The notes beneath the pieces were generated by a model. That model was not told the origin of the DNA and did not search any database. It worked only from the letters and a program-made list of their open reading frames with translations. Shown here piece after piece: positions 1-64,000 of a stretch of 64,000 bases of DNA. How positions within the stretch are numbered: position 1 is the first letter of the stretch; every line of letters starts with the position of its first letter. This DNA comes from Fistulifera solaris (taxonomy: Eukaryota): positions 806,001-870,000 of the forward strand of contig AP026131.1 in assembly GCA_030295235.1 (NCBI GenBank), in the 5' to 3' direction. The translations under genes and the position numbers were made by a program.

Positions 1-3000
1 CCTCGCCGAGCATGGTTTTCATCTGAATAGACGTGGCGAAACCCATAACGGGAACGCATCCTATTGCGAGCAGAGCAAACTGCCACATAAACTAAATATC
101 AAAAAGAATGGATAAGAGAAAAAATTAGTGAGGATCAAAAAAGTGCTGTTTGCGTTTCAATGAAAGTACTTACGATGAAGGAGATGGTGACACCAGTGAT
201 GATAGATGACAAGGCAACAATCAGCTGACGAATTGGTTCACCAGAGAAGGCCTGAATACGAGCGGCATCATCTTGAAGTTCAGACGTAATTCGCCCGATG
301 CTTCGCTTGTCGAAAAAGGCAACTTCTTGCCGAACAATCGCATTGAAAGCCGAATCTCGAACTCGTTTACTGAGACGTTCGCTTGCATGTCCAAAACCCC
401 AGAATACAAGAACATTGCCGATGACACAGCCGATGACAAGACATAACCAGTATATTGCAACTCTAAATGATCCGTCCTGAATTTCGTCCGCAACAGACGT
501 CCAGTACTCTTGACAAGAGTCGAAGCCATCTATGATATTTCCGTCAGCATCTGGGCACACTTCAACGCGGCGAAACAATAAATCAATCGTTTCAGAAAAG
601 AGAATGCCCCAGGAGGGAAATACCCCGCCTGCTAACACAGCCCCGATACTTCCAATCATAATGAAAAATGCATCGGGGGAAGCGAGACCGCGGGCCCTGG
701 CAGCATCAAAGGCTTCGGCTTGTTCTTTTCAATTTCACTTTCCCAATTGACTTCTTCCTCTTCTTCTGCTGAGCCCTTTGAATCTGTTTTACTAGCATTA
801 AGAGTCGTCAAAGTAGATTTCATTTTTGAAGAATCAAAGAGGCGCTTGTATAGTCCATGAGGTTTCGAAATCAATTCATCGTGGGTACCATGCTCCAGCA
901 CCTTGCCGTTTCCGATGTAAGCAATTGTATCGGCATTTCGAATAGTGGAAAGGCGATGTGCGATAACGATGACCGTCTGAGAACGAGATTCCATCAATTT
1001 ATCGATCGCCGCTTGAACGACAGCTTCACTTTCATTGTCCAAAGCACTTGTTGCTTCGTCCAAAATGAGTAACTTAGGTTTCTTCACAAGCGCCCTTTAC
1101 AATCAAAATATACTCCACACGTCAGAAGTGACCAGCTAAAGAAAGGCCTATCGAGCGAAATGCGATTACGTACCGAGCAATTGCCACACGTTGCTTTTGT
1201 CCACCGCTAAGCTGTGTTCCACGTTCGCCTACTGGCGTATTGTAACCTTCGGGAAAGGTCATAATGAAGTCGTGTGCGTTACTTTGCTTCGCAGCCTCTT
1301 CAATCTCTACCTGCGTCGCACCCGGAAAGCCATACGCGATGTTACCCGCAATGGTATCGTTGAACAGCGTAGGTTCTTGGCCCACGTATCCAATCTGGTC
1401 GCGATACCAGGACACATTCAGAGCCCTGTGGTACAATGTATTACAATGAGTACAAATGTCCAGCACATCAACAAAACGATATCTCCAAAACAATTCAACT
1501 CACTTCAAGTCAACACCGTTGTAAAGAACTGAACCTTCCAAGGGATCGTAGAAGCGCTCAATCAGACCCACGGTGGTTGATTTGCCACCTCCCGACGGAC
1601 CGACAAGAGCCAGAGTTTCACCGCGACGGACCTTAAGGCAGAAGTTGTCGAAAACGCGCTTCTTCGGTCGTGTAGGATAGGCAAAGTTCACATTGTGGAA
1701 CTCAAGGTGTGGTACATCATCGGACGCGATATCGGAAACAGTCGCACCCTCCTCGTTCGATGCAAGAGCTGTCAAATCCACTGAGCTGCCACCACGCGAA
1801 GATGGCTCAGAATCAGTGCCTCCACCTTCCTGCTTTTGAACTAACCGATAGTAATATTCCTTCAACGCAAGAAGCCCATCGTGCGTCCCGCTTTCCACCA
1901 CTTTACCTCCCTGAATAACGTGGATCTTATCAGCGTTACGAATCGTCGACAACCGGTGAGCAATGATGATTGTAGTGATCTTTTTCTTCTGCAAAATACT
2001 GTCCAAGGCATCTTGAACCACAAGTTCAGACTCAGCATCAAGCGCACTGGTGGCTTCGTCAAGCAACAGAATACGGGGATTGCCGACCAAAACACGAGCA
2101 ATCGCAATACGTTGCTTCTGGCCACCCGAAAGCTGCGATCCCTTGTCTCCCACTTGCGTGTCGTATCCGTCCGTGAAAGCACTGATGAAGTCATGTGCAT
2201 TTGCCATGCGAGCCGCCTCTTCCACTTGTTCATCAGTAGCGTCGGGGTTACCATATCGAATGTTGCCTCGAATCGTGGTGGCGAACAACGTGGGCTCCTG
2301 ACCGACATAGCCAATCATCCGACGCAAATGTGTGACATTGTATTCCTTCAAATCTTTCCCGTCCAACTCGATTACACCAGAAAGCGGATCATAAAATCGT
2401 TCCAGAAGCGAAACTATAGTTGACTTCCCTCCTCCACTACTTCCAACAAACGCGACGGTTTGTCCAGCTGCGATTTCGACGTTCATGCCGTTCAAGATAG
2501 GGTCCCCGGGACGAGTTGGGTAGTTGAAGTGCACGTCTTTCACATTAATGCTGCCTGCTATCGATTCCGGTTTGAAACCTGTCGTTGCTGTGGAATCGAT
2601 CTGATACTTCGGAAGAATGGCTTTGAGAACTTGCTCAACCTCTTCCGATGACTTGTTGGATTTCGCCGAACGTGTCGTCATGCTCAAGGCATCATCTTTC
2701 GGCTTGAAGATTTTTCTTTTCAGGAGCGCCGGGCAAGCGGTTGATCGTTTGCAATGCTTCGTAGACAGCCACTCGTGCTTGGGTAAAAGCCTCACTGAAG
2801 TTTCCAAATTGGGAGACACCTTGAGCAGCAAAGGCAACGCCCAGCATTGCTCCGAAAACGTCCGGACCTGTAGACTCGCAAGCAACGGCGCCAGCAACAC
2901 CAGCACTCGGGTCACAGCCTGTGTCATCTATATCACGGTAAAACAAGGCAGTACCGTACAGGGACAGGGTAGCGTAAAGAAGTAGAAACGAGCCTAACAT

Positions 3001-3904
3001 AGAACCTGTGTGTATTGTGAATAAAAGTGGGTCGAGTCAGAAACCAGCATAAATGGACGTCTGAAAGCCCAGTGACCTTACCGTTCGCAAGACCAATTTT
3101 CAACAACATAGATGTTGCCATCTTCATAGCCTCACTTGTTGCTTCTTCATACTGTCGGATGAACGACGGAATGGCGTTCAAAGACAAGACGGTTCGAATC
3201 GACGAAACCGTGGTGTAGGCTACAGAACCAGCTTTACTATAGGCTTCCGCCGACCTGGTTCCTTTTCCTTGATTGAAAGTCATGACCGCCATCGCTGACG
3301 CGGAAACAAAGGGAATGACACAAAGAACCACCAACGCCACTCGCCAAGACGAATAAAATGCATACGCGATACCAAAGATCCCAGTGCAGAGAAACTGAAT
3401 ACCTTCTCCAAATTTACGTCCCAACCCACGTCGGTACTTGGTGGACGCCGGCCCTACCGCATTTGCCATGCCTGCCGTATCGTTGACGTCAAAGTACGCA
3501 GCATCTTGTCGCAAAAGAGCTTTGAACCATTTCAGACGCAGATTCATGCAACCACGGTAGGCGCATATTTCGAAGCACCACCCTTGTATGAGACTAGCAA
3601 CCAGCGCATAGGCTCCTACCACCAAAAAAGTGTACGCCAGTTCTCTGACTTGTGCCAGACCGTCATTACTTGCCGCCGAGATGTCCGAAAAGCTGTTACT
3701 GAACAAATATGCCAGAGCCGGGTAGACCATGCCGTTCGCAATCCCCGCAATAAAACCGACAACAAAAAGAAGCTGTGTCGAGAAGCCGCATTCGAAGAGG
3801 AACCCGAGTGTTTCGCCCACGGAAGCTTGTGGAGCTGCGCTCTTACGGCTCTTCGATGAATCAACTTGGCGTGAAGTTTCGGCAAGCTTATCTGTTGCAG
3901 CCAT
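1..3904 (-). CDS. ABCB (MDR/P-glycoprotein-like) ABC transporter, 3'-truncated by window; domain order TMD-NBD-NBD-TMD
   Basis: Two complete NBDs ([33 protein letters not shown] and [33 protein letters not shown]) and two ABCB-type TMDs. GT-AG introns at ~3006-3081, 1426-1503, 1095-1173 and ~92-174; apparent frameshifts near 2715 and 740. Confidence 0.95.
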
Positions 3905-4800
3905 TTTTGACGCTGTTGACGCTCTTGACGCTGAAGGAAATTCTGGTTACAATGTCGCTGCTTGGAAAGGAAATAATTACAGGGCAACAGTCCGATCTTT
4001 ATAATTCTCCTTACCAGGTAATGAAAGCCGACGAAGCACAAGCAGAGCTGACTTTGCAATGACACGTCCTAGGAATAAAAGAATGGGGTCGAAATGGAAC
4101 AGTCTCAATGAAGGCGGAGGAACGCATGGGAACCGCCGCGAACAAAAGGAGACGTGCATAGCGTTTTCGAACTCCATTTTCCAGTTTCTCTTTCTGACTC
4201 AGCTATAGATTAGGATGTACTAGCGTCTACTGATCATTGTCAAAGTGGAATGAATCTACATTTATCGCTTAGTGTGCACTTCTCACTATTCACTTTAAAG
4301 TACAGTGCTTTTACTCCAAGCTCCAAGCGTCAGTCACTCAGTCGGTAGCCGACCCGCGCCCGCCCGGACTGCCGAGTCTGGGGTCTGGGGCGGACCTCCG
4401 TAGGTCTCTCTAGTCCAGCCGATGTCCGCGTCCCGCGTCCGCTGGTTGGTGGCTCGCAGAGTTCGCAGTCTGCAATCGACTGCAAGGCTGCAAGGACGTT
4501 TTAGTCGTGACTCGTGACCCAAACAGGACATTATGATGTCATTCAGTCCCGACTATAAGTCCTTCATCGTCGTTGGCGACAGCACGCGCGCACGCGCCTA
4601 CACTTTGTATTACATTTTAAACCGAGACACGAGTGAGAACTGCGAACCGAACAAGAAACGAAGAAGACGCCAAAAGTAAAGTTGCGCCTCAACCGTTAAG
4701 AACCATCATCTTATGCATCACAAACACAAAAAAAATAATATCGTCTGACGAGCTAAAACAGGGTCGAGAAAATTATCCATAACGACTGCTGCAGGCCACG

Positions 4801-6888
4801 ATGACATTCCTTCTCCATTGTAAATTGCCTGCTCTTATCGCTGTGATGCGCATAGCGCTGTCGGCATCGGAATGTCGGATTTACATGGCCCCATCGTCGC
4901 TCGGCGGCGCATCGTTCGGAACCTACACAACATCACCGATTGACGAAGGAGAACAATTGCTGAGAGGAAATGACGGTCCGAATATTGCTGTTATCGATCC
5001 CCATCAAGATGGTTCGCCAAAGCAACTCCAGTGGACCGAGTTATTCGACAACTATTGGTGGGGCCGAGGGGTTGCCGATCAAGTATTCTACGAAGCAAAA
5101 ACAGTGCTCGATTTTCAAGACACGTTTGGTTCGCTCCCGAATCACCACTGTGTATTGGTAAGACGTCTCAGCTTCTTTACTTCTTTAAACGATAGACCAC
5201 TTACACGTTTGTTTGCTTGAACGAAAGGACTCGATATGGCATCGTGCGCCACAAATCGCTTACCTGGACTTTATGGATCCTGGCAGCCCTGGAACGGGTG
5301 CGTTTTCGTATCACACCAGTCGCCAGTTCTATGCGTCGGTACGTTATAATGTGTACTACGACCACTTTGCATGATTGATGGCATTCTCGACTCATTCTTT
5401 GAACAGAGAAAACTGCAAGCGGGGGAAGAGATATTTCTAAATTACGGTCACTGCTCGGACGAGGGTTCTGATTTGTTTAGTTCACCCGACTGGAGTAGCC
5501 TCATTGCGAAAACCAATGACTACAAACTCGCTACAAATGTTGCTATTTATCTTTTATCGGTTCATTTGTCAAAGCCACTGTCAACTGATGAATACCAACA
5601 TTTGATTAACACAACCAAGGTTTATCAAGGAGAGATTGTGAGCGGAAGGGTTCGCTTGTTGCTACCAAATACTATAGAAGAACTGATACAAGTATTAGCA
5701 GTCGATCCTGAATTACCGCTTGAACAGAAACTCGCACGATTTGTGGGAAAAGCTATATCTTCTCCGGAATGGATCAAAGAAAATGGATTTTGTTTGGAGA
5801 ATTTGCGACCCGCTCCTAGTACATTACCCAACGCTGGACAGGGCGCTTTCGCACAAAATGTCATCGAGAAAGGCGAAATCATTGTTCCGGTTCCCTTGCT
5901 TCACGTTATGGACCGCGAGGCATTCCGACTTCCCGATGATAAATACCAGCTCATGTTGAATTACTGTTTTGGACACGAAGAATCCAGCTTGCTACTGTGC
6001 CCTCTGACCAATGCCGTTCTGATCAATCACTGCAGCTCACACCGACAACAATGTGGACCCGAGGGCCCGAATGCTGTCCTGCAGTGGTCTACCGGTTGGG
6101 AACCGCGACAAGATGAATTCACGAACATGACCATCGCAGAGTTAGGAGAACAACCGGGCCGCGGACTGGCCTTTGAAGTGATCGCGACACGACGCATTGA
6201 GCCTGGTGAAGAGGTACGTAGTGTAACGCTTTTCTTGTCGCAGCAGCGGATATTTTCACTCACATTGCGCGACTCGTAAAAGGTATTCATCGACTACGGT
6301 GTTTCTTGGGAGAGAGCATGGGAAGAGCATGTTGCCACATGGGAAACGCCCTATTCGTCGAATTACATTTCAATTCAAAGCCTGAACGACGAGATGGTTA
6401 CTCCAAAAATGTCGGGCGATTTGCGTGAAATTGAAGATACGACTTTCTTTACCGGATGTTTTTACTGGACGAGTTCGGACGACTATGATTCTAGTTACGT
6501 CGAAGAGAACCCTGACTGGACCGAAATGAGCGATGAGGAAATTTTGGAGCACTACTCCAGCGACGGAAGCATTTTTGTTGGTGATTATGAGTCTCATAAC
6601 GGGAACAACTATTGGCCATGCTCCGTTTTGTACGAAGATACCGAAGAGGGTGACGACGAGAGTTATACCGTCCGCATTCACCAGGCACCTTTCGGTGACA
6701 CCATGCCGTGGGATGAAAAGGATTTGCCTCGTATATTGACGAAATACCCTCGTTCGTCCATACATTTCTTCAAACGGCCGTATCAAAGTGCCCAACATTT
6801 GCCGAAGGCGTTCCGTCATTCCATCGGCATCCCGAACCACATGTTCCCATTGCAGTGGAGAAACCGATACTACGAAGCAACAAAATGA
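4801..6888 (+). CDS. Secreted/ER SET-domain protein (diatom BacSET-like), multi-exon
   Basis: N-terminal hydrophobic signal followed by CxIYMAPSS. Two SET-like segments (PNHH...GEEIFLNYG; STLPNAGQGAFA...LINH...ATRRIEPGEE(V)FIDYG) and C-terminal FRHSIGIP..MFP.QW. Introns ~5158-5229, ~5339-5408 and ~6214-6282. Confidence 0.85.
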
Positions 6889-7166
6889 TCTTACCGGTAT
6901 CGTTTGTTAATTAACTTATTTTGTAAATATTGTTTTATGTACCGCTTTCTTTTTTCTTTTTGTCCGTCTTTCGCTCGCGTGCAGACGGAGCAAAAAAGCA
7001 GAAGCCAAAAAGGTGCGACGACGTTTCCGTGTGACTTTCCCTTGACTGAATCCGTTCCATTCTCTCATTCATTCATTGCTAAATCGGTGAATCATCGAAA
7101 GACAGAGAAAGACAGCACCAGCAATTCGCAATATTGGTTTTGAAAGGAGCTCCAGATTCATACAGA

Positions 7167-9909
7167 ATGTCTTCTGCACTGACCGACGACGACGATGAAC
7201 GCGATTCGGAGGAACGCCGGCCCTCGTCAACGAGAATTACAGGGAGTCTCCCATGATCCCTTTACCAACGAGTATCAATATTTGCATCATGATTGTTGGT
7301 ACACACGGTGACGTTCTCCCTTTTACCGGCTTGGCTTTATCATTGAAAGAAATGGGTCACCGCGTCCGCATTGCTACACACGAAGTGCATCGACATACGG
7401 TCGTTAGCAAGGGTATTGAATTTTATCCCATGGCGGGCGATCCGAAATTGCTTTCCAGTTGGATGGTACAGACAGGTGGGTCGATTTGGGGAGAAGCCAA
7501 GCATCCTGGCCTGATTCCCGAAAAGACGAGAGCCGTCTTGGAAATCTTAAAGAGCTCGTGGCCGGCGGCCGTCGAGACCGATCCACTCGACGCTTCGGCA
7601 CAGCCATTTGTCGCCGACGCCATTATCGCCAATCCGCCGGTCATGGGGCATATTCACGTGGCCGAAGCATTGGGGATCCCGTGTCATATCATGTTCCCAC
7701 AGCCCTGGTACTATGGAACGAGTGCTTTCCCTCATCCCATGGCGGGGATGGATTATGTCGAAGGAAGAACCGGTAATTCACAATCTTATCAAGTGTTTGA
7801 AGCACTGGCTTGGACCAATTTCGGACGTGAAATCAATCAATGGCGCAAATGGACCTTGAAATTACCAGCCGTTTCCGCCTACAGTAGCTCTCCCAACTTT
7901 GTGAGGCACGCTCGACTTCCTTTTTCGGCCATGTGGAGCCCAGCTTTTGTTCCAAAGCCGGACGACTGGCCCGATCAATGCAAAGTTGTCGGTACTTTTG
8001 TGATAGATCAAAAATCAACCGCCGACTTATCACCTTTTTTGAGTTTGCAAAGGTGGTTGGATTCAGGAGACAAACCAGTTTTCATCGGTTTCGGAAGTAT
8101 GATAATTAAAGATCCCTCTCGCATTGAATCCATCATCCGAGAAGCAGCATTAGAAGCGAAGTGCCGCGTTGTGGTACAATCCAGCTGGACAAAACTGGAC
8201 GTGGAGCTACCGCAAGGAGCGGAAGGTTCCGAATTGTTGAGAAATGTCGGCCCGTGTCCACACGACTGGTTGTTACCGCAGTGCTGCGCTGTTGTCCATC
8301 ATGGTGGAGCTGGGACTGTAGCTGCGGGTTTGAGGCTCGGCTTACCAACGCTGGTTTGCCCCTTCTTTGCCGATCAATTCATGTGGGGCTTCTTTGTCGA
8401 GGAAGCAGGCGTAGGGCCGAAAGCGTGCCCCGTCAACAAACTTACGAAAGACTGTCTTGTGGAGAAGCTGTTTGCCCTAAAAGATCCAGAGATCCGCCAA
8501 AAAGCACAAGGCCTAGCTGAGAAAATGAAGGTTGAGGACGGAATTCAGGGTGGCTTAATACATTTCTTGGATTCGCTTCCACGTGAAAATATGCTTTGCG
8601 ACGTCTCCTTACTGCTCGGTGAAGTCAAGCAAGCACGTTATGAATTGCTGGGTACCAGAATTATTCAGAATGGCATTAAAGTAAGTTCTGAGGTCGCGGC
8701 ATTACTCGAAACGGAATATAAGTTCGACTTTTCCTGGGAGTCTTTCAAAGCATGGTTACCGAGTTTGAAATCCTGGAACGATAGGTATTATTTCACCTAT
8801 GGGATTCGCCGTCATGCCGTATGCAAACACATGCTGACTGGGCACATCCGATCATTTTTGCGGGGGATTTTCACGGCGTTCGGTAAGTAACTACTTCACT
8901 TTGGACTCATTGTAGTCTATGTTTCGTCATGCTAAACGATATCGTTCCTCATGCAACAGGAAGTTCCTTCTTTGCTGGAATCGACGCTTTGTTACAGCTT
9001 TATGTTCTCTCCGACTATCATGCTCGTGTAAATGGAGCCTTTGGATGCATTTTCGGGCTTATTATATCAGCATTTGCTGTCGTGTGGCAACTACTGATGA
9101 TCCTTCCTTTGTTCTTTGATCGAATTATCGTGGGTATTACAAATGGTTGTTTTGGGAAGGACTTTGACTATGTTCTGTATGTGGGGTATAAGGTGCATGT
9201 CTATAAAACGGCTTATGTGGAAGCCGAGAAAGCCTCGATTGCGACTAAAGGGTTTTCGAAAGCGAGGAAAACGGAACTTCTTGAAGCACTTCGATATGTT
9301 GTGAACGCGCGCATTGTCTTTCAAGGAGCTCATCCACATCGCGGTAAACGACACGAGAACTTTCTTTCCGTCAGACTCGACAGATTGCTCAAAATGTTAT
9401 CCATGCCCGAGAGTAAGCGGCTAATGAAGCTTTCGCAGCAGGAGGTCGACGAAGTTGCCGAGCTACTGGCATCCTTATCACGCCCACAAGCAAAGCAGCA
9501 ACAGCAGCAACCTTACTTTACGAAATTCATCATGCGGTTTTCATCTAACAACGAGAAAGATAACGACAACGATAACAACAAAAACAACAATAATTTTGGA
9601 GAGGAGGACGAAGCAAGTGTCGGATCAAAAGGGTCAAAGGGCTCTCGGAACTCACGAGGCAGTATCAAGCGTTCGTTATCTGATTTATCCACTCGAATCA
9701 AAGGAACAATCCACAATTTGATATCTAGCAATCCCGACAAGTACGCTGATACTGAAGTCAGTTTCAGCATGTTCTTGCACTGCCTCCATCTGGTTAGTAA
9801 AGAACGTTACCAGCACAAGTCTCGACGTACATTATTTCGAGATTCATCGTTTTATATGAAAGACATTGATGGTTCCAACATTGATGGATTCTCGGAGTAT
9901 CTATTCTGA
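7167..9909 (+). CDS. Sterol 3-beta-glucosyltransferase (UGT80/GT28-like) with C-terminal extension
   Basis: [51 protein letters not shown] motifs. Intron 8883-8960; ATG 7167 needs a frameshift to join ORF 7253. Confidence 0.9.
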
Positions 9910-10844
9910 TGCTCTTCCATTTCTAATTTTAAGCTCTATTTGGTTTTGTTGCCAAGGCAAACGTCTTTTGTCCCGGAATGAATTTTTCTAGGTTACCCTA
10001 GGACGAAAGCGTGACTGAGTTTCAGTTGTGATTACCGTCAAGCTAGCTTGAACAAGCAAGAATTACGGCTTGAAAGGTTTTGACCGGACCATCAAGCCAT
10101 ACATAAAAAATGATGCCTAAAACACGATTGTTACAATAATGAAATGAAGTGAGTCTTAATGCATTTCAAAAGAACAAAGTTTAAAAGGATAGTTTGACTT
10201 GGCTAGAATATCATTCATGACTGAAAATGCAATCGTGAAAAAAGTAATCTACACTTAGGTCTATAGTAAACAATCTTTTCTTTTATAGATTAGAGTTTAA
10301 GCAAAGGAATCTAGAATCTCACAAGATCTTGTTTACAACACGAGATAACACGCATGCACGCATGCGTTTCGAGATGAGTCAGTGTAGTGTGAAGTGTACA
10401 ATCACTGACGGATGCCATTGTCCACTCATCACAGTGCGGTGTTCGAAATCATCCCTGCGACAAGATTTGCCGTGCTCGAAGGTGACGAAAGCAACACAAG
10501 CAGGCGGCAAATTCTTCTGTGTGACTTCTTAGTCAGTGAGTCCTATTACGTTTCATTGACATCTCTTGCTTCAGCAATTGACTTGTAGCAATTAATCTGC
10601 AATTTGCCCTTCTTATATTATTAAACGTTTGGAAAAGCAGGTGCGTTTTGAGCCGACACACGTTGCCGAGAGGAGTGACAAAGCGTCTGGACGAGAGCAA
10701 CCGTGTGATTTTCTTCTCGAAATTGTGAATCAAATATCGATCTTTCATCACATTTCTCACGTCGTTTACGGTCGTTGTTCGTGTCTTTCTCTCCATAACC
10801 AGTTTCTTTTAGTCAATTTTGTAGTTTGAGGCCACACAACAAAC

Positions 10845-12412
10845 ATGATGATACGATTCGATTCAATAACACACTGGCTAGTAGTCGGAACTTTTCTTAG
10901 TCTGCAAACGACGGCATTTACACCGCAAAGAAATTTTGACAGAGTGAAGTCGTCAGTAAATCCACAAACTTCGACGACTTCGTTTTCGATGGTCAGCCAG
11001 TTAGAGAAACATGCGACCTCATTGAATAGTAACGTTGCTCGCAGTAGCCCCGTGGTCGTTAGTGAGGAAGCGGAAGCACTATCTCATTCAGAAACAACTA
11101 TGAAGTTGACCCCATCATTCGAGTTATTTCAATTGTTAGAAGAATTTGAAGGAGGAAAGGCTCCTCCTTCTATGAGCGGTAATGCACTACGAACGCCGAT
11201 TCAAAATGGAAAAGACACACTGGCCGGTTTCGATCTGAGTGAATATTTAAAGAACCCCAAACTCATTGAGGCACTACCGGATCCTTTCAAAATGGTAGAA
11301 AAGAGTTACAACCTTTCAGCGACAGCATCAAGGAGCTTGTTTCAACCGATCAACCCATACTTAGCATGGCAGCCAAACATTTCTTCGAAAAACGCCACGG
11401 CAAACGCTTTCGACCAACCATTGTGCAACTCGTGGCCAAAGCAGTAGCTGCTGCAACTCCGGATACGGGCGTCCCCTCTGGTAACGTACAGTGGTCAGGA
11501 GCGAGCACTTTGGCAGAAGCTGTGACTCCAGAGAATCACCAAGGCAGTGACGTTTGGCGCCGTCAGGCGCAGTTGGGCCAGATTGTAGAGATGATTCATG
11601 TTGCCAGTCTCATTCACGACGATGTCTTGGACGAAGCAGACACCCGACGTGGAGGTGAAGCCGTCCATAAGCTCTATTCCAACAAAGTAGCTGTTCTGGC
11701 CGGCGACTACCTACTAGCACGAGCTTCGGTTCTGCTCGCTCGACTCGAAAATACGGCCGTGGTTCAAATCATGGCTACTGCACTGGAGTCTTTGGTAGCC
11801 GGTGAAATCATGCAACTGAAAAGTCCACCGGAAACACTTCTGGAAATGGAAACGTACTTGCGAAAAAGTTATTACAAAACTGCATCACTGATTTGCTACG
11901 CGTGTCGCTCAACGGCTCTCTTGGGCGGGCACGTTTATGACTCTGCTGCGGCAACAGCATGTGAAGAATTTGGCTTCCACCTTGGTCTCGCTTATCAAAT
12001 TCAAGATGATATTCTCGATTTTACAGCCGCAGCATCTGTGTTGGGAAAGCCGGCTTTAGCCGACATGGACTTGGGGCTCAGCACAGCGCCGATTTTGTAT
12101 GCAGCCCAGGAAACGCCCAGTTTACGCGCTTTGGTCATGAGAAGATTCAAAAGAAGGGCGACAAACAAGCTGCTCTGGAAGCGTTATACAAAAGCGATAC
12201 AGCAATGGACAAAGCACGGGCTTTGGCCCGCTTTCATGCACAGGTAAGTTTTTTTTTATTTCATCATCACTCCGTACTGTCTGGCTAGCATTATCTCATT
12301 CGATTCTTTTTGAAACAGAGAGCGATCGACGCATTACTGCGCTTACCCCAGTCCGACTCCCGGGACGCCTTAATCCGGTTAACACACATTGTCATTACAA
12401 GAAAAAAAATAA
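10845..12412 (+). CDS. SPS: Plastid-targeted long-chain trans-prenyl diphosphate synthase (solanesyl-PP synthase-like)
   Basis: GKRFRP, HDDVLD and QDDILD aspartate motifs, YYKTASL; signal peptide ending TTA-F. Intron ~12244-12318; homopolymer frameshifts near 11300, 12150 and 12405. Confidence 0.9.
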
Positions 12413-12629
12413 TAATGGAACCGATCCTTCTGCTAAAAAGATGAGCAGAACCAAGGGCAACAAGTCGCGGCGGAAAACACAGAATTATTTCTGTGCGGTG
12501 CAATCTACACGACAATTTCTCTAGAACAATCTGTTTACTTCCTAGAATGTAATTGCTAAATTGAAAATTCGATGAAATTTCTCTTTTAATGAACTAAAAG
12601 TAAGTGATACAAGAGGTGCAGCAATAAGA

Positions 12630-13211
12630 TCATGCTGCCAGTTCTCGAGCCGGAGGCAAATTTTTCACAAGATGCAAAAGATCCTGCATAACATCGCTCG
12701 CTGACAATATTCCGACAAGATTCTCATGTTCGTCGAGGACCGGCACTCTCGTGAATTGATGCTCGGTCATGAGCAACGATGCCTGTTGCATGGTGTGGTT
12801 GGGCGACACCGAAACCACGAGCGGGCTCATGACATCCACCACTCTTTGCGCACAAATCTTGCGTGCTGTCTCGACATAAGTCTGCACTTGCTCGCGTGAG
12901 CCGCCCATGGGCAGTAACGATCCCTCTAAGGCTTCTTTCTGCAAAAAATCCATCGCCGTTACCATACCGACCACTTTTCCTTCGTCATCGAGAACTGGGG
13001 CACCCGAAATGCCGTTACGAAGCAACAAGCTCATGGCATCATCCAGCGACTGGTCGGGATGAAGGACCACAGTTGGCGCCGACATGCAATCCGCCACATG
13101 TTTCTTCTGCAAGGTCGATACGGGCGTCGAGACGAAGACACGGCCGGTCGAGCTAAAAGCTTGCGTCGATGACAGGAAGAAGAGGATTTGAATAGCCTTG
13201 AACAGTCTCAT
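12630..13211 (-). CDS. Plastid-targeted CBS-pair protein (CBSX-like)
   Basis: Two CBS repeats (ISGAPVLD..VVGMVTAMD; RVPVLD..LVGILSASD); signal peptide ending TQA-F. Confidence 0.9.
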   Translation of the reverse strand: MRLFKAIQILFFLSSTQAFSSTGRVFVSTPVSTLQKKHVADCMSAPTVVLHPDQSLDDAMSLLLRNGISGAPVLDDEGKVVGMVTAMDFLQKEALEGSLLPMGGSREQVQTYVETARKICAQRVVDVMSPLVVSVSPNHTMQQASLLMTEHQFTRVPVLDEHENLVGILSASDVMQDLLHLVKNLPPARELAA

Positions 13212-13645
13212 CGCATTTATCGATAAGGAACCAAGCAGTCTGGATATCTATTGCGTTACAATGAAGGTATCTTGAATAGAAGAATTATTCACAGAATGCG
13301 AACACGTCGTGTTGCGCTACGTAATGCCAAAATGTCTGTCTCGTTGACACGGTTCTTCGACGCAGTGAGCGGCTGCAAATAGTCGGACAGGTACTAATCT
13401 TGTTTTCTAATATGGAAAAGAAACACGACTAAAAAGGACGACTTTTGAGTCACATGTTCTGCTATTGCCACGAAATCGACGTTCGACCGAACTCGAAAGA
13501 TCTCTCGCGGTTTCGAAGAAGATGGATTCCTGCTGGTGTGATTAATCGTTTAGTTGCGCACCCCATCTCATAATCAAAGAAAACAGAGAATCTTTACTGG
13601 AAGATTACATTTGTTCCGTTTCATCAACAACACAAAGCAAACACT

Positions 13646-14530
13646 ATGACATACTCGCAGTACGATAAGCCAGTGACAGATACTATGAAAGAGGGTATCC
13701 AGAATACTAAATCGAGTGTCGTTGGAAAGGACCAGGCGCAGGGTTCGGGTGAGAAATCATTCCAGGGTGCGATTCAAGACAAGCTGCAAAAAATGGCACA
13801 TCAGTGGCGCGATGATATCATGGAACCCTTTGAAGATCGATCGGATCAGAATGAAGTAGAGCGGGCGGGAAAGAACCTGGTGGACAAAACTAAGGAACAG
13901 GCGTCGCATGCGAAACAAAAGATTGGTGGTATCTTCCAAGATTCAAATCAAGCGGCAGCAACTAATGAGCACGAGTCGTATCAGGAAATGCTTCAGGATA
14001 AAATTGATCAAGGTACAGGTTCGATCAAGGAAATTACTCACAAGGTGAGAGAAGAAATCATGGAGACTCTCGGCGACAAATCGCACCCGAATGATATGAA
14101 GCAAGCCGGCGAGCAACTTCGTGACAAAACCAAGGAGCAGGCATCCAAGGTCCAAAATACCTGGAATGACAACTTTGGTGAATCAAACGAAAACAAGCGC
14201 ATGAAGAATGGATCCCACGGGTATGACGAAGGCTTCAAAACATTTGGCCAGGAAGCCAAAGAGCAGTACGAAATGGACCAGCGTCAAGCCGAAGAAGTCA
14301 AGGCAGAATGGGGAAACACTCTTGAGTCCGTCAAGAATTCAGTGAAGGACGCGCTGGGACTAGAGTCGGAACCTGAAAGTAACAAGGTATGGAATAGAAA
14401 TACCCCGGATAGTCGCAGTACCGACGTCCTTCGAGAGTCAGCTGGCGGTGCAATTGTGCCCCCTTTCGACCCCACGAATGAGCCCTACACGGAAGGGAAC
14501 GCCATTTCCTTTACAAAATTGAATAAGTAG
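13646..14530 (+). CDS. Hydrophilic LEA-like protein with a duplicated ~60-aa segment
   Basis: Intronless 294-aa ORF rich in E/K/Q/D; repeat QDK...IME...D.S..N....AG..L.DKTKEQAS occurs twice. Confidence 0.65.
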   Translation: MTYSQYDKPVTDTMKEGIQNTKSSVVGKDQAQGSGEKSFQGAIQDKLQKMAHQWRDDIMEPFEDRSDQNEVERAGKNLVDKTKEQASHAKQKIGGIFQDSNQAAATNEHESYQEMLQDKIDQGTGSIKEITHKVREEIMETLGDKSHPNDMKQAGEQLRDKTKEQASKVQNTWNDNFGESNENKRMKNGSHGYDEGFKTFGQEAKEQYEMDQRQAEEVKAEWGNTLESVKNSVKDALGLESEPESNKVWNRNTPDSRSTDVLRESAGGAIVPPFDPTNEPYTEGNAISFTKLNK

Positions 14531-14830
14531 ATCAATATCGACGAAACAGTGGCGTGCAGATTGACATTTATGTAAAATGCATATCAAATAATTTGAAGGA
14601 TGGCCTTACTCACTTGAAAAAGATGTTTGACGGTTAATTGTTGCTTTGGCCGCTGTGAAGGACAAACGAAGCAAAAAGACCTATTTATTGATTTCATTTA
14701 GTATAGTAGGAGGAACAAAGGATGGTAATAAAGTCGACATTGCTTTGTTGTGATGTCAAAGGCGACGACGTTTTGTTTTTGTGAAAGGCGTCGTGACACA
14801 ATAAAAGCGCGACAAATGAAACCTTTGTGT

Positions 14831-15144
14831 TTCATGAGTACTGTACAATCCAGTCTTAGCTGGCGTAAACCAACACTCCGTTTTATAGTAAAAATTCAAG
14901 GAGTCGATCCTCGTATTTCCGACGTGAAAACAAAAGAGACAAAATTAAGAAGTAGTTCAGAATCATCATTGTTGCGGCTTTATTTACCCGTAATTAAAAT
15001 TATATTCGCAGTTGAATGACAATGGACAAATGCGAGAAGACTTGAAACGGAACCCTTTGTTCTTTGTTGTTCGGTTCATGACTACTGCACAATCCAGTCT
15101 TGGCTGGCGTAAACCAACACCCCGCGTCATAGTGAAATTTCAAG
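14831..15144. repeat. Imperfect ~70-bp direct repeat (14831-14900 and 15075-15144)
   Basis: Both copies share TTCATGAsTACTGyACAATCCAGTCTTrGCTGGCGTAAACCAACAC...ATAGT..AA.TTCAAG. Confidence 0.9.
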
Positions 15145-15319
15145 AATTCACGAAAAAATGGCTAGAATGCACTAGACCTAGTCTATGACCTCATTTTTTT
15201 AAAAAATAATGTAAGCGTAGCTGATATCTAAAGGGCCATAATGAACAATTCATTAAATCGATCTCTATCTCATTTAGTTTGAATTCGACACACACATGCA
15301 TGTTTCGCCAGCCATTCCT

Positions 15320-16247
15320 TTATTTGGGAACACCGTTCACCACGTTGAAAAAAGTCTGCTTGGAGTGAAGCTCCTCCGATCAAACCACCATCAATGTCGG
15401 GCTGCGCCAATAATTCCTGAGCGTTAGCGCCTTTCATAGAACCACCGTACTGGATACGGACTTTCTTGGCAATGTCAGCTCCGACATTGTCAGCGACCCA
15501 TTTACGAATGGCTTCGTGCGTTTCTTGTGCCATTTCGGGAGTTGCCGTCAAGCCAGTACCAATGGCCCAAACTGGCTCGTACGCAATGGCAATATTGTCC
15601 CAATCAGCGGCCGTCAAAACTTTCGCCAGCGGCTCGAGCTGACTGGCACACACAGCCATGGTCGTTCCAGCTTCGCGCTCCTCCTTCTTTTCGCCAATCG
15701 CAAACATGACTTTCAGACCCGCGTCAACTGAAAAGACAAATTGCATTCATTTAGATTGGCACGAACAAGCTATAATCCTGGAGGTTGTAACAATACGCGA
15801 CTACTTACCGGCCACTTTGCACTTTTTGGCACACAACTCAGCCGGTTCACCGGCCATGCCAAATCCTTCGCGACGCTCCGAGTGACCAATAATCACCCAG
15901 ACACAGCCCAAATCTTTCAACTGCGCCGCACTGACTTCACCCGTGTAGGCACCGGGTTTTTCGTACACGGCACAGTCTTGAGCACCCACCGCAATATCCT
16001 CTCGCAAGGTCGCGAGCAATTGCGGCAAATGAACGTACGTGCAGCAAATAGCTACTTCGACATTGTCCGGAATTGGACCCGCTTCATTGAATGTGTTGAT
16101 AAGAGCTTCATTTTCGGCGAGAGTTCCGTTGCATTTCCAGTTGCCTCCAATCAAGTACGTGCGTTGTCCCTTGTTGGAATTCACGACCGAAGAACCAGCG
16201 GGACGACTTTTTTTCGAGTTCAATTTTGTCAAGAGTAATAGATTCAT
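15320..16247 (-). CDS. TPI: Triosephosphate isomerase (probably cytosolic); 5' end uncertain
   Basis: GGNWKCN, IIGHSERR, IAYEPVWAIGTG, YGGS, DGGLIGGASL. Intron 15728-15808; an extra T near 15350 shifts the true end (NVVNGVPK*). Confidence 0.97.
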
Positions 16248-16499
16248 TGATGCCGACGCACAGAATAAAAGAAAAGAAGGAGACAACAAAGATTGTGTCA
16301 GGGAAGATTTACTACGACAAGAATTGGAAGAGGGTAAGACGACGGCGACGGAGAGTGACCAGTTGGGAAGAGACAGACAGCTTGGCGACCAAGCAAGATT
16401 GCCGCCGTACACTTTCTTGACTTTCCCTTGAATATTCTTCAATCTTTTGCTGGCGGAAGTAGTTTGGTTCGGCATCTAAGTGGAGAACTCTTGACGTAC

Positions 16500-16520
16500 G
16501 TCGTCGTCGTCGTCGTCGTC
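16500..16520. repeat. (GTC)n microsatellite
   Basis: About 7 consecutive GTC units. Confidence 0.9.
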
Positions 16521-17220
16521 AAGGCAAGCCTTTCGTGAGCGTCAACGACAATCGAAATGGCCTCCGACCTCCCACCGCTAGACACACGAGTCGCAAAATA
16601 CTCACCTAGACATGTTAGTAAAAGTAAGGTCTTTGTTTTCAGAGGTAATCACGAATAGTATCTTGTTGCCGTCGAATGTGACGAAAGTGCGCTTCGCTTT
16701 GTTGACTTGCGTTTTTCGAACTGGATCTCTTCTTCAAAACGAAAGAACGCAATTTTTGGGGGAGATTTGACTTTCCTCCATGGAGTACTGCCGACATCTG
16801 TCATGGTAAGACACGATGACGCAGCCAATTTTGTGTCTGTCTTGGCGCATGTCAGTTGTCGCACCGACGACATAAAAGTCTATGATCTATGACTAGAAAC
16901 ACTAGACTAATACTTGTACTAGAGAGAGTTCAGCAAAAATCACGCCGACAAGAGAGTTGATCAGAAAGCTAAAATGTATAGTTAACTTTTTTGTATCGAC
17001 CAAGATCCAAAACAGACTCGGTCTAAGCCGTTGTTTGGCGGCGGGAGAGGCAGCAGAGCCTAAAAGCCTGCGTGCGACGGAACAAGTCACGCTGTACCAT
17101 CACTCTGTTGCTTAAAACAATATCTCCACCAAAGACTGCTCGTAGTGATACAGATGTAGTTCGATAACGACGTCTCCCTTGACGTTCCTTATAATTCAAT
17201 ATGCCCCGCAGACTGTGCTT

Positions 17221-18279
17221 CTAATAGCGCTGCACTTGTTGCCATTTGTCTTGAATAACCTGCTGTATTGGCATGTTGTAAATACGTTCCAGTTGTTGCT
17301 TGGTTGCACCAGAATCACTTGCATCCAATGCTTGGTTTTTCAATAGTGAGTAAGATTCCAGCGTTTCTTCATTGTACCCCCTAGGGACAGAATCCTCGTT
17401 ACCCTGCCGCTGTTGCGGATCTCGGAAAGATGATAGACTGTCGGCAATACTTTTCAAAGACAAGTGTCGTGGTGGGTAGCCAAAGTAAACCAACGAAGCT
17501 CGTCGTTCATGTTTGGGAGAGAGCACTCGGTGTAAGGGTGATGGCCACTTTGTTTGGAGCGCCAGGCTGGTGATATCACTGCAATGCACCACGAAAGTGT
17601 TGGGCACGGGTGTGACATCCGTCCAAAGCTCACAGCTTCGACAGTACGTTTGGAGTCCTCCAACTTCATCTTGCCAGACGATTGTAAGACTCCCCCAATC
17701 CGAATGAGGATTGGATCCCAAAGTGACGTCCTCGTCATCACAGCTGTTTCCTCCGGCTGTTTCGTAAAAGAACGCACGAAGTAGATCCAGCCGTTGCGAT
17801 TGAGGATCTTCTTCCAGCAAAATGTTGGGTGGCAGTTGCAAATGCTGGCAAACTAAGACGGCAATTTTGTGAAATAGTTCAAACCATTCGACCATGTTGC
17901 GTTGCACTTGCTGCTGCAAAGGGTCCATTGTCTTGTTCGCGGGTTCGTCGTGAAATGATATCTCCCAAGATTGTTTCAGTTCTTGTTGACTGCCCCCACT
18001 TTCATTTGTCCGATACTGAAAAGAGTTATGCGATGTTTGAAAGCTCTCTTGACAGCGAAACAATGGAACAAAACGTTCGTTCTTCCATGTATTTGTGGAA
18101 AGACTTTCATCGTCGTAACGAATCAAGGACCAACCGTATTTTTCCAAGTTGCTTTGCAGCTCGTTAGACGATGCATGCTTATTACTTTCCAAATTATCGT
18201 TACTTAGAGTGACAATCCGCGGGTGAAAGCAGCACGTACACGACTTTGTGCCCCCAGTTTTCGCCTCGGATAATTTCAT
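17221..18279 (-). CDS. 2-oxoglutarate/Fe(II)-dependent dioxygenase (IPNS/2OG-FeII_Oxy family)
   Basis: HSDWGSLTI (HxD), GGLQ, LHRV and RAS motifs. Confidence 0.9.
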   Translation of the reverse strand: MKLSEAKTGGTKSCTCCFHPRIVTLSNDNLESNKHASSNELQSNLEKYGWSLIRYDDESLSTNTWKNERFVPLFRCQESFQTSHNSFQYRTNESGGSQQELKQSWEISFHDEPANKTMDPLQQQVQRNMVEWFELFHKIAVLVCQHLQLPPNILLEEDPQSQRLDLLRAFFYETAGGNSCDDEDVTLGSNPHSDWGSLTIVWQDEVGGLQTYCRSCELWTDVTPVPNTFVVHCSDITSLALQTKWPSPLHRVLSPKHERRASLVYFGYPPRHLSLKSIADSLSSFRDPQQRQGNEDSVPRGYNEETLESYSLLKNQALDASDSGATKQQLERIYNMPIQQVIQDKWQQVQRY

Positions 18280-18412
18280 TCTACCACAGTTGCTGGCCCC
18301 GGAGCAAGGTACTAGTTTATAAATTCGTAGTGCGATTTCGTTTGGCTTTGTAACTTCCAAAAAAAAGACCATGGCCGGAACGAATGATTAACAATTCAAA
18401 TAAGCTGCATGC

Positions 18413-18687
18413 CCAGAAAAAATGGGAGTGGGCCACCCAGAAAATGCGGGCGTGTGGTATATTTTCACATCTCCAGAAAATGTGGGGATGTGGTAGTTTC
18501 CAGTATTTTCACGTCTCCAGAAAATGTGGGGATGTAGTATTTTGACGTCTCCAGAAAATGTGGGCGCGTGATGTTTTCACGTCTCCAGAAAATGTGGGCA
18601 TTGTGGTATTTTCACGTGTCCAGAAAATGTGGGGATGTGGTGTTTTCACGTGTCCAGAAAAAGTGAGCGAGTGATGTTTTCACGTGT
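18413..18687. repeat. Minisatellite, ~34-bp unit, 7 copies plus a partial copy
   Basis: Consensus CCAGAAAATGTGGGGATGTGGTATTTTCACGTsT, read directly. Confidence 0.95.
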
Positions 18688-18810
18688 AGCTCAGACGCTG
18701 CTAAACTATTACTGTATAATGTAACAACGACAACTGGACCAATTTAATATGCTAAACGAGCGAATTGTAGGCGGCACTGTCGCCTGAAAGAATATTGGAT
18801 TCATACTGCT

Positions 18811-19180
18811 ACAGAAAATCTGGGGCGGTCCAGAAATTCCGGACCAGCTGTATTCCATTCATACAGTAAGTCTGGGGCGGTCCATAAGTTCTGGACCAAT
18901 TTTATTTCATTCATACAGAGAATCTGGTTCACTCCAGGAATTCTGGACCAGTTTTATTTCATTCAAACAGAAAATCTGGGGCGGTCCAGAAATTCTGGAC
19001 CAGCTGTATTTCATTCATACTGGTACAGAGAATCTGGGGCGGTCCAGAAATTCTGGACCAGCTAAATTTCATTCATACAGAAAGTCTGGGGTGGTCCAGA
19101 AATTCTGGACCAAGAGTGTTTCATTCATACAGAAGGTCTGGGGCGGTCCATAAGTCCTGGACCAGTTTTATTTTATTCAG
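18811..19180. repeat. Minisatellite, 52-bp unit with internal hairpin, 7 copies
   Basis: Consensus ACAGAAAATCTGGGGCGGTCCAGAAATTCTGGACCAGyTkTATTTCATTCAT; GGTCCAGAA-A-TTCTGGACC is a palindrome. Confidence 0.95.
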
Positions 19181-19186
19181 ACAGTG

Positions 19187-19519
19187 AATTGGGCTCAAGA
19201 GCTCTTGCTGAACAAACGAAATGTTGACCACATTCTCGCCCGAAAGAATATTGCCTCGTGACTGAAATGCAGTCGGGCGAAATACGGACAACACTTTGGT
19301 CCATAGTAAATGCCAAAAATAAACGTTTCGCAAGCCTTTTCAACGTAGAATACAATTAGGTCTACGTGTAATGCCAATGCTGTTAAAGTCCATTCCATTG
19401 CAATAACGACAAATTGGGCTCAGTTCTTGCTGGACAAACGAAATGTTGACCACATTCTCGCCCTAAAGAATATTGCCTCGTGACTGAAATGCAGTCGCGG
19501 CGAAATACGGACAACACTT
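19187..19519. repeat. ~110-bp direct repeat (19187-19296 and 19412-19519)
   Basis: Near-identical AATTGGGCTC...CAAACGAAATGTTGACCACATTCTCGCCC..AAAGAATATTGCCTCGTGACTGAAATGCAGTCG..GCGAAATACGGACAACACTT. Confidence 0.95.
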
Positions 19520-20657
19520 CTTTTTAAAAATATTCAATGACAAAATATTCTTCGTCTTGACAGTATATTCCGCAAAGCAAGTGGTTTGGGATGTCTTGCC
19601 GGATCCGTTTGATAGTTGCACTAGTAATGCGGGGTTTTCGGCCATGCTATTGTTGCGCCGCCCTCGTCCGTGCGAAAGGCTTGGTTGCAAGCGTTGAAAA
19701 AACGGCAGATCATTCGAACTTCCTCGTCCACCAACAAGAATCACCACAGATTCGATGACATGTAAGAAGATTCGCTTGGTGCTAAGAAAAACAAGAAGTA
19801 CTCGATATGGATCGACCACCATTTTAAAGAGAAAACGAATAATCAAATTTTCCTTGTCTAGAAAATTGGGACGTGTAGTTCATGGTCTATTGTCAATCAT
19901 AAAGTCTCTACTTTAGCGGACGCTTTTTCTAAGAAATGAAATGATCGACGCTCGTTGCAAGTGCAAGAAGCAAGATGGGGGAAAACGTGGATAGGACTTA
20001 AAATATAATCTCATATTGTTATTGTTATTCGTTCACTCGTCGTTAGTCGTTAGTCGTTCGTCGTATTTGTCGTCTACTTTTTATATATCAAAGGCCCAAA
20101 AGCGTTGAGAGGCATTTACTTAAGCTAATTAATTAAAGCGAATCCAGTGCGACGCAATCACATAGGACCGGATCGAAATATATTCCTAAATAAGAGCGCG
20201 GCGTGGCGCTCGTAGGAAATGAACGGAGGCTTCGGAGCGGACGAGTTTTTCATTAGGGATTCCTTTTTGACCGTTGCATTTTGGGTGCCGCAAGATTCAA
20301 AAAAGTTCGAGCCGTAATCGAAGATCGGAATTCCGTAGAAAAGCTACGCGTTATTTTTGGCGGCGAACACGCCCGTCGAGATTGCATTTCCTTGTTTCGA
20401 AGCGCGGGTGTGACAGGGAACAAATTATGAGCGCCGAAAAGTGCACAGTAGGTCTTGGTAGTAAATCTACACAACAGAAAGAAAATTAAATTCGAGCGCA
20501 AGCCGCCTTGCTCGCACTCGCCCTCCATCACCTCCCCCCTCACTATTTTTTTCGACTCGGACGATGATGATCACTACTTGCAATTAATTACGAAAAAACA
20601 GTTCTTTTCTTCCCAACGATACACTTTCTTCTAAGAATCAAAAACGAGTATTGAGCG

Positions 20658-22215
20658 ATGTCAACTAGACAAGGCTTGCGTAGATCCTCTCGGCTGCAAG
20701 AACTAAACGCCAAACGAATGGCTGATAGCAACGAAAGAAAGTCATCAGCACCCACATTATCCGCACCTGTTCCGATTCCATCCACTGGTCCTTCTCCGTA
20801 TGCTTCGATCCCCCTACGAGATGACCTGCAGCCATCGCAGAGTGATGCCAGCACGGCAACGGCACCTCGGCGGAGAAGAACCGCGCCCACTGTTGTTTCG
20901 AACTCACCGGCCAAACGACAGCGTTGTTATTACAACTTGCGCTCGTCGAACAAAAAGTCCTTTTCCTCTGCCGAACTCATACCCGCAGTGACGCCGAAGC
21001 ACATCACATTCGAGGAAGAAGACGTCTATGATATCTACAACGGCCCATTGGTAACACAAGAGGACCCCTCGTCGGTGTGGTCATCTCAGCATTTCACCTC
21101 GTACGGCGCAACTTACTTACAACATCAAAAGCAAAAGAGGAGCGTGAATGCATCGACCTTTTTGGAACAACGGGTCCTTATCCGTCATGTGCCGTGGTCG
21201 ATGCATACGCATCTGATGAAAGTGAATGGAGATATCGTGACGACGACGAGGATGAAGTCCACCATGATCGATACGAATACCGGCAGCGAATCCTTTCTCT
21301 GAAGGAAGTTTCTCCACTGGACGTGTCAACGAGACTCCCACAACAACCAATGATCACAGCAAAGATGCGAGCCGTTCTTGTCAACTGGTTGACCGAGGTT
21401 GCGAGCGAGTACAACGTCTCCAACACTGCTCTACATTTGGCTGTTACTTTGTTAGATGCGTACCTAGCGAAAGGCGATCCCGAATCCAGCTACGACGAGA
21501 ACTTGATTGTTTATCGTAGCGAGTTTCAAGCGTTGGGTTGGTAAGTGTTTGATTTTGATGGAATTGAATTCAATCTTCTATTTACTCATTTCGACTTTTT
21601 CGCAGTGCTTGTCTGTGGATTGCGTCGAAAATGGAGGACAAAACCCCGCCAGAAATCAACGACCTTGTCTACATTTCGGATCACTCCTTCACTAGGGCGA
21701 AACTCGTTGAGATTGAGCTGCGCGTCTGCAGAACGCTTAACTTTCGCCTGCACCGCGTGACACCGCACCATTACCTCGATACGTTCTTGAAGGCCAGTCA
21801 TGCAGGAGATCCTCCCAAACAGATGCTTTGGGATGCGGCTGAATACTTGCTTGAATTAAGTCGTCTATCTTTCGACATCTCTTTCCGACCGCCAAGTCTT
21901 GTTGCTGCAGCGGCTCTTTACTTGGCTCGTGCTACCATTGGTATCATTCACAAGGGACGCAGCTACTGGTCGCCGACACTTGCTCACGTAACCCAGTACT
22001 CGCTTGAAGACATCGAAGACACTGTGTTGATGCTCCACAAGTACCAGCTCCTGGCTTCGGAATCTAAAGAGTTTAGTGCCATCCACAGCAAGTATCGCCC
22101 ACGCGAACATCACCACGTTGCGTTGAAGGTTCCGCCGCGTTTTGATAGGTTGGCGATTGACTTTACTATTTGCGGAGATGTTCAATACGAATACGCCACG
22201 ATTTCTCGGCCTTGA
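20658..22215 (+). CDS. Cyclin (A/B-type cyclin box)
   Basis: MRAVLVNWL.EV..EY......LHLAVTLLDAYL, FQALG(C), IASKMED, LNFRL..VTP, YLLELS, PSLVAAAA. Intron 21541-21605; frameshift near 21135. Confidence 0.93.
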
Positions 22216-23034
22216 AAACTGGTTCAAGTAAGCCAGTTAATAGCTAATCTCAAAGCTCGTTTAAAAGCTTACATAATACGGATTTCCTCTGACATGACCC
22301 TCGTTTATTCATGTATTCCTCAAATCATTCTTTGCGACTTTCCTCACTAAATACAGGACGCCTCCGTCGAAAGACACCACAACCCAGTTCATCGGTAACC
22401 GTTAATATTCGACTGACAGTGATCGCTATGACACATAAATTTTAAAAATTAATAGAAGGCATTCTGCTTTGGTTTTATTTGACTCGACTTTACGTTCGTG
22501 CCAAGACCGCCAGTATCTGATACTTCTTGTTTTAGCCTCCGCGGCTCACTCTTGTTTCACAAGCTTGTTATTTTTTGGTTGTGAATGGTGAATGGTGGTG
22601 GTGGGTGGTGGGTGGTGGGTGTGTTTTTTCGTGACCTCAAAGGTGGAATGGCGCGACGACTGGCGTTCCGCGCTAGCTGTCTATGTAATTGAGATGGAAT
22701 GCGGAGGATTTTGCCTTTAAGATTGTTTTTTATGTGTTCTGCTTAAGTAAAATGTCCGAAGGTGCGCGCAAGCATATTTTCAAAGTTTATATAAGGTATT
22801 AAGTAGGTTGTGGAACTTCTTCGCCTAATTAAAAAAGGCCTGTCACACCTTCACGCGCGCCAACCCCCTGCACAACCTCATCGCCATTTTCGATCGAGCT
22901 GAGAGTGTCTTCACATTTTTGCATCGCATCAACTCTGGCATTGCAAACGAAAATCTTTTTATCAAACTATACGGAATATTGTATTCTACGAATGAAGCTG
23001 AAGCTACACTTAAACAATCTACGCTGATTAAATA

Positions 23035-26000
23035 ATGTTCTTGATACAATTGCAGACCCTGTGCTTACTCGTCCTGTGGGGACGCGTATCTTCGTTTGAA
23101 TTCTCTAATGGGATGATTACGCTACCAGAGTACACACTTGACGCTGACGACGTGACAGCATCTATGAAAGACATCATCTGTCATAATCTGACAGTTGGGG
23201 ATGTAGGCCTTAACAGTCAAGACGGAAATGATGAAAATGTGATGATTTCGGCTGAACTCAAAGAAGTTGGGCTCGTATGCCGAATGGATCTGTCGTTGAC
23301 ATGGAATGACATCCAAGCTGATGCGCAAGCTTACCTTGCAACAAACAATACGGATGTATCCAGCCAATTTCGATTAATGGGTGATGTACTGCAGGTCGAC
23401 GAGTGCGTAGCAACAGTTCGGTTAGAAGATATGGATATTACTGGAGTGACTGGTCTCTTCGGCGCCTTTGTGGATAGCATGCGTGAGTCGTGGATGACAG
23501 GAATAGAGAATGCTCTCGGGACTATTATTTGTGAGCAATTTGAAGCGGAAATACCTAATATTCTGGGGAACAACGTCAAAGATTTATCGGCCATGTTCGC
23601 CCGTCTTGCGGCTGCCAATGCACAAGAGTGGACCCCTTCCTATCCCCAGCTCACCCTTGATTCTCCGCTGGTTCGTCTTGACAAGTATGAAAGCTCCATT
23701 GAAATAGTCACACAATTGGCATGGATGCTTTCAAGCTACTATCTGAACAGTACAAGTGACGATGGCACTCTCGTAGCCAACTCGTTTGCGAGGCAATTAT
23801 TCCACAACAATTCAAATGCATATGAAATGGAAAACCTGGCTTACTCGTTTGACCTGAAAAGCTCAATGCTTGGTGACTGGGGTCTCGACTCCGTAGAATT
23901 ATCAGGCGGCAGTGTCATTGGTTTGGATAGCGTCGTTAAGTTCAATGATATCATCCCTACAGGTCCCACTACATTGCAAACGTCGGTCGTGCTACAAGAG
24001 CTTCACATCACTCTTGATGCCGTTCTTCACACCAACGAAACGGTCGTCGTAGATGGCACGATTGTTGACTCTACATTGATCGAAGACAGCTTTCAGGTCG
24101 ATCTTTATTTGAGTAATGTTTTTGCAACGATTGATTTGAGAGTGGAGTTACTAGCAGCGTTCTTGGAAGATCTACAGGTCGGAGTCCTGCTTTCGTCACC
24201 TGATATTTTGACATGTTTGCTAGGAGCAATTAAGAAGGCATCGGTAGCCAATCTTCGTTTCGACAAACTTGATTATCGGGCACCGGCGGTGACGGACTTG
24301 GAACCCTTGCCACAAAAAACTTCTCAGTGGTTTGATTGATCTCGTGATGGTGAAATATTCCGACAAACTACCTGGTGTGATCGGCCATTTGGTAAATAAT
24401 GCAGTGCTTCAGAGTCGGCCACAGTATGAAGGTGCTGATAATGCTACTTGTGACTTCCCGTCGAACATAGGTACCAATGCTGAGCATTTGGACTTTCGAG
24501 ACTTGCTGCTTCCACCTGATCAAGCAGCGGCAGCAGGTGCGACAGGCAATTCACCTTACGGTTCGAGAGCGTTTGAAATCAAAGATCACATTGACAGCCA
24601 GCTATTGAAGGCAAATCCTACAACAGATCGACCGTTTCTGAATGACAAGGCACCAGCTACAACCATGCAATCGGGAATTCTAGGGACTTTTACGTTTGCT
24701 GGAAGACGGCCAGTTTTCACTTACGAAAGTATATTTGCGGTCGGGAATTCCACGATTCCTATTAATGTGGCGATCAAAAATCTCACAATTGACAACCTTA
24801 ACTATTGGCTTTCGCCAATGGTGATTCTTCACCCTGATCTGAATGAGTCTTCGGGATTGAAGAATCGTATTCAGTTTGGAATGGACAAAGACCCGAGTCT
24901 TACAATATCAACGATTATTGAATTAACAATTGATAAAGAAATCTCAAATGATTTCGCAGTCAGCTTTGAGACGAAGTCTCTGAGCATGCTTGTCGATTTA
25001 TTGCTCAATGTACGAGAAGATCCGTTTCTTTTCTACAGAGTCGGAGATCTACAAAAGGAAATTGTCTTGCTTCGTTACTAGAATCAAGTGGAATCCAGGA
25101 GAACGGTCGCACCGAAACAGGTGTCCCGCCATTTGATTTGTCCTTTTTGACATGCAACTCAAGGGTGTAAAACTGGACGTGCAATGTCAGACATGTAGTG
25201 ACGGGACAACAGAAACGGTTGCCGAAGTCGTTTCAAACGTAATCAGAAACGTTTTCGCCGATGGCTTGACTTTACACATGGGATACAATCAACTGGCGGA
25301 AAAAGATGAAACGCGAAACATAGTGTCGGAGTTGCTCAATACCATCGAGAGGCGATCGCATCTACTACGAAACTTTTTGATAAGCTTATCGCTCAGTCTC
25401 ATAAGACGTGTGAAAACAGTCCTGAGTATGATCCAAATGCGAGTGTTGAGAAAGCGTCTCTTTTGGAGAGCCTGGGTTTTACGCTACAAGAGACAATTCT
25501 TCGTTCGCAGGCCGTGGAAACACCAAAGGAAAAGAAAGGGTTCATGATATGCTTAATTGTCCTCATAGGTACTTTGATTTGCGCTTGGGTTTCCGCTAGA
25601 GCTTTCCTGCAATACCGCATACGAGAGCGTCAGCGCAAATGGCTTTACTCTTTAGCCCCCCTCCCAAGTGATCGCGATTTACGAGGAGCAAGAGAAGTCC
25701 AAGGATTGTGATCAGATGACGAACCGATTGTCGCAGCCTATTTTCTTCTGTGAAAGTATATCCAATCTACGAAAGATCTCAGTTATTGCTGCTTTAATAG
25801 GCACCATCGTTCTTTTCCTTCTGGGGATTTCAAGCACGGCTGCGACAATAACTTTCGATCTTTACACAAGCAATGCTGAGACATACAGCTTTTCGGTCGA
25901 TTATACACTAATGACAATAGTGGAGCTGACATGGGATTCGGGTGGATATTTCATGGCTATAGTCATGGCATTTCTTGTTGGACTCTGGCCGATGGTTCGC

Positions 26001-27404
26001 CAATTTATGACTTTGTTTCTATTGTTTATTCCCTCAACGTATGTTGATGTGGCGCAGAGGGGCCAAATATTGCTCTTACTTGATCGCGTCGGGAAGTTGT
26101 CAATGCTTGGTAAGTCATGGTATCGCGCTCACTTGTACGACAATGTGCATCTATCTCACATTCCCTTTGCTTAAACGACAGTCGTTTTCCTTGGAATGTT
26201 AAATACGGCTTCATTCTTTACTTCAATCGAAAGCCGTCCTGATTACATTCTTCCGTTCAAGTTGCAGCTGATGTATGTACCTCTTTGGGGTACTTATGCA
26301 ACATTCTTGGGCCAACTCATTTCTCATATAATTGCCGGAGCAATATTTGACTTCCATCGCCTATCTCTCAGAGATGCGCAATCGAAGGTCAAAGGACCTA
26401 AGACAATGCCGACGCTGGATGGCAGAGAAGACGTTAGTTCAAATTGTGATGAAGAGGAAAAACAGGATGAGGGATATGACCAGGATGTTTCAGCTACAAA
26501 AGAAAAGAAGCAGGAAGATGTGTATTGCCGTGAATCTATCTGTTTAGCGACCACTCTGTTTACGAGCGATATCCCTTCAGGAAACAAGCGGCTCGCAGTG
26601 CGGCCTTTAGGTCAAAAGCTTCTTCTCATAATGGCCGTCGTCTCGGTTGCACTATTATGTGCTGGCAGTGTGATGACGTCCTACTCCTCGAACGTGGAAG
26701 GTATATTGAATGACATCATGGCCATGGAGCATGTTTTACTGAAAATGACGACCGACCATTCTGTCTTTTCCTTCATGGGAGCACTTTTGGATCAAGCCGC
26801 CTCATTGAACCAGCCTCTTCAATATCTCGGACACGGGTTATTGCTATGGTATTTGCTCTTTGGTGTCGTTTTTGCACCAGTGTTCTTGGTATTAGTACTG
26901 CTCGTGCAGTGGTTGCTGCCATTGACCGATTCGACGCGTCGAAAACTTGATCTGGTAATTCAAAGAACCTTGTCCTGGCAAGCTACCGAAATATACATTC
27001 TCGCAACCATAGCTGGAGCTTGGCAAATGGATGATTTAGCATACTACATGACCAGCTCTATGTGCTGGGCATTCAATCCGCTCATTGAATTCATGGCGCA
27101 GAATGGTTGGATCTCACATGCTCAGTGCTTTGGTATACAAGGAAACGTGGGTGGCGGAGGAATTGCGCTCTGTTGCGGGTGCGCCCTGCTATTCCTTACG
27201 CTGAACTTTGTTAACAGCGCCCAGAAGCAAAAGGAGCGCGAATCGGAGCTTCTTGCACTTGCATCAGCGGTTAGAAAGAGCGGTAACTCTGTTGTTGATG
27301 GGCATGGTGCAGCTCTCTCCAAGGAAATAATTGACGCAATTGATTCATTCCCCGTGCTGTTTACGGACAAGTTCAGTTGGTTGTTACAGGAAGAATCAAC
27401 ATAA
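23035..27404 (+). CDS. Large secreted-ectodomain membrane protein with two PqiA/LetA-like TM domains
   Basis: Signal peptide and a long beta-rich N-glycosylated region, then LTWDSGGYFMAI..FLVGLWP...RGQILLLLDRVGKLSML(D) and a second repeat FGVVFAP...QW.LPL...RRKL...SWQATEIY. Five collinear ORF pieces joined by apparent frameshifts and an intron ~26110-26181. Confidence 0.75.
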
Positions 27405-28605
27405 TCATGTCACAAATAATACTAGGTCTAAACTGTTTGTACTTTATATCTATTGTCGGGACAATACTTGTTGCTCGATCCAGTTCAAGGGAATTTTTGA
27501 TTTTTGCGTCACTCGTGTGACACCCCAACGTTCTTTTTACGTCCAAGGGTTTTTTCAGTATTGGTTCTTCTGATTGTTTCCAAAAGAGTTGCAAAATTGT
27601 AGCGACCGCTTGAGGTGCTTCATGATTGGGACAGTGGCCGACATTGGATAGTTCGACATATTGGGCCGTGCACTCGGCTGGTAAACCATTCAGAATCTGT
27701 TGCGCAATGGCGGGCGTACACCAAGGATCATCCGCTCCATGCGCGAGTAGCACCGGGCACTGAATGCGCGCCAAGCACTGGCGAAACGTTAATGCTTTCT
27801 CTGTACCGTCGTCGCTGCTTTCTGGGACAGTAATTGGAGGAGACCACAGAATACTCGCGAATGCAGCGTGTCCTCCATTTCCCGTCGTACAGGCGTATAT
27901 TTGCTCCGCCAAGTTCCCTTCAAACGCTTCTTGATTGTAATAACAGTTTTTTAGAAACAATTGTATGGTCGTTTTGTCGCGCATTCGATCAAACGCCCAT
28001 CGACCAATGGCCCGAGGGATGGCCGGTGCCGGCAATGCACCCGACCAACCGGGCAAATTGAGTCCCCATACCGGCGTCGCATTCAATAACGAAAGTGTGG
28101 CGATGCGATCCGGTATTTGTTGTGCCACAAAGACGCACAAGTGTCCTCCGACCGAATTTCCGACCAAATGCAGTTGTTGTGGCGCCGGGAAGTGTGTTTG
28201 TATGAAATCAACAATCTGTTCGACCCAGGTATTCCCACTGTAGCACAATCCTTTCTCACTGTCTGACATGCCGTTTTGACAATTAATCGGCCAAGAAGCG
28301 CCTTGTCCTAAATAGTCAATCGCGTATAGACGGTACGCATCATTGTCGAGTGATTGCATGAGCAATTCTTGATGAAAGGAACCGACTCCGAAACCATTTA
28401 ACAACAACACAGGCTGCTGGTCCGGGCGATTCCCATTCTTTTCATAGTAAGCAATCGGATGGCCTCGCCAAGTCCAAGTTTGTCGTGTCATTGTGGTGTC
28501 AAGTATGGTGGAGAGACTCGTCGTGCTGTTCGGAAGCATCCACAGAAGCGACAGAAGCGACAAATACATGACGGCGAGCTTGCTTTTCGAATACGACTGC
28601 CACAA
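27373..28605 (-). CDS. Alpha/beta hydrolase, pheophytinase (PPH)-like; C-terminus uncertain
   Basis: GFGVGSFH, DYLGQG.SW, GNSVGG nucleophile elbow, LLNATPVWG, G.DDPW, GHCPNHEAP; N-terminal signal. Confidence 0.85.
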   Translation of the reverse strand: MWQSYSKSKLAVMYLSLLSLLWMLPNSTTSLSTILDTTMTRQTWTWRGHPIAYYEKNGNRPDQQPVLLLNGFGVGSFHQELLMQSLDNDAYRLYAIDYLGQGASWPINCQNGMSDSEKGLCYSGNTWVEQIVDFIQTHFPAPQQLHLVGNSVGGHLCVFVAQQIPDRIATLSLLNATPVWGLNLPGWSGALPAPAIPRAIGRWAFDRMRDKTTIQLFLKNCYYNQEAFEGNLAEQIYACTTGNGGHAAFASILWSPPITVPESSDDGTEKALTFRQCLARIQCPVLLAHGADDPWCTPAIAQQILNGLPAECTAQYVELSNVGHCPNHEAPQAVATILQLFWKQSEEPILKKPLDVKRTLGCHTSDAKIKNSLELDRATSIVPTIDIKYKQFRPSIICDMIMLILPVTTN

Positions 28606-28771
28606 TTATTGATTCGTTTATTAAATATGGATGTGACATTTAGCGCAAGTGAACTGTTATTAGTTCATTACTTTGACACGGGTGACCTTCGTCAGAAATA
28701 AAGAATAGTAGTCTAGCTCATTGCGATGCGGTTTGTTGCTTCAAGCTCTTTTTTTTTTGCCGTGCTACTTG

Positions 28772-29078
28772 CTATCGCCTTGCAAAATGTTACGGATTTT
28801 ATTTAATGATGTACTTAAAGATCGAAAACCATTTTTCTACTATGATCAACTGTGTAGTCTGGTATCCATAATTGGGAACAATTTTCATTCGATGGATTAG
28901 GGTTATTTGGCTTAAAAGTTGGATAACCTTAATCAGATCGATCAATCGCAGCGTAAGATTATGGATACGAGACTACACAGTTAATCATAGTCGAAAAATG
29001 GTTTTCGATTGCTAAGTACAAACCATTAATTTTTGTCGTTTTACTAAGTATAATTCGTAACATTTTGCAAGGCGATAG
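28772..29078. mobile_element. MITE-like foldback element (~307 bp)
   Basis: Perfect 23-bp TIR CTATCGCCTTGCAAAATGTTACG (28772-28794 / 29056-29078) plus a ~60-bp imperfect inner inverted arm; AT-rich, non-coding. Confidence 0.8.
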
Positions 29079-29208
29079 TGAAGGAAAAAAGATGAAAAAA
29101 GGAAAAGCCAAGCATCACTGCATTTGCACGCTATTATTCCGCTGCTTGAATTCGATTTATAATCTCTCCAATTTATTTACAAAGTATCGTCTTGTCTATA
29201 GTATCACA

Positions 29209-29896
29209 ATGAAATCTAAATTACCGCAATACCCCTTGAGATTGGCTGTCTTCGATCTAGATTACACCATTTGGCAACCCGAAATGTATCAGTTGTACGG
29301 ACGACCGAAATTGGTGCCGACGCCATCGAATCTTTCTTCGAATTTGGTGAAGGAAACCCGCACGAAACACGACGGAATGATTCTGGTAGACTCGAAACGA
29401 ACCAACACTCCGATGCGGGTCTTTCCTGGAGCGTAAGTTCCTTGTGTAATTCGTCTCGTCTTTTATTATTTTTCGTTTTACTCACAAAGGAATAATATTT
29501 TAAAAATATCGTCATCTCAGAGCATCGGCACTGTACGAAATCAAAGAACTTCGAAAACAGGGTTATGATATTCAGGCGGCCGTCTCGTCACGAACCGACG
29601 AACCGGAATGGGCACGCATGTGTATGGATCATTTGGTGCTGGAAGACGGAGTCACGACGTTGGCCGAATGCTTTGGTCGGCGCGTCGAAATCGGATACAA
29701 TGACAAGTCCTTGCATTTGCAACGGTTGCATCAAGCGACGGGTGTTCCGTATCACGAAATGTGCTTCTTTGACAATGAGCATTACAACATCAAAGACGTG
29801 CAACGAAAACTGCCGGCCGTCAAGTGCTTCTATACACCCAACGGCATGTCGGAGAAAGCTTGGGAGGAAGCCAAACGCGCATTTCGGTGGGAGTAG
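29209..29896 (+). CDS. MDP1: Magnesium-dependent phosphatase 1 (HAD IIIC)
   Basis: FDLDYTIW, SRTDEPEWA, K..H, MCFFDNE..N; intron ~29433-29520. Confidence 0.9.
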
Positions 29897-30183
29897 TGGA
29901 AATAATAGGAAGTGATCAGATGTATGATTGCTTATCGAGGATAATCAGCGTTCTTGACCATCTACAATACTGTGATCTGCAACAGGTCGTAGGTAAAAGT
30001 GGAGATCGTTCTCGTGAACTGGCAACATCACTTTTTATGCAGCGCCTTTGCCATCATCGTGGATAGACGCAGACGCAACGATGGAGATAGTTTCAAAACA
30101 TTAGCTGTTCTCGTGGTAACCACGATGAAACCTTTCATCGTATAACATAAGCAGTTAAGAAATATCCGTCCATCACGTTAGCA

Positions 30184-33100
30184 TTACAGTATCAGACAAG
30201 CCCCGCAACCACTTGCCGCGGCGTCTTGTACCTGGTTGTCTAGCGTGGCCTGTGACTGGGGCGAGACGGGCTGCGTCGATGGCGGAGTGGTAGGACGAGT
30301 TGGGTAGTTACTCGAAAGAATCGCCCCAGACGGATCGGGCTTTCTTTTCTCGTCATACGACTTATTTGGAGAAAGAATGACCTTGTCATTGTAAGCTTCA
30401 CGCCTTGGCGACAGGACTTTGCTATCAAGTGAGCGGCTTCGTTCGAGAAGGGGGTCTTCGAGGACTCTTTGGGTGCCAGGACTGAGCGCTGATGAAATAA
30501 GTGGATTACCGGACGCCTCTTCATTCTTGATAGCCATTACCTCATCATCGGGTGCGTCTTCGGGGTCTTTGACTTCCAAACGATATGTGTTGGGTGTCAT
30601 CTCACTAACAACACTTTGGGATTGTTCGTTGTGTTCTGCATCAAGTTCCTCCTTTTCTGAGTCGGGTTCTTTTGTTACTATCAGTTCATCCTCAGGTGCG
30701 TCTGGCGGTTCTCCGTTAGTCCTTAGGGATGGGTTTAACGTTCTCTCTAAATTTCCAGTCTCCGATGATTCAGCTTTAGCACCGTCACTATGACCTTCAT
30801 TAAGCGGTTCTTTACTCTGAATTGCTTCTGTACGTCCCGCCTCGTCATCTAGTGTTAGGTTACCATTTTCTGGCGGATTGTGCACCACATCAACTTGATC
30901 TTTCGTCGAGGCAGGTTGGGATGCTGGAACTTCTGCAAGACTAACTGTTAATGTATCCATCGACATCGATTCGACTATGACTTCATCTGATGGAACCTCA
31001 GACAACCCTGGGCGAGCGGCAGTATTTCGTTTCACAAAGATGCTGGTCAGCATCGGTCCTGGTGCTGTCGTCGACGCGGGCTTTATGTAACCTGGCCCTA
31101 TGTCTACATCATCGTTCCAAGGTTCAACGTCACTCCATGCTTCAGCCAATATCGATTCAGAGGCATCCAAAATTTTCGAGTCTCGGGCTTCCGTTTCCAG
31201 AAGTACTGCTGAGATATCTGCGTCGAACTGTTCTGCCACTCCAACGTCACCAACAAAGGGGGAGGCGAGAATGTGCTACGGCAAAACCAGTTTCCCTCCT
31301 ATCTTCTAATTCCCTTTGAGAGGTTTCTGGAGGATCGATGGATTTATTGCCCAAACTTTCAGCCGGTTCTTCTGCGCTATCAGTGTACGAGCGGAATTCC
31401 TCCGTTGGGGGATCCCTAGGATTAGCTTTTGGAGTATGATTAGCTGTCTTTGTTTCAGGTGATGAGAGAATCGGTTCTTCGTCGATAGGATTTGCATCGA
31501 CACGGTCTTCGATTCCCCTTTCATCTATTGAATCATCCTTTCTTTTCTCGCTGCGTACATCACTAGCATCATTTTCTTGTATCGGTGAAACGTCTGGGCC
31601 GATAGCAGTGACCGCCTTATTCTGATTAGCTTGGCCCGCGGAAACGTTTTCGTTTGATTTTGTCGTTTGCTCGTCCACTTTTCCACCTTCCGCTGTTGAA
31701 TCGAACGCCATTACTTCTTCTTTCTCGTCTATACGGTCAGCAATCACTGGTGTTTTGTTTTCCTCTGCATTAGCAATTGCGTCTTCTTGTAGCTCGGCCT
31801 TTGCATTTTCGACCTTCTCACTTGACATCGATAGTTGCGATTGCTCGTTTGCTCTTGTCGACATTTCTTTTCAGGTAAACCGAGAGTAGAATCTTCTTGC
31901 AGCTCTACCGTTGCTAAGTCGACCTTCTTCTCTGACACTAATAGTTCCGCTTGCTCGTTAGCTTTTGTCGACATTTTTGTTTCAGGTTCATCGACATTGG
32001 TCTCTGCTTGTAGCTCGACCGTTGGTTCGTCGACAGACTCACTTAAAGCTAGTATTTCCGCTTGTTTGGGAGCATTCGTCGGAATTTCAGTTCCAGGTAT
32101 ATTGCCATTCAAGTCTTCTTGTAGTACGACCGTTGCTAATTCGCCTTTCTCACTTGACACGATTATTTCTGCTTGCTCGGTAGATATCGTTAATTTTTCT
32201 GTTTCAGGTATATCGACACTTAAATTATCCTGTAGTTCGACAGTTGCACGTTCGTCTTTCTCAAGGGACACTGAATTTTCATTTAGTTCCTTTGCACTCA
32301 TTGGCATTTCCTGCTTACTAGTCTGAGAAGCATCTTGTAGCTCGACCATTGCAATGTCGCTCTCCTCATTGGACGCCAGCATCATCTTTTGATTGTTGTC
32401 TGTGATCGCTGTCTCCATTTCCTGTTTTTTGACGTTCGAATCTTCCTGCATGCAGGCAATCTCACTTTCACCCAGCAGCGCCACGACAACTTCTTCTTGC
32501 TTTGTCGACTCACCCGTAACATCTACGTCCCCTACGTGTTCATACAGATTGGGCGGTGCATTGTTTTTAAACGCAAAATCGTCATTTTCTCCGTCATGGC
32601 TCAATTTAGCGACAAGCGGTGCGATCTGCTGTTCAACTATGTCGATTCCCTCCTCGACTGATAATTGTTTCTCTTTCTCGGCCGATTCGACATTGACTGC
32701 ATTACCCATTTCATTGATTAACGGCTTTTTCGAAAGAGAAGTGACAAGATCGTCAATCTTTTTCTCGGAGATTTTGTCCTCAGGCAATACTTCCTCACCG
32801 TGATCTTCCGTGGCTGATTCTTCTGTGGCGAGTACATCAATTTTCTCTTCACGTCCGCTCTCTTTGTGCGGCAACGATTCCTTCAGCGGAACATCGATTG
32901 TCGTTTCCGCGCTGGTAATCGCCGGATCTTGAATTTCCAATGGTTTTTCGACATTCTCTTCGGAAAACGCATTCGCGGCCAAAACATCCACTTTTTCGAG
33001 ACCCATATCACTCTTCGTCATCACCAAGTCCGGTTCCATGGATACAAAGGAAAGTTTCTCTTGCACGAAAGTTTCGTCTGGTTCCTCGTTACTAGTAATT

Positions 33101-33563
33101 TTCTCCAGTGACGACGATGTTGCATCCAGAATGGGAGGTTGAAGATGAAGTTCCGCGAGCGGTATTTCTCCGCTGGGCAATTGCTCTAGTTCTTGAAACC
33201 CACTCATCGGCTGTGTCACAACTAATTCCCTTGTGATGATTTCGTTCGTAACTTCGTTTCCAACCTCCTTCGATATTGCGGGTACGGCTGACACGGCAGC
33301 GTCGATAGTATCATCTGCTTGTGTCGGAATTTTTACGTTCGTTTCGTCGACTTTCGTTACGTCTTCTGCCAAGTCGGTCTTTCTATCGTCGGTGACCACT
33401 GACTGATCATTGTTTTGTAATTCGCTCTTCGTTTCTTGGGGAACTTCCGTACTGGAAGATTCGAGTGTCATTTCGGTCGTCTCGTCCGGCGGCGATGCGT
33501 CTTTTCCGTTGCAGATTGATTATTATTTTGCTTCTTTTTCGATTTGTTGCGATGCCGAGACAT
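30184..33563 (-). CDS. Long acidic low-complexity protein with 37-aa repeats and C-terminal CaaX box
   Basis: Three collinear E/D-rich ORFs joined by frameshifts (~31865, ~31260); ends GCGACLIL*. Start uncertain (33471 or 33563). Confidence 0.7.
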
Positions 33564-33998
33564 TCTCGATTCTGAACAGCAAAAACTAATGAATATTCAA
33601 AGCAACAAGGATATCTCTTTCTCTCCGACTCTGCAATGCAAGCTCGGTCGAGAGGAAGGAGGTCCTCGATCTCGACGGCACTTTTGTCGTTTTGTCTTCT
33701 TTTCTGCTCCGATTCTGTCCACGGTGCCGTTCAGCAAGCTTACTTAGACACACAAGTTCTAATTAAGCGAGAAGCGATAACCGTTGGTAATTTACACTAG
33801 CGTTAAGTGTTAGTTTACGCATCTTCAACGGATACTTTGTAAAGTACAGATAATTTGACTGAAATGAGAGGTACGACATGCAAAGATCTTTGAGATCCAA
33901 TAAGCGCGTGTTTTTCGTCCGCAATAAAATGAATGAAGAAAGCAATTGCTAATATTTCGGCTACAAATTCTTGATTACATCTAAAACACTTCAATAGA

Positions 33999-35292
33999 AT
34001 GACACCAGCAGAAGCAGCCTTAATGGCGGCGAAATTAGCCGCAGAGGAGCAGCCCGATGCGCAACAACAAATCACCACGCAACTCGCTCACGCGGGTGTT
34101 TCGTATCCTTCGTTTACGAACTGTCCCTTATCACCGCCACTGCATTTCGCCACGACTTATACACGTCCCGTGGAAGGTCCGTATCTTCCAACGGATGCGA
34201 TTTATGCGCGTCTGGACAATCCGACGCGTCTCGCACTCGAGACCGAAGTGTTTCAGTTAGAAACAGCTGGCATGACTTTCGCATCATCAGCAGAAGATCC
34301 CCCGCTGCGATCCTTGGCATTTGCTTCGGGAATGATGGCGATTTCTTCCATTATATTGGCGCATCGGAGTCCCTTGGTCGTCATGGTACCGCAGGATACT
34401 TATCACGGCGTACCGACTGTTCTCATGGATGTCTTTTCACGATTTCAGGTCGAACGGCGCAAGGTCGACATGAACGACATTAGTGCATTCAAAAGGCTCT
34501 CCGGGCCGTCGATTCCAGTCATGTGCATCTGATTGTGTGGATGGAAACACCATCGAATCCGCAATGTCATGTCTTGGATATCGCCAAGCTCAGTCAATTG
34601 GCGCATCAGTATCACAATACGAACGTCACGTGTGTCGTCGATAGTACACTGCATCCCTTACAACAACCACTGCAATACCGAGACGTGGATATTTGTGTGC
34701 AGGCAGCGACCAAGTATATGGCGGGACATTCCGATGCCTTACTGGGAGTGGTGACCACCTTGCGTCCGGATTTTTTTCAGAAACTGCATCAAGTACAAGA
34801 CTCGGTCGGGGGAGTCGCTGCTCCGATGGATTGTTGGTTGACCCTGCGGGGATTGCGCACTTTGGTGTTGCGGTTCCAACAACAGTCCGACAGTGCCTTG
34901 CAACTGGCGCAGTTTTTCAAAATCAAATCATTCAAAAGAGCTGCGCGTCTTTACAGAAAGTATACTATCCCGGGCTGCCCAGCCATCCCCAACACGCCCT
35001 AGCGGTGACACAAATGAAGACGCGTGGTGGTTATGGAGGTGTCTTGTCGGTCGAATTTAATTCGGAAGCATTTGCCATGGCGTGGATCGCCGCCTTGCAG
35101 GTAGCGTACCCTGCCACCAGTTTGGGAGGAACGGAAACCTTGGTCGAGCATCGGGCGAGCATCGAACCGCCGTGCCGTGTGGTGAGTCCGATCGGACTCG
35201 TCCGTATCTCGGTGGGATTGGAAAATGTGCAGGATTTGCTCAAGGATTTCGCCAAAGCACTCCGGATTGCCACTCAAGTCTTGTCGGCGTAG
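33999..35292 (+). CDS. Cys/Met metabolism PLP enzyme (cystathionine gamma-synthase/lyase family)
   Basis: YARLDNPTR, FASGM.AI, WMETPSNP, VVDST, ATKYMAGHSD, LRGLRTL, TSLGGTETL, RISVGLE; frameshifts near 34495 and 34918. Confidence 0.93.
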
Positions 35293-35561
35293 GTAAGGTG
35301 GTGTATCTATAAACTATTTTTTTTACGCAGCGTTACAAATACTAAAGGAAAGTATGGGTACAAAGTAAGATTAGATCATCTGGATTTGACGGCTACAAAC
35401 CTAGATACAATATATCCCGACTAGCAGACACTCTAGGTTCGACTGTAAAACAATCTATTGTGATAGCAAAAGAAATATCTTTACCACGATCTATTCACGT
35501 TATCATTAAAGTATGCAAAAGAACGACGCAGTCAAATACAGGTGCCGTCATCGGACGAATT

Positions 35562-36989
35562 TCATCCCTTCTTTGAACGGAATTTACTCAGAAATCCTTT
35601 ACGCCTATCCATGGCTTCTTGTTGACCATCTTCCCACAGATGTGTGGGTGGAGGTCTAGGGTAAGCGGAACTGTCATCGTTCGATGTATCGGTTGACAAA
35701 GCGACTCGTTGACTTTGTTCGTCATACGAATAGGACTGATTCTCGCTGGCCAACGAAACCTCTTGACTCATCGTTTGCGCGATATCCGGACTCGCCCATC
35801 CACGACGGCTGCTTTTCGAAGCATTGTCGTCACTGCTTTGCAACATTTTGTTTTTGCGCGAAGCTCGACGGCGGCTCTTGAGGCGCTGGAGATATCCTGG
35901 AGGCATGGAACCACCGCGACCCGGACTCAACAATAAGAAGACAGCACCCGCTAAAAAGGCCACGGAAAGGAGCAAGAACGTCGCCGCGCGTGCCTTCGTT
36001 TCTTGATCCTGCACACTCAAGTTACTGCTGGTAACGCGGTCGATCGCTTGCTGGTACTTGCGTTGCTTGCCATAGGGGTCGGGGCAGTCGGCTTGCTGAT
36101 ACCAGCACGAGTACGAGTTCTGCAGCAAGGACAAGGGAGATCCGTTGTTGCCATTGTTGTTATTTTGTTGCTGCTGTCCCTCTTGCTGCTGATTGTACGA
36201 ATCGCCCCTCGCGTAGATTTGCACACATTTGGCCTTACTTGACAGCAAGTCATTGAATTCACTTAAATCGTCGACGACTTCCTCGATGGTACCGGAACAC
36301 GAGGATCCCGAGATTTGGGCTTTGACAAAACGCTTGTTTTGGCAGATCGCCGCCACGCTAGACTGATCAGCATTGTATTCGTAGTAGTACTTCTGATTCT
36401 CTCCTTGTTGCTGACCTTCATTCAAAAAGCGATGTTGTTGCTGTCCTCCTTGACCTTGACAACTACTCGTCACCACTTGACTATTGCCATTGTTGTTGTT
36501 ATTATTATTGCCTTGATGTTCTCCTTCCCCTCCGTTTTGTACTGCCGTGAAACCATCCACTCCCAAATTCGCCAATACATTGGTAAATCCCGTAATTCCG
36601 TTACTCGTATGCGCCGAAAGAATGTAAGTGGCTTTGGAACACCCCCGATCGCGACGTCCTTTCAAAACGCCGTGCAACGTGTACGCGACTTGTGCGCCCA
36701 TCCGCGGCACACTTTTCAAATACCATGTATCGGATTCATCCCCACCGCCGTTGTTGTTTTGCCCCAGCACCTCCGACCACGCGCATTCATGATATTGAAC
36801 GTACAGTTTCTCGAATTGATCCAGGTCTTCCAAGACATTGCTGGGTTCTTTCCAGTAGAGGGCATTGTGAGCGGTGTTGGGGTTGACGACGCCTTCGGCG
36901 TAGTATGTGTCATCCCGATTCGCGGCCGTTTGCCATATTCCGGACACAGTCAGGAGAAGTATTAATTGTGTAGTTGTAAAGCGGAACAT
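35562..36989 (-). CDS. Diatom-type N/Q- and Cys-rich single-pass membrane protein (silicanin-like architecture)
   Basis: Signal peptide, N/Q runs, RFL motif, multiple Cys, one TM helix, basic/Ser-rich tail. Confidence 0.8.
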   Translation of the reverse strand: MFRFTTTQLILLLTVSGIWQTAANRDDTYYAEGVVNPNTAHNALYWKEPSNVLEDLDQFEKLYVQYHECAWSEVLGQNNNGGGDESDTWYLKSVPRMGAQVAYTLHGVLKGRRDRGCSKATYILSAHTSNGITGFTNVLANLGVDGFTAVQNGGEGEHQGNNNNNNNGNSQVVTSSCQGQGGQQQHRFLNEGQQQGENQKYYYEYNADQSSVAAICQNKRFVKAQISGSSCSGTIEEVVDDLSEFNDLLSSKAKCVQIYARGDSYNQQQEGQQQQNNNNGNNGSPLSLLQNSYSCWYQQADCPDPYGKQRKYQQAIDRVTSSNLSVQDQETKARAATFLLLSVAFLAGAVFLLLSPGRGGSMPPGYLQRLKSRRRASRKNKMLQSSDDNASKSSRRGWASPDIAQTMSQEVSLASENQSYSYDEQSQRVALSTDTSNDDSSAYPRPPPTHLWEDGQQEAMDRRKGFLSKFRSKKG

Positions 36990-37229
36990 GGTGATTTGAT
37001 TTGCTCCAGATCGTATTAAAATGGAGGTGATGCGACAATAAGCTTTGTGCTTTGTGTGTTGTGTGATGATCGGACGAGAATGAAGTACAGATTGTTTTTA
37101 CACTCGTATACACTCTTTCCAAAAGTGTTGTCCAAATTCTTCGCTGATAGACGTTACTCTACTCTCCCAACCACTCTCATAGTCTAACGCCTATTGGAGT
37201 ATGCGTCACTTAGAGCTGGTTGACGTTTC

Positions 37230-37318
37230 AACGGAGTTTTGTCGAGTGTAACGGCTAAGTAGCACAACGGTTCATTTTGATGCTTAGAGAATTTTTCCCG
37301 TTGAACGGATTTGAACGG
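37230..37318. promoter_or_regulatory. Cluster of six AACGG (MSA/Myb-type) cores in a bidirectional promoter
   Basis: AACGG at 37230, 37250, 37266, 37304, 37314 and reverse (CCGTT) at 37298. Confidence 0.65.
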
Positions 37319-37478
37319 CAGCTACAATAAAGTAGCGGACTCCTTTCCTCCTCCCTCGCGTTATTATCCGCACTGTGTTGCAACAACAAAATAAAAATGG
37401 TTGTTGGCATCACACGTTAAGCACAATAGAACCCTTACATTTCCCAACAAAACAAATTCTTACTCTTCATATTCAAAA

Positions 37479-38958
37479 ATGACATTTGATTCAATGAAAG
37501 CCGTCTTATTCACATGGCTGCTTTCGTTATTCACGGGGATCACCGCCACGGAAGACTTTGCCCGTCTGTTGAACGACGCCTCATCCCAAGTGAACTCGTT
37601 CTTTGTCGACTCACGGAATACCTACTACGATGGCTATCAACAAGCGTGGCGTTATCTGGGATTCTACGTGGACTGTTATACGAAAGAAGGAACCAAAGTG
37701 TGTCAGCGATATCTGCTATGGGCCGCGGTACGTAGTAAATTAAGATTGGCTTTCGTTTTTTCTTTCAACAATACTCTCACCCACTCCCCTACCAACTTGT
37801 ATCGCTACACAGTACGTCGATTTAGATTATGAAGGCGGCGGTATCGGTGAATATCAGTACTACAACGTCAATAGCAATACATGGGACGACTCGGCTTGTG
37901 AGCTTCGTCACAACAATGAGAAACGTTGCGCCAAAATGGATTGCCATCTACCCGATACGACCCACTGGAAATTGATGGGATACTTTCGCAACTACGATTA
38001 TTATGATTTTTTTGAACAACTCTTCAAGCATGAAGGATACTGTATCTGGAACGATGGAGATTTGACCGACTTTATGTACGGCAACTACAATTCTTGGCCA
38101 CAGGGATGCACGGCCACCAATGCGTATTCCGAGTTGGATGAAACGCAATTGCTGTATTATGACATCAAGCCCACGGCCGATGCCAACATGACGCTTGGCT
38201 TGTATACGGATGCGGCGTGTTCCGTCGAGTACATGGGAAATCAAACCGTCGATGATCTTTTGCAACAACAGCAACAACATCAAGGTGGTCACCGTGAACT
38301 CCGTGGTGGGCTGTTGTTGGGCGAGTATCTTCAAAAGTGGAACGACGCGTTGAGTGTCTACAAAGTGTGCCAGCCGTGTCGTGCGTACAACTTGTACGCC
38401 GATGGGCGACGACAACGTGAACTCAATAACAATAACAACGCCAATGATGGCTACTTTGAATGCAATGACATTGCAGGATACACAGGTGCGTATTACCCAC
38501 AGATAATTGTGCGTTTTGAGCGGAATCTGATAACGAGTTAACTCACTTTTCCTCTTTCTTCAGATGTCAATCAATGCATGAAATTCCGAACCAAAACCAA
38601 CATGGCATATGCCCCGCTTTATGAAGTGCACAAGGCGACACAACAGGGTGGACTGCTTTCCACCGCATTGGACGGCCAAACAGTCTTGGGACATCCAGTG
38701 AGTAGCACGGCGGAGGCTCACAAGCAAATGAACCGATACGCCGAAGACGAAATGTTCTTGAAAGTATCTCGATGGATGCTAATTTTGTCGGTGATCTGCT
38801 TATTTAGCGTTTGGGCGTGGCGCATGTGGCGCAACTCGGTTCAACGCAACGCCCAGAAAAATTTACGACAACCTTTGGTCGACGCGGACGCTTCCATCGT
38901 AACGCCACCACGTGTGACTCGGACACCTTCCAGCAGCAAGCAAATGTATTCCGTTTAA
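37479..38958 (+). CDS. Diatom-type Tyr/Cys/N/Q-rich single-pass membrane protein with RXL motifs (silicanin-like architecture)
   Basis: Signal peptide, RLL, two REL motifs next to Q/N runs, many Cys, C-terminal TM and short tail. Introns 37728-37812 and 38486-38563 join the three ORFs. Confidence 0.85.
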
Positions 38959-39058
38959 AAGAGAACGAAAAAGCGAATATTTACTCGCTATATGAAGTGT
39001 CGTTCTCTTTTGAAAATAAAAAATAGATCAATATTTTTATTCATGTTAGCTCGGCCTC

Positions 39059-39479
39059 TTATTCTTTACATTCCGTCACTTTGACGTATTTATCATTCAC
39101 TAGCTGATAAAATTGCTTACATCGCACAAATTGCCCTCTATCGATGTTGCCATATGCATCTACACCGCCTTTCCGCTTCGTATTGGCAGTTGATAGACCC
39201 GCTCGCTCACAGGCTTGGCCGCGTTGCGGTGATGGTTGTCCAAATTTGCACAGAGCCTCGTCGGCGGTCATTTCTTTCTTGTCGGTCGTGGTCGACAGTT
39301 CTTTCTCGGCGAAGGCATCCATATCCAGAAGAGCTTGAGTGGGTTGCGGCATTATCAATCCGGTCAACATGCCCGTGCTTGCTGTCGTCGAAAGGAGCCA
39401 TTGTCGTCGACTTTGCATCCAAGCGTCAGCATGAAGCAGTACACAATAAAAAAGAGAGCGAGAGGAAGAGACGCGCCAT
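39059..39479 (-). CDS. Small putative thylakoid-lumen protein
   Basis: Signal peptide ending ADA-W, twin-arginine SRR, hydrophobic stretch, TQA cleavage site, mature part with 4 Cys; ATG 39479 requires a frameshift in a T-run. Confidence 0.6.
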
Positions 39480-40368
39480 TTAAAATTATTATCTCTCTCT
39501 GTTAGTTTGACGTCGAAGGACACTCAAAGCATTACCTTCTTTTGAATAATCTTGACTTTTAAGCCACGCAGCAAATGAGAAAAGTGAGCTCGAAATTGTG
39601 AGTCAGAAAAAGGGTGCAAAAAAATCATGTAGACTAGGGGTAAGGCTGTATCGATGGTAAACGGCGGCTCCGCCTCCGCCGACCACCGACGACTCCTCCT
39701 CACTTGGTTTTCAGTCCCGAAAAAACGTGTGCATTCCTTCACGTATTTGGTGGTGTCTTTGACAAAAGATTCATTTCATTGATTATAAAAAATTTTCAAT
39801 GCTTTTGCTATAATAATGCGTTCAGAATGAATCATAACACCCGTCGTCTTTCTCGTGAAGCTATGTCTTCGTATTTAACAATAGACTCAAAGTGTTTTAT
39901 CAACGTTACCACGACTGTATTTCAGTCACGAAGCGTAGAACCATCACTATGGGTCTATAGTCATTACAGAAGGAAGCCATCGAGAGGCAAAAAGAATGAA
40001 GGCTCGCATTGTAGATTTCAGCGGAAGGCTGGTTTCACTGATATAAATAATCATAGCTCACAACTTTGTAGAACGAACGAAGGTTGCATAGCGCTTTGGC
40101 CCGGAAGAAAATTGATTCATGACTGATATGCAGTCGTGGCGAAAGGTCCCCCACACTTGAATGCTATAGTAAAAATGGACCGCATCTGTTTATGGCTCCG
40201 GCGTGCTGCAAACAACGTCCATTATGGCGATAAAGATCGAAGAATGAAAATGAGATTGGCAACGAGTTCAAAGCTCATTGGGTCATTAATACGTCTACAA
40301 AAGGATAAAGCATGAAGTATTTTGTACGAATGCTATGTAATATGGAACTATCGGTAGAGTTGCAATCA

Positions 40369-42796
40369 TTAAAGACTGCGCTGCATTCTCTGGACATCCA
40401 ACAACGAATCGCGTAGACCTTTGATCTGGCCTTCAATTTCGGTAATTCTGTGAGCTACGTCCGCATTCGGCTGCGTCAATTCTTCCCAGTTCGCTTCATT
40501 GATGCGTGACATCAGAGTGCTGCGCAAGGATTTTTGAACCCTTCGTACAAATGATGGTTCAATTGAAACTTGCACACAATCAAATTGAATTCGGACATGG
40601 CTAGAATGTACTCGAAAGAACGCTCGAGAATCATTTCCGTCTCTTCTTCGGTAATCATGGCGGTACGCTGATCCGGTAAAAACGATTTCTTCTCCGTCGC
40701 ATGTTTCTTGTGCTTTTCACGGACCAGCTGGGTCACATCCTTGAAGCTTTGAAACCAAGTCTTCTTTTCTTCTTTATCACCGTTTTCGAGCTCCTGCTTC
40801 GAGACCTTGCGATAGTCGAGAAGGTTAGGATCAATGGTGGAGTACATGGGCTCCATCGACGAGTTCAATTCGCTGGAGGCTTTTACCAAAAGATCCCAGA
40901 GCATTTCATCGAACTTTCCCACCAAGAAGCGTTCGAGTCCTGTAGGAATCAACTGGAACTCAGCAGAGAACTCTTCTCCTTGACGCACATCATTTAAAGC
41001 CACCATAAATAAGCGCCGGAAGATACACCCTACGTGCTTCGCAATAAAGTTCATGCCCGGTTCCGAAACATCTTTCAAGCAAACGCGAGTGATTTCCACC
41101 ATGGCGCGCTCCCAGTTTTCATGCTGCAAACCACCGCAGAGATATCCGGTCACATTCGCTACTTGATCTTTCAATTCAAACGGGTCAGGAAGAGCGTCGA
41201 ACATAATGACGCGAAAGAACTCGAGGGCGCGTTGGTACTGTTTGCCACCGAGGAAGAGCTGATCGGCTTGAATCTGGTCGGGAAGTTCTTCCAGTTTCGC
41301 CATGCGATCACGCCATCCATCTTCCTTGGCTGTATGGATATTGAGCTCTCGGTCGCGCCATTCCGAGTCTTCTTCTTCATCGAGCTCGTCGTGGAGTGTC
41401 TGAAGCTTGTCGGGAAATTTCTGGCCAACTTCGAGATTACCGTCCAAGTAAGACTGGATTTTCTCTTGAATACGGAACAACATACGATTTACAACGTTGC
41501 GCAGATTCTTCGGGTCACTGAGATTCTGACAGTCCTTGAGAAGCTTGAGTTCCTTTTGGCACCGGAGCAAATCTGCTCGCAACGATGCTAGAACTTCGGG
41601 GAGACGCTGGACCGTATCCTTCAACATGATTTCTCTCATAACTTTCTTGGCAGTCTTGAATCCAATGCGCTTTGCCGTTTCCGGGTTCGATGTATCATTG
41701 TCTCCATGATCGATACGGAACTGCTCCTGTCCCATGATCCAGTTTTCGAAACGATCTTTCTCGTACGCATCAGCGTTCTGAATCAATGTCATGCGGTGCT
41801 GGAACAATACGTCGTGCGGCAGGTTTTCCTTAGAAAGAGTGGGTGTAATAATCAGATGCGGATAGCACTTGTTCTCGAAAAACTCCTGGAAAAAGTTGTT
41901 CGCCTTGGACGCGGTTCGGACATCTTCTTGCTGCTTGTCAAACTTGGTCATAAGGAAAGTGGCGTCGTTGATCCACTTGTCTCTTCCACCGAGACTCTCA
42001 TCACAAAACTGAACGATCGGGTTCGTGGCGAATTCCGTTGGCTCAAGAAGCACACAAAGCTTCGTGTTGGTCTTTTTCATCTCACTGCGGAGAATGGTCT
42101 TGATGTCTTCACGGTTGTCTTTACCGGTGCTCTTGTTTGCTATGATACCGGGTGTATCGACAAAGCGCATGTTTTGGACGTTATTGGCGCGATACACCAG
42201 ACAGATGGGCTTCGTACTGAATCGATCCTCGTTACCGAGCATCATGGTGTGCGCGTTGATTCGCTTGAAGACTTCGTTGACTGGTAAATCCTTTCCGTGG
42301 AACGTATCTTGCAGCTCTTCGCCCCAAAGTTCGCACGATGGCTCAACTTTCGTGCTGTCGTGGATGCACGTTGTATCCAAAGGGCACCGAGTACCTGTTC
42401 CTGCTTGCACAATGTTAAGGACCGAGTTGAGAAAGCGTTCCATGATGGTACTCTTTCCAGCGCTTTGCATACCGCAGAAGACAAAGGTCATGAACGGAGC
42501 GGGACGCTTGAGTAAGTCTTGGTAGACTCGGTTCACTTTGGCGACAAACTGAAGCAAATCATCTTCGTTACGACTGAGCAACGACGAAAACTTCTCATCG
42601 GCCAATTCTTCGACGTTTACGCGGGCGCGTTGCGATCCTCCATTGTCCTTGCCCCCCTTTGACTTCCTTGCATTCCGCTTCTTCTTGCGCTCTTCAGCAG
42701 TCGAACTTCTTTGATGGGCTTTCGCACATAATCGTCACTCTCGGTGAAGTCTTGCTTCTTTTCTTCTCCCTCCTCGTCATACATGCTGATTTTCAT
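40369..42796 (-). CDS. Dynamin-family GTPase (DRP5-like), intronless
   Basis: G1 GMQSAGKS, G2 TRCP, G3 DTPG, G4 TKFD, long helical stalk; frameshifts near 42655 and 40530 join the flanking ORFs. Confidence 0.9.
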
Positions 42797-43251
42797 TTGC
42801 TGCAAAGATAGTTAGAAAGTTTTCCTTCTGCTGGCTTATGGTCACTGTTCATTTGTGGTCTTACAAAAAATTTTGAAGTTTACCATGACAAAATTTTCAG
42901 CAACCAATAGAAAACGTGCAACAAGTCGGGATGCGATTGTTCTTACATTGTATGCCACGTACGTACCGTGGACCGTGGACTACAGACCTGCAAAGGTTTT
43001 GGTGTTCCCGGTACTAGGTACGGTACGAGTATCGCAACCATCCGAGCGCTATGGCTTGTTGCCTTGCGCGAAACGCATAACCTATTGTCACACACAACAC
43101 GAAAGTATCTCTGAATGTCAAAAGGTTCTCATAAGATTTCGTTAAACCGGTTCAGATAGAAGAGTCGCTTACTATTACTCCACTGGAGCTTAAGTGTCAT
43201 GAGAACAGTCGTCCAGCATTAGCCCGTATAATTCTTCCTTCGTCTGAAAGC

Positions 43252-44142
43252 TTATCCCATAATGAGACGTCCAAAGATCACGGCATAAACCGCAATACTG
43301 ATCTGTAGCGCATCCGCACCCCAGTGATTCGCCGCAGGGACCGAAAGCCAACCTCCGATCCAGAAACTGGCTGCCACCATGGCAAAGACTCTCAACTTTT
43401 CGGCATTCGCCAAGTTTCCACGCAAAATCTGTCCCATGAACGTTCCCATGTCGGAAGTAATACCCGAGAAATGCGCCGATCGCAACAAGTTACCCGCCGC
43501 CAGTTGGGAAGTCCAACTGTTGGTGATACCGGTCGCGAGGGCGAGCAAGATCCACGTCGGCAATGGCTCGAGTTCGAGCGAATGGGCCGCGGCCACCAAC
43601 AATCCCGCCACCAACAGCGGTAGGGCATTCTCGATCCCGTTCGGATTCAAGATTCCGTTCAGGGAAGAACCTCCCATGTAACTGAGAATGACACTGACTT
43701 GTGTTTGCAGGATGCTATGATCCATTTTGGCTGCCGCTATAGCCGATGTCGTCCAAGCGCCCGTCACAGCGGATACAGCTTGTTTGGTCGCTTTGAGAGC
43801 ACCTCCCAACGCGAGTCCGTTCATGAAGCCATTGTTGGCTGCCAAAATGCATCCCATGAGAATGAGATTGTTGCGAGACGGCAATTTTATGACACCGGTC
43901 GGAATGTGAATCGACAATTTGCCGACGGGCGGGGTAGGAGAAGAAGTAGGTGCGTACACGGTCTCGGGTGTTGTAGGAATCGGCTTGGGAATGCTACTTC
44001 CGTAGACATTGCTGGGAAGTCGTTCCACGGTCTCTGGCGAAATGACTTTTAGAGGTTGTTGTTGTTGAGTGTACGAGCTATCGGCAGACGCTGCGCCGAT
44101 CGCGAGCGATGCGAGCAAAGTACGGCAAAGAATCGATTTCAT
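43252..44142 (-). CDS. DUF1275/YoaK-family membrane protein with signal peptide
   Basis: NGFMNG, VSAVTGAWT, LRSAHFSGITSDMG motifs; about 6 TM helices. Confidence 0.8.
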   Translation of the reverse strand: MKSILCRTLLASLAIGAASADSSYTQQQQPLKVISPETVERLPSNVYGSSIPKPIPTTPETVYAPTSSPTPPVGKLSIHIPTGVIKLPSRNNLILMGCILAANNGFMNGLALGGALKATKQAVSAVTGAWTTSAIAAAKMDHSILQTQVSVILSYMGGSSLNGILNPNGIENALPLLVAGLLVAAAHSLELEPLPTWILLALATGITNSWTSQLAAGNLLRSAHFSGITSDMGTFMGQILRGNLANAEKLRVFAMVAASFWIGGWLSVPAANHWGADALQISIAVYAVIFGRLIMG

Positions 44143-44303
44143 TCTTAAAGTAGCTTGATGATGAGTAGCACAGATAGATAATAAACGGAATGGATTGCCT
44201 TTTTTGTTTAGCACGAAAGTTGTTTTCACAAAGAAAGATCGCAAGAGATGAGAAGCAACAAACTAAAAACTCTTGCGAGACGAGGTGTCATCTTGAAGTC
44301 TGA

Positions 44304-44333
44304 TGACGTATGTTAACTACGTCACAGTGACGT
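44304..44333. promoter_or_regulatory. Three TGACGT bZIP-type sites, two forming a palindrome
   Basis: TGACGTA-tgttaac-TACGTCA (44304-44324) and TGACGT at 44328, in the DUF1275/urease divergent promoter. Confidence 0.5.
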
Positions 44334-44661
44334 GTCAAGGCGACAAGTAAGTCACGAAGACACATGACTCCTTACTTCTTTTGAAATTTTTCTTCTGCTT
44401 CCCTCGCAATCTTGGGAGTTTTGACATTGAACAATACAGGAAACAGTACTGACGCTTTCTGTTTCTGAAAACTGCTATGAGGTAAGATGTACACAATGGG
44501 AACCGGTACTCGCAAACTCGTCCGCAACCGCATCCATCGCATCAAACATCACAAGGAAAGATCTTTTTAGATCCATAAAACATCATTCACCCAATCAAAT
44601 AAGAAAACGATAAAATAGCAGGCACATTCCTTGTCTCTCTTGAATTGACTTCATCAATACC

Positions 44662-47222
44662 ATGTTTCGATCACTACTCGCGCATCGGCGTACGCGATGG
44701 ACTCCTCCGAAACAGCGATGGCTTCACTTGACGCCCCGCGAAATCGATCATTTGCAGCTGCACCAAGCCGGCCGATTGGCACAATATCGCTTGGCCCGGG
44801 GTGTTCGTCTGAATGTTCCCGAGGCAGTCGCATTGATCAGTATGCAAATGATGGAAGATATTCGCAACGGAAAGGCGAGTGTTGCCGAATTGATGAGTAA
44901 GGGTCAGTCCTTGTTGGGGCGCAATCAAGTACAGAAGGGAGTCGATCAACTGATTGAACAAGTACAAGTGGAAGCGTGTTTTCCGGATGGTACCAAACTT
45001 CTGACCGTGCATAGTCCCATTGCACAAGCAGACGGTGATTTGGTGGCAGCCTTGGAAGGATCTTTTCCTGCCGGTGCCCGAACTATCCGCCTTTGCTCCA
45101 GATGATTCGGAAGATGGCGAGGAGTACACGCCGGGACAAGTCCTCCCCAGCAGCGATAATGATGTTATTACGTTGAATGCGGGACGCGACTTGATCGAGC
45201 TGCCTGTAACCAATACAGGCGACCGACCGATTCAGGTCGGTTCACACTATGCCTTTACGGAGACCAACAAAGCATTGCGATTCGATCGGCTGGCGGCCAA
45301 GAAGAAGCGATTGAATGTACCAGCTGGGGCCAGTGTTCGTTTTGAGCCAGGTGAAACCAAAAATGTCACACTTTGTGATGTTGGAGGATCGCAGACTGTG
45401 TTTATGGGCAACCAACTGCATCGTTCGAAAGACGATGCGCAGATGGAAAAAGCGCTTGGTGAGCGAAGGCTTTCAGCATGCGCCTCTGGAAGGCAAGCCG
45501 GCGCCAGGAACGGCGTATACGATGAGTCGGTCGCAGTATGCGGACATGTACGGACCGACCACAGGTGACCAGGTTGTTTTGGGCGATACCTGCTTGAAGA
45601 TTCAGGTCGAGTACGATTTTACGACGTACGGTGAGGAGTGTAAATTCGGTGGTGGCAAGACTTTGCGCGAAGGCATGGGTCAGTCGACGACGGCCACTGC
45701 TGAGGAGGCACTCGATGTTGTGATTACAAATGCTCTCATCGTTGATGCTGTCACGGGTATCATCAAGGCCGATGTGGGGATCAAAGGCAATCGCATTGTG
45801 GGAATCGGCAAAGCTGGTAACCCAGATATGATGGATGGCGTAACTCCAGGCATGATTGTCGGAGTCACTACTGACGTGATTGCCGGTGAAACGTTGATTT
45901 TGACAGCGGGTGGCATTGACACGCACATTCATTGGATTTGTCCCCAGCAAATGCCCGAGGCAATTGCGAGTGGTGTAACTACCATGTTTGGTGGTGGTAC
46001 AGGGCCTTCGGCTGGATCATGTGCTACCACCTGCACTCCTGCACCCTCGCATATCAAGACTATGCTACAAGCCACCGACTCGTTTCCAATGAACGTCGGA
46101 TTTAGTGGAAAAGGTAACACGAGTCATGCCGACACATTGGAAAGCGTTCTTCGCGCGGGTGCGAGCGGCTTCAAGTTGCATGAAGATTGGGGTACCACAC
46201 CGAGCAGTATCGACGCAGCGCTCTCCTTTGCAGACAAACATGATGTCGCCATCACCATCCACACGGATACGCTCAACGAGTCAGGCTTCGTACAAGATTC
46301 GATCGCCGCCATGAAAGGACGAACCATTCACACGTATCACACGGAAGGTGCTGGAGGAGGGCATGCTCCTGATATTTTGTGCATAGTCGGACAAAACAAC
46401 GTTTTGCCCAGTTCTACGAATCCCACACGTCCCTTTACTGTGAATACAATCGACGAACATTTGGATATGCTCATGGTCTGCCACCATCTAGACAGCCGTA
46501 TCCCAGAAGATGTTGCCTTTGCAGAGTCTCGAATTCGCGCTGAAACTATCGCTGCCGAAGATATCTTGCAAGATTGGGGTGCCATCAGTATTATCTCCAG
46601 TGATAGTCAAGCCATGGGTCGTGTCGGCGAAGTGATTTCGCGCACATGGCAAACCGCCGATAAGATGAAACGCCAACGTGGTGCTCTTCCAGAAGACGCG
46701 TCGAATAACAATGACAATCACCGTGTCAAGCGATACGTCGCTAAGTACACCATCAATCCGGCTATTGCTCACGGCATGAGTAAAGAAATCGGCAGTGTCG
46801 AAGCAGGTAAATGGGCGGATCTTGTTTTGTGGAAGCCTGCCTATTTTGGCGCCAAGCCGGAGATGATCATCAAAGGAGGTACAATTGCTTATTCGCAAAT
46901 GGGTGACGCGAACGCTAGTATTCCAACCCCGCAACCTGTCTTGATGCGTCCCATGTTTGGAGCGAATGTACCGAGCACTAGCATCGCCTTTGTCAGCGGC
47001 GCTGCTGCATCCGCTGGTGTTGGTGAAGAATACGGACTGAAGAAGAATGTAATTGGTGTAAAGAACTGCCGTGATTTGACTAAGCAAGACTTGATGTATA
47101 ACGACCGCACTCCTGATATCACGGTCGATGCTGAGACTTTCCAAGTGCGGGCGGATGGAGAGCTACTACGCTGCGACCCGGTCACCAAAGTTCCATTGGG
47201 ACAGCGATTCTTCCTCTTCTAA
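44662..47222 (+). CDS. URE: Urease (fused gamma-beta-alpha), N-terminal mitochondrial-type presequence
   Basis: [66 protein letters not shown]; frameshifts near 45063 and 45447. Confidence 0.98.
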
Positions 47223-47286
47223 AACGTTTGATCAAAGAAGGTCAAGTTTTCTATGAGTAGGCTTTAGTAGACTGATTCGTGTAAAG

Positions 47287-47955
47287 TTATGTTCTGTCTT
47301 TATTTGCCCTTGACTTCGTCGATGATTCGCCTTGTTGGGAACTTTCTCCTCGCGACACTCGATCGTAGATTCGACTAAAAGTAGCAAAAAAGTCGACTGT
47401 TATACTTCCTATAACTGGATGCAGACCGCCCCTTTCGCGGCGATTTCTTCTTTCATGCTCAACGACCACGTCACTCTCTTCTGCCGCCGAAACAGATCGA
47501 ACGGCAACCCCTTCTTCATATGCTCTATCGCGATTCTCATCATCATCCTCACCATAAGGAAAACAATTTTCAGAGTAGTCTAATGGATGCCAAGCTAATA
47601 TCAGAAAGATGCGGCAAATGTGTGCTGCTTGGCATTCATTCGTTACTTCAAGAAATACGCCCGGTTTTTCTGGCGATTCCAACCATATGCGGCCGGGTGG
47701 ATCAAGATTGTTGAATTCGTCGAGGACTGTACGTCCTAGTAGTTGTTGAGCGTCCATGGAAGGTTGATTTTTGTAGTCGTCCTTGTATTTTTCGATGAGC
47801 TGTTCGAATTGGAATGCGCTTGGCGTGGAGGCGTTTGAAATGCGACCTTCTTGCGTGACGTATACATCATTGCCTTGCGCAATCGGCAACGAATTCATCG
47901 TATTGATCGTTTCAAACTCTAACGAGGCAGGAGAGATAGAATCGCTCCTTCGCAA
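47287..47955 (-). CDS. DUF6824-like protein (divergent)
   Basis: NDV....F..LI.KYK.DY...L...VL..F..LDPPGRIW....F.EV pattern typical of the diatom-expanded DUF6824. Confidence 0.6.
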   Translation of the reverse strand: MRRSDSISPASLEFETINTMNSLPIAQGNDVYVTQEGRISNASTPSAFQFEQLIEKYKDDYKNQPSMDAQQLLGRTVLDEFNNLDPPGRIWLESPEKPGVFLEVTNECQAAHICRIFLILAWHPLDYSENCFPYGEDDDENRDRAYEEGVAVRSVSAAEESDVVVEHERRNRRERGGLHPVIGSITVDFFATFSRIYDRVSRGESSQQGESSTKSRANKDRT

Positions 47956-48591
47956 TGGCGAAGGCAGGTTTACCTTTACCTATTTGCTTCAAGATTTGCT
48001 TTTGTGTGAAGTGTGAACTCTCACAAAGGCTCATTTTGCTCGAACGAGCAAAACGAAAAATCAAAGCTTTCCATTTCCATGTGCTTTATGTTCAAACTTC
48101 AACATGCACACTGGAGACTAAAGTAGTCTTGCGTTCGTCGTCGTCACTCGTTGTCCATGACCTGTTTGTACTACAAAATTGCATATACAACAACTTCCAC
48201 TTTCCGAGGCCGAACTTCCAGAAGCAAGAAGCAAGTTTCCACATACTTTGTACTATCGGAAAGATTGTATAAGACACGCACGCAACACGCAACAGCAAAA
48301 TCAGTAGTGACTAGTGACTGAGTATTGAGTCACTCAATCAGGAAACGTGAACGGATAACGTGACTGGTTCTGTAGAGGACCTAAATAAACTCTCAGGTCC
48401 GTTAAGGTTACCTGGTAGCACTTAGTCTAAGCCGAAAATGCTCACGAAGACGAGGAAGCATAAACTTCTCGGATCTTTTCCACGGCTTCGGCTCTTCGAA
48501 AAATCTTTTTTCTTTGCGGTTGCAGCCGATAAGGGAAACAGAAGTGTTGTTGTTTCCTCATCTCATTGCCATTTTCTATATCAAGCGAAAC

Positions 48592-49362
48592 ATGATAACC
48601 AGCTTTCGAAACGGCAATACCAAAGCACTAGCAGCGTGGCTGCAGAAGTGCCAACAACGCTCTCACTATTCCTACCGAGGACCGGGTCAGTACAGTCGCA
48701 CTTTGGAGGTCCGAGAACGCCTTTGGAAAGAGCGCGATTTCAAAGAACGTGGTTTTACCGTGGGAATCGGTGGACCGGTCGGATCGGGAAAGACTCACCT
48801 TGTGTTGGCACTGTGTCAACAGATGGAAATCGCCGGCGTCGTGACGAATGATATCTTTACCGCTGAAGATGCCAACTTCTTGACGCACAAAGAGGCTTTG
48901 CCGGCCGATCGTATTCGTGCCGTGGAAACCGGTGGATGTCCTCATGCTGCCATTCGAGAAGATGTGAGCATGAACTTGTCGGCACTGGAAGAACTGACGT
49001 CGTCCATTCCGGACGAGCCACAGGCCAATCGACTGCTCTTGTGCGAATCGGGTGGTGACAACTTGGCGGCCAATTTCTCGGCGGAACTGGCGGATTTGAT
49101 GATTTATGTCATTGATGTAGCCGGAGGTACGAAAGTGCCGCGCAAAGGTGGACCGGGCGTGTGTGAGTCTGATCTATTAGTCATCAACAAGTCGGATATT
49201 GCCGAGGCCGTGAATTCGGATCTGGATGTTATGTACGCTGATGCCACACGAATGCGAGGTGAAGAAGCAACAGTGGTGTTGGCTTCCGTCAAATATGGCA
49301 AAGGAATGCTGGATATTCAAGATTTTATTTGGAAGAATTATCAGCATGCCATGTCACTGTAA
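48592..49362 (+). CDS. ureG: Urease accessory GTPase UreG
   Basis: [53 protein letters not shown]. Confidence 0.97.
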
Positions 49363-49646
49363 AGAGCATTTGAAAGAGTGCAGTTTGCACAAAAAACTGT
49401 TACGCAAAGGTAGAAGTATAGTTGCTGAGGAGAAGAATCACAAGCACGGCTCTTACTCTTGCGTGGATGATATGATGTGCAACATTTCATGTATGTAGTA
49501 CTGTAGGTATTGAACATTTAAAACAGTCAAAGGAAAAGGCTCATTGTGTTACCCTAGCTGTACCAACTAGTCCACAAGCTACTATTGCTACCAGTTTTTT
49601 CATCTCAATCAAAGTTGCTAGTCACTACAAGCAAAAAAGCCGCCGT

Positions 49647-50231
49647 CTACGACTCACCGTACTTGTCTCGAAACGTCGAGATGGAAGTCCCCGACTTTGC
49701 TGCAGCGGCGTTCACTTGCGGTTTCCAATTGGGGTCATTTTCACGCACATACTTGTCGGCTTGAATTTGGGCTGCGGTACGTTTCCGCGCTTCACGGGCT
49801 TCTTGCTTTTCCCGTTCTAATTTCTGTTCCGCCAGCAGACGTGCTTTTTGTTTCTCGGTCAACGGTGCCTGTGAGGTGTTCGTGGTAGCTGCTTTCGGAA
49901 CGAGCACGGAAACACGTTGAAATGCACCAGCAATTAATGCCACAACGCTATCGAGTCCTTCAGGGACTGTAGTGACTTTCAGCATATCTTCATTCTCCAC
50001 GGTCATTCGAGAAAAACCGGCAACTTGTGTCAACAGCATCATGATGGTGGGATACCGAGTCAAGTTATGAATTTTAGCATTTCCTAGACGCAATGATCGG
50101 AACTTTTCATCATCCTCGGTCGCGAGATTGTGTAAAATGGTTTGCAACATTTTTAGAATATTCGACTTTTCGCTTGCGCTGACATTCACGTCATGCTCAA
50201 ATGTAGTAATCAAGGCAGCCGCTTGAGTCAT
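49647..50231 (-). CDS. PUB-domain protein
   Basis: L..IL.N....EKFRSLRLGNAKI...L...AGF pattern followed by a coiled coil. Confidence 0.75.
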   Translation of the reverse strand: MTQAAALITTFEHDVNVSASEKSNILKMLQTILHNLATEDDEKFRSLRLGNAKIHNLTRYPTIMMLLTQVAGFSRMTVENEDMLKVTTVPEGLDSVVALIAGAFQRVSVLVPKAATTNTSQAPLTEKQKARLLAEQKLEREKQEAREARKRTAAQIQADKYVRENDPNWKPQVNAAAAKSGTSISTFRDKYGES

Positions 50232-51245
50232 CCGGGTAGTAAAGGAAACGGGAAATAGGCTCTAGCAACGATGAAAATGATACCACCAGCGGCAAATAAA
50301 AGGTTGATGCCTTCAACTGAAGAATTAGAACACCCTCACCACGTCGTTTCGTTTTGATGCGAAAGGTAGAAAAGTAGTGCGTTGCATGTTGCATTGCTCC
50401 GAAATTCCGACGTGACGCGGAAAGAAGAAGAACGGGGATGAATGAACATGCTGACGTCAACTATAAAAAATGTAGTAAGAGTTTTTGAGTCACAGACCTC
50501 ATTTTGGTCACGAGTTTAAAACAGGGTCCAGTCTGTCCGTGCGTCCTGAAGTTCGTTTTTGATACGCGCTCCGACATGTCGCAACAAGGAAGTATCGCTC
50601 CGAAGGTTAGAATACTTATTTGTCTTACACTGGCCTTATTTCTACTTTGAAGAGCTACTGTTGCAAAACGTCAATTTTTGCTCCAAAATGCAAGGGGGTT
50701 GCCCATGATTTTTGGCCCATTTTTTTGCGCCCACTTCATTCGATCGCAATCATCGATTTTGGGACGAGAAACCTTTCGTCGCATGGCGTTTTTTTGATAA
50801 ATGTCATCACTCTTCATCAATTAGATGGTATAACGACGAAAATTACGCAAAAGGCGTTCAATTTACTGTTAAATACTGCATGATTTGACGCTCTTGCGGT
50901 CAATACGTCGCGACCGACGCCCGTTGTTGTGACAATGATCGCACGAATAATAGTCGACTCGCGTGGTTTATCATCAATCGTCAATCATCGATCATCCAGG
51001 CATCCCAAACATGTTTTCTTTTCACCATCTACGTAGAGGTGGCCGTCATCGACGATCAGTCAATCATGGTTAGATCAAATAATACAAATAGGTGTTTGTC
51101 GTTTATGCCAGAAATACCCGGAGTGGATCGAACATGGGCGAAGCGGAGTGCAACAGGGATGATAGCCGTGGTTCCGCTTGAAGATGGGAGCAGCAAGGGT
51201 TTCTCCCGGTTAGCACGTTTTCGCCCTCCGAAGTCAAACCAGGTT

Positions 51246-51720
51246 TTACTTTGTGTTCGCGTTGCAGAGAGAACAAATACCCGATACCCGTACACCCAAT
51301 CGTCCAGACATCGATGGTGGAAATTCTTGCGAAACAAATAGACACTCCTGCCTCGGAATCGATTCAAAAAAACATTCGTTAACAGGAGAGGTCGATGTTG
51401 GAGCGTGAAGCGTTTGGTTATCTAGCCGGATCGTCACAGAAGAATTTCGACGTTTCAGTACGGACGGCGAGTTGATGTCGTGGGGAAGTTTTTCTCGTGT
51501 CCTTCACAAAATCATTAGATTTGTCACGGAATTGGGACATGATGAACGAATGTTGTCCGTTTCTACTCGATACTAAGAGCCGCAGAAACAGATCAACCTT
51601 GTTGATCTCCGAGCAGATGCTCGCAGCATTCCGCCGAAGTCGGCAAATGCCGATAGAGCAGTCGAAATACCGAAGTCAGAGAAAAGGTTTGTTTTTCGTA
51701 TCAGTTCAATCGATACGGCT
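51246..51720 (-). pseudogene. Possible frameshifted RING-finger gene remnant
   Basis: Collinear fragments in different frames: ECFF.., VSIC, RKNFHHRCLDDW, GICSLC*. Confidence 0.3.
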
Positions 51721-52202
51721 TTCGCGCTAAGTGGATAGTTGGCGATGATAATTTACTATCAACTGCAGCAATTGCAACCGGGTCTGTGGTATCATTCTGA
51801 ATTAGAATACGAAGCGCTGTTGCATCGTGTTGGAAAAGGAAAAGAAATCAGTGACTGGGAAACTGACTGCGTACGAGCGGTTTTTTTCCGTGCGAAGAAA
51901 CGTGCGGCCATACGTCCATCGCTTGCAGAATGAGTCACGACACCTCTCGAAAGGCCCTATTCTCGCCTGGACATTTTAAGCGAATCTACTGTCGATTTAG
52001 TTGCCGAGAGGGAAACTTGAGCTAGGTCTTCCGCATGCCAGCCCCGAATCATCTCAATCCCGTTACAAACAGGAAAAGGTCTAATGTCTAATCAACTATG
52101 GAAGTCACGACTGATCTCAAAGACTGACATTAAGCAAATCACTTCAACTATGTATCGTTTACATGCAATAGGCTTATCGCCCGGTACTCTCGTTGTCTGC
52201 GC

Positions 52203-53669
52203 TTACAAACTCTTCTTCTCACCCGGGTTTCGTAGAAATTCCTGGATTGTTTCTGCCGTCACATCCGTTTGGTTGCTAACATAGTAAGCTCCGCCGTTGG
52301 GTACGTCGATAAGGGCTAAGACAGGTTCTTCCGATGGGGCACCGAGTTTCAATGTGTCTCGCAAGATAGTGACCAACCCGCCAGAAGACGTCGCCCAATA
52401 GAACCGTAAACTCTTATCATCTTTGTTATTCTCTGCAGCTGTCTGAAGCGCTTCTCGAATGTCATCTTGTTCCGAGTCATCACCAGCTTCGTGAAACACC
52501 ACCACGCATCTCTGTTGGTTGATCGCATTGCCAGCACTGTTCAAGTCGCCGTACATCTTGGGATAATACGGAAAATCCGAAATGTAATCGCCGCTTTGAA
52601 TTACATCACGGACATTGTCGCTGATGACTTCTCGTTCTGGGCTTAACATGATAAGAGCCGGAATACCCCGGACTCCCAAGCGAGCGGATAACGCCGCCTT
52701 GACTTGTCGTTCGTTGTAGGGAATTGCACCAAAGGACATGGACCCCCAATATTCATCAAAGCCTGCTTGATCGCGATCCGAACTGACAAACAGGAGCTTC
52801 ACAATACAATCAGAGAACAAAATTGGAACTTCCATACGATCAAATTCAACCCGTCGGTCACTTTTTTATAACGAAACGTACCTCGAAATCCTGACGTTGT
52901 TGTTTCCAAAGCCGTGTAGGCCTTGGAAAGAACCGGCGTGAATCGCTGACACGGTGGGCACCAATGTGCACTAAAGTAAAGCATCAGATACTTCCCATCC
53001 AATTCAGACATGGGAACAGCTTCTTTGTTCGAATCAAGATAGAAGCTGGGCAACAGATCCGCAATCGGTTGAGGTCTCCAGGGGGAAATCCTCGGCACGT
53101 GCCGACAGTTCTCCTACACCATCCAGAGTCAAAGGGAGCCGTCGGTATCCACCGCAACCAGATGAGGGATACCTTGCGCTTCGTAGCGACTCGCCAACGG
53201 ACCCATGGCCGGAGATTGGTGCGGCAAGCAGTACCAAGGCATCTCGCCGGCGTATCCTTTGTATTCCTCGGCGGTCCGATCCATCGAGCAAAAGACTATC
53301 TCAAAGTCCTCGGAGCCCGTTTGCTGCTGTTTGCGTTTTTGATAAAACTCTTTCAGCATAGGAGTGAAACGGCGGCAAGCTGCAAGAGAGGCGAAAAATG
53401 TGTAAGTGCATTCAAATCAATGCATCCTTTGCGATTATTCTTTTGCTTTCTACGTACGTCCACACCAATGCGCCGAGAAGTAAAACAAGACCTAAAGAAG
53501 AATGAGAAATTTGAGTCAAAGAGTAGCGGTTAGCTTCCCTCCCTTCCTTCATACTCACCACTTTGTTTGCTAAAATCTCGATCGGTGCAACATGTTTCTC
53601 TAACGATGGACTCCACAAAAGTGTGTCCTTTCCCAATAAGTCAATGATTTCCTGATTCGTCACTGTCAT
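52203..53669 (-). CDS. NRX: Nucleoredoxin/tryparedoxin-like protein (two active Trx domains plus a third Trx-like domain)
   Basis: FSAHWCG|PC (spliced) and FSAHWCPPC, EIVFCSMDR, GIP motifs; several introns and a frameshift. Confidence 0.92.
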
Positions 53670-54307
53670 TCTTCCTGTGATTAGCGGTCTCTAAAACTTG
53701 TTTATTGATAAGGATTGTTGTTGTTACAAAAAGCAAGAACGATCGAATATCAAATCGGCTCCATCGCATTATTGCATTTGCGAAATTGCGGCGAGCGCGA
53801 TTTAATCAGCGCACGATTGAGTTTCAGTCGTGAGACCTAATGCATTCGGGGAGCACTAGAAAAATACGGCTACGCCCAGGGGACCATACAAAATACGAAT
53901 AATTATAGTCCGCGATTTGCGGTTCCCTTCCTGAATAGGACTTGTCAACGCACCTGCTATCGTCGTTACGGACGACTTTGACGAAACAACAGCCTTAAGG
54001 TGCCGAATATCATCTGTTCGACCACGAACTAAGATAATGAAATCAAGAAGATGATCTGTATTCAACGACATCAGCATCAACATATCCGATTCCCTTCATG
54101 CCGAAATTAGCAGTAGATAAACATCTGAGCCAAAGGCGAATAGTGGCTTCTCGAGGGTAGTAGTTCATTGATTGCAATTCAGCTCTTAATCGGCTATTGG
54201 TACAAGCATTAAAAATTAGTTTCACTTACAAATTTCTTTCCTCTTACAACCTTGCTTTATCTTAGTAGTTCTACTCCAGGCAACTACCTTTTTGAAAAGC
54301 ATCACGA

Positions 54308-54967
54308 TTAGAGCTCTTCCTTTCCCGAGCCATTGTTCGCTTTCAAAACCGACTTCATCAAACTCAACGACGTAGTGCGTTCCGTTTGGAAGGCAAGATA
54401 CTCCTCTTCCATTCGCTTCTTAGTGGCCGTGTAATCTTGCTCGGAGGCAGTGAGTTCTTCGCTGACTTGTTTGATTTTCTGTTCCAATTCATTGTCGCTC
54501 ATCTGTTTATATGCTTGGAGAAGTTCCTTTTGCTCGGTTGTGCAAACGTCCTGGTTCGCCGCACTGCAGAGAGGCTTCAGATTGGTTTGTACAAATAGTT
54601 GGAGAGAATCCAAGTCGCGTTTCCCAGCGTACTTCTCCAAAGTGCCACTCGGGTCACCGTAAAAAAGCGTCGGATAACCCTTGACCCCGTACTTTTTGCA
54701 GAACGCTTGCATCGTGTCGTTGGCGGAGCATTCGACATCACCAATCACATAATAAGGATTGCTTTCGTGAGCCTTCATGAGCTCGTCCCAGGCGGGCTTC
54801 ATTTTCTTACAATGACCGCACCAAGAGGCGAAAAATTTGACAAAGACCGATTTGCCGGAAGTGACTTCATCCCAATTATCGGGGGTGAGATTCACGGCGA
54901 ACACTCCAGGGAGACGGTACAGAGCGCCGAATAGTAGCAAAACGAAATTAAAAGCGGTGACCCTCAT
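54308..54967 (-). CDS. ER single-domain thioredoxin/PDI-like protein
   Basis: Signal peptide, WCGHC, GYPT, coiled-coil tail, KEEL retention-like end. Confidence 0.92.
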   Translation of the reverse strand: MRVTAFNFVLLLFGALYRLPGVFAVNLTPDNWDEVTSGKSVFVKFFASWCGHCKKMKPAWDELMKAHESNPYYVIGDVECSANDTMQAFCKKYGVKGYPTLFYGDPSGTLEKYAGKRDLDSLQLFVQTNLKPLCSAANQDVCTTEQKELLQAYKQMSDNELEQKIKQVSEELTASEQDYTATKKRMEEEYLAFQTERTTSLSLMKSVLKANNGSGKEEL

Positions 54968-55487
54968 TGTATGTTTGGGTTGATAATGTTGATTACCTTT
55001 CGCTTATATTGCACAAATCTTTTTTTATGCTGTATCTGTCGCTGGCGGCGCAATGTATAATAAAGTACCTGCTATACAGGATTTCTGTCAATAATAATAA
55101 CCGACATATACCCACTCCCGACTCACACTTCCTGTAAATTTACTGTCTTTTTATCAATAAATTTCTTGGCTATTGTAAATTACTTGCACAGACTTTCTGT
55201 CTACCCGGTAGTCATTTTTACTCCCAGCTCACATTTCCACAAATACTCGATGCTGCGCCGCAAGCCGTAAGAATGATAAAGAGCTCAAATTGTAGAAAGG
55301 CAAAGAAGTAGAACTAGTCGCGAAGGTTGTGGTGTCCTCAAAGACATGTCAAGTTTTTGTTAGCAATCAGCATCAACGTGATATTCAACGTCGACAAATT
55401 CACATCATCAGTTGCCATTAACTCTATGAGAGGATCATACCTTACAAGAAAGATTGATTCCCACAATACCAGCCGTGTAACACGGTG

Positions 55488-56494
55488 TCATTGATTCCGA
55501 GCTCCACCGTAGCTTTCTTTCACCAGTTTGGCTGTTTCCGGAAGCCGATTTTCCCTCGCGCGCCCAACAAGTTTACTTGCCGTATACATAGCATGTTGCT
55601 CGTTTATAAATTTCCAAAGTAGCTCAAGGCTATTGAATTTTTGTCGCAACACTGATATGGACTTCAACGAAGTCGCTTCTTTTACCTGCCGTGCCGCGAT
55701 AGCGTCTTTCCCCAAACCCTTATCGGGTGATTGCAAAAATAGTAGATTGTAACCAGCGTTGTCCAATCCAAATATCCATTCAAAAATCGCCTTGGTACGG
55801 GCCATGTGAAACTGCAGGAAAAAGGCGGGCTTGTGAGAGAAACTAACGACATGAAGGCGAACGACAAGACACGCACTTTGTTGGTTATGACGAGCAAATT
55901 CCTCCACCCATTGATATCCGTATGGCTCGTCCTCGCAAAGAAAGAGTTCCCGATTGTATCAAAAGATGTTGTTTCGACGTATACATTTTTTATCAGTGAA
56001 TATTTCTCTTCCAGATAAGCAGCGCAGGAGGTGGATTCAAATATGGGCAATCCATCGGTAGAAAGTAACTGCGGTAAATGCTTTGTTCCAGCCGAAAGGC
56101 ATAATATTGGTAATGTGCTTCGATTTGATCGACGTCGTCGTGAACGGCTACCAGCGGCGGAATCGGTTATGTTCTGATGCCGTTGCACAATGGCAGCGCC
56201 ATCGTCGCATCGGCGTTGCACATATCGCGGTGGTTTATCTAGTGCCGACGGGACCCCGCCTCCCAATATAAGTACAGCATCCAACGACCGAACAATGGAG
56301 TCAGGAATTTCATCCACGCGACTGTAAAGCGATTTTTGATCAACGGAAGCTGTCGGCATTTCAATATACGAGGCCACAACTAACAGCGAAATGATGCCGA
56401 CAAACCCCATCGTGGCTGCTAAAATGCCTCGAAATGATTTGTCTGCTGCAATGCTCCCTTTGTCCTTGATTCGACGGAATCGAGAACGCGACAT
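55488..56494 (-). CDS. DUF218 (YdcF/ElyC-like) protein with N-terminal TM anchor
   Basis: VLILGGG, R, LSAG, ETTSFDTIGN, VITNK|FHMAR; intron ~55815-55876. Confidence 0.85.
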
Positions 56495-56689
56495 TTAGAT
56501 ATATTGATTACCAGTACGGTAAACACATTTGAAACAAGTTCTTGCATTGAAATGGTGTCAAAGGACAAAATAATTCAAAAGCCGACGATACCATCAGGTA
56601 CGTCTTTTACTAGTCCGTTCCTATGAATGGTATGATATCATTGTAGCCCTAATCCTAATACTATACAGGCCTATATACCTGGTAAGTTA

Positions 56690-58880
56690 CAACAACAACA
56701 TCATCATCATCACCATCGTAAAGAGCTGATACCTGGTAACGTTATATAACGTCGTCATTCCTGACCGCTCACCTCGGACCTTCGGTACAGGCTTCCGTGT
56801 TAGTTCTACGCGGCATGATCATCAACCACAAATGGGAAAAGCTACCTAATAAGCGGTCTCCGCTTGCCCATAATACCCGTCATCAATAAAAAGAGGAAGT
56901 TCAAAGTTGAACTCATGGTTAGTGAGATAATTGCTCTTAATGTGTGATACGTGATACTCTGTACGAAAGACAATGAAGTTTAAAGGAAAAAATGATTAGA
57001 GATAGTCTAAATTAGAGGTGGTTCATCATTCGTTATCACGGCAAGTGATACGTGATATGTTTAGTTGTTGATCACACTGACTGATGACTGACCGATTATT
57101 TCAGTCAATCACTGGTGATTAGTGTGCCAGGTGCCGGAGGCTGGATTTTACGCCCGTTGGAGCCTGCTGGTACCAGTAGTTGACACTTGACACTAAGGTC
57201 TTGCCCCGGGACGGATTTTGGTGATCGGGACGGGACGGGACGGGACGGGACGGGAAGGGCCTCGGACGGGACTTGTCCCGGAAATGAAAGGACATGGAAT
57301 GTACTATTTACTGGATAGTAATCGACGTATCTTAGTGACTCATCACATTGTGAGTCACTCAAGACTGGTGAGTTCTTAATGCGTCATGCGTCGTCCTTAA
57401 TAGTTCTGTGTCCCGTCCCGACGGGACGGGAAGGCTCCTTCTCGGGACATCCCGGGGCAAGACCTTACTGGTACTCGACACACAACACAAACACACACAC
57501 GATGATTTTTTTTGCAATCTTGACATTCGACTGAATTTCCATTTTTCGTCTCTTTTTTCCCATATATTTTTTTCAATCTGGCACTTCGATGAGTAGGCTT
57601 TGGTTCTAACTCAAGCTCTGATTATTATTCATTCCGGATGATAACAAAGCTGACGCCTGAATCCGAGAAACGAGAACGGAAGCTTGTTTACTTACTACTT
57701 CTTAGTCTTACTTTCTACTTTCTATTTTCTATCCGCCATACACCATTCATCATTCATCATTCGTCATTTTTGACATCTTAGAGACAAATATGAGGCTTAA
57801 ATCATTCCAGATCTGACTGTCTATGATCTGCGATCTGCGGTACTTGTCAGTTGTCCGTTGAGCATTGCGCACCAATAACACACAATAAGGACCACTTTAT
57901 TAGATATCCGTGCTCCGTGCGTGTTACGGGTTAGGGGCTAGGGGCACTGATGAGGACTGAGGACTAGGACCAGCCTGGGACCAGCGGAAACGGAAAGGGA
58001 ATCAAAGAAATCAAGAACCAATACCCAATACATATAATCCCTAATCCCTCTCAAGCTCGCTCTTAAGAATAGAGAGTAGAGAGTCTTTAGACTTTAGAGA
58101 GGTTCTAGGCTCTTGACTCTTGACTCTTGACTCTAGAGAGGTCTAGTAGAGTCTAGAGAAAGGAAAGAGGAAAGAGGATTTAGGATTTAGGATTCACGTT
58201 CCACGGATTGGTATTCACAACAGTATTCTGTGGCTAAGTAAAGATTCAAACAATCAAACATCAAACGTTACAACATTACACATTACACATAATTACTGTA
58301 CAGTGTACAGGTTTCATCCACAATCCGAGGTCCGAGATCCGAGATCGAGATCCAAGACCGAGACCTAGAGATCCATGATATCTCTGTTTCTCCGTTCTCC
58401 GGTTCTCCGCCTCCGCCTCCGCCTCCGCCTCCAACCTCCAACATCTCCGGTAACCTCAGTAAAGAGTACTCCGTATAGAGTATAGATCCCAGAGAACCAG
58501 TTACGGCGATTAGTACCAGGTTTCCAATTTCCCAATGCCAAACGACGAGGTCAAACAGTCAAACCGTCAACATGCTCAACAACTCAACAACTCAACAATA
58601 ACAAAAGAACAAGAGTCAGTTTTGCACTTGGACTTTCGACTTCGACGTTCGATGTTCGATACCTATAGCCCACAGTCAACAGTACTAGAACTTCGGACAA
58701 ATATCATTATCGTATATCGTGTCTCGTGTCTACAATATTGTCTATGGACTTCCAACTTCCAACTTAGCGATCTAGTATCTAGTTGCTTGTCGTTATGCTG
58801 TTTTGCGTCTCAACGCCGGCGCAATACGGTAAGCCGTAAGAGTTTTCAATTGGCCCTCAAATAATGCCGAATGCCGATGG
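56690..58880. repeat. 'Stutter' DNA: dense unrelated 6-8-nt (mostly 7-nt) tandem doublets and triplets
   Basis: Examples: GTGATAC x2, TTGACAC x2, GATCTGC x2, GAGGACT x2, CTTTAGA x2, CTCTTGA x3, GGATTTA x2, ACATTAC x2, CCGAGAT x2, CTTCCAA x2, ATCTAGT x2, ATGCCGA x2. Confidence 0.9.
57194..57467. mobile_element. MITE-like element with 18-bp TIR and GGGAC subterminal repeats
   Basis: TAAGGTCTTGCCCCGGGA ... TCCCGGGGCAAGACCTTA; tandem GGGAC units inside the left end and GTCCC/GGGAC units inside the right end. Confidence 0.8.
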
Positions 58881-58933
58881 GCTGATTAAATTTCGATCAG
58901 TTTATCCGCATTGTTTTTAGGACAAGAAGGACA

Positions 58934-59959
58934 ATGGAAAAGCAAACAGCCGACAAATCACGAACAAAGACCGGCCCTAAGCGCCCCATGAGCGCCTATA
59001 ATTTCTTTTTCAAAGAAGAAAAGACCAAATGGCTCAACGAAAACAAAAAGGGGGTTATGGACGACGGGCAGTCCGGTAGCCGATTCAAAGGTGCGTGCGA
59101 ACGAGTTGCCGATCGCATCTGGCTGCTAAAATTCGACTAACTATTTCATTTATTTACAGCTATGACAAATGCTGTTAGTAGTAAATGGAAGACTTTGTCG
59201 GAAGAGGAGAAAGCTCCGTTTGTGAAAATGGCCGAAGAAGCGATGAAGGAGTACCGAAAGATAAAGTCTGCATTCAATGAGAAGACCCTCGAAGATTCAA
59301 AGCTTTTGCAATCGACAAGAAAGAGGAAATCACAAGAACAACCTGGCAGCCTAGAGACAGAGATTCAGCAACGCCATAAAGCACAACCACAGCAAAGATC
59401 CATGTTCGCGGCGTCTCGACACGCCACTTCCCCGTCATCGCCGCATGTTATTTCCTCGTTGGGCCTGAACTCGGGTTTGCAACCGCAGATTGTGCGCCCA
59501 GAGACCGCCCTGCAGTTTCTTCCCTTTCTCTCCACAACGCACCCCCAACAAAGCGATCCGTTTTCCAGATTACGGTTCAACAACCCGCAAAGTGTAACCA
59601 TGCCGCCATTTCTTCCCGGTCCTAGCATCCATCAGCCACCTGTTGCTCCAACAATGCTACAGGCCCCAGCCAATACTAGCCAGGCAGCCTTACTTTTACA
59701 GCTCAATGCTCTGGAACAACAAACTTACAGAAGACAGCTCATCGACAATATGCAGCTTTTACAAACTCGTCAAGAACTTGAACTTGCTAATCGATTACGA
59801 GAGAGTAACATGTTGAGACAACTGCTCGCAAACCGTCCTTCTGACGCTGAGCTGCTCCCTAGTGGAAGCGCCGTGAGCGTATTGGAACAAATCTTGAGAA
59901 ATAACACGCCGACTTCACCCAACAACCCTGAAAATACAAGAGACAATCGACAACCCTGA
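58934..59959 (+). CDS. HMG-box transcription factor with Q/P-rich C-terminus
   Basis: PKRPMSAYNFFF...F..M...VS.KWKTLS.EEKAPF..MA....EY; intron 59091-59159. Confidence 0.93.
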
Positions 59960-60033
59960 AAATTGTTGAAATCATGAAAACACAACAATTTGCAGCGGCA
60001 TTGGAACAATGATAAGGATAGCTATCCAGCATA

Positions 60034-60857
60034 TTAGATTTCAAAGAATGTCGACGTATCCTCTTCTTCGGTAGAAATTTTCCCATCCGCATCTTCTTCG
60101 TCCTCGGCTAGACCTCTAGCACCAGCCGCGGCCAATTGGGCAGCGGCATGCAATGCCTCCTGTGCCGTGGTTACACCCAATGGATTGTGTACGAGGGCGG
60201 CAGAAACATTCGATTTGCCGAACGATTCTGCCGCAGCTACCGCCGCTTCAATCGCTGCTGGGTCGAGATGCACGGTTGGGTCTTCTTCCTGCTTCATATT
60301 TTCCAGCATTCTCTTGTTTTCTCGTCGATATCTCATGCGGCGCCATATATTCTTCCGTAGCAACCAGTCGTGTCCTTCACGGCCCTTAACGTACTTTTGA
60401 TTGTACTGCATAACAGAACGAAATGAGTCGATCATAGCTGCACACCGTTGTGTGAGGCACGCCGATGACTTAAACTTACCACGAATTCTTCTCCGTCTTT
60501 CAATTCCATCCATACTCGATAAGATCGTGTCGCTTCTACGGCTGGCCCGTCCATTTCACTGGCCACCTGCTCATCGGATAGAGGGTGAGCAGTGATTCGG
60601 TGTCTTTTCTTAGAGGGATTACGTTTTGCACGAGCTTGTTTCAAGACAGTATGATCCCGGATGTTATTTCGTCGTGCGATCATGATGCGTCTCATGAGCC
60701 GCTCTTCGTCGTCTTCTTGGCCCTTTACAAATTCGCGACACGCGTATCGCAAGCGCTCTCCTATTTCAAGCTGCTCCCATTTGATGAACGTTGGAGACTG
60801 TCGGATAACAAACTCATCAAAATCGTTAGGCCGAGGACCCATTCTTGGACCGGGCAT
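60034..60857 (-). CDS. Hypothetical protein with two copies of a basic ~45-aa domain
   Basis: Two exons (intron 60406-60479); internal repeat W..L..GE...Y....VKG....(E/D)..L.(R/K).I...R. Confidence 0.75.
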
Positions 60858-61427
60858 GTTTTTAAAATATATACAAGCTTGTGTTAACTCGTAGGGTGAT
60901 TGAGTGAAAGAGCCTGCCGTGAATAAAGCAAAAGACGAAGTCAGACATGGTGCTAAACGAATAAGGCTTACAATGCGCAACGAACAGCGCGCCTTTCTCA
61001 TTAATGTCATTCGATGCGATTTCAAATTTCAAATTCTTCAAAAGGTTATCAGTTTGGTTATTAGTCTTACCTTGTATTAGGTTCTCGGTCAATGGTCTTG
61101 AACTGTTTGCATTTGCGAAGAGGTCATCGCAAAATTTCTCCACCGCGCTGCTCAAAATTCGCGTAACGCTGCTGACGGTGACTTTTTATTTTGTACTGTA
61201 TGTTTTTTAGCATTCGAATGAATCACAACGGACGTCGCAGCAGCAATCATCTGTCGTAACACAAAAGGTCCTCGGGGCTTGTAGCTCACCCATTAGCAAC
61301 CTACCAGGTAAGGTTCTCATTGTAGCTTATTGTATCGCAACGAAAAGTATTACAGGTAAGTTACCTGGTACTACAGAGTAGTATTAAATCATCAAAATCA
61401 ATGTAGCTATTTCATTCTTCATTTTGT

Positions 61428-62642
61428 TCAAAACCCGCAATCATCAATGTACTCTTGCAACTCATGGTCAATGCCGGATCGGGTGTTGCACTGCATGTTG
61501 ATATCTAAGCTGATGATGTGGTGAAACCATACGTGAGGTAGGTACAGTACTTGACCCGCTTGCAACACAACCTCGTGACTCTGCGCCTGCGAAAACTCTG
61601 GATACTCTTCAAGATTGGGATCGGCCCAGTCAATTGCAGAATGACGAGCCGATGGATGGCCTGGAGGAAACAGAGCCATGTTTTTGCATTGATCGGGATG
61701 ACTCAGGATATACCTCCGCGTGCCTTGAAGCAAAGCAATGGCGTTTCTCCCAAAGTCATAGTGATTCTGAGCAGTCACTCCAGGCATTCCGAAACGGCAG
61801 TGAATACCCCTCTGTTTGTTTGGATCTACTAGATAAAGTGAGTCGAACTTCGGTTGAAAGAATGGGAGCTCGTCGAACAGAAACTCGGAGGCATTGACAT
61901 CGCAAGAACCATCGGGTGCTGTTTTACCACACGAGATCAATCGAAAATACCAATGTGGATCTTTTGGGGAAGTAAGCCTCGACTTAGCCTTTCGCAACCA
62001 ATTCGCGAATGTCATTCGAACAAGCTTTGTGGGTCGATGCGATCCCTCTGTCTCTTTCATTGTTCTAAGCTTGGAAGACTTCGGGTGACGGGGTGGTGCG
62101 TGAAAAAGAAAGTTGTTGGTCAAGCTGAGTTCGGTTCGATGCGGTAAATCACCCAACAAGCGATTCATGTAATTAGGAGAATTCCACCGTGCGACTGTTT
62201 TCAAAACAGCTGGATCATTATCGACGATGAAAGGGAGACGGGCTTCTCGGTACGCGATAGCCTTGTAAGAATCACGCTGATAATCGAAAATGCAGAGAGA
62301 ATTGTGATGTAAAAAGACCTGATTTCCATCGTTTTCAATGAAAGATGGCGGATCGATATCGTCTGCGGGCCATTTTTCTACTATCGCAGTAGTTTTCCAA
62401 GTGAACGGATAGCCAATTGGAGGCTTATCAGGACAGTTGTAAGTGTCGTAATTTGCACCATCGTATGATTTGAAGTCTCTCTTGAACTTCCGTACGTCTT
62501 TCAGTTCCTCCTCAAGCTTCGCTGAGTCTTCAAAGTACTCATCGATTTCTTTTCGCAGGAGCGCGTAGGTATTTGACCGATCACCTACATACTTAGAAGC
62601 ATCCGGTATTTTGTGGCAGTGGGTCGTCATCCAGGTCCTCAT
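61428..62642 (-). CDS. JmjC/cupin-like (Cupin_8) hydroxylase; 5' exon(s) probably extend towards ~62900
   Basis: CRFG..GV.A.NHYD (HxD), RRYIL..P.QC, L.AG.VLYLP..WFH.I.SL. Confidence 0.88.
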   Translation of the reverse strand: MRTWMTTHCHKIPDASKYVGDRSNTYALLRKEIDEYFEDSAKLEEELKDVRKFKRDFKSYDGANYDTYNCPDKPPIGYPFTWKTTAIVEKWPADDIDPPSFIENDGNQVFLHHNSLCIFDYQRDSYKAIAYREARLPFIVDNDPAVLKTVARWNSPNYMNRLLGDLPHRTELSLTNNFLFHAPPRHPKSSKLRTMKETEGSHRPTKLVRMTFANWLRKAKSRLTSPKDPHWYFRLISCGKTAPDGSCDVNASEFLFDELPFFQPKFDSLYLVDPNKQRGIHCRFGMPGVTAQNHYDFGRNAIALLQGTRRYILSHPDQCKNMALFPPGHPSARHSAIDWADPNLEEYPEFSQAQSHEVVLQAGQVLYLPHVWFHHIISLDINMQCNTRSGIDHELQEYIDDCGF

Positions 62643-63345
62643 TCGGAGAAAGAGAACTTGTGAGCGAATGCAAGGTGCGAAGACTTTTGTAGAGTCCGAG
62701 TCCAGTTACCAAGAGTAATATCAGACTCGCTCCCGATGTATTGCGATATTTGATGACTTTGATAAATCGCGTTCTACGTCTCCGCTTATCGTTATCGTAG
62801 ACCCCTCCCTTTGAGAAATTGAGAAATCGCTAGTTTCATATTGCGCGCCTACAAGTCGTTGCATGATGAGCTGACTTGTTGTGCAGGCGGTCTATTGGTT
62901 GTACGTTGAACCATGATTGTGGCGGTTTCAAATGATTTCAATGATCAGCTGAGATGAAGTGTTCGTGTTTTGTTCCATTTGAAAGATGAATGAGAACGCC
63001 GAACGCCGATGCCCGCGATGCCGAACATCGAATGACACTACTATTCACGTCATCGTCGCCTTAAATAACCAAAATTGTCTCTATGAAGTTCAAAAATACT
63101 TAGAGCGTTAAGGAGTGACACATAGACCAAATCATTTTAAGTATGCCTTTTTGGCTTCTATGCCCACAAGCCAACGGATATCGCTTCGAGCCGTTGACCA
63201 TCTGGTTGGACTTATCAGTTTTGAGTTTTGACGATCGTATCTTCCCACAGAAAACGTTCACTTTTTTGATCGATTTCGAACTGGAGACGGATTTCAGTTA
63301 TATTGATCATAAATCGACCAGGTCAACCTGCATTCAAGGTTTGCC

Positions 63346-64000
63346 ATGACTGAATCAACGAAAAATTGGAAGAAGATCCTCAGCAGCCCATGGCCTCTCA
63401 TCGGAACTTGGTGGGTCGCCGGCATTCTCTCCATCCTCATTCCGCTCTTTGTTTGGAGGAGTGAGAAGCAAACCTTCTATTCCACTTATGGACAGGCGAT
63501 TGAGTATGAAAACGAGCAACGTGCATATCAAGAGGCTCAAAATGCGAATCAGCAGAACCAGAACGACGATGGTCAAGAGTTGCAGAGCTGGAACTGCGGC
63601 TGGTGGCAGTTCCGATGCCGCAACAACCGTTACACTTACATGAAGGCCTACGGTGATAATGGCAATGGTGAACGCATGGGTATTTACACTCCTAACTGGT
63701 ATAATTACTTGGGCGGCAAGTACGATGATATTGCGAGCCGTGATCGTGAAGCCCTAGGTATGGATTCGTCGGTGGAAAACTCGGGAGCCCTCCGCTTTGT
63801 CTACACATGGTCAGTTCTCGTCTTCTTGGCAGTTTTGGCTTATGGAAGTTACGTTTTTTACAAGCGTCAACCTCTTATGACGTTGAATGTCATGATGGGG
63901 CTGGTTTGGCAGTACGCATTGCTTCTAATGATTGTGATGCCTCAAGGTATCATCAGTACCGAAGAAAGAGATTTGGAGCGCAATGTCTACGGATGGTACG
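63346..64000 (+). CDS. Multi-pass membrane protein with N/Q-rich loop, 3'-truncated (absent from ORF track)
   Basis: Open frame from ATG 63346 to the window end: MTESTKNWKKILSSPWPLIGTWW...NANQQNQNDDG...CGWWQFRCR...LRFVYTWSVLVFLAVLAYG... Confidence 0.8.
   Translation, partial: MTESTKNWKKILSSPWPLIGTWWVAGILSILIPLFVWRSEKQTFYSTYGQAIEYENEQRAYQEAQNANQQNQNDDGQELQSWNCGWWQFRCRNNRYTYMKAYGDNGNGERMGIYTPNWYNYLGGKYDDIASRDREALGMDSSVENSGALRFVYTWSVLVFLAVLAYGSYVFYKRQPLMTLNVMMGLVWQYALLLMIVMPQGIISTEERDLERNVYGWY

Follow-up and report, generated by a model that had tools for sequence, protein, structure and literature searches.

A conserved head-to-head pair of genes for cysteine-rich membrane proteins in diatoms, with a possible link to silica deposition

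Two genes in the diatom Fistulifera solaris lie head to head and encode membrane proteins of similar plan but without evident sequence similarity. Do they form a functional pair, and, if so, does the pair serve the making of the silica wall? The genes occur in a stretch of DNA of 64,000 nucleotides, called the window here, whose source was confirmed as F. solaris. A sequence-only reading of the window had described two divergent genes about 490 bp apart, and the distance between the two start codons is indeed 489 bp. Gene A (35562-36989, minus strand) is a single open reading frame with an intron-free coding sequence for 475 amino acids (P0001), and it has a homeologue, FisN_16Lh256, at 96% identity. 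Gene B (37479-38958, plus strand) encodes 438 amino acids in three exons separated by two introns, a detail absent from the earlier reading. No further paralogues of A or B were found within the 64-kb window.

The introns of gene B were placed by eye at GT..AG sites. In three of four public runs (X2, X3, and X4, all from one study and carrying no RNA label on record), contigs skip exactly the 85 bases of intron 1 (37728..37812, plus strand) and the 78 bases of intron 2 (38486..38563, plus strand, phase 1), in each case with GT..AG ends; spliced gene B transcripts exist. The coding sequence of gene A is covered by contigs from runs of the same study without any joint. Contigs of X2-X4 leave approximately 37042-37392 uncovered, ending near 37033-37041 and starting near 37393-37405, and are uninformative about transcript ends. 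The spliced gene B product is identical to the deposited protein P0009 except for the choice of the first ATG, P0009 starting at the second, at 37494.

Exon 1 of gene B (37479..37727, plus strand, as are all features of this gene) encodes residues 1-83, with an N-terminal hydrophobic stretch (residues 8-21), the tripeptide RLL (29-31), and YQQAWRYLG, with which the conserved domain begins. Exon 2 (37813..38485) contains the core of the Cys-rich ectodomain, runs of five Gln and five Asn, and two REL motifs (residues 244-246 and 285-287), the second of which, within RRQREL (38407-38424), lies in a dibasic RXL loop that is conserved in the family. Exon 3 (38564..38958) adds a DVNQCMKF block, a stalk, the transmembrane helix (38773-38820, residues 378-393), and a basic tail of 45 residues that includes RQPLV (38866-38880). 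Across the B family, the corresponding element near the C terminus is (E/Q/K)P(L/F)x, most commonly EPLV (31 cases), with a median of 4.5 residues after it. The ectodomain of the 438-residue model has 12 Cys. Protein B looks like a precursor of the biosilica type: its signal peptide would be followed by a short pro-region with RXL at its end and by a folded 12-Cys ectodomain, with another RXL site, this one dibasic, in the loop ahead of the stalk; one transmembrane helix and a very short tail with a conserved (E/Q)PLV-type motif would complete the chain.

Protein A likewise has a hydrophobic N terminus, a Cys-rich ectodomain, and one transmembrane helix, and alignment A1 shows eight Cys that are invariant in the family, along with a WY motif and CPDPYG. 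The hydrophobic core of its presumed signal peptide, after which the chain would be cleaved, lies at 36933..36977 (minus strand, residues 5-19); in each of the 25 relatives in the alignment, the N terminus is hydrophobic and A-x-KD follows it. The ectodomain holds 8 Cys and two runs, one of seven Asn and one of QQQQNNNN. It has no RXL near the N terminus; instead, RFL occurs in mid-domain (36423..36431, minus strand, residues 187-189), in a central low-complexity linker, and many relatives have RxL at the aligned site. The transmembrane helix (35928..35984, minus strand, residues 336-354; hydropathy peak 2.56) is a long helix in the structure model. It is followed by a predicted cytosolic tail of 121 residues, mostly disordered (model pLDDT <50), which ends in the basic amphipathic motif GFLSKFRSKKG (35565..35597, minus strand). 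Among 138 A-family members, 20 have a similar motif in their final 25 residues, against 2.4 expected. Family tails are long (median 195 residues after CPDP), and the conserved cytosolic elements in alignments A1 and A2 are short C-terminal motifs only. The sequence-only reading had given both proteins a signal peptide, a Cys-rich lumenal domain, N/Q runs, one transmembrane helix, and a basic cytosolic tail; we recover all of these, the signal peptides being called from the hydrophobic N termini and the single helices from one hydropathy peak each rather than by a dedicated predictor.

The same reading had drawn attention to RXL motifs. A single RXL tripeptide does not exceed chance, but at the level of the families the motifs are enriched at fixed positions in both. 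RXL occurs in the pro-region of 68 of 94 B relatives (19.7 expected from shuffles), in the B loop between CQPC and FxCxD in 48 of 113 copies (9.1 expected), and in the mid-region of 57 of 134 A proteins (22.3 expected); the stricter pattern of a dibasic pair plus Leu is found in the same B loop in 39 of 113 copies, against 2.8 expected. No RXL occurs in 26 of the 94 pro-regions in B or in 77 of the 134 mid-regions in A. It is these fixed positions, together with a type I architecture as in Sin1 and SiMat7-like proteins, that give the pair its biosilica-type features. N/Q-richness fared differently. Asn and Gln make up 17.7% of protein A and 13.2% of protein B in F. solaris, but relatives have D/E/N/G-rich loops at the sites of the runs, so the runs are not a family character and appear to be lineage-specific, a peculiarity of Fistulifera.

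By sequence comparison, A and B fall into two large families that lack a Pfam entry and any detectable homology to each other. Neither protein rose above threshold in Pfam, BLASTP of A against B gave a best E value of 0.25, and hhalign returned probabilities of 3% (25 and 26 sequences) and 1.4% (128 and 114 sequences), in agreement with the dissimilarity noted at the outset. At E≤1e-3, the A family numbers 340 representatives; its profile search against named proteins was swamped by low-complexity words and yielded only 9 proteins. Members have 8-12 Cys in the A family and 11-14 in the B family. Every B-family match that names an organism is a diatom (16 of 16, both centric and pennate), and the closest Atlas clusters for both A and B are Bacillariophyta. 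Trees of the B family contain about four deep groups, namely clades I, II, and III and the rows L030/L062. Clade I loci are closest to proteins of centric diatoms, for example L080 to one from Thalassiosira exigua (57% identity) and L074 to one from Odontella (45% identity); the metagenome loci are assigned taxonomically solely by identities of 34-69% to named diatom proteins.

As a separate observation, weak alignments between A and B are collinear around DxFExL...CxW...LY...C; they are non-significant and partly conflicting. The two families may derive from one ancient inverted duplication.

Structure models of the whole A and whole B proteins have folded ectodomain cores with pLDDT around 90, which in B extends across residues 50-230 of P0009. 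Foldseek found no match to either model in the PDB at E≤0.001, a sequence search of the PDB with both profiles returned low-complexity noise only, and a wide VIA search with the B model, which barely probed the ectodomain fold, gave only long-helix matches to the transmembrane/stalk helix (Z up to 5.9). Prediction of a complex between the ectodomains (A 25-332, B 36-362) scored 0.00 with the alignments unused by the tool, a value that speaks neither for nor against binding.

The evidence that carries the case comes from the arrangement of the genes. A scan of metagenome contigs with the B-family profile gave 80 loci. Of these, 26 extend 1,500 bp or more upstream of B, and every one of the 26 carries an A-family gene immediately upstream on the opposite strand; the remaining 54 have too little upstream sequence for A, and A lies elsewhere in none. 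The paired loci represent 16 lineages when collapsed at ≥95% nucleotide identity, and the adjacency of A and B is far beyond chance. Around the pair, by contrast, little is retained: in a comparison of 15 loci and 24 kb of the window from which A and B had been masked, a single pair out of 120 shares any other gene (tblastx, 1e-8), and its two members, L035 and L041, are sisters in both trees. The conserved head-to-head synteny that the sequence-only reading had proposed as its test is strongly present.

The two genes have also diversified together. In trees of the 16 loci plus F. solaris, made with a 'quick' method from pseudo-proteins assembled from tblastn matches and with 10 near-duplicate loci omitted, A and B share 9 of 14 splits, a number that none of 10,000 label permutations reached (maximum 3). 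Distances in A and B are correlated with a Mantel r of 0.94, and none of 5,000 permutations gave as high a value. Each B clade contains a different paralogue from Seminavis robusta, Nitzschia inconspicua, or Psemu1, together with its own A clade. Because the clades are paralogous inside single species, the A-B pair was duplicated as a unit. Judged from these comparisons, A and B are one conserved genetic unit of diatoms, inherited and duplicated together, and, since they are paired in every related contig that is long enough, they probably work together. A literature search found no relevant report of a gene pair or bidirectional promoter for proteins of the diatom silica deposition vesicle (SDV), nor any on these locus tags.

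How might they do so? Our preferred explanation, whose chances of being right and wrong we judge to be about equal, is that A and B form a heteromeric membrane complex of the secretory pathway, expressed from a common promoter, with the SDV or the nascent cell wall as the best guess for its site. Two distinct Cys-rich type I membrane proteins would be transcribed divergently from the short common promoter, which would hold them stoichiometric, and would most likely assemble as two subunits of one complex. Protein A would contribute its ectodomain with 8 Cys and, on the cytosolic side, a long disordered tail, often basic and amphipathic at its end, an obvious handle for cytosolic partners. Cleavage at RXL, which has been reported for Sin1 and the SAPs, might free the ectodomains.

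The alternative that survives best concerns what the proteins are rather than whether they act together. Sin1 of Thalassiosira pseudonana (formerly SiMat7; Kotzsch et al. 2017) is described, in the passages of that paper on its sequence, as having 18 conserved Cys and an invariant GGQKFAL ahead of the transmembrane helix, with orthologues defined by homology to it at E<1e-50 (PMC5525289). Neither GGQKFAL nor its sub-motifs of 4-5 residues occur in any of 276 A- and B-family proteins; GGQKFAL and its two 6-residue sub-motifs are absent from six-frame translations of the 80 loci and the window, and a scan of viral contigs with back-translated GGQKFAL gave 30 chance loci, none with a transmembrane helix after it or a Cys-rich open reading frame before it. 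With 8 Cys in A (family 8-12) and 12 in B (family 11-14), and no member with 18, the family members retrieved do not qualify as Sin1 orthologues. The label 'silicanin-like', given by the sequence-only reading, holds for architecture and not beyond it.

A broader set of SiMat7-like proteins has been defined by a signal peptide, RXL, eight conserved Cys within the lumenal part, and a single transmembrane helix (Brembu et al. 2017, PMC5501833), to which a short cytosolic domain was later added (Heintze et al. 2022, PMC9894196). As summarized in the relevant passages, the set comprises several subfamilies per genome and is conserved in diatoms (PMC5501833, PMC9894196), and nine members are reported from the valve-SDV proteome (PMC5525289, PMC5501833, PMC9894196). 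This SiMat7-like (silicanin) superfamily counts four subfamilies, with 15 genes in T. pseudonana and 10 in P. tricornutum. That A and/or B are subfamilies within it is, in our view, quite possible, if somewhat short of an even chance. Protein A, with its signal peptide, its transmembrane helix, and a semi-conserved RXL in mid-domain, has exactly eight invariant Cys, the number given in the published definition. Protein B has a signal peptide, RXL right after it, one transmembrane helix, and 12 conserved Cys, and its 45-residue tail is short; for both proteins such a fit is not proof of homology. BLASTp with Sin1 at E<1e-5 reportedly finds 4-13 homologues per diatom genome, according to the section concerned (PMC10328945), and the B family has about four deep groups of its own. 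Against this, A and B are unalignable to each other, so both cannot belong to one alignable family; the Sin1 signature is missing from all 276 members; and the tail of A (121 residues here) is long throughout its family. The earlier description of A and B as families distinct from Sin1 stands in that the members retrieved are not Sin1 orthologues, but it may be too strong, because the SiMat7-like definition fits A literally and B nearly. Were A and B of this kind, the proteins would be known in type and the pairing alone would be new.

A more ambitious version of the preferred explanation, which we think rather unlikely as a whole, makes A-B an obligate heterodimeric receptor of the SDV membrane that originated before the split of centric and pennate diatoms and was copied as a whole into several paralogous pairs. 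Transmembrane proteins that pass cytoplasmic information into the SDV are considered necessary for the patterning of diatom silica; few have been described, and the same discussion treats the partners of cytosolic dAnk proteins as unidentified (PMC9894196). Through their long tails, A proteins would recruit patterning factors from the cytosol, for example as the receptors postulated for dAnk, or the cytoskeleton; ectodomains freed at RXL would enter the silica; and different paralogous pairs could act in different parts of the wall.

Alternatively, A and B may be co-regulated without binding one another, the common promoter having been retained because both proteins are needed simultaneously, for instance at cell division, and acting separately or in sequence. 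A divergent layout and co-diversification demand only co-regulation or common inheritance, not contact, and congruent trees follow from common history alone. The intergenic region (36990..37478, 489 bp), a presumed bidirectional promoter, could also offer regulatory ground for the linkage: near its middle (37229..37320) lie six AACGG/CCGTT pentamers, Myb-core-like and possibly a Myb or mitosis-specific element, which form the only site in the 64-kb window with more than three copies per 100 bp. Across 17 intergenic regions, AACGG occurs 39 times against 20.3 +/- 4.5 in dinucleotide shuffles, an enrichment spotted post hoc and modest outside F. solaris. In an unbiased k-mer search of the same 17 regions, the top 6-8-mers were no higher than in shuffles, and a literature search on AACGG with Myb in diatoms gave nothing relevant. 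We nevertheless consider co-regulation alone unlikely. The linkage has persisted through two or more duplications and across the depth of diatom divergence, whereas flanking synteny was lost, and the complementary tails, one long and one minimal, with parallel ectodomain architecture, would fit subunits better.

It is similarly improbable, in our estimate, that A and B form a heteromeric complex of the surface or endomembranes unrelated to silica, with a function in adhesion, mucilage anchoring, sensing, gamete recognition, or sorting. Neither protein has a Pfam family or a known fold, and Cys-rich type I ectodomains are common among receptors and adhesins in general. However, RXL is enriched at fixed places in both families, the architecture is like that of SDV proteins, and the organism-named relatives of B are exclusively diatoms, centric and pennate alike. 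RXL sites have so far been described only from biosilica-associated proteins, as the pertinent part of one study puts it (PMC5647440). Finally, that A and B are chance neighbors or an annotation artifact, a view favored by nothing more than the prior that adjacent genes are mostly unrelated, is virtually ruled out by the 26/26 pairing, the congruent trees, the near absence of shared flanks, the spliced transcripts that match the B model, and the size of both families.

Few purely genomic indications of functional coupling are stronger than the retention of a head-to-head pair across all lineages and duplications examined, with nearly all flanking synteny lost. The heteromeric reading makes A-B a concrete two-protein candidate complex, for which adjacency supplies a natural pairing rule in co-evolution analysis of the two ectodomains. 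The compact presumed bidirectional promoter may suit balanced expression of two genes in diatoms. Even if unrelated to silica, A and B would constitute a diatom-wide two-component system of the surface or endomembranes.

Several known systems bear comparison with the pair. A and B share with Sin1 a signal peptide, one transmembrane helix, a large folded Cys-rich lumenal domain, and conservation throughout diatoms; B alone also has the RXL-ended pro-region and short cytosolic tail, and the F. solaris copies alone the lumenal N/Q clusters. They differ from it in the long tail of A and in N/Q runs that are unconserved in both families, and the Sin1 passages concerned do not describe it as half of a divergent gene pair (PMC5525289). 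Compared by description rather than by sequence, A and B each fit most of the SiMat7-like definition, yet they are two mutually unalignable families, and obligate pairing of two families goes unmentioned in the main text of PMC5501833, where 'gene pair', 'adjacent', and 'promoter' occur 0 times each.

SAP1-3 (Tesson et al. 2017) are, in the portions of that paper describing them, type I membrane proteins of the SDV with an N-terminal RXL, whose lumenal and cytosolic parts are separated proteolytically and for which a cytosolic coupling role was proposed (PMC5647440). The type I architecture with RXL recurs in A and B. In contrast to the SAPs, their ectodomains are folded and Cys-rich; 'cysteine' occurs 0 times in PMC5647440. 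Ser accounts for 10.7% of A and 5.3% of B, with a serine run in neither ectodomain, and we reject membership in the SAPs for want of a serine-rich lumenal region.

The closest parallel in layout may come from outside silica biology. The genes of the histone partners H2A-H2B and H3-H4 lie head to head on a short common promoter, in a layout kept through duplications. The products of A and B, in contrast, would be membrane proteins of the lumen or surface and putative partners; what the systems have in common is that two different proteins are encoded by head-to-head genes whose arrangement has been kept through duplications.

The new finding, in our judgment a robust one, is a divergent gene pair that occurs diatom-wide and whose members duplicate together; the two products belong to unrelated families of Cys-rich membrane proteins. 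The source DNA is nuclear and comes from the pennate diatom Fistulifera solaris. Gene A (35562–36989, minus strand) is one open reading frame of 475 codons, and gene B (37479–38958, plus strand) has three exons (37479–37727, 37813–38485, and 38564–38958), with introns placed so that GT..AG splicing restores the frame. Save for a start placed at the first ATG, the gene B model equals the deposited 433-residue protein. FisN_16Hh255 is 100% identical to gene B exon 2, and gene A is 96% identical to its other-subgenome copy, FisN_16Lh256. In three of four public sequencing runs, all from one study, contigs lack exactly 85 bases at the first gene B intron and 78 at the second, each gap bounded by GT..AG; in the runs with spliced gene B contigs, gene A is covered by joint-free contigs. 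In some run contigs, which match the window at 95–99%, single-base mismatches cluster at 37694, 37836–37878, and 38598–38616, probably reflecting the other-subgenome copy of an organism that we take to be allodiploid. Directly past the gene B stop (38965–39060), 94 bases are missing from one run X1 contig; the CG..CT ends of this gap are not those of a canonical intron, and it may be a length difference between subgenome copies.

Both proteins have the architecture that the sequence-only reading had described: a signal-peptide-like N terminus, a Cys-rich domain, RXL motifs, and one TM helix. In protein A, the hydrophobic N terminus is followed by an 8-Cys ectodomain with N7 and QQQQNNNN runs and RFL at 187–189, a TM helix at 336–354, and a 121-residue tail ending in GFLSKFRSKKG. 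In protein B, it is followed by RLL at 29–31, 12 ectodomain Cys residues, Q5 and N5 runs, two REL motifs, a TM helix at 378–393, and a basic 45-residue tail containing RQPLV. The divergent arrangement also stands, with start codons 489 bp apart. Because gene models and architecture agree with it, that description of the two proteins is correct, and the introns of gene B are the sole addition. In AlphaFold2 models built with family alignments (mean pLDDT of 73 for B, ∼90 over residues 50–230; mean of 65 for A, with some blocks above 90), the ectodomain cores of both are confidently predicted to be mixed α/β, and the low complexity loops and tails are disordered. Solved structures gave no match to either protein, by Foldseek with the models or by sequence search.

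Conserved head-to-head synteny had been set beforehand as a test of the pair, and it was found. A profile of the B family (relatives of the gene B product) identified 80 loci in metagenome contigs, which were then searched with 25 proteins of the corresponding A family. An A gene was present in 26, precisely those whose sequence extends 1,500 bp or more upstream of B, and in every one it lay directly upstream of B on the opposite strand. The upstream sequence of the remaining 54 is too short for A; in none of these was A found downstream of B, though several reach 2–10 kb in that direction. Grouped at ≥95% nucleotide identity, the paired loci fall into 16 lineages. After masking of A and B, 15 loci and 24 kb of the window were compared pairwise, and any other gene was shared in only 1 of the 120 comparisons; therefore, the linkage is specific to the A–B pair and is not general collinearity. 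A 119-residue open reading frame directly downstream of gene B (39059–39418, minus strand), which has no Pfam match, was not kept beside the pair in the other loci compared. On the other side, a gene for a Cys/Met-metabolism PLP enzyme (33999–35292, plus strand; Pfam Cys_Met_Meta_PP) is convergent with gene A, with 270 bp between the 3′ ends. Its pieces at 33999–34532, 34541–35002, and 35014–35292 match consecutive profile positions (2–135, 143–267, and 294–380) and belong to a single gene interrupted by short introns or frame changes.

Neither protein has a match in Pfam. Among 1.84 billion cluster representatives, the A family comprises 340 relatives at E ≤ 1e-3 and 195 at ≤ 1e-10; at E ≤ 1e-3 the gene B exon 2 query matched 205 longer proteins, of which the best 120 are listed. 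An alignment of 25 A sequences has eight Cys residues, WY, and CPDP(Y/H)G invariant. In one of 26 B sequences, 11 Cys residues are invariant, a twelfth is kept in nearly every row, and the invariant blocks are long (e.g. FEQLFKHEG and NVNQCMKF). As had been claimed, no homology between A and B was detectable (BLASTP E of 0.25; hhalign probabilities of 3% and 1.4%). Two observations, neither significant, are leads for ancient kinship: in the Atlas, the cluster ranked third-nearest to A (419 residues, 73 members, score of 0.86) is seemingly the one nearest to B, and weak hhalign matches align a DxFExL...CxW...LY...C pattern between the two. One source names the cluster of P0003, the gene A homeologue, “Peptidase M14 carboxypeptidase A,” which looks like a mislabel because gene A has no peptidase domain recognized by Pfam.

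The two families also share a history. Trees were made by a “quick” method from pseudo-proteins assembled from tblastn matches, with each lineage represented by a single locus, F. solaris added, and 10 near-duplicate loci excluded. They have 9 of 14 splits in common, a number reached in none of 10,000 label permutations (maximum of 3), and their patristic distances correlate with r = 0.94. Among the matches listed, Seminavis robusta has at least three B paralogues, and Nitzschia inconspicua and “Psemu1” at least two each; these spread over different clades, and thus the deep clades are paralogous. A distinct A clade corresponds to every B clade, and for one of the clades the nearest proteins are from centric diatoms (e.g. 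locus L080, 57% identical to Thalassiosira exigua). Together, these relationships argue that the pair duplicated as a unit and that its layout has probably been kept since early diatom history.

The RXL motifs that had been singled out are enriched at two B-family sites and in the mid-region of A. In the B family, one RXL comes after the signal peptide and pro-region (68 of 94 members, 19.7 expected), and a second, often dibasic, lies in the pre-stalk loop (48 of 113, 9.1 expected); RLL and the second REL of F. solaris B occupy these sites. In the A family, 57 of 134 members have RXL in the mid-region (22.3 expected). B tails are minimal, with (E/Q)P(L/F)V near the C terminus, and among the long A tails a basic amphipathic motif is often terminal (20 of 138, 2.4 expected). 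The N/Q runs are present in both F. solaris proteins but occupy variable loops whose counterparts in relatives are D/E/N/G-rich; they are a lineage peculiarity. The earlier interpretation is thus supported in part: for a conserved divergent pair from two unrelated families, but not for N/Q runs as a family trait.

Within 92 bp, the intergenic region carries six copies of AACGG/CCGTT, a cluster without parallel elsewhere in the 64-kb window, and 17 intergenic regions hold 39 copies versus 20.3 ± 4.5 in shuffles. In plants, AACGG is the core of the Myb-type, mitosis-specific elements; a literature search found no paper tying it to diatoms. The sole other site in the window with three copies in 100 bp (∼33727) precedes the Cys/Met enzyme reading frame by ∼270 bp.

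We propose that a short common promoter would express both genes, giving two type I membrane proteins in matched amounts. Both would enter the ER, undergo disulfide-linked folding, and, we think, pair through their ectodomains; B would be cut at its RXL sites, like biosilica precursors, and the A tail would extend into the cytoplasm. For the site of action, we give close to an even chance to the silica deposition vesicle (SDV) or nascent wall because the named B relatives among the matches listed are diatoms only, the RXL pattern is present, and the layout is Sin1-like.

Literature text searches returned nothing on the A–B pair, and “gene pair,” “adjacent,” and “promoter” each occur zero times in PMC5501833. 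Among known diatom biosilica membrane proteins, SAPs are described in the available part of PMC5647440 as serine-rich and without a Cys domain, and membership of A and B there was rejected on that description. Sin1 (silicanin-1), per the available portion of PMC5525289, has 426 residues, an RXL domain, 18 conserved Cys residues, GGQKFAL before the TM helix, and a 20-residue tail. Both sequence hallmarks (the 18 Cys residues and GGQKFAL) are absent from the retrieved A and B members, in keeping with their proposed separation from Sin1 orthologues. The SiMat7-like set is wider. As excerpted from PMC5501833 and PMC9894196, it comprises 15 T. pseudonana and 10 P. tricornutum genes in four subfamilies, and its defining features are a signal peptide, RXL, eight conserved Cys residues, and one TM helix; nine members were detected in the valve-SDV proteome (PMC9894196). 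Compared by published description alone, A fits this definition literally and B nearly so.
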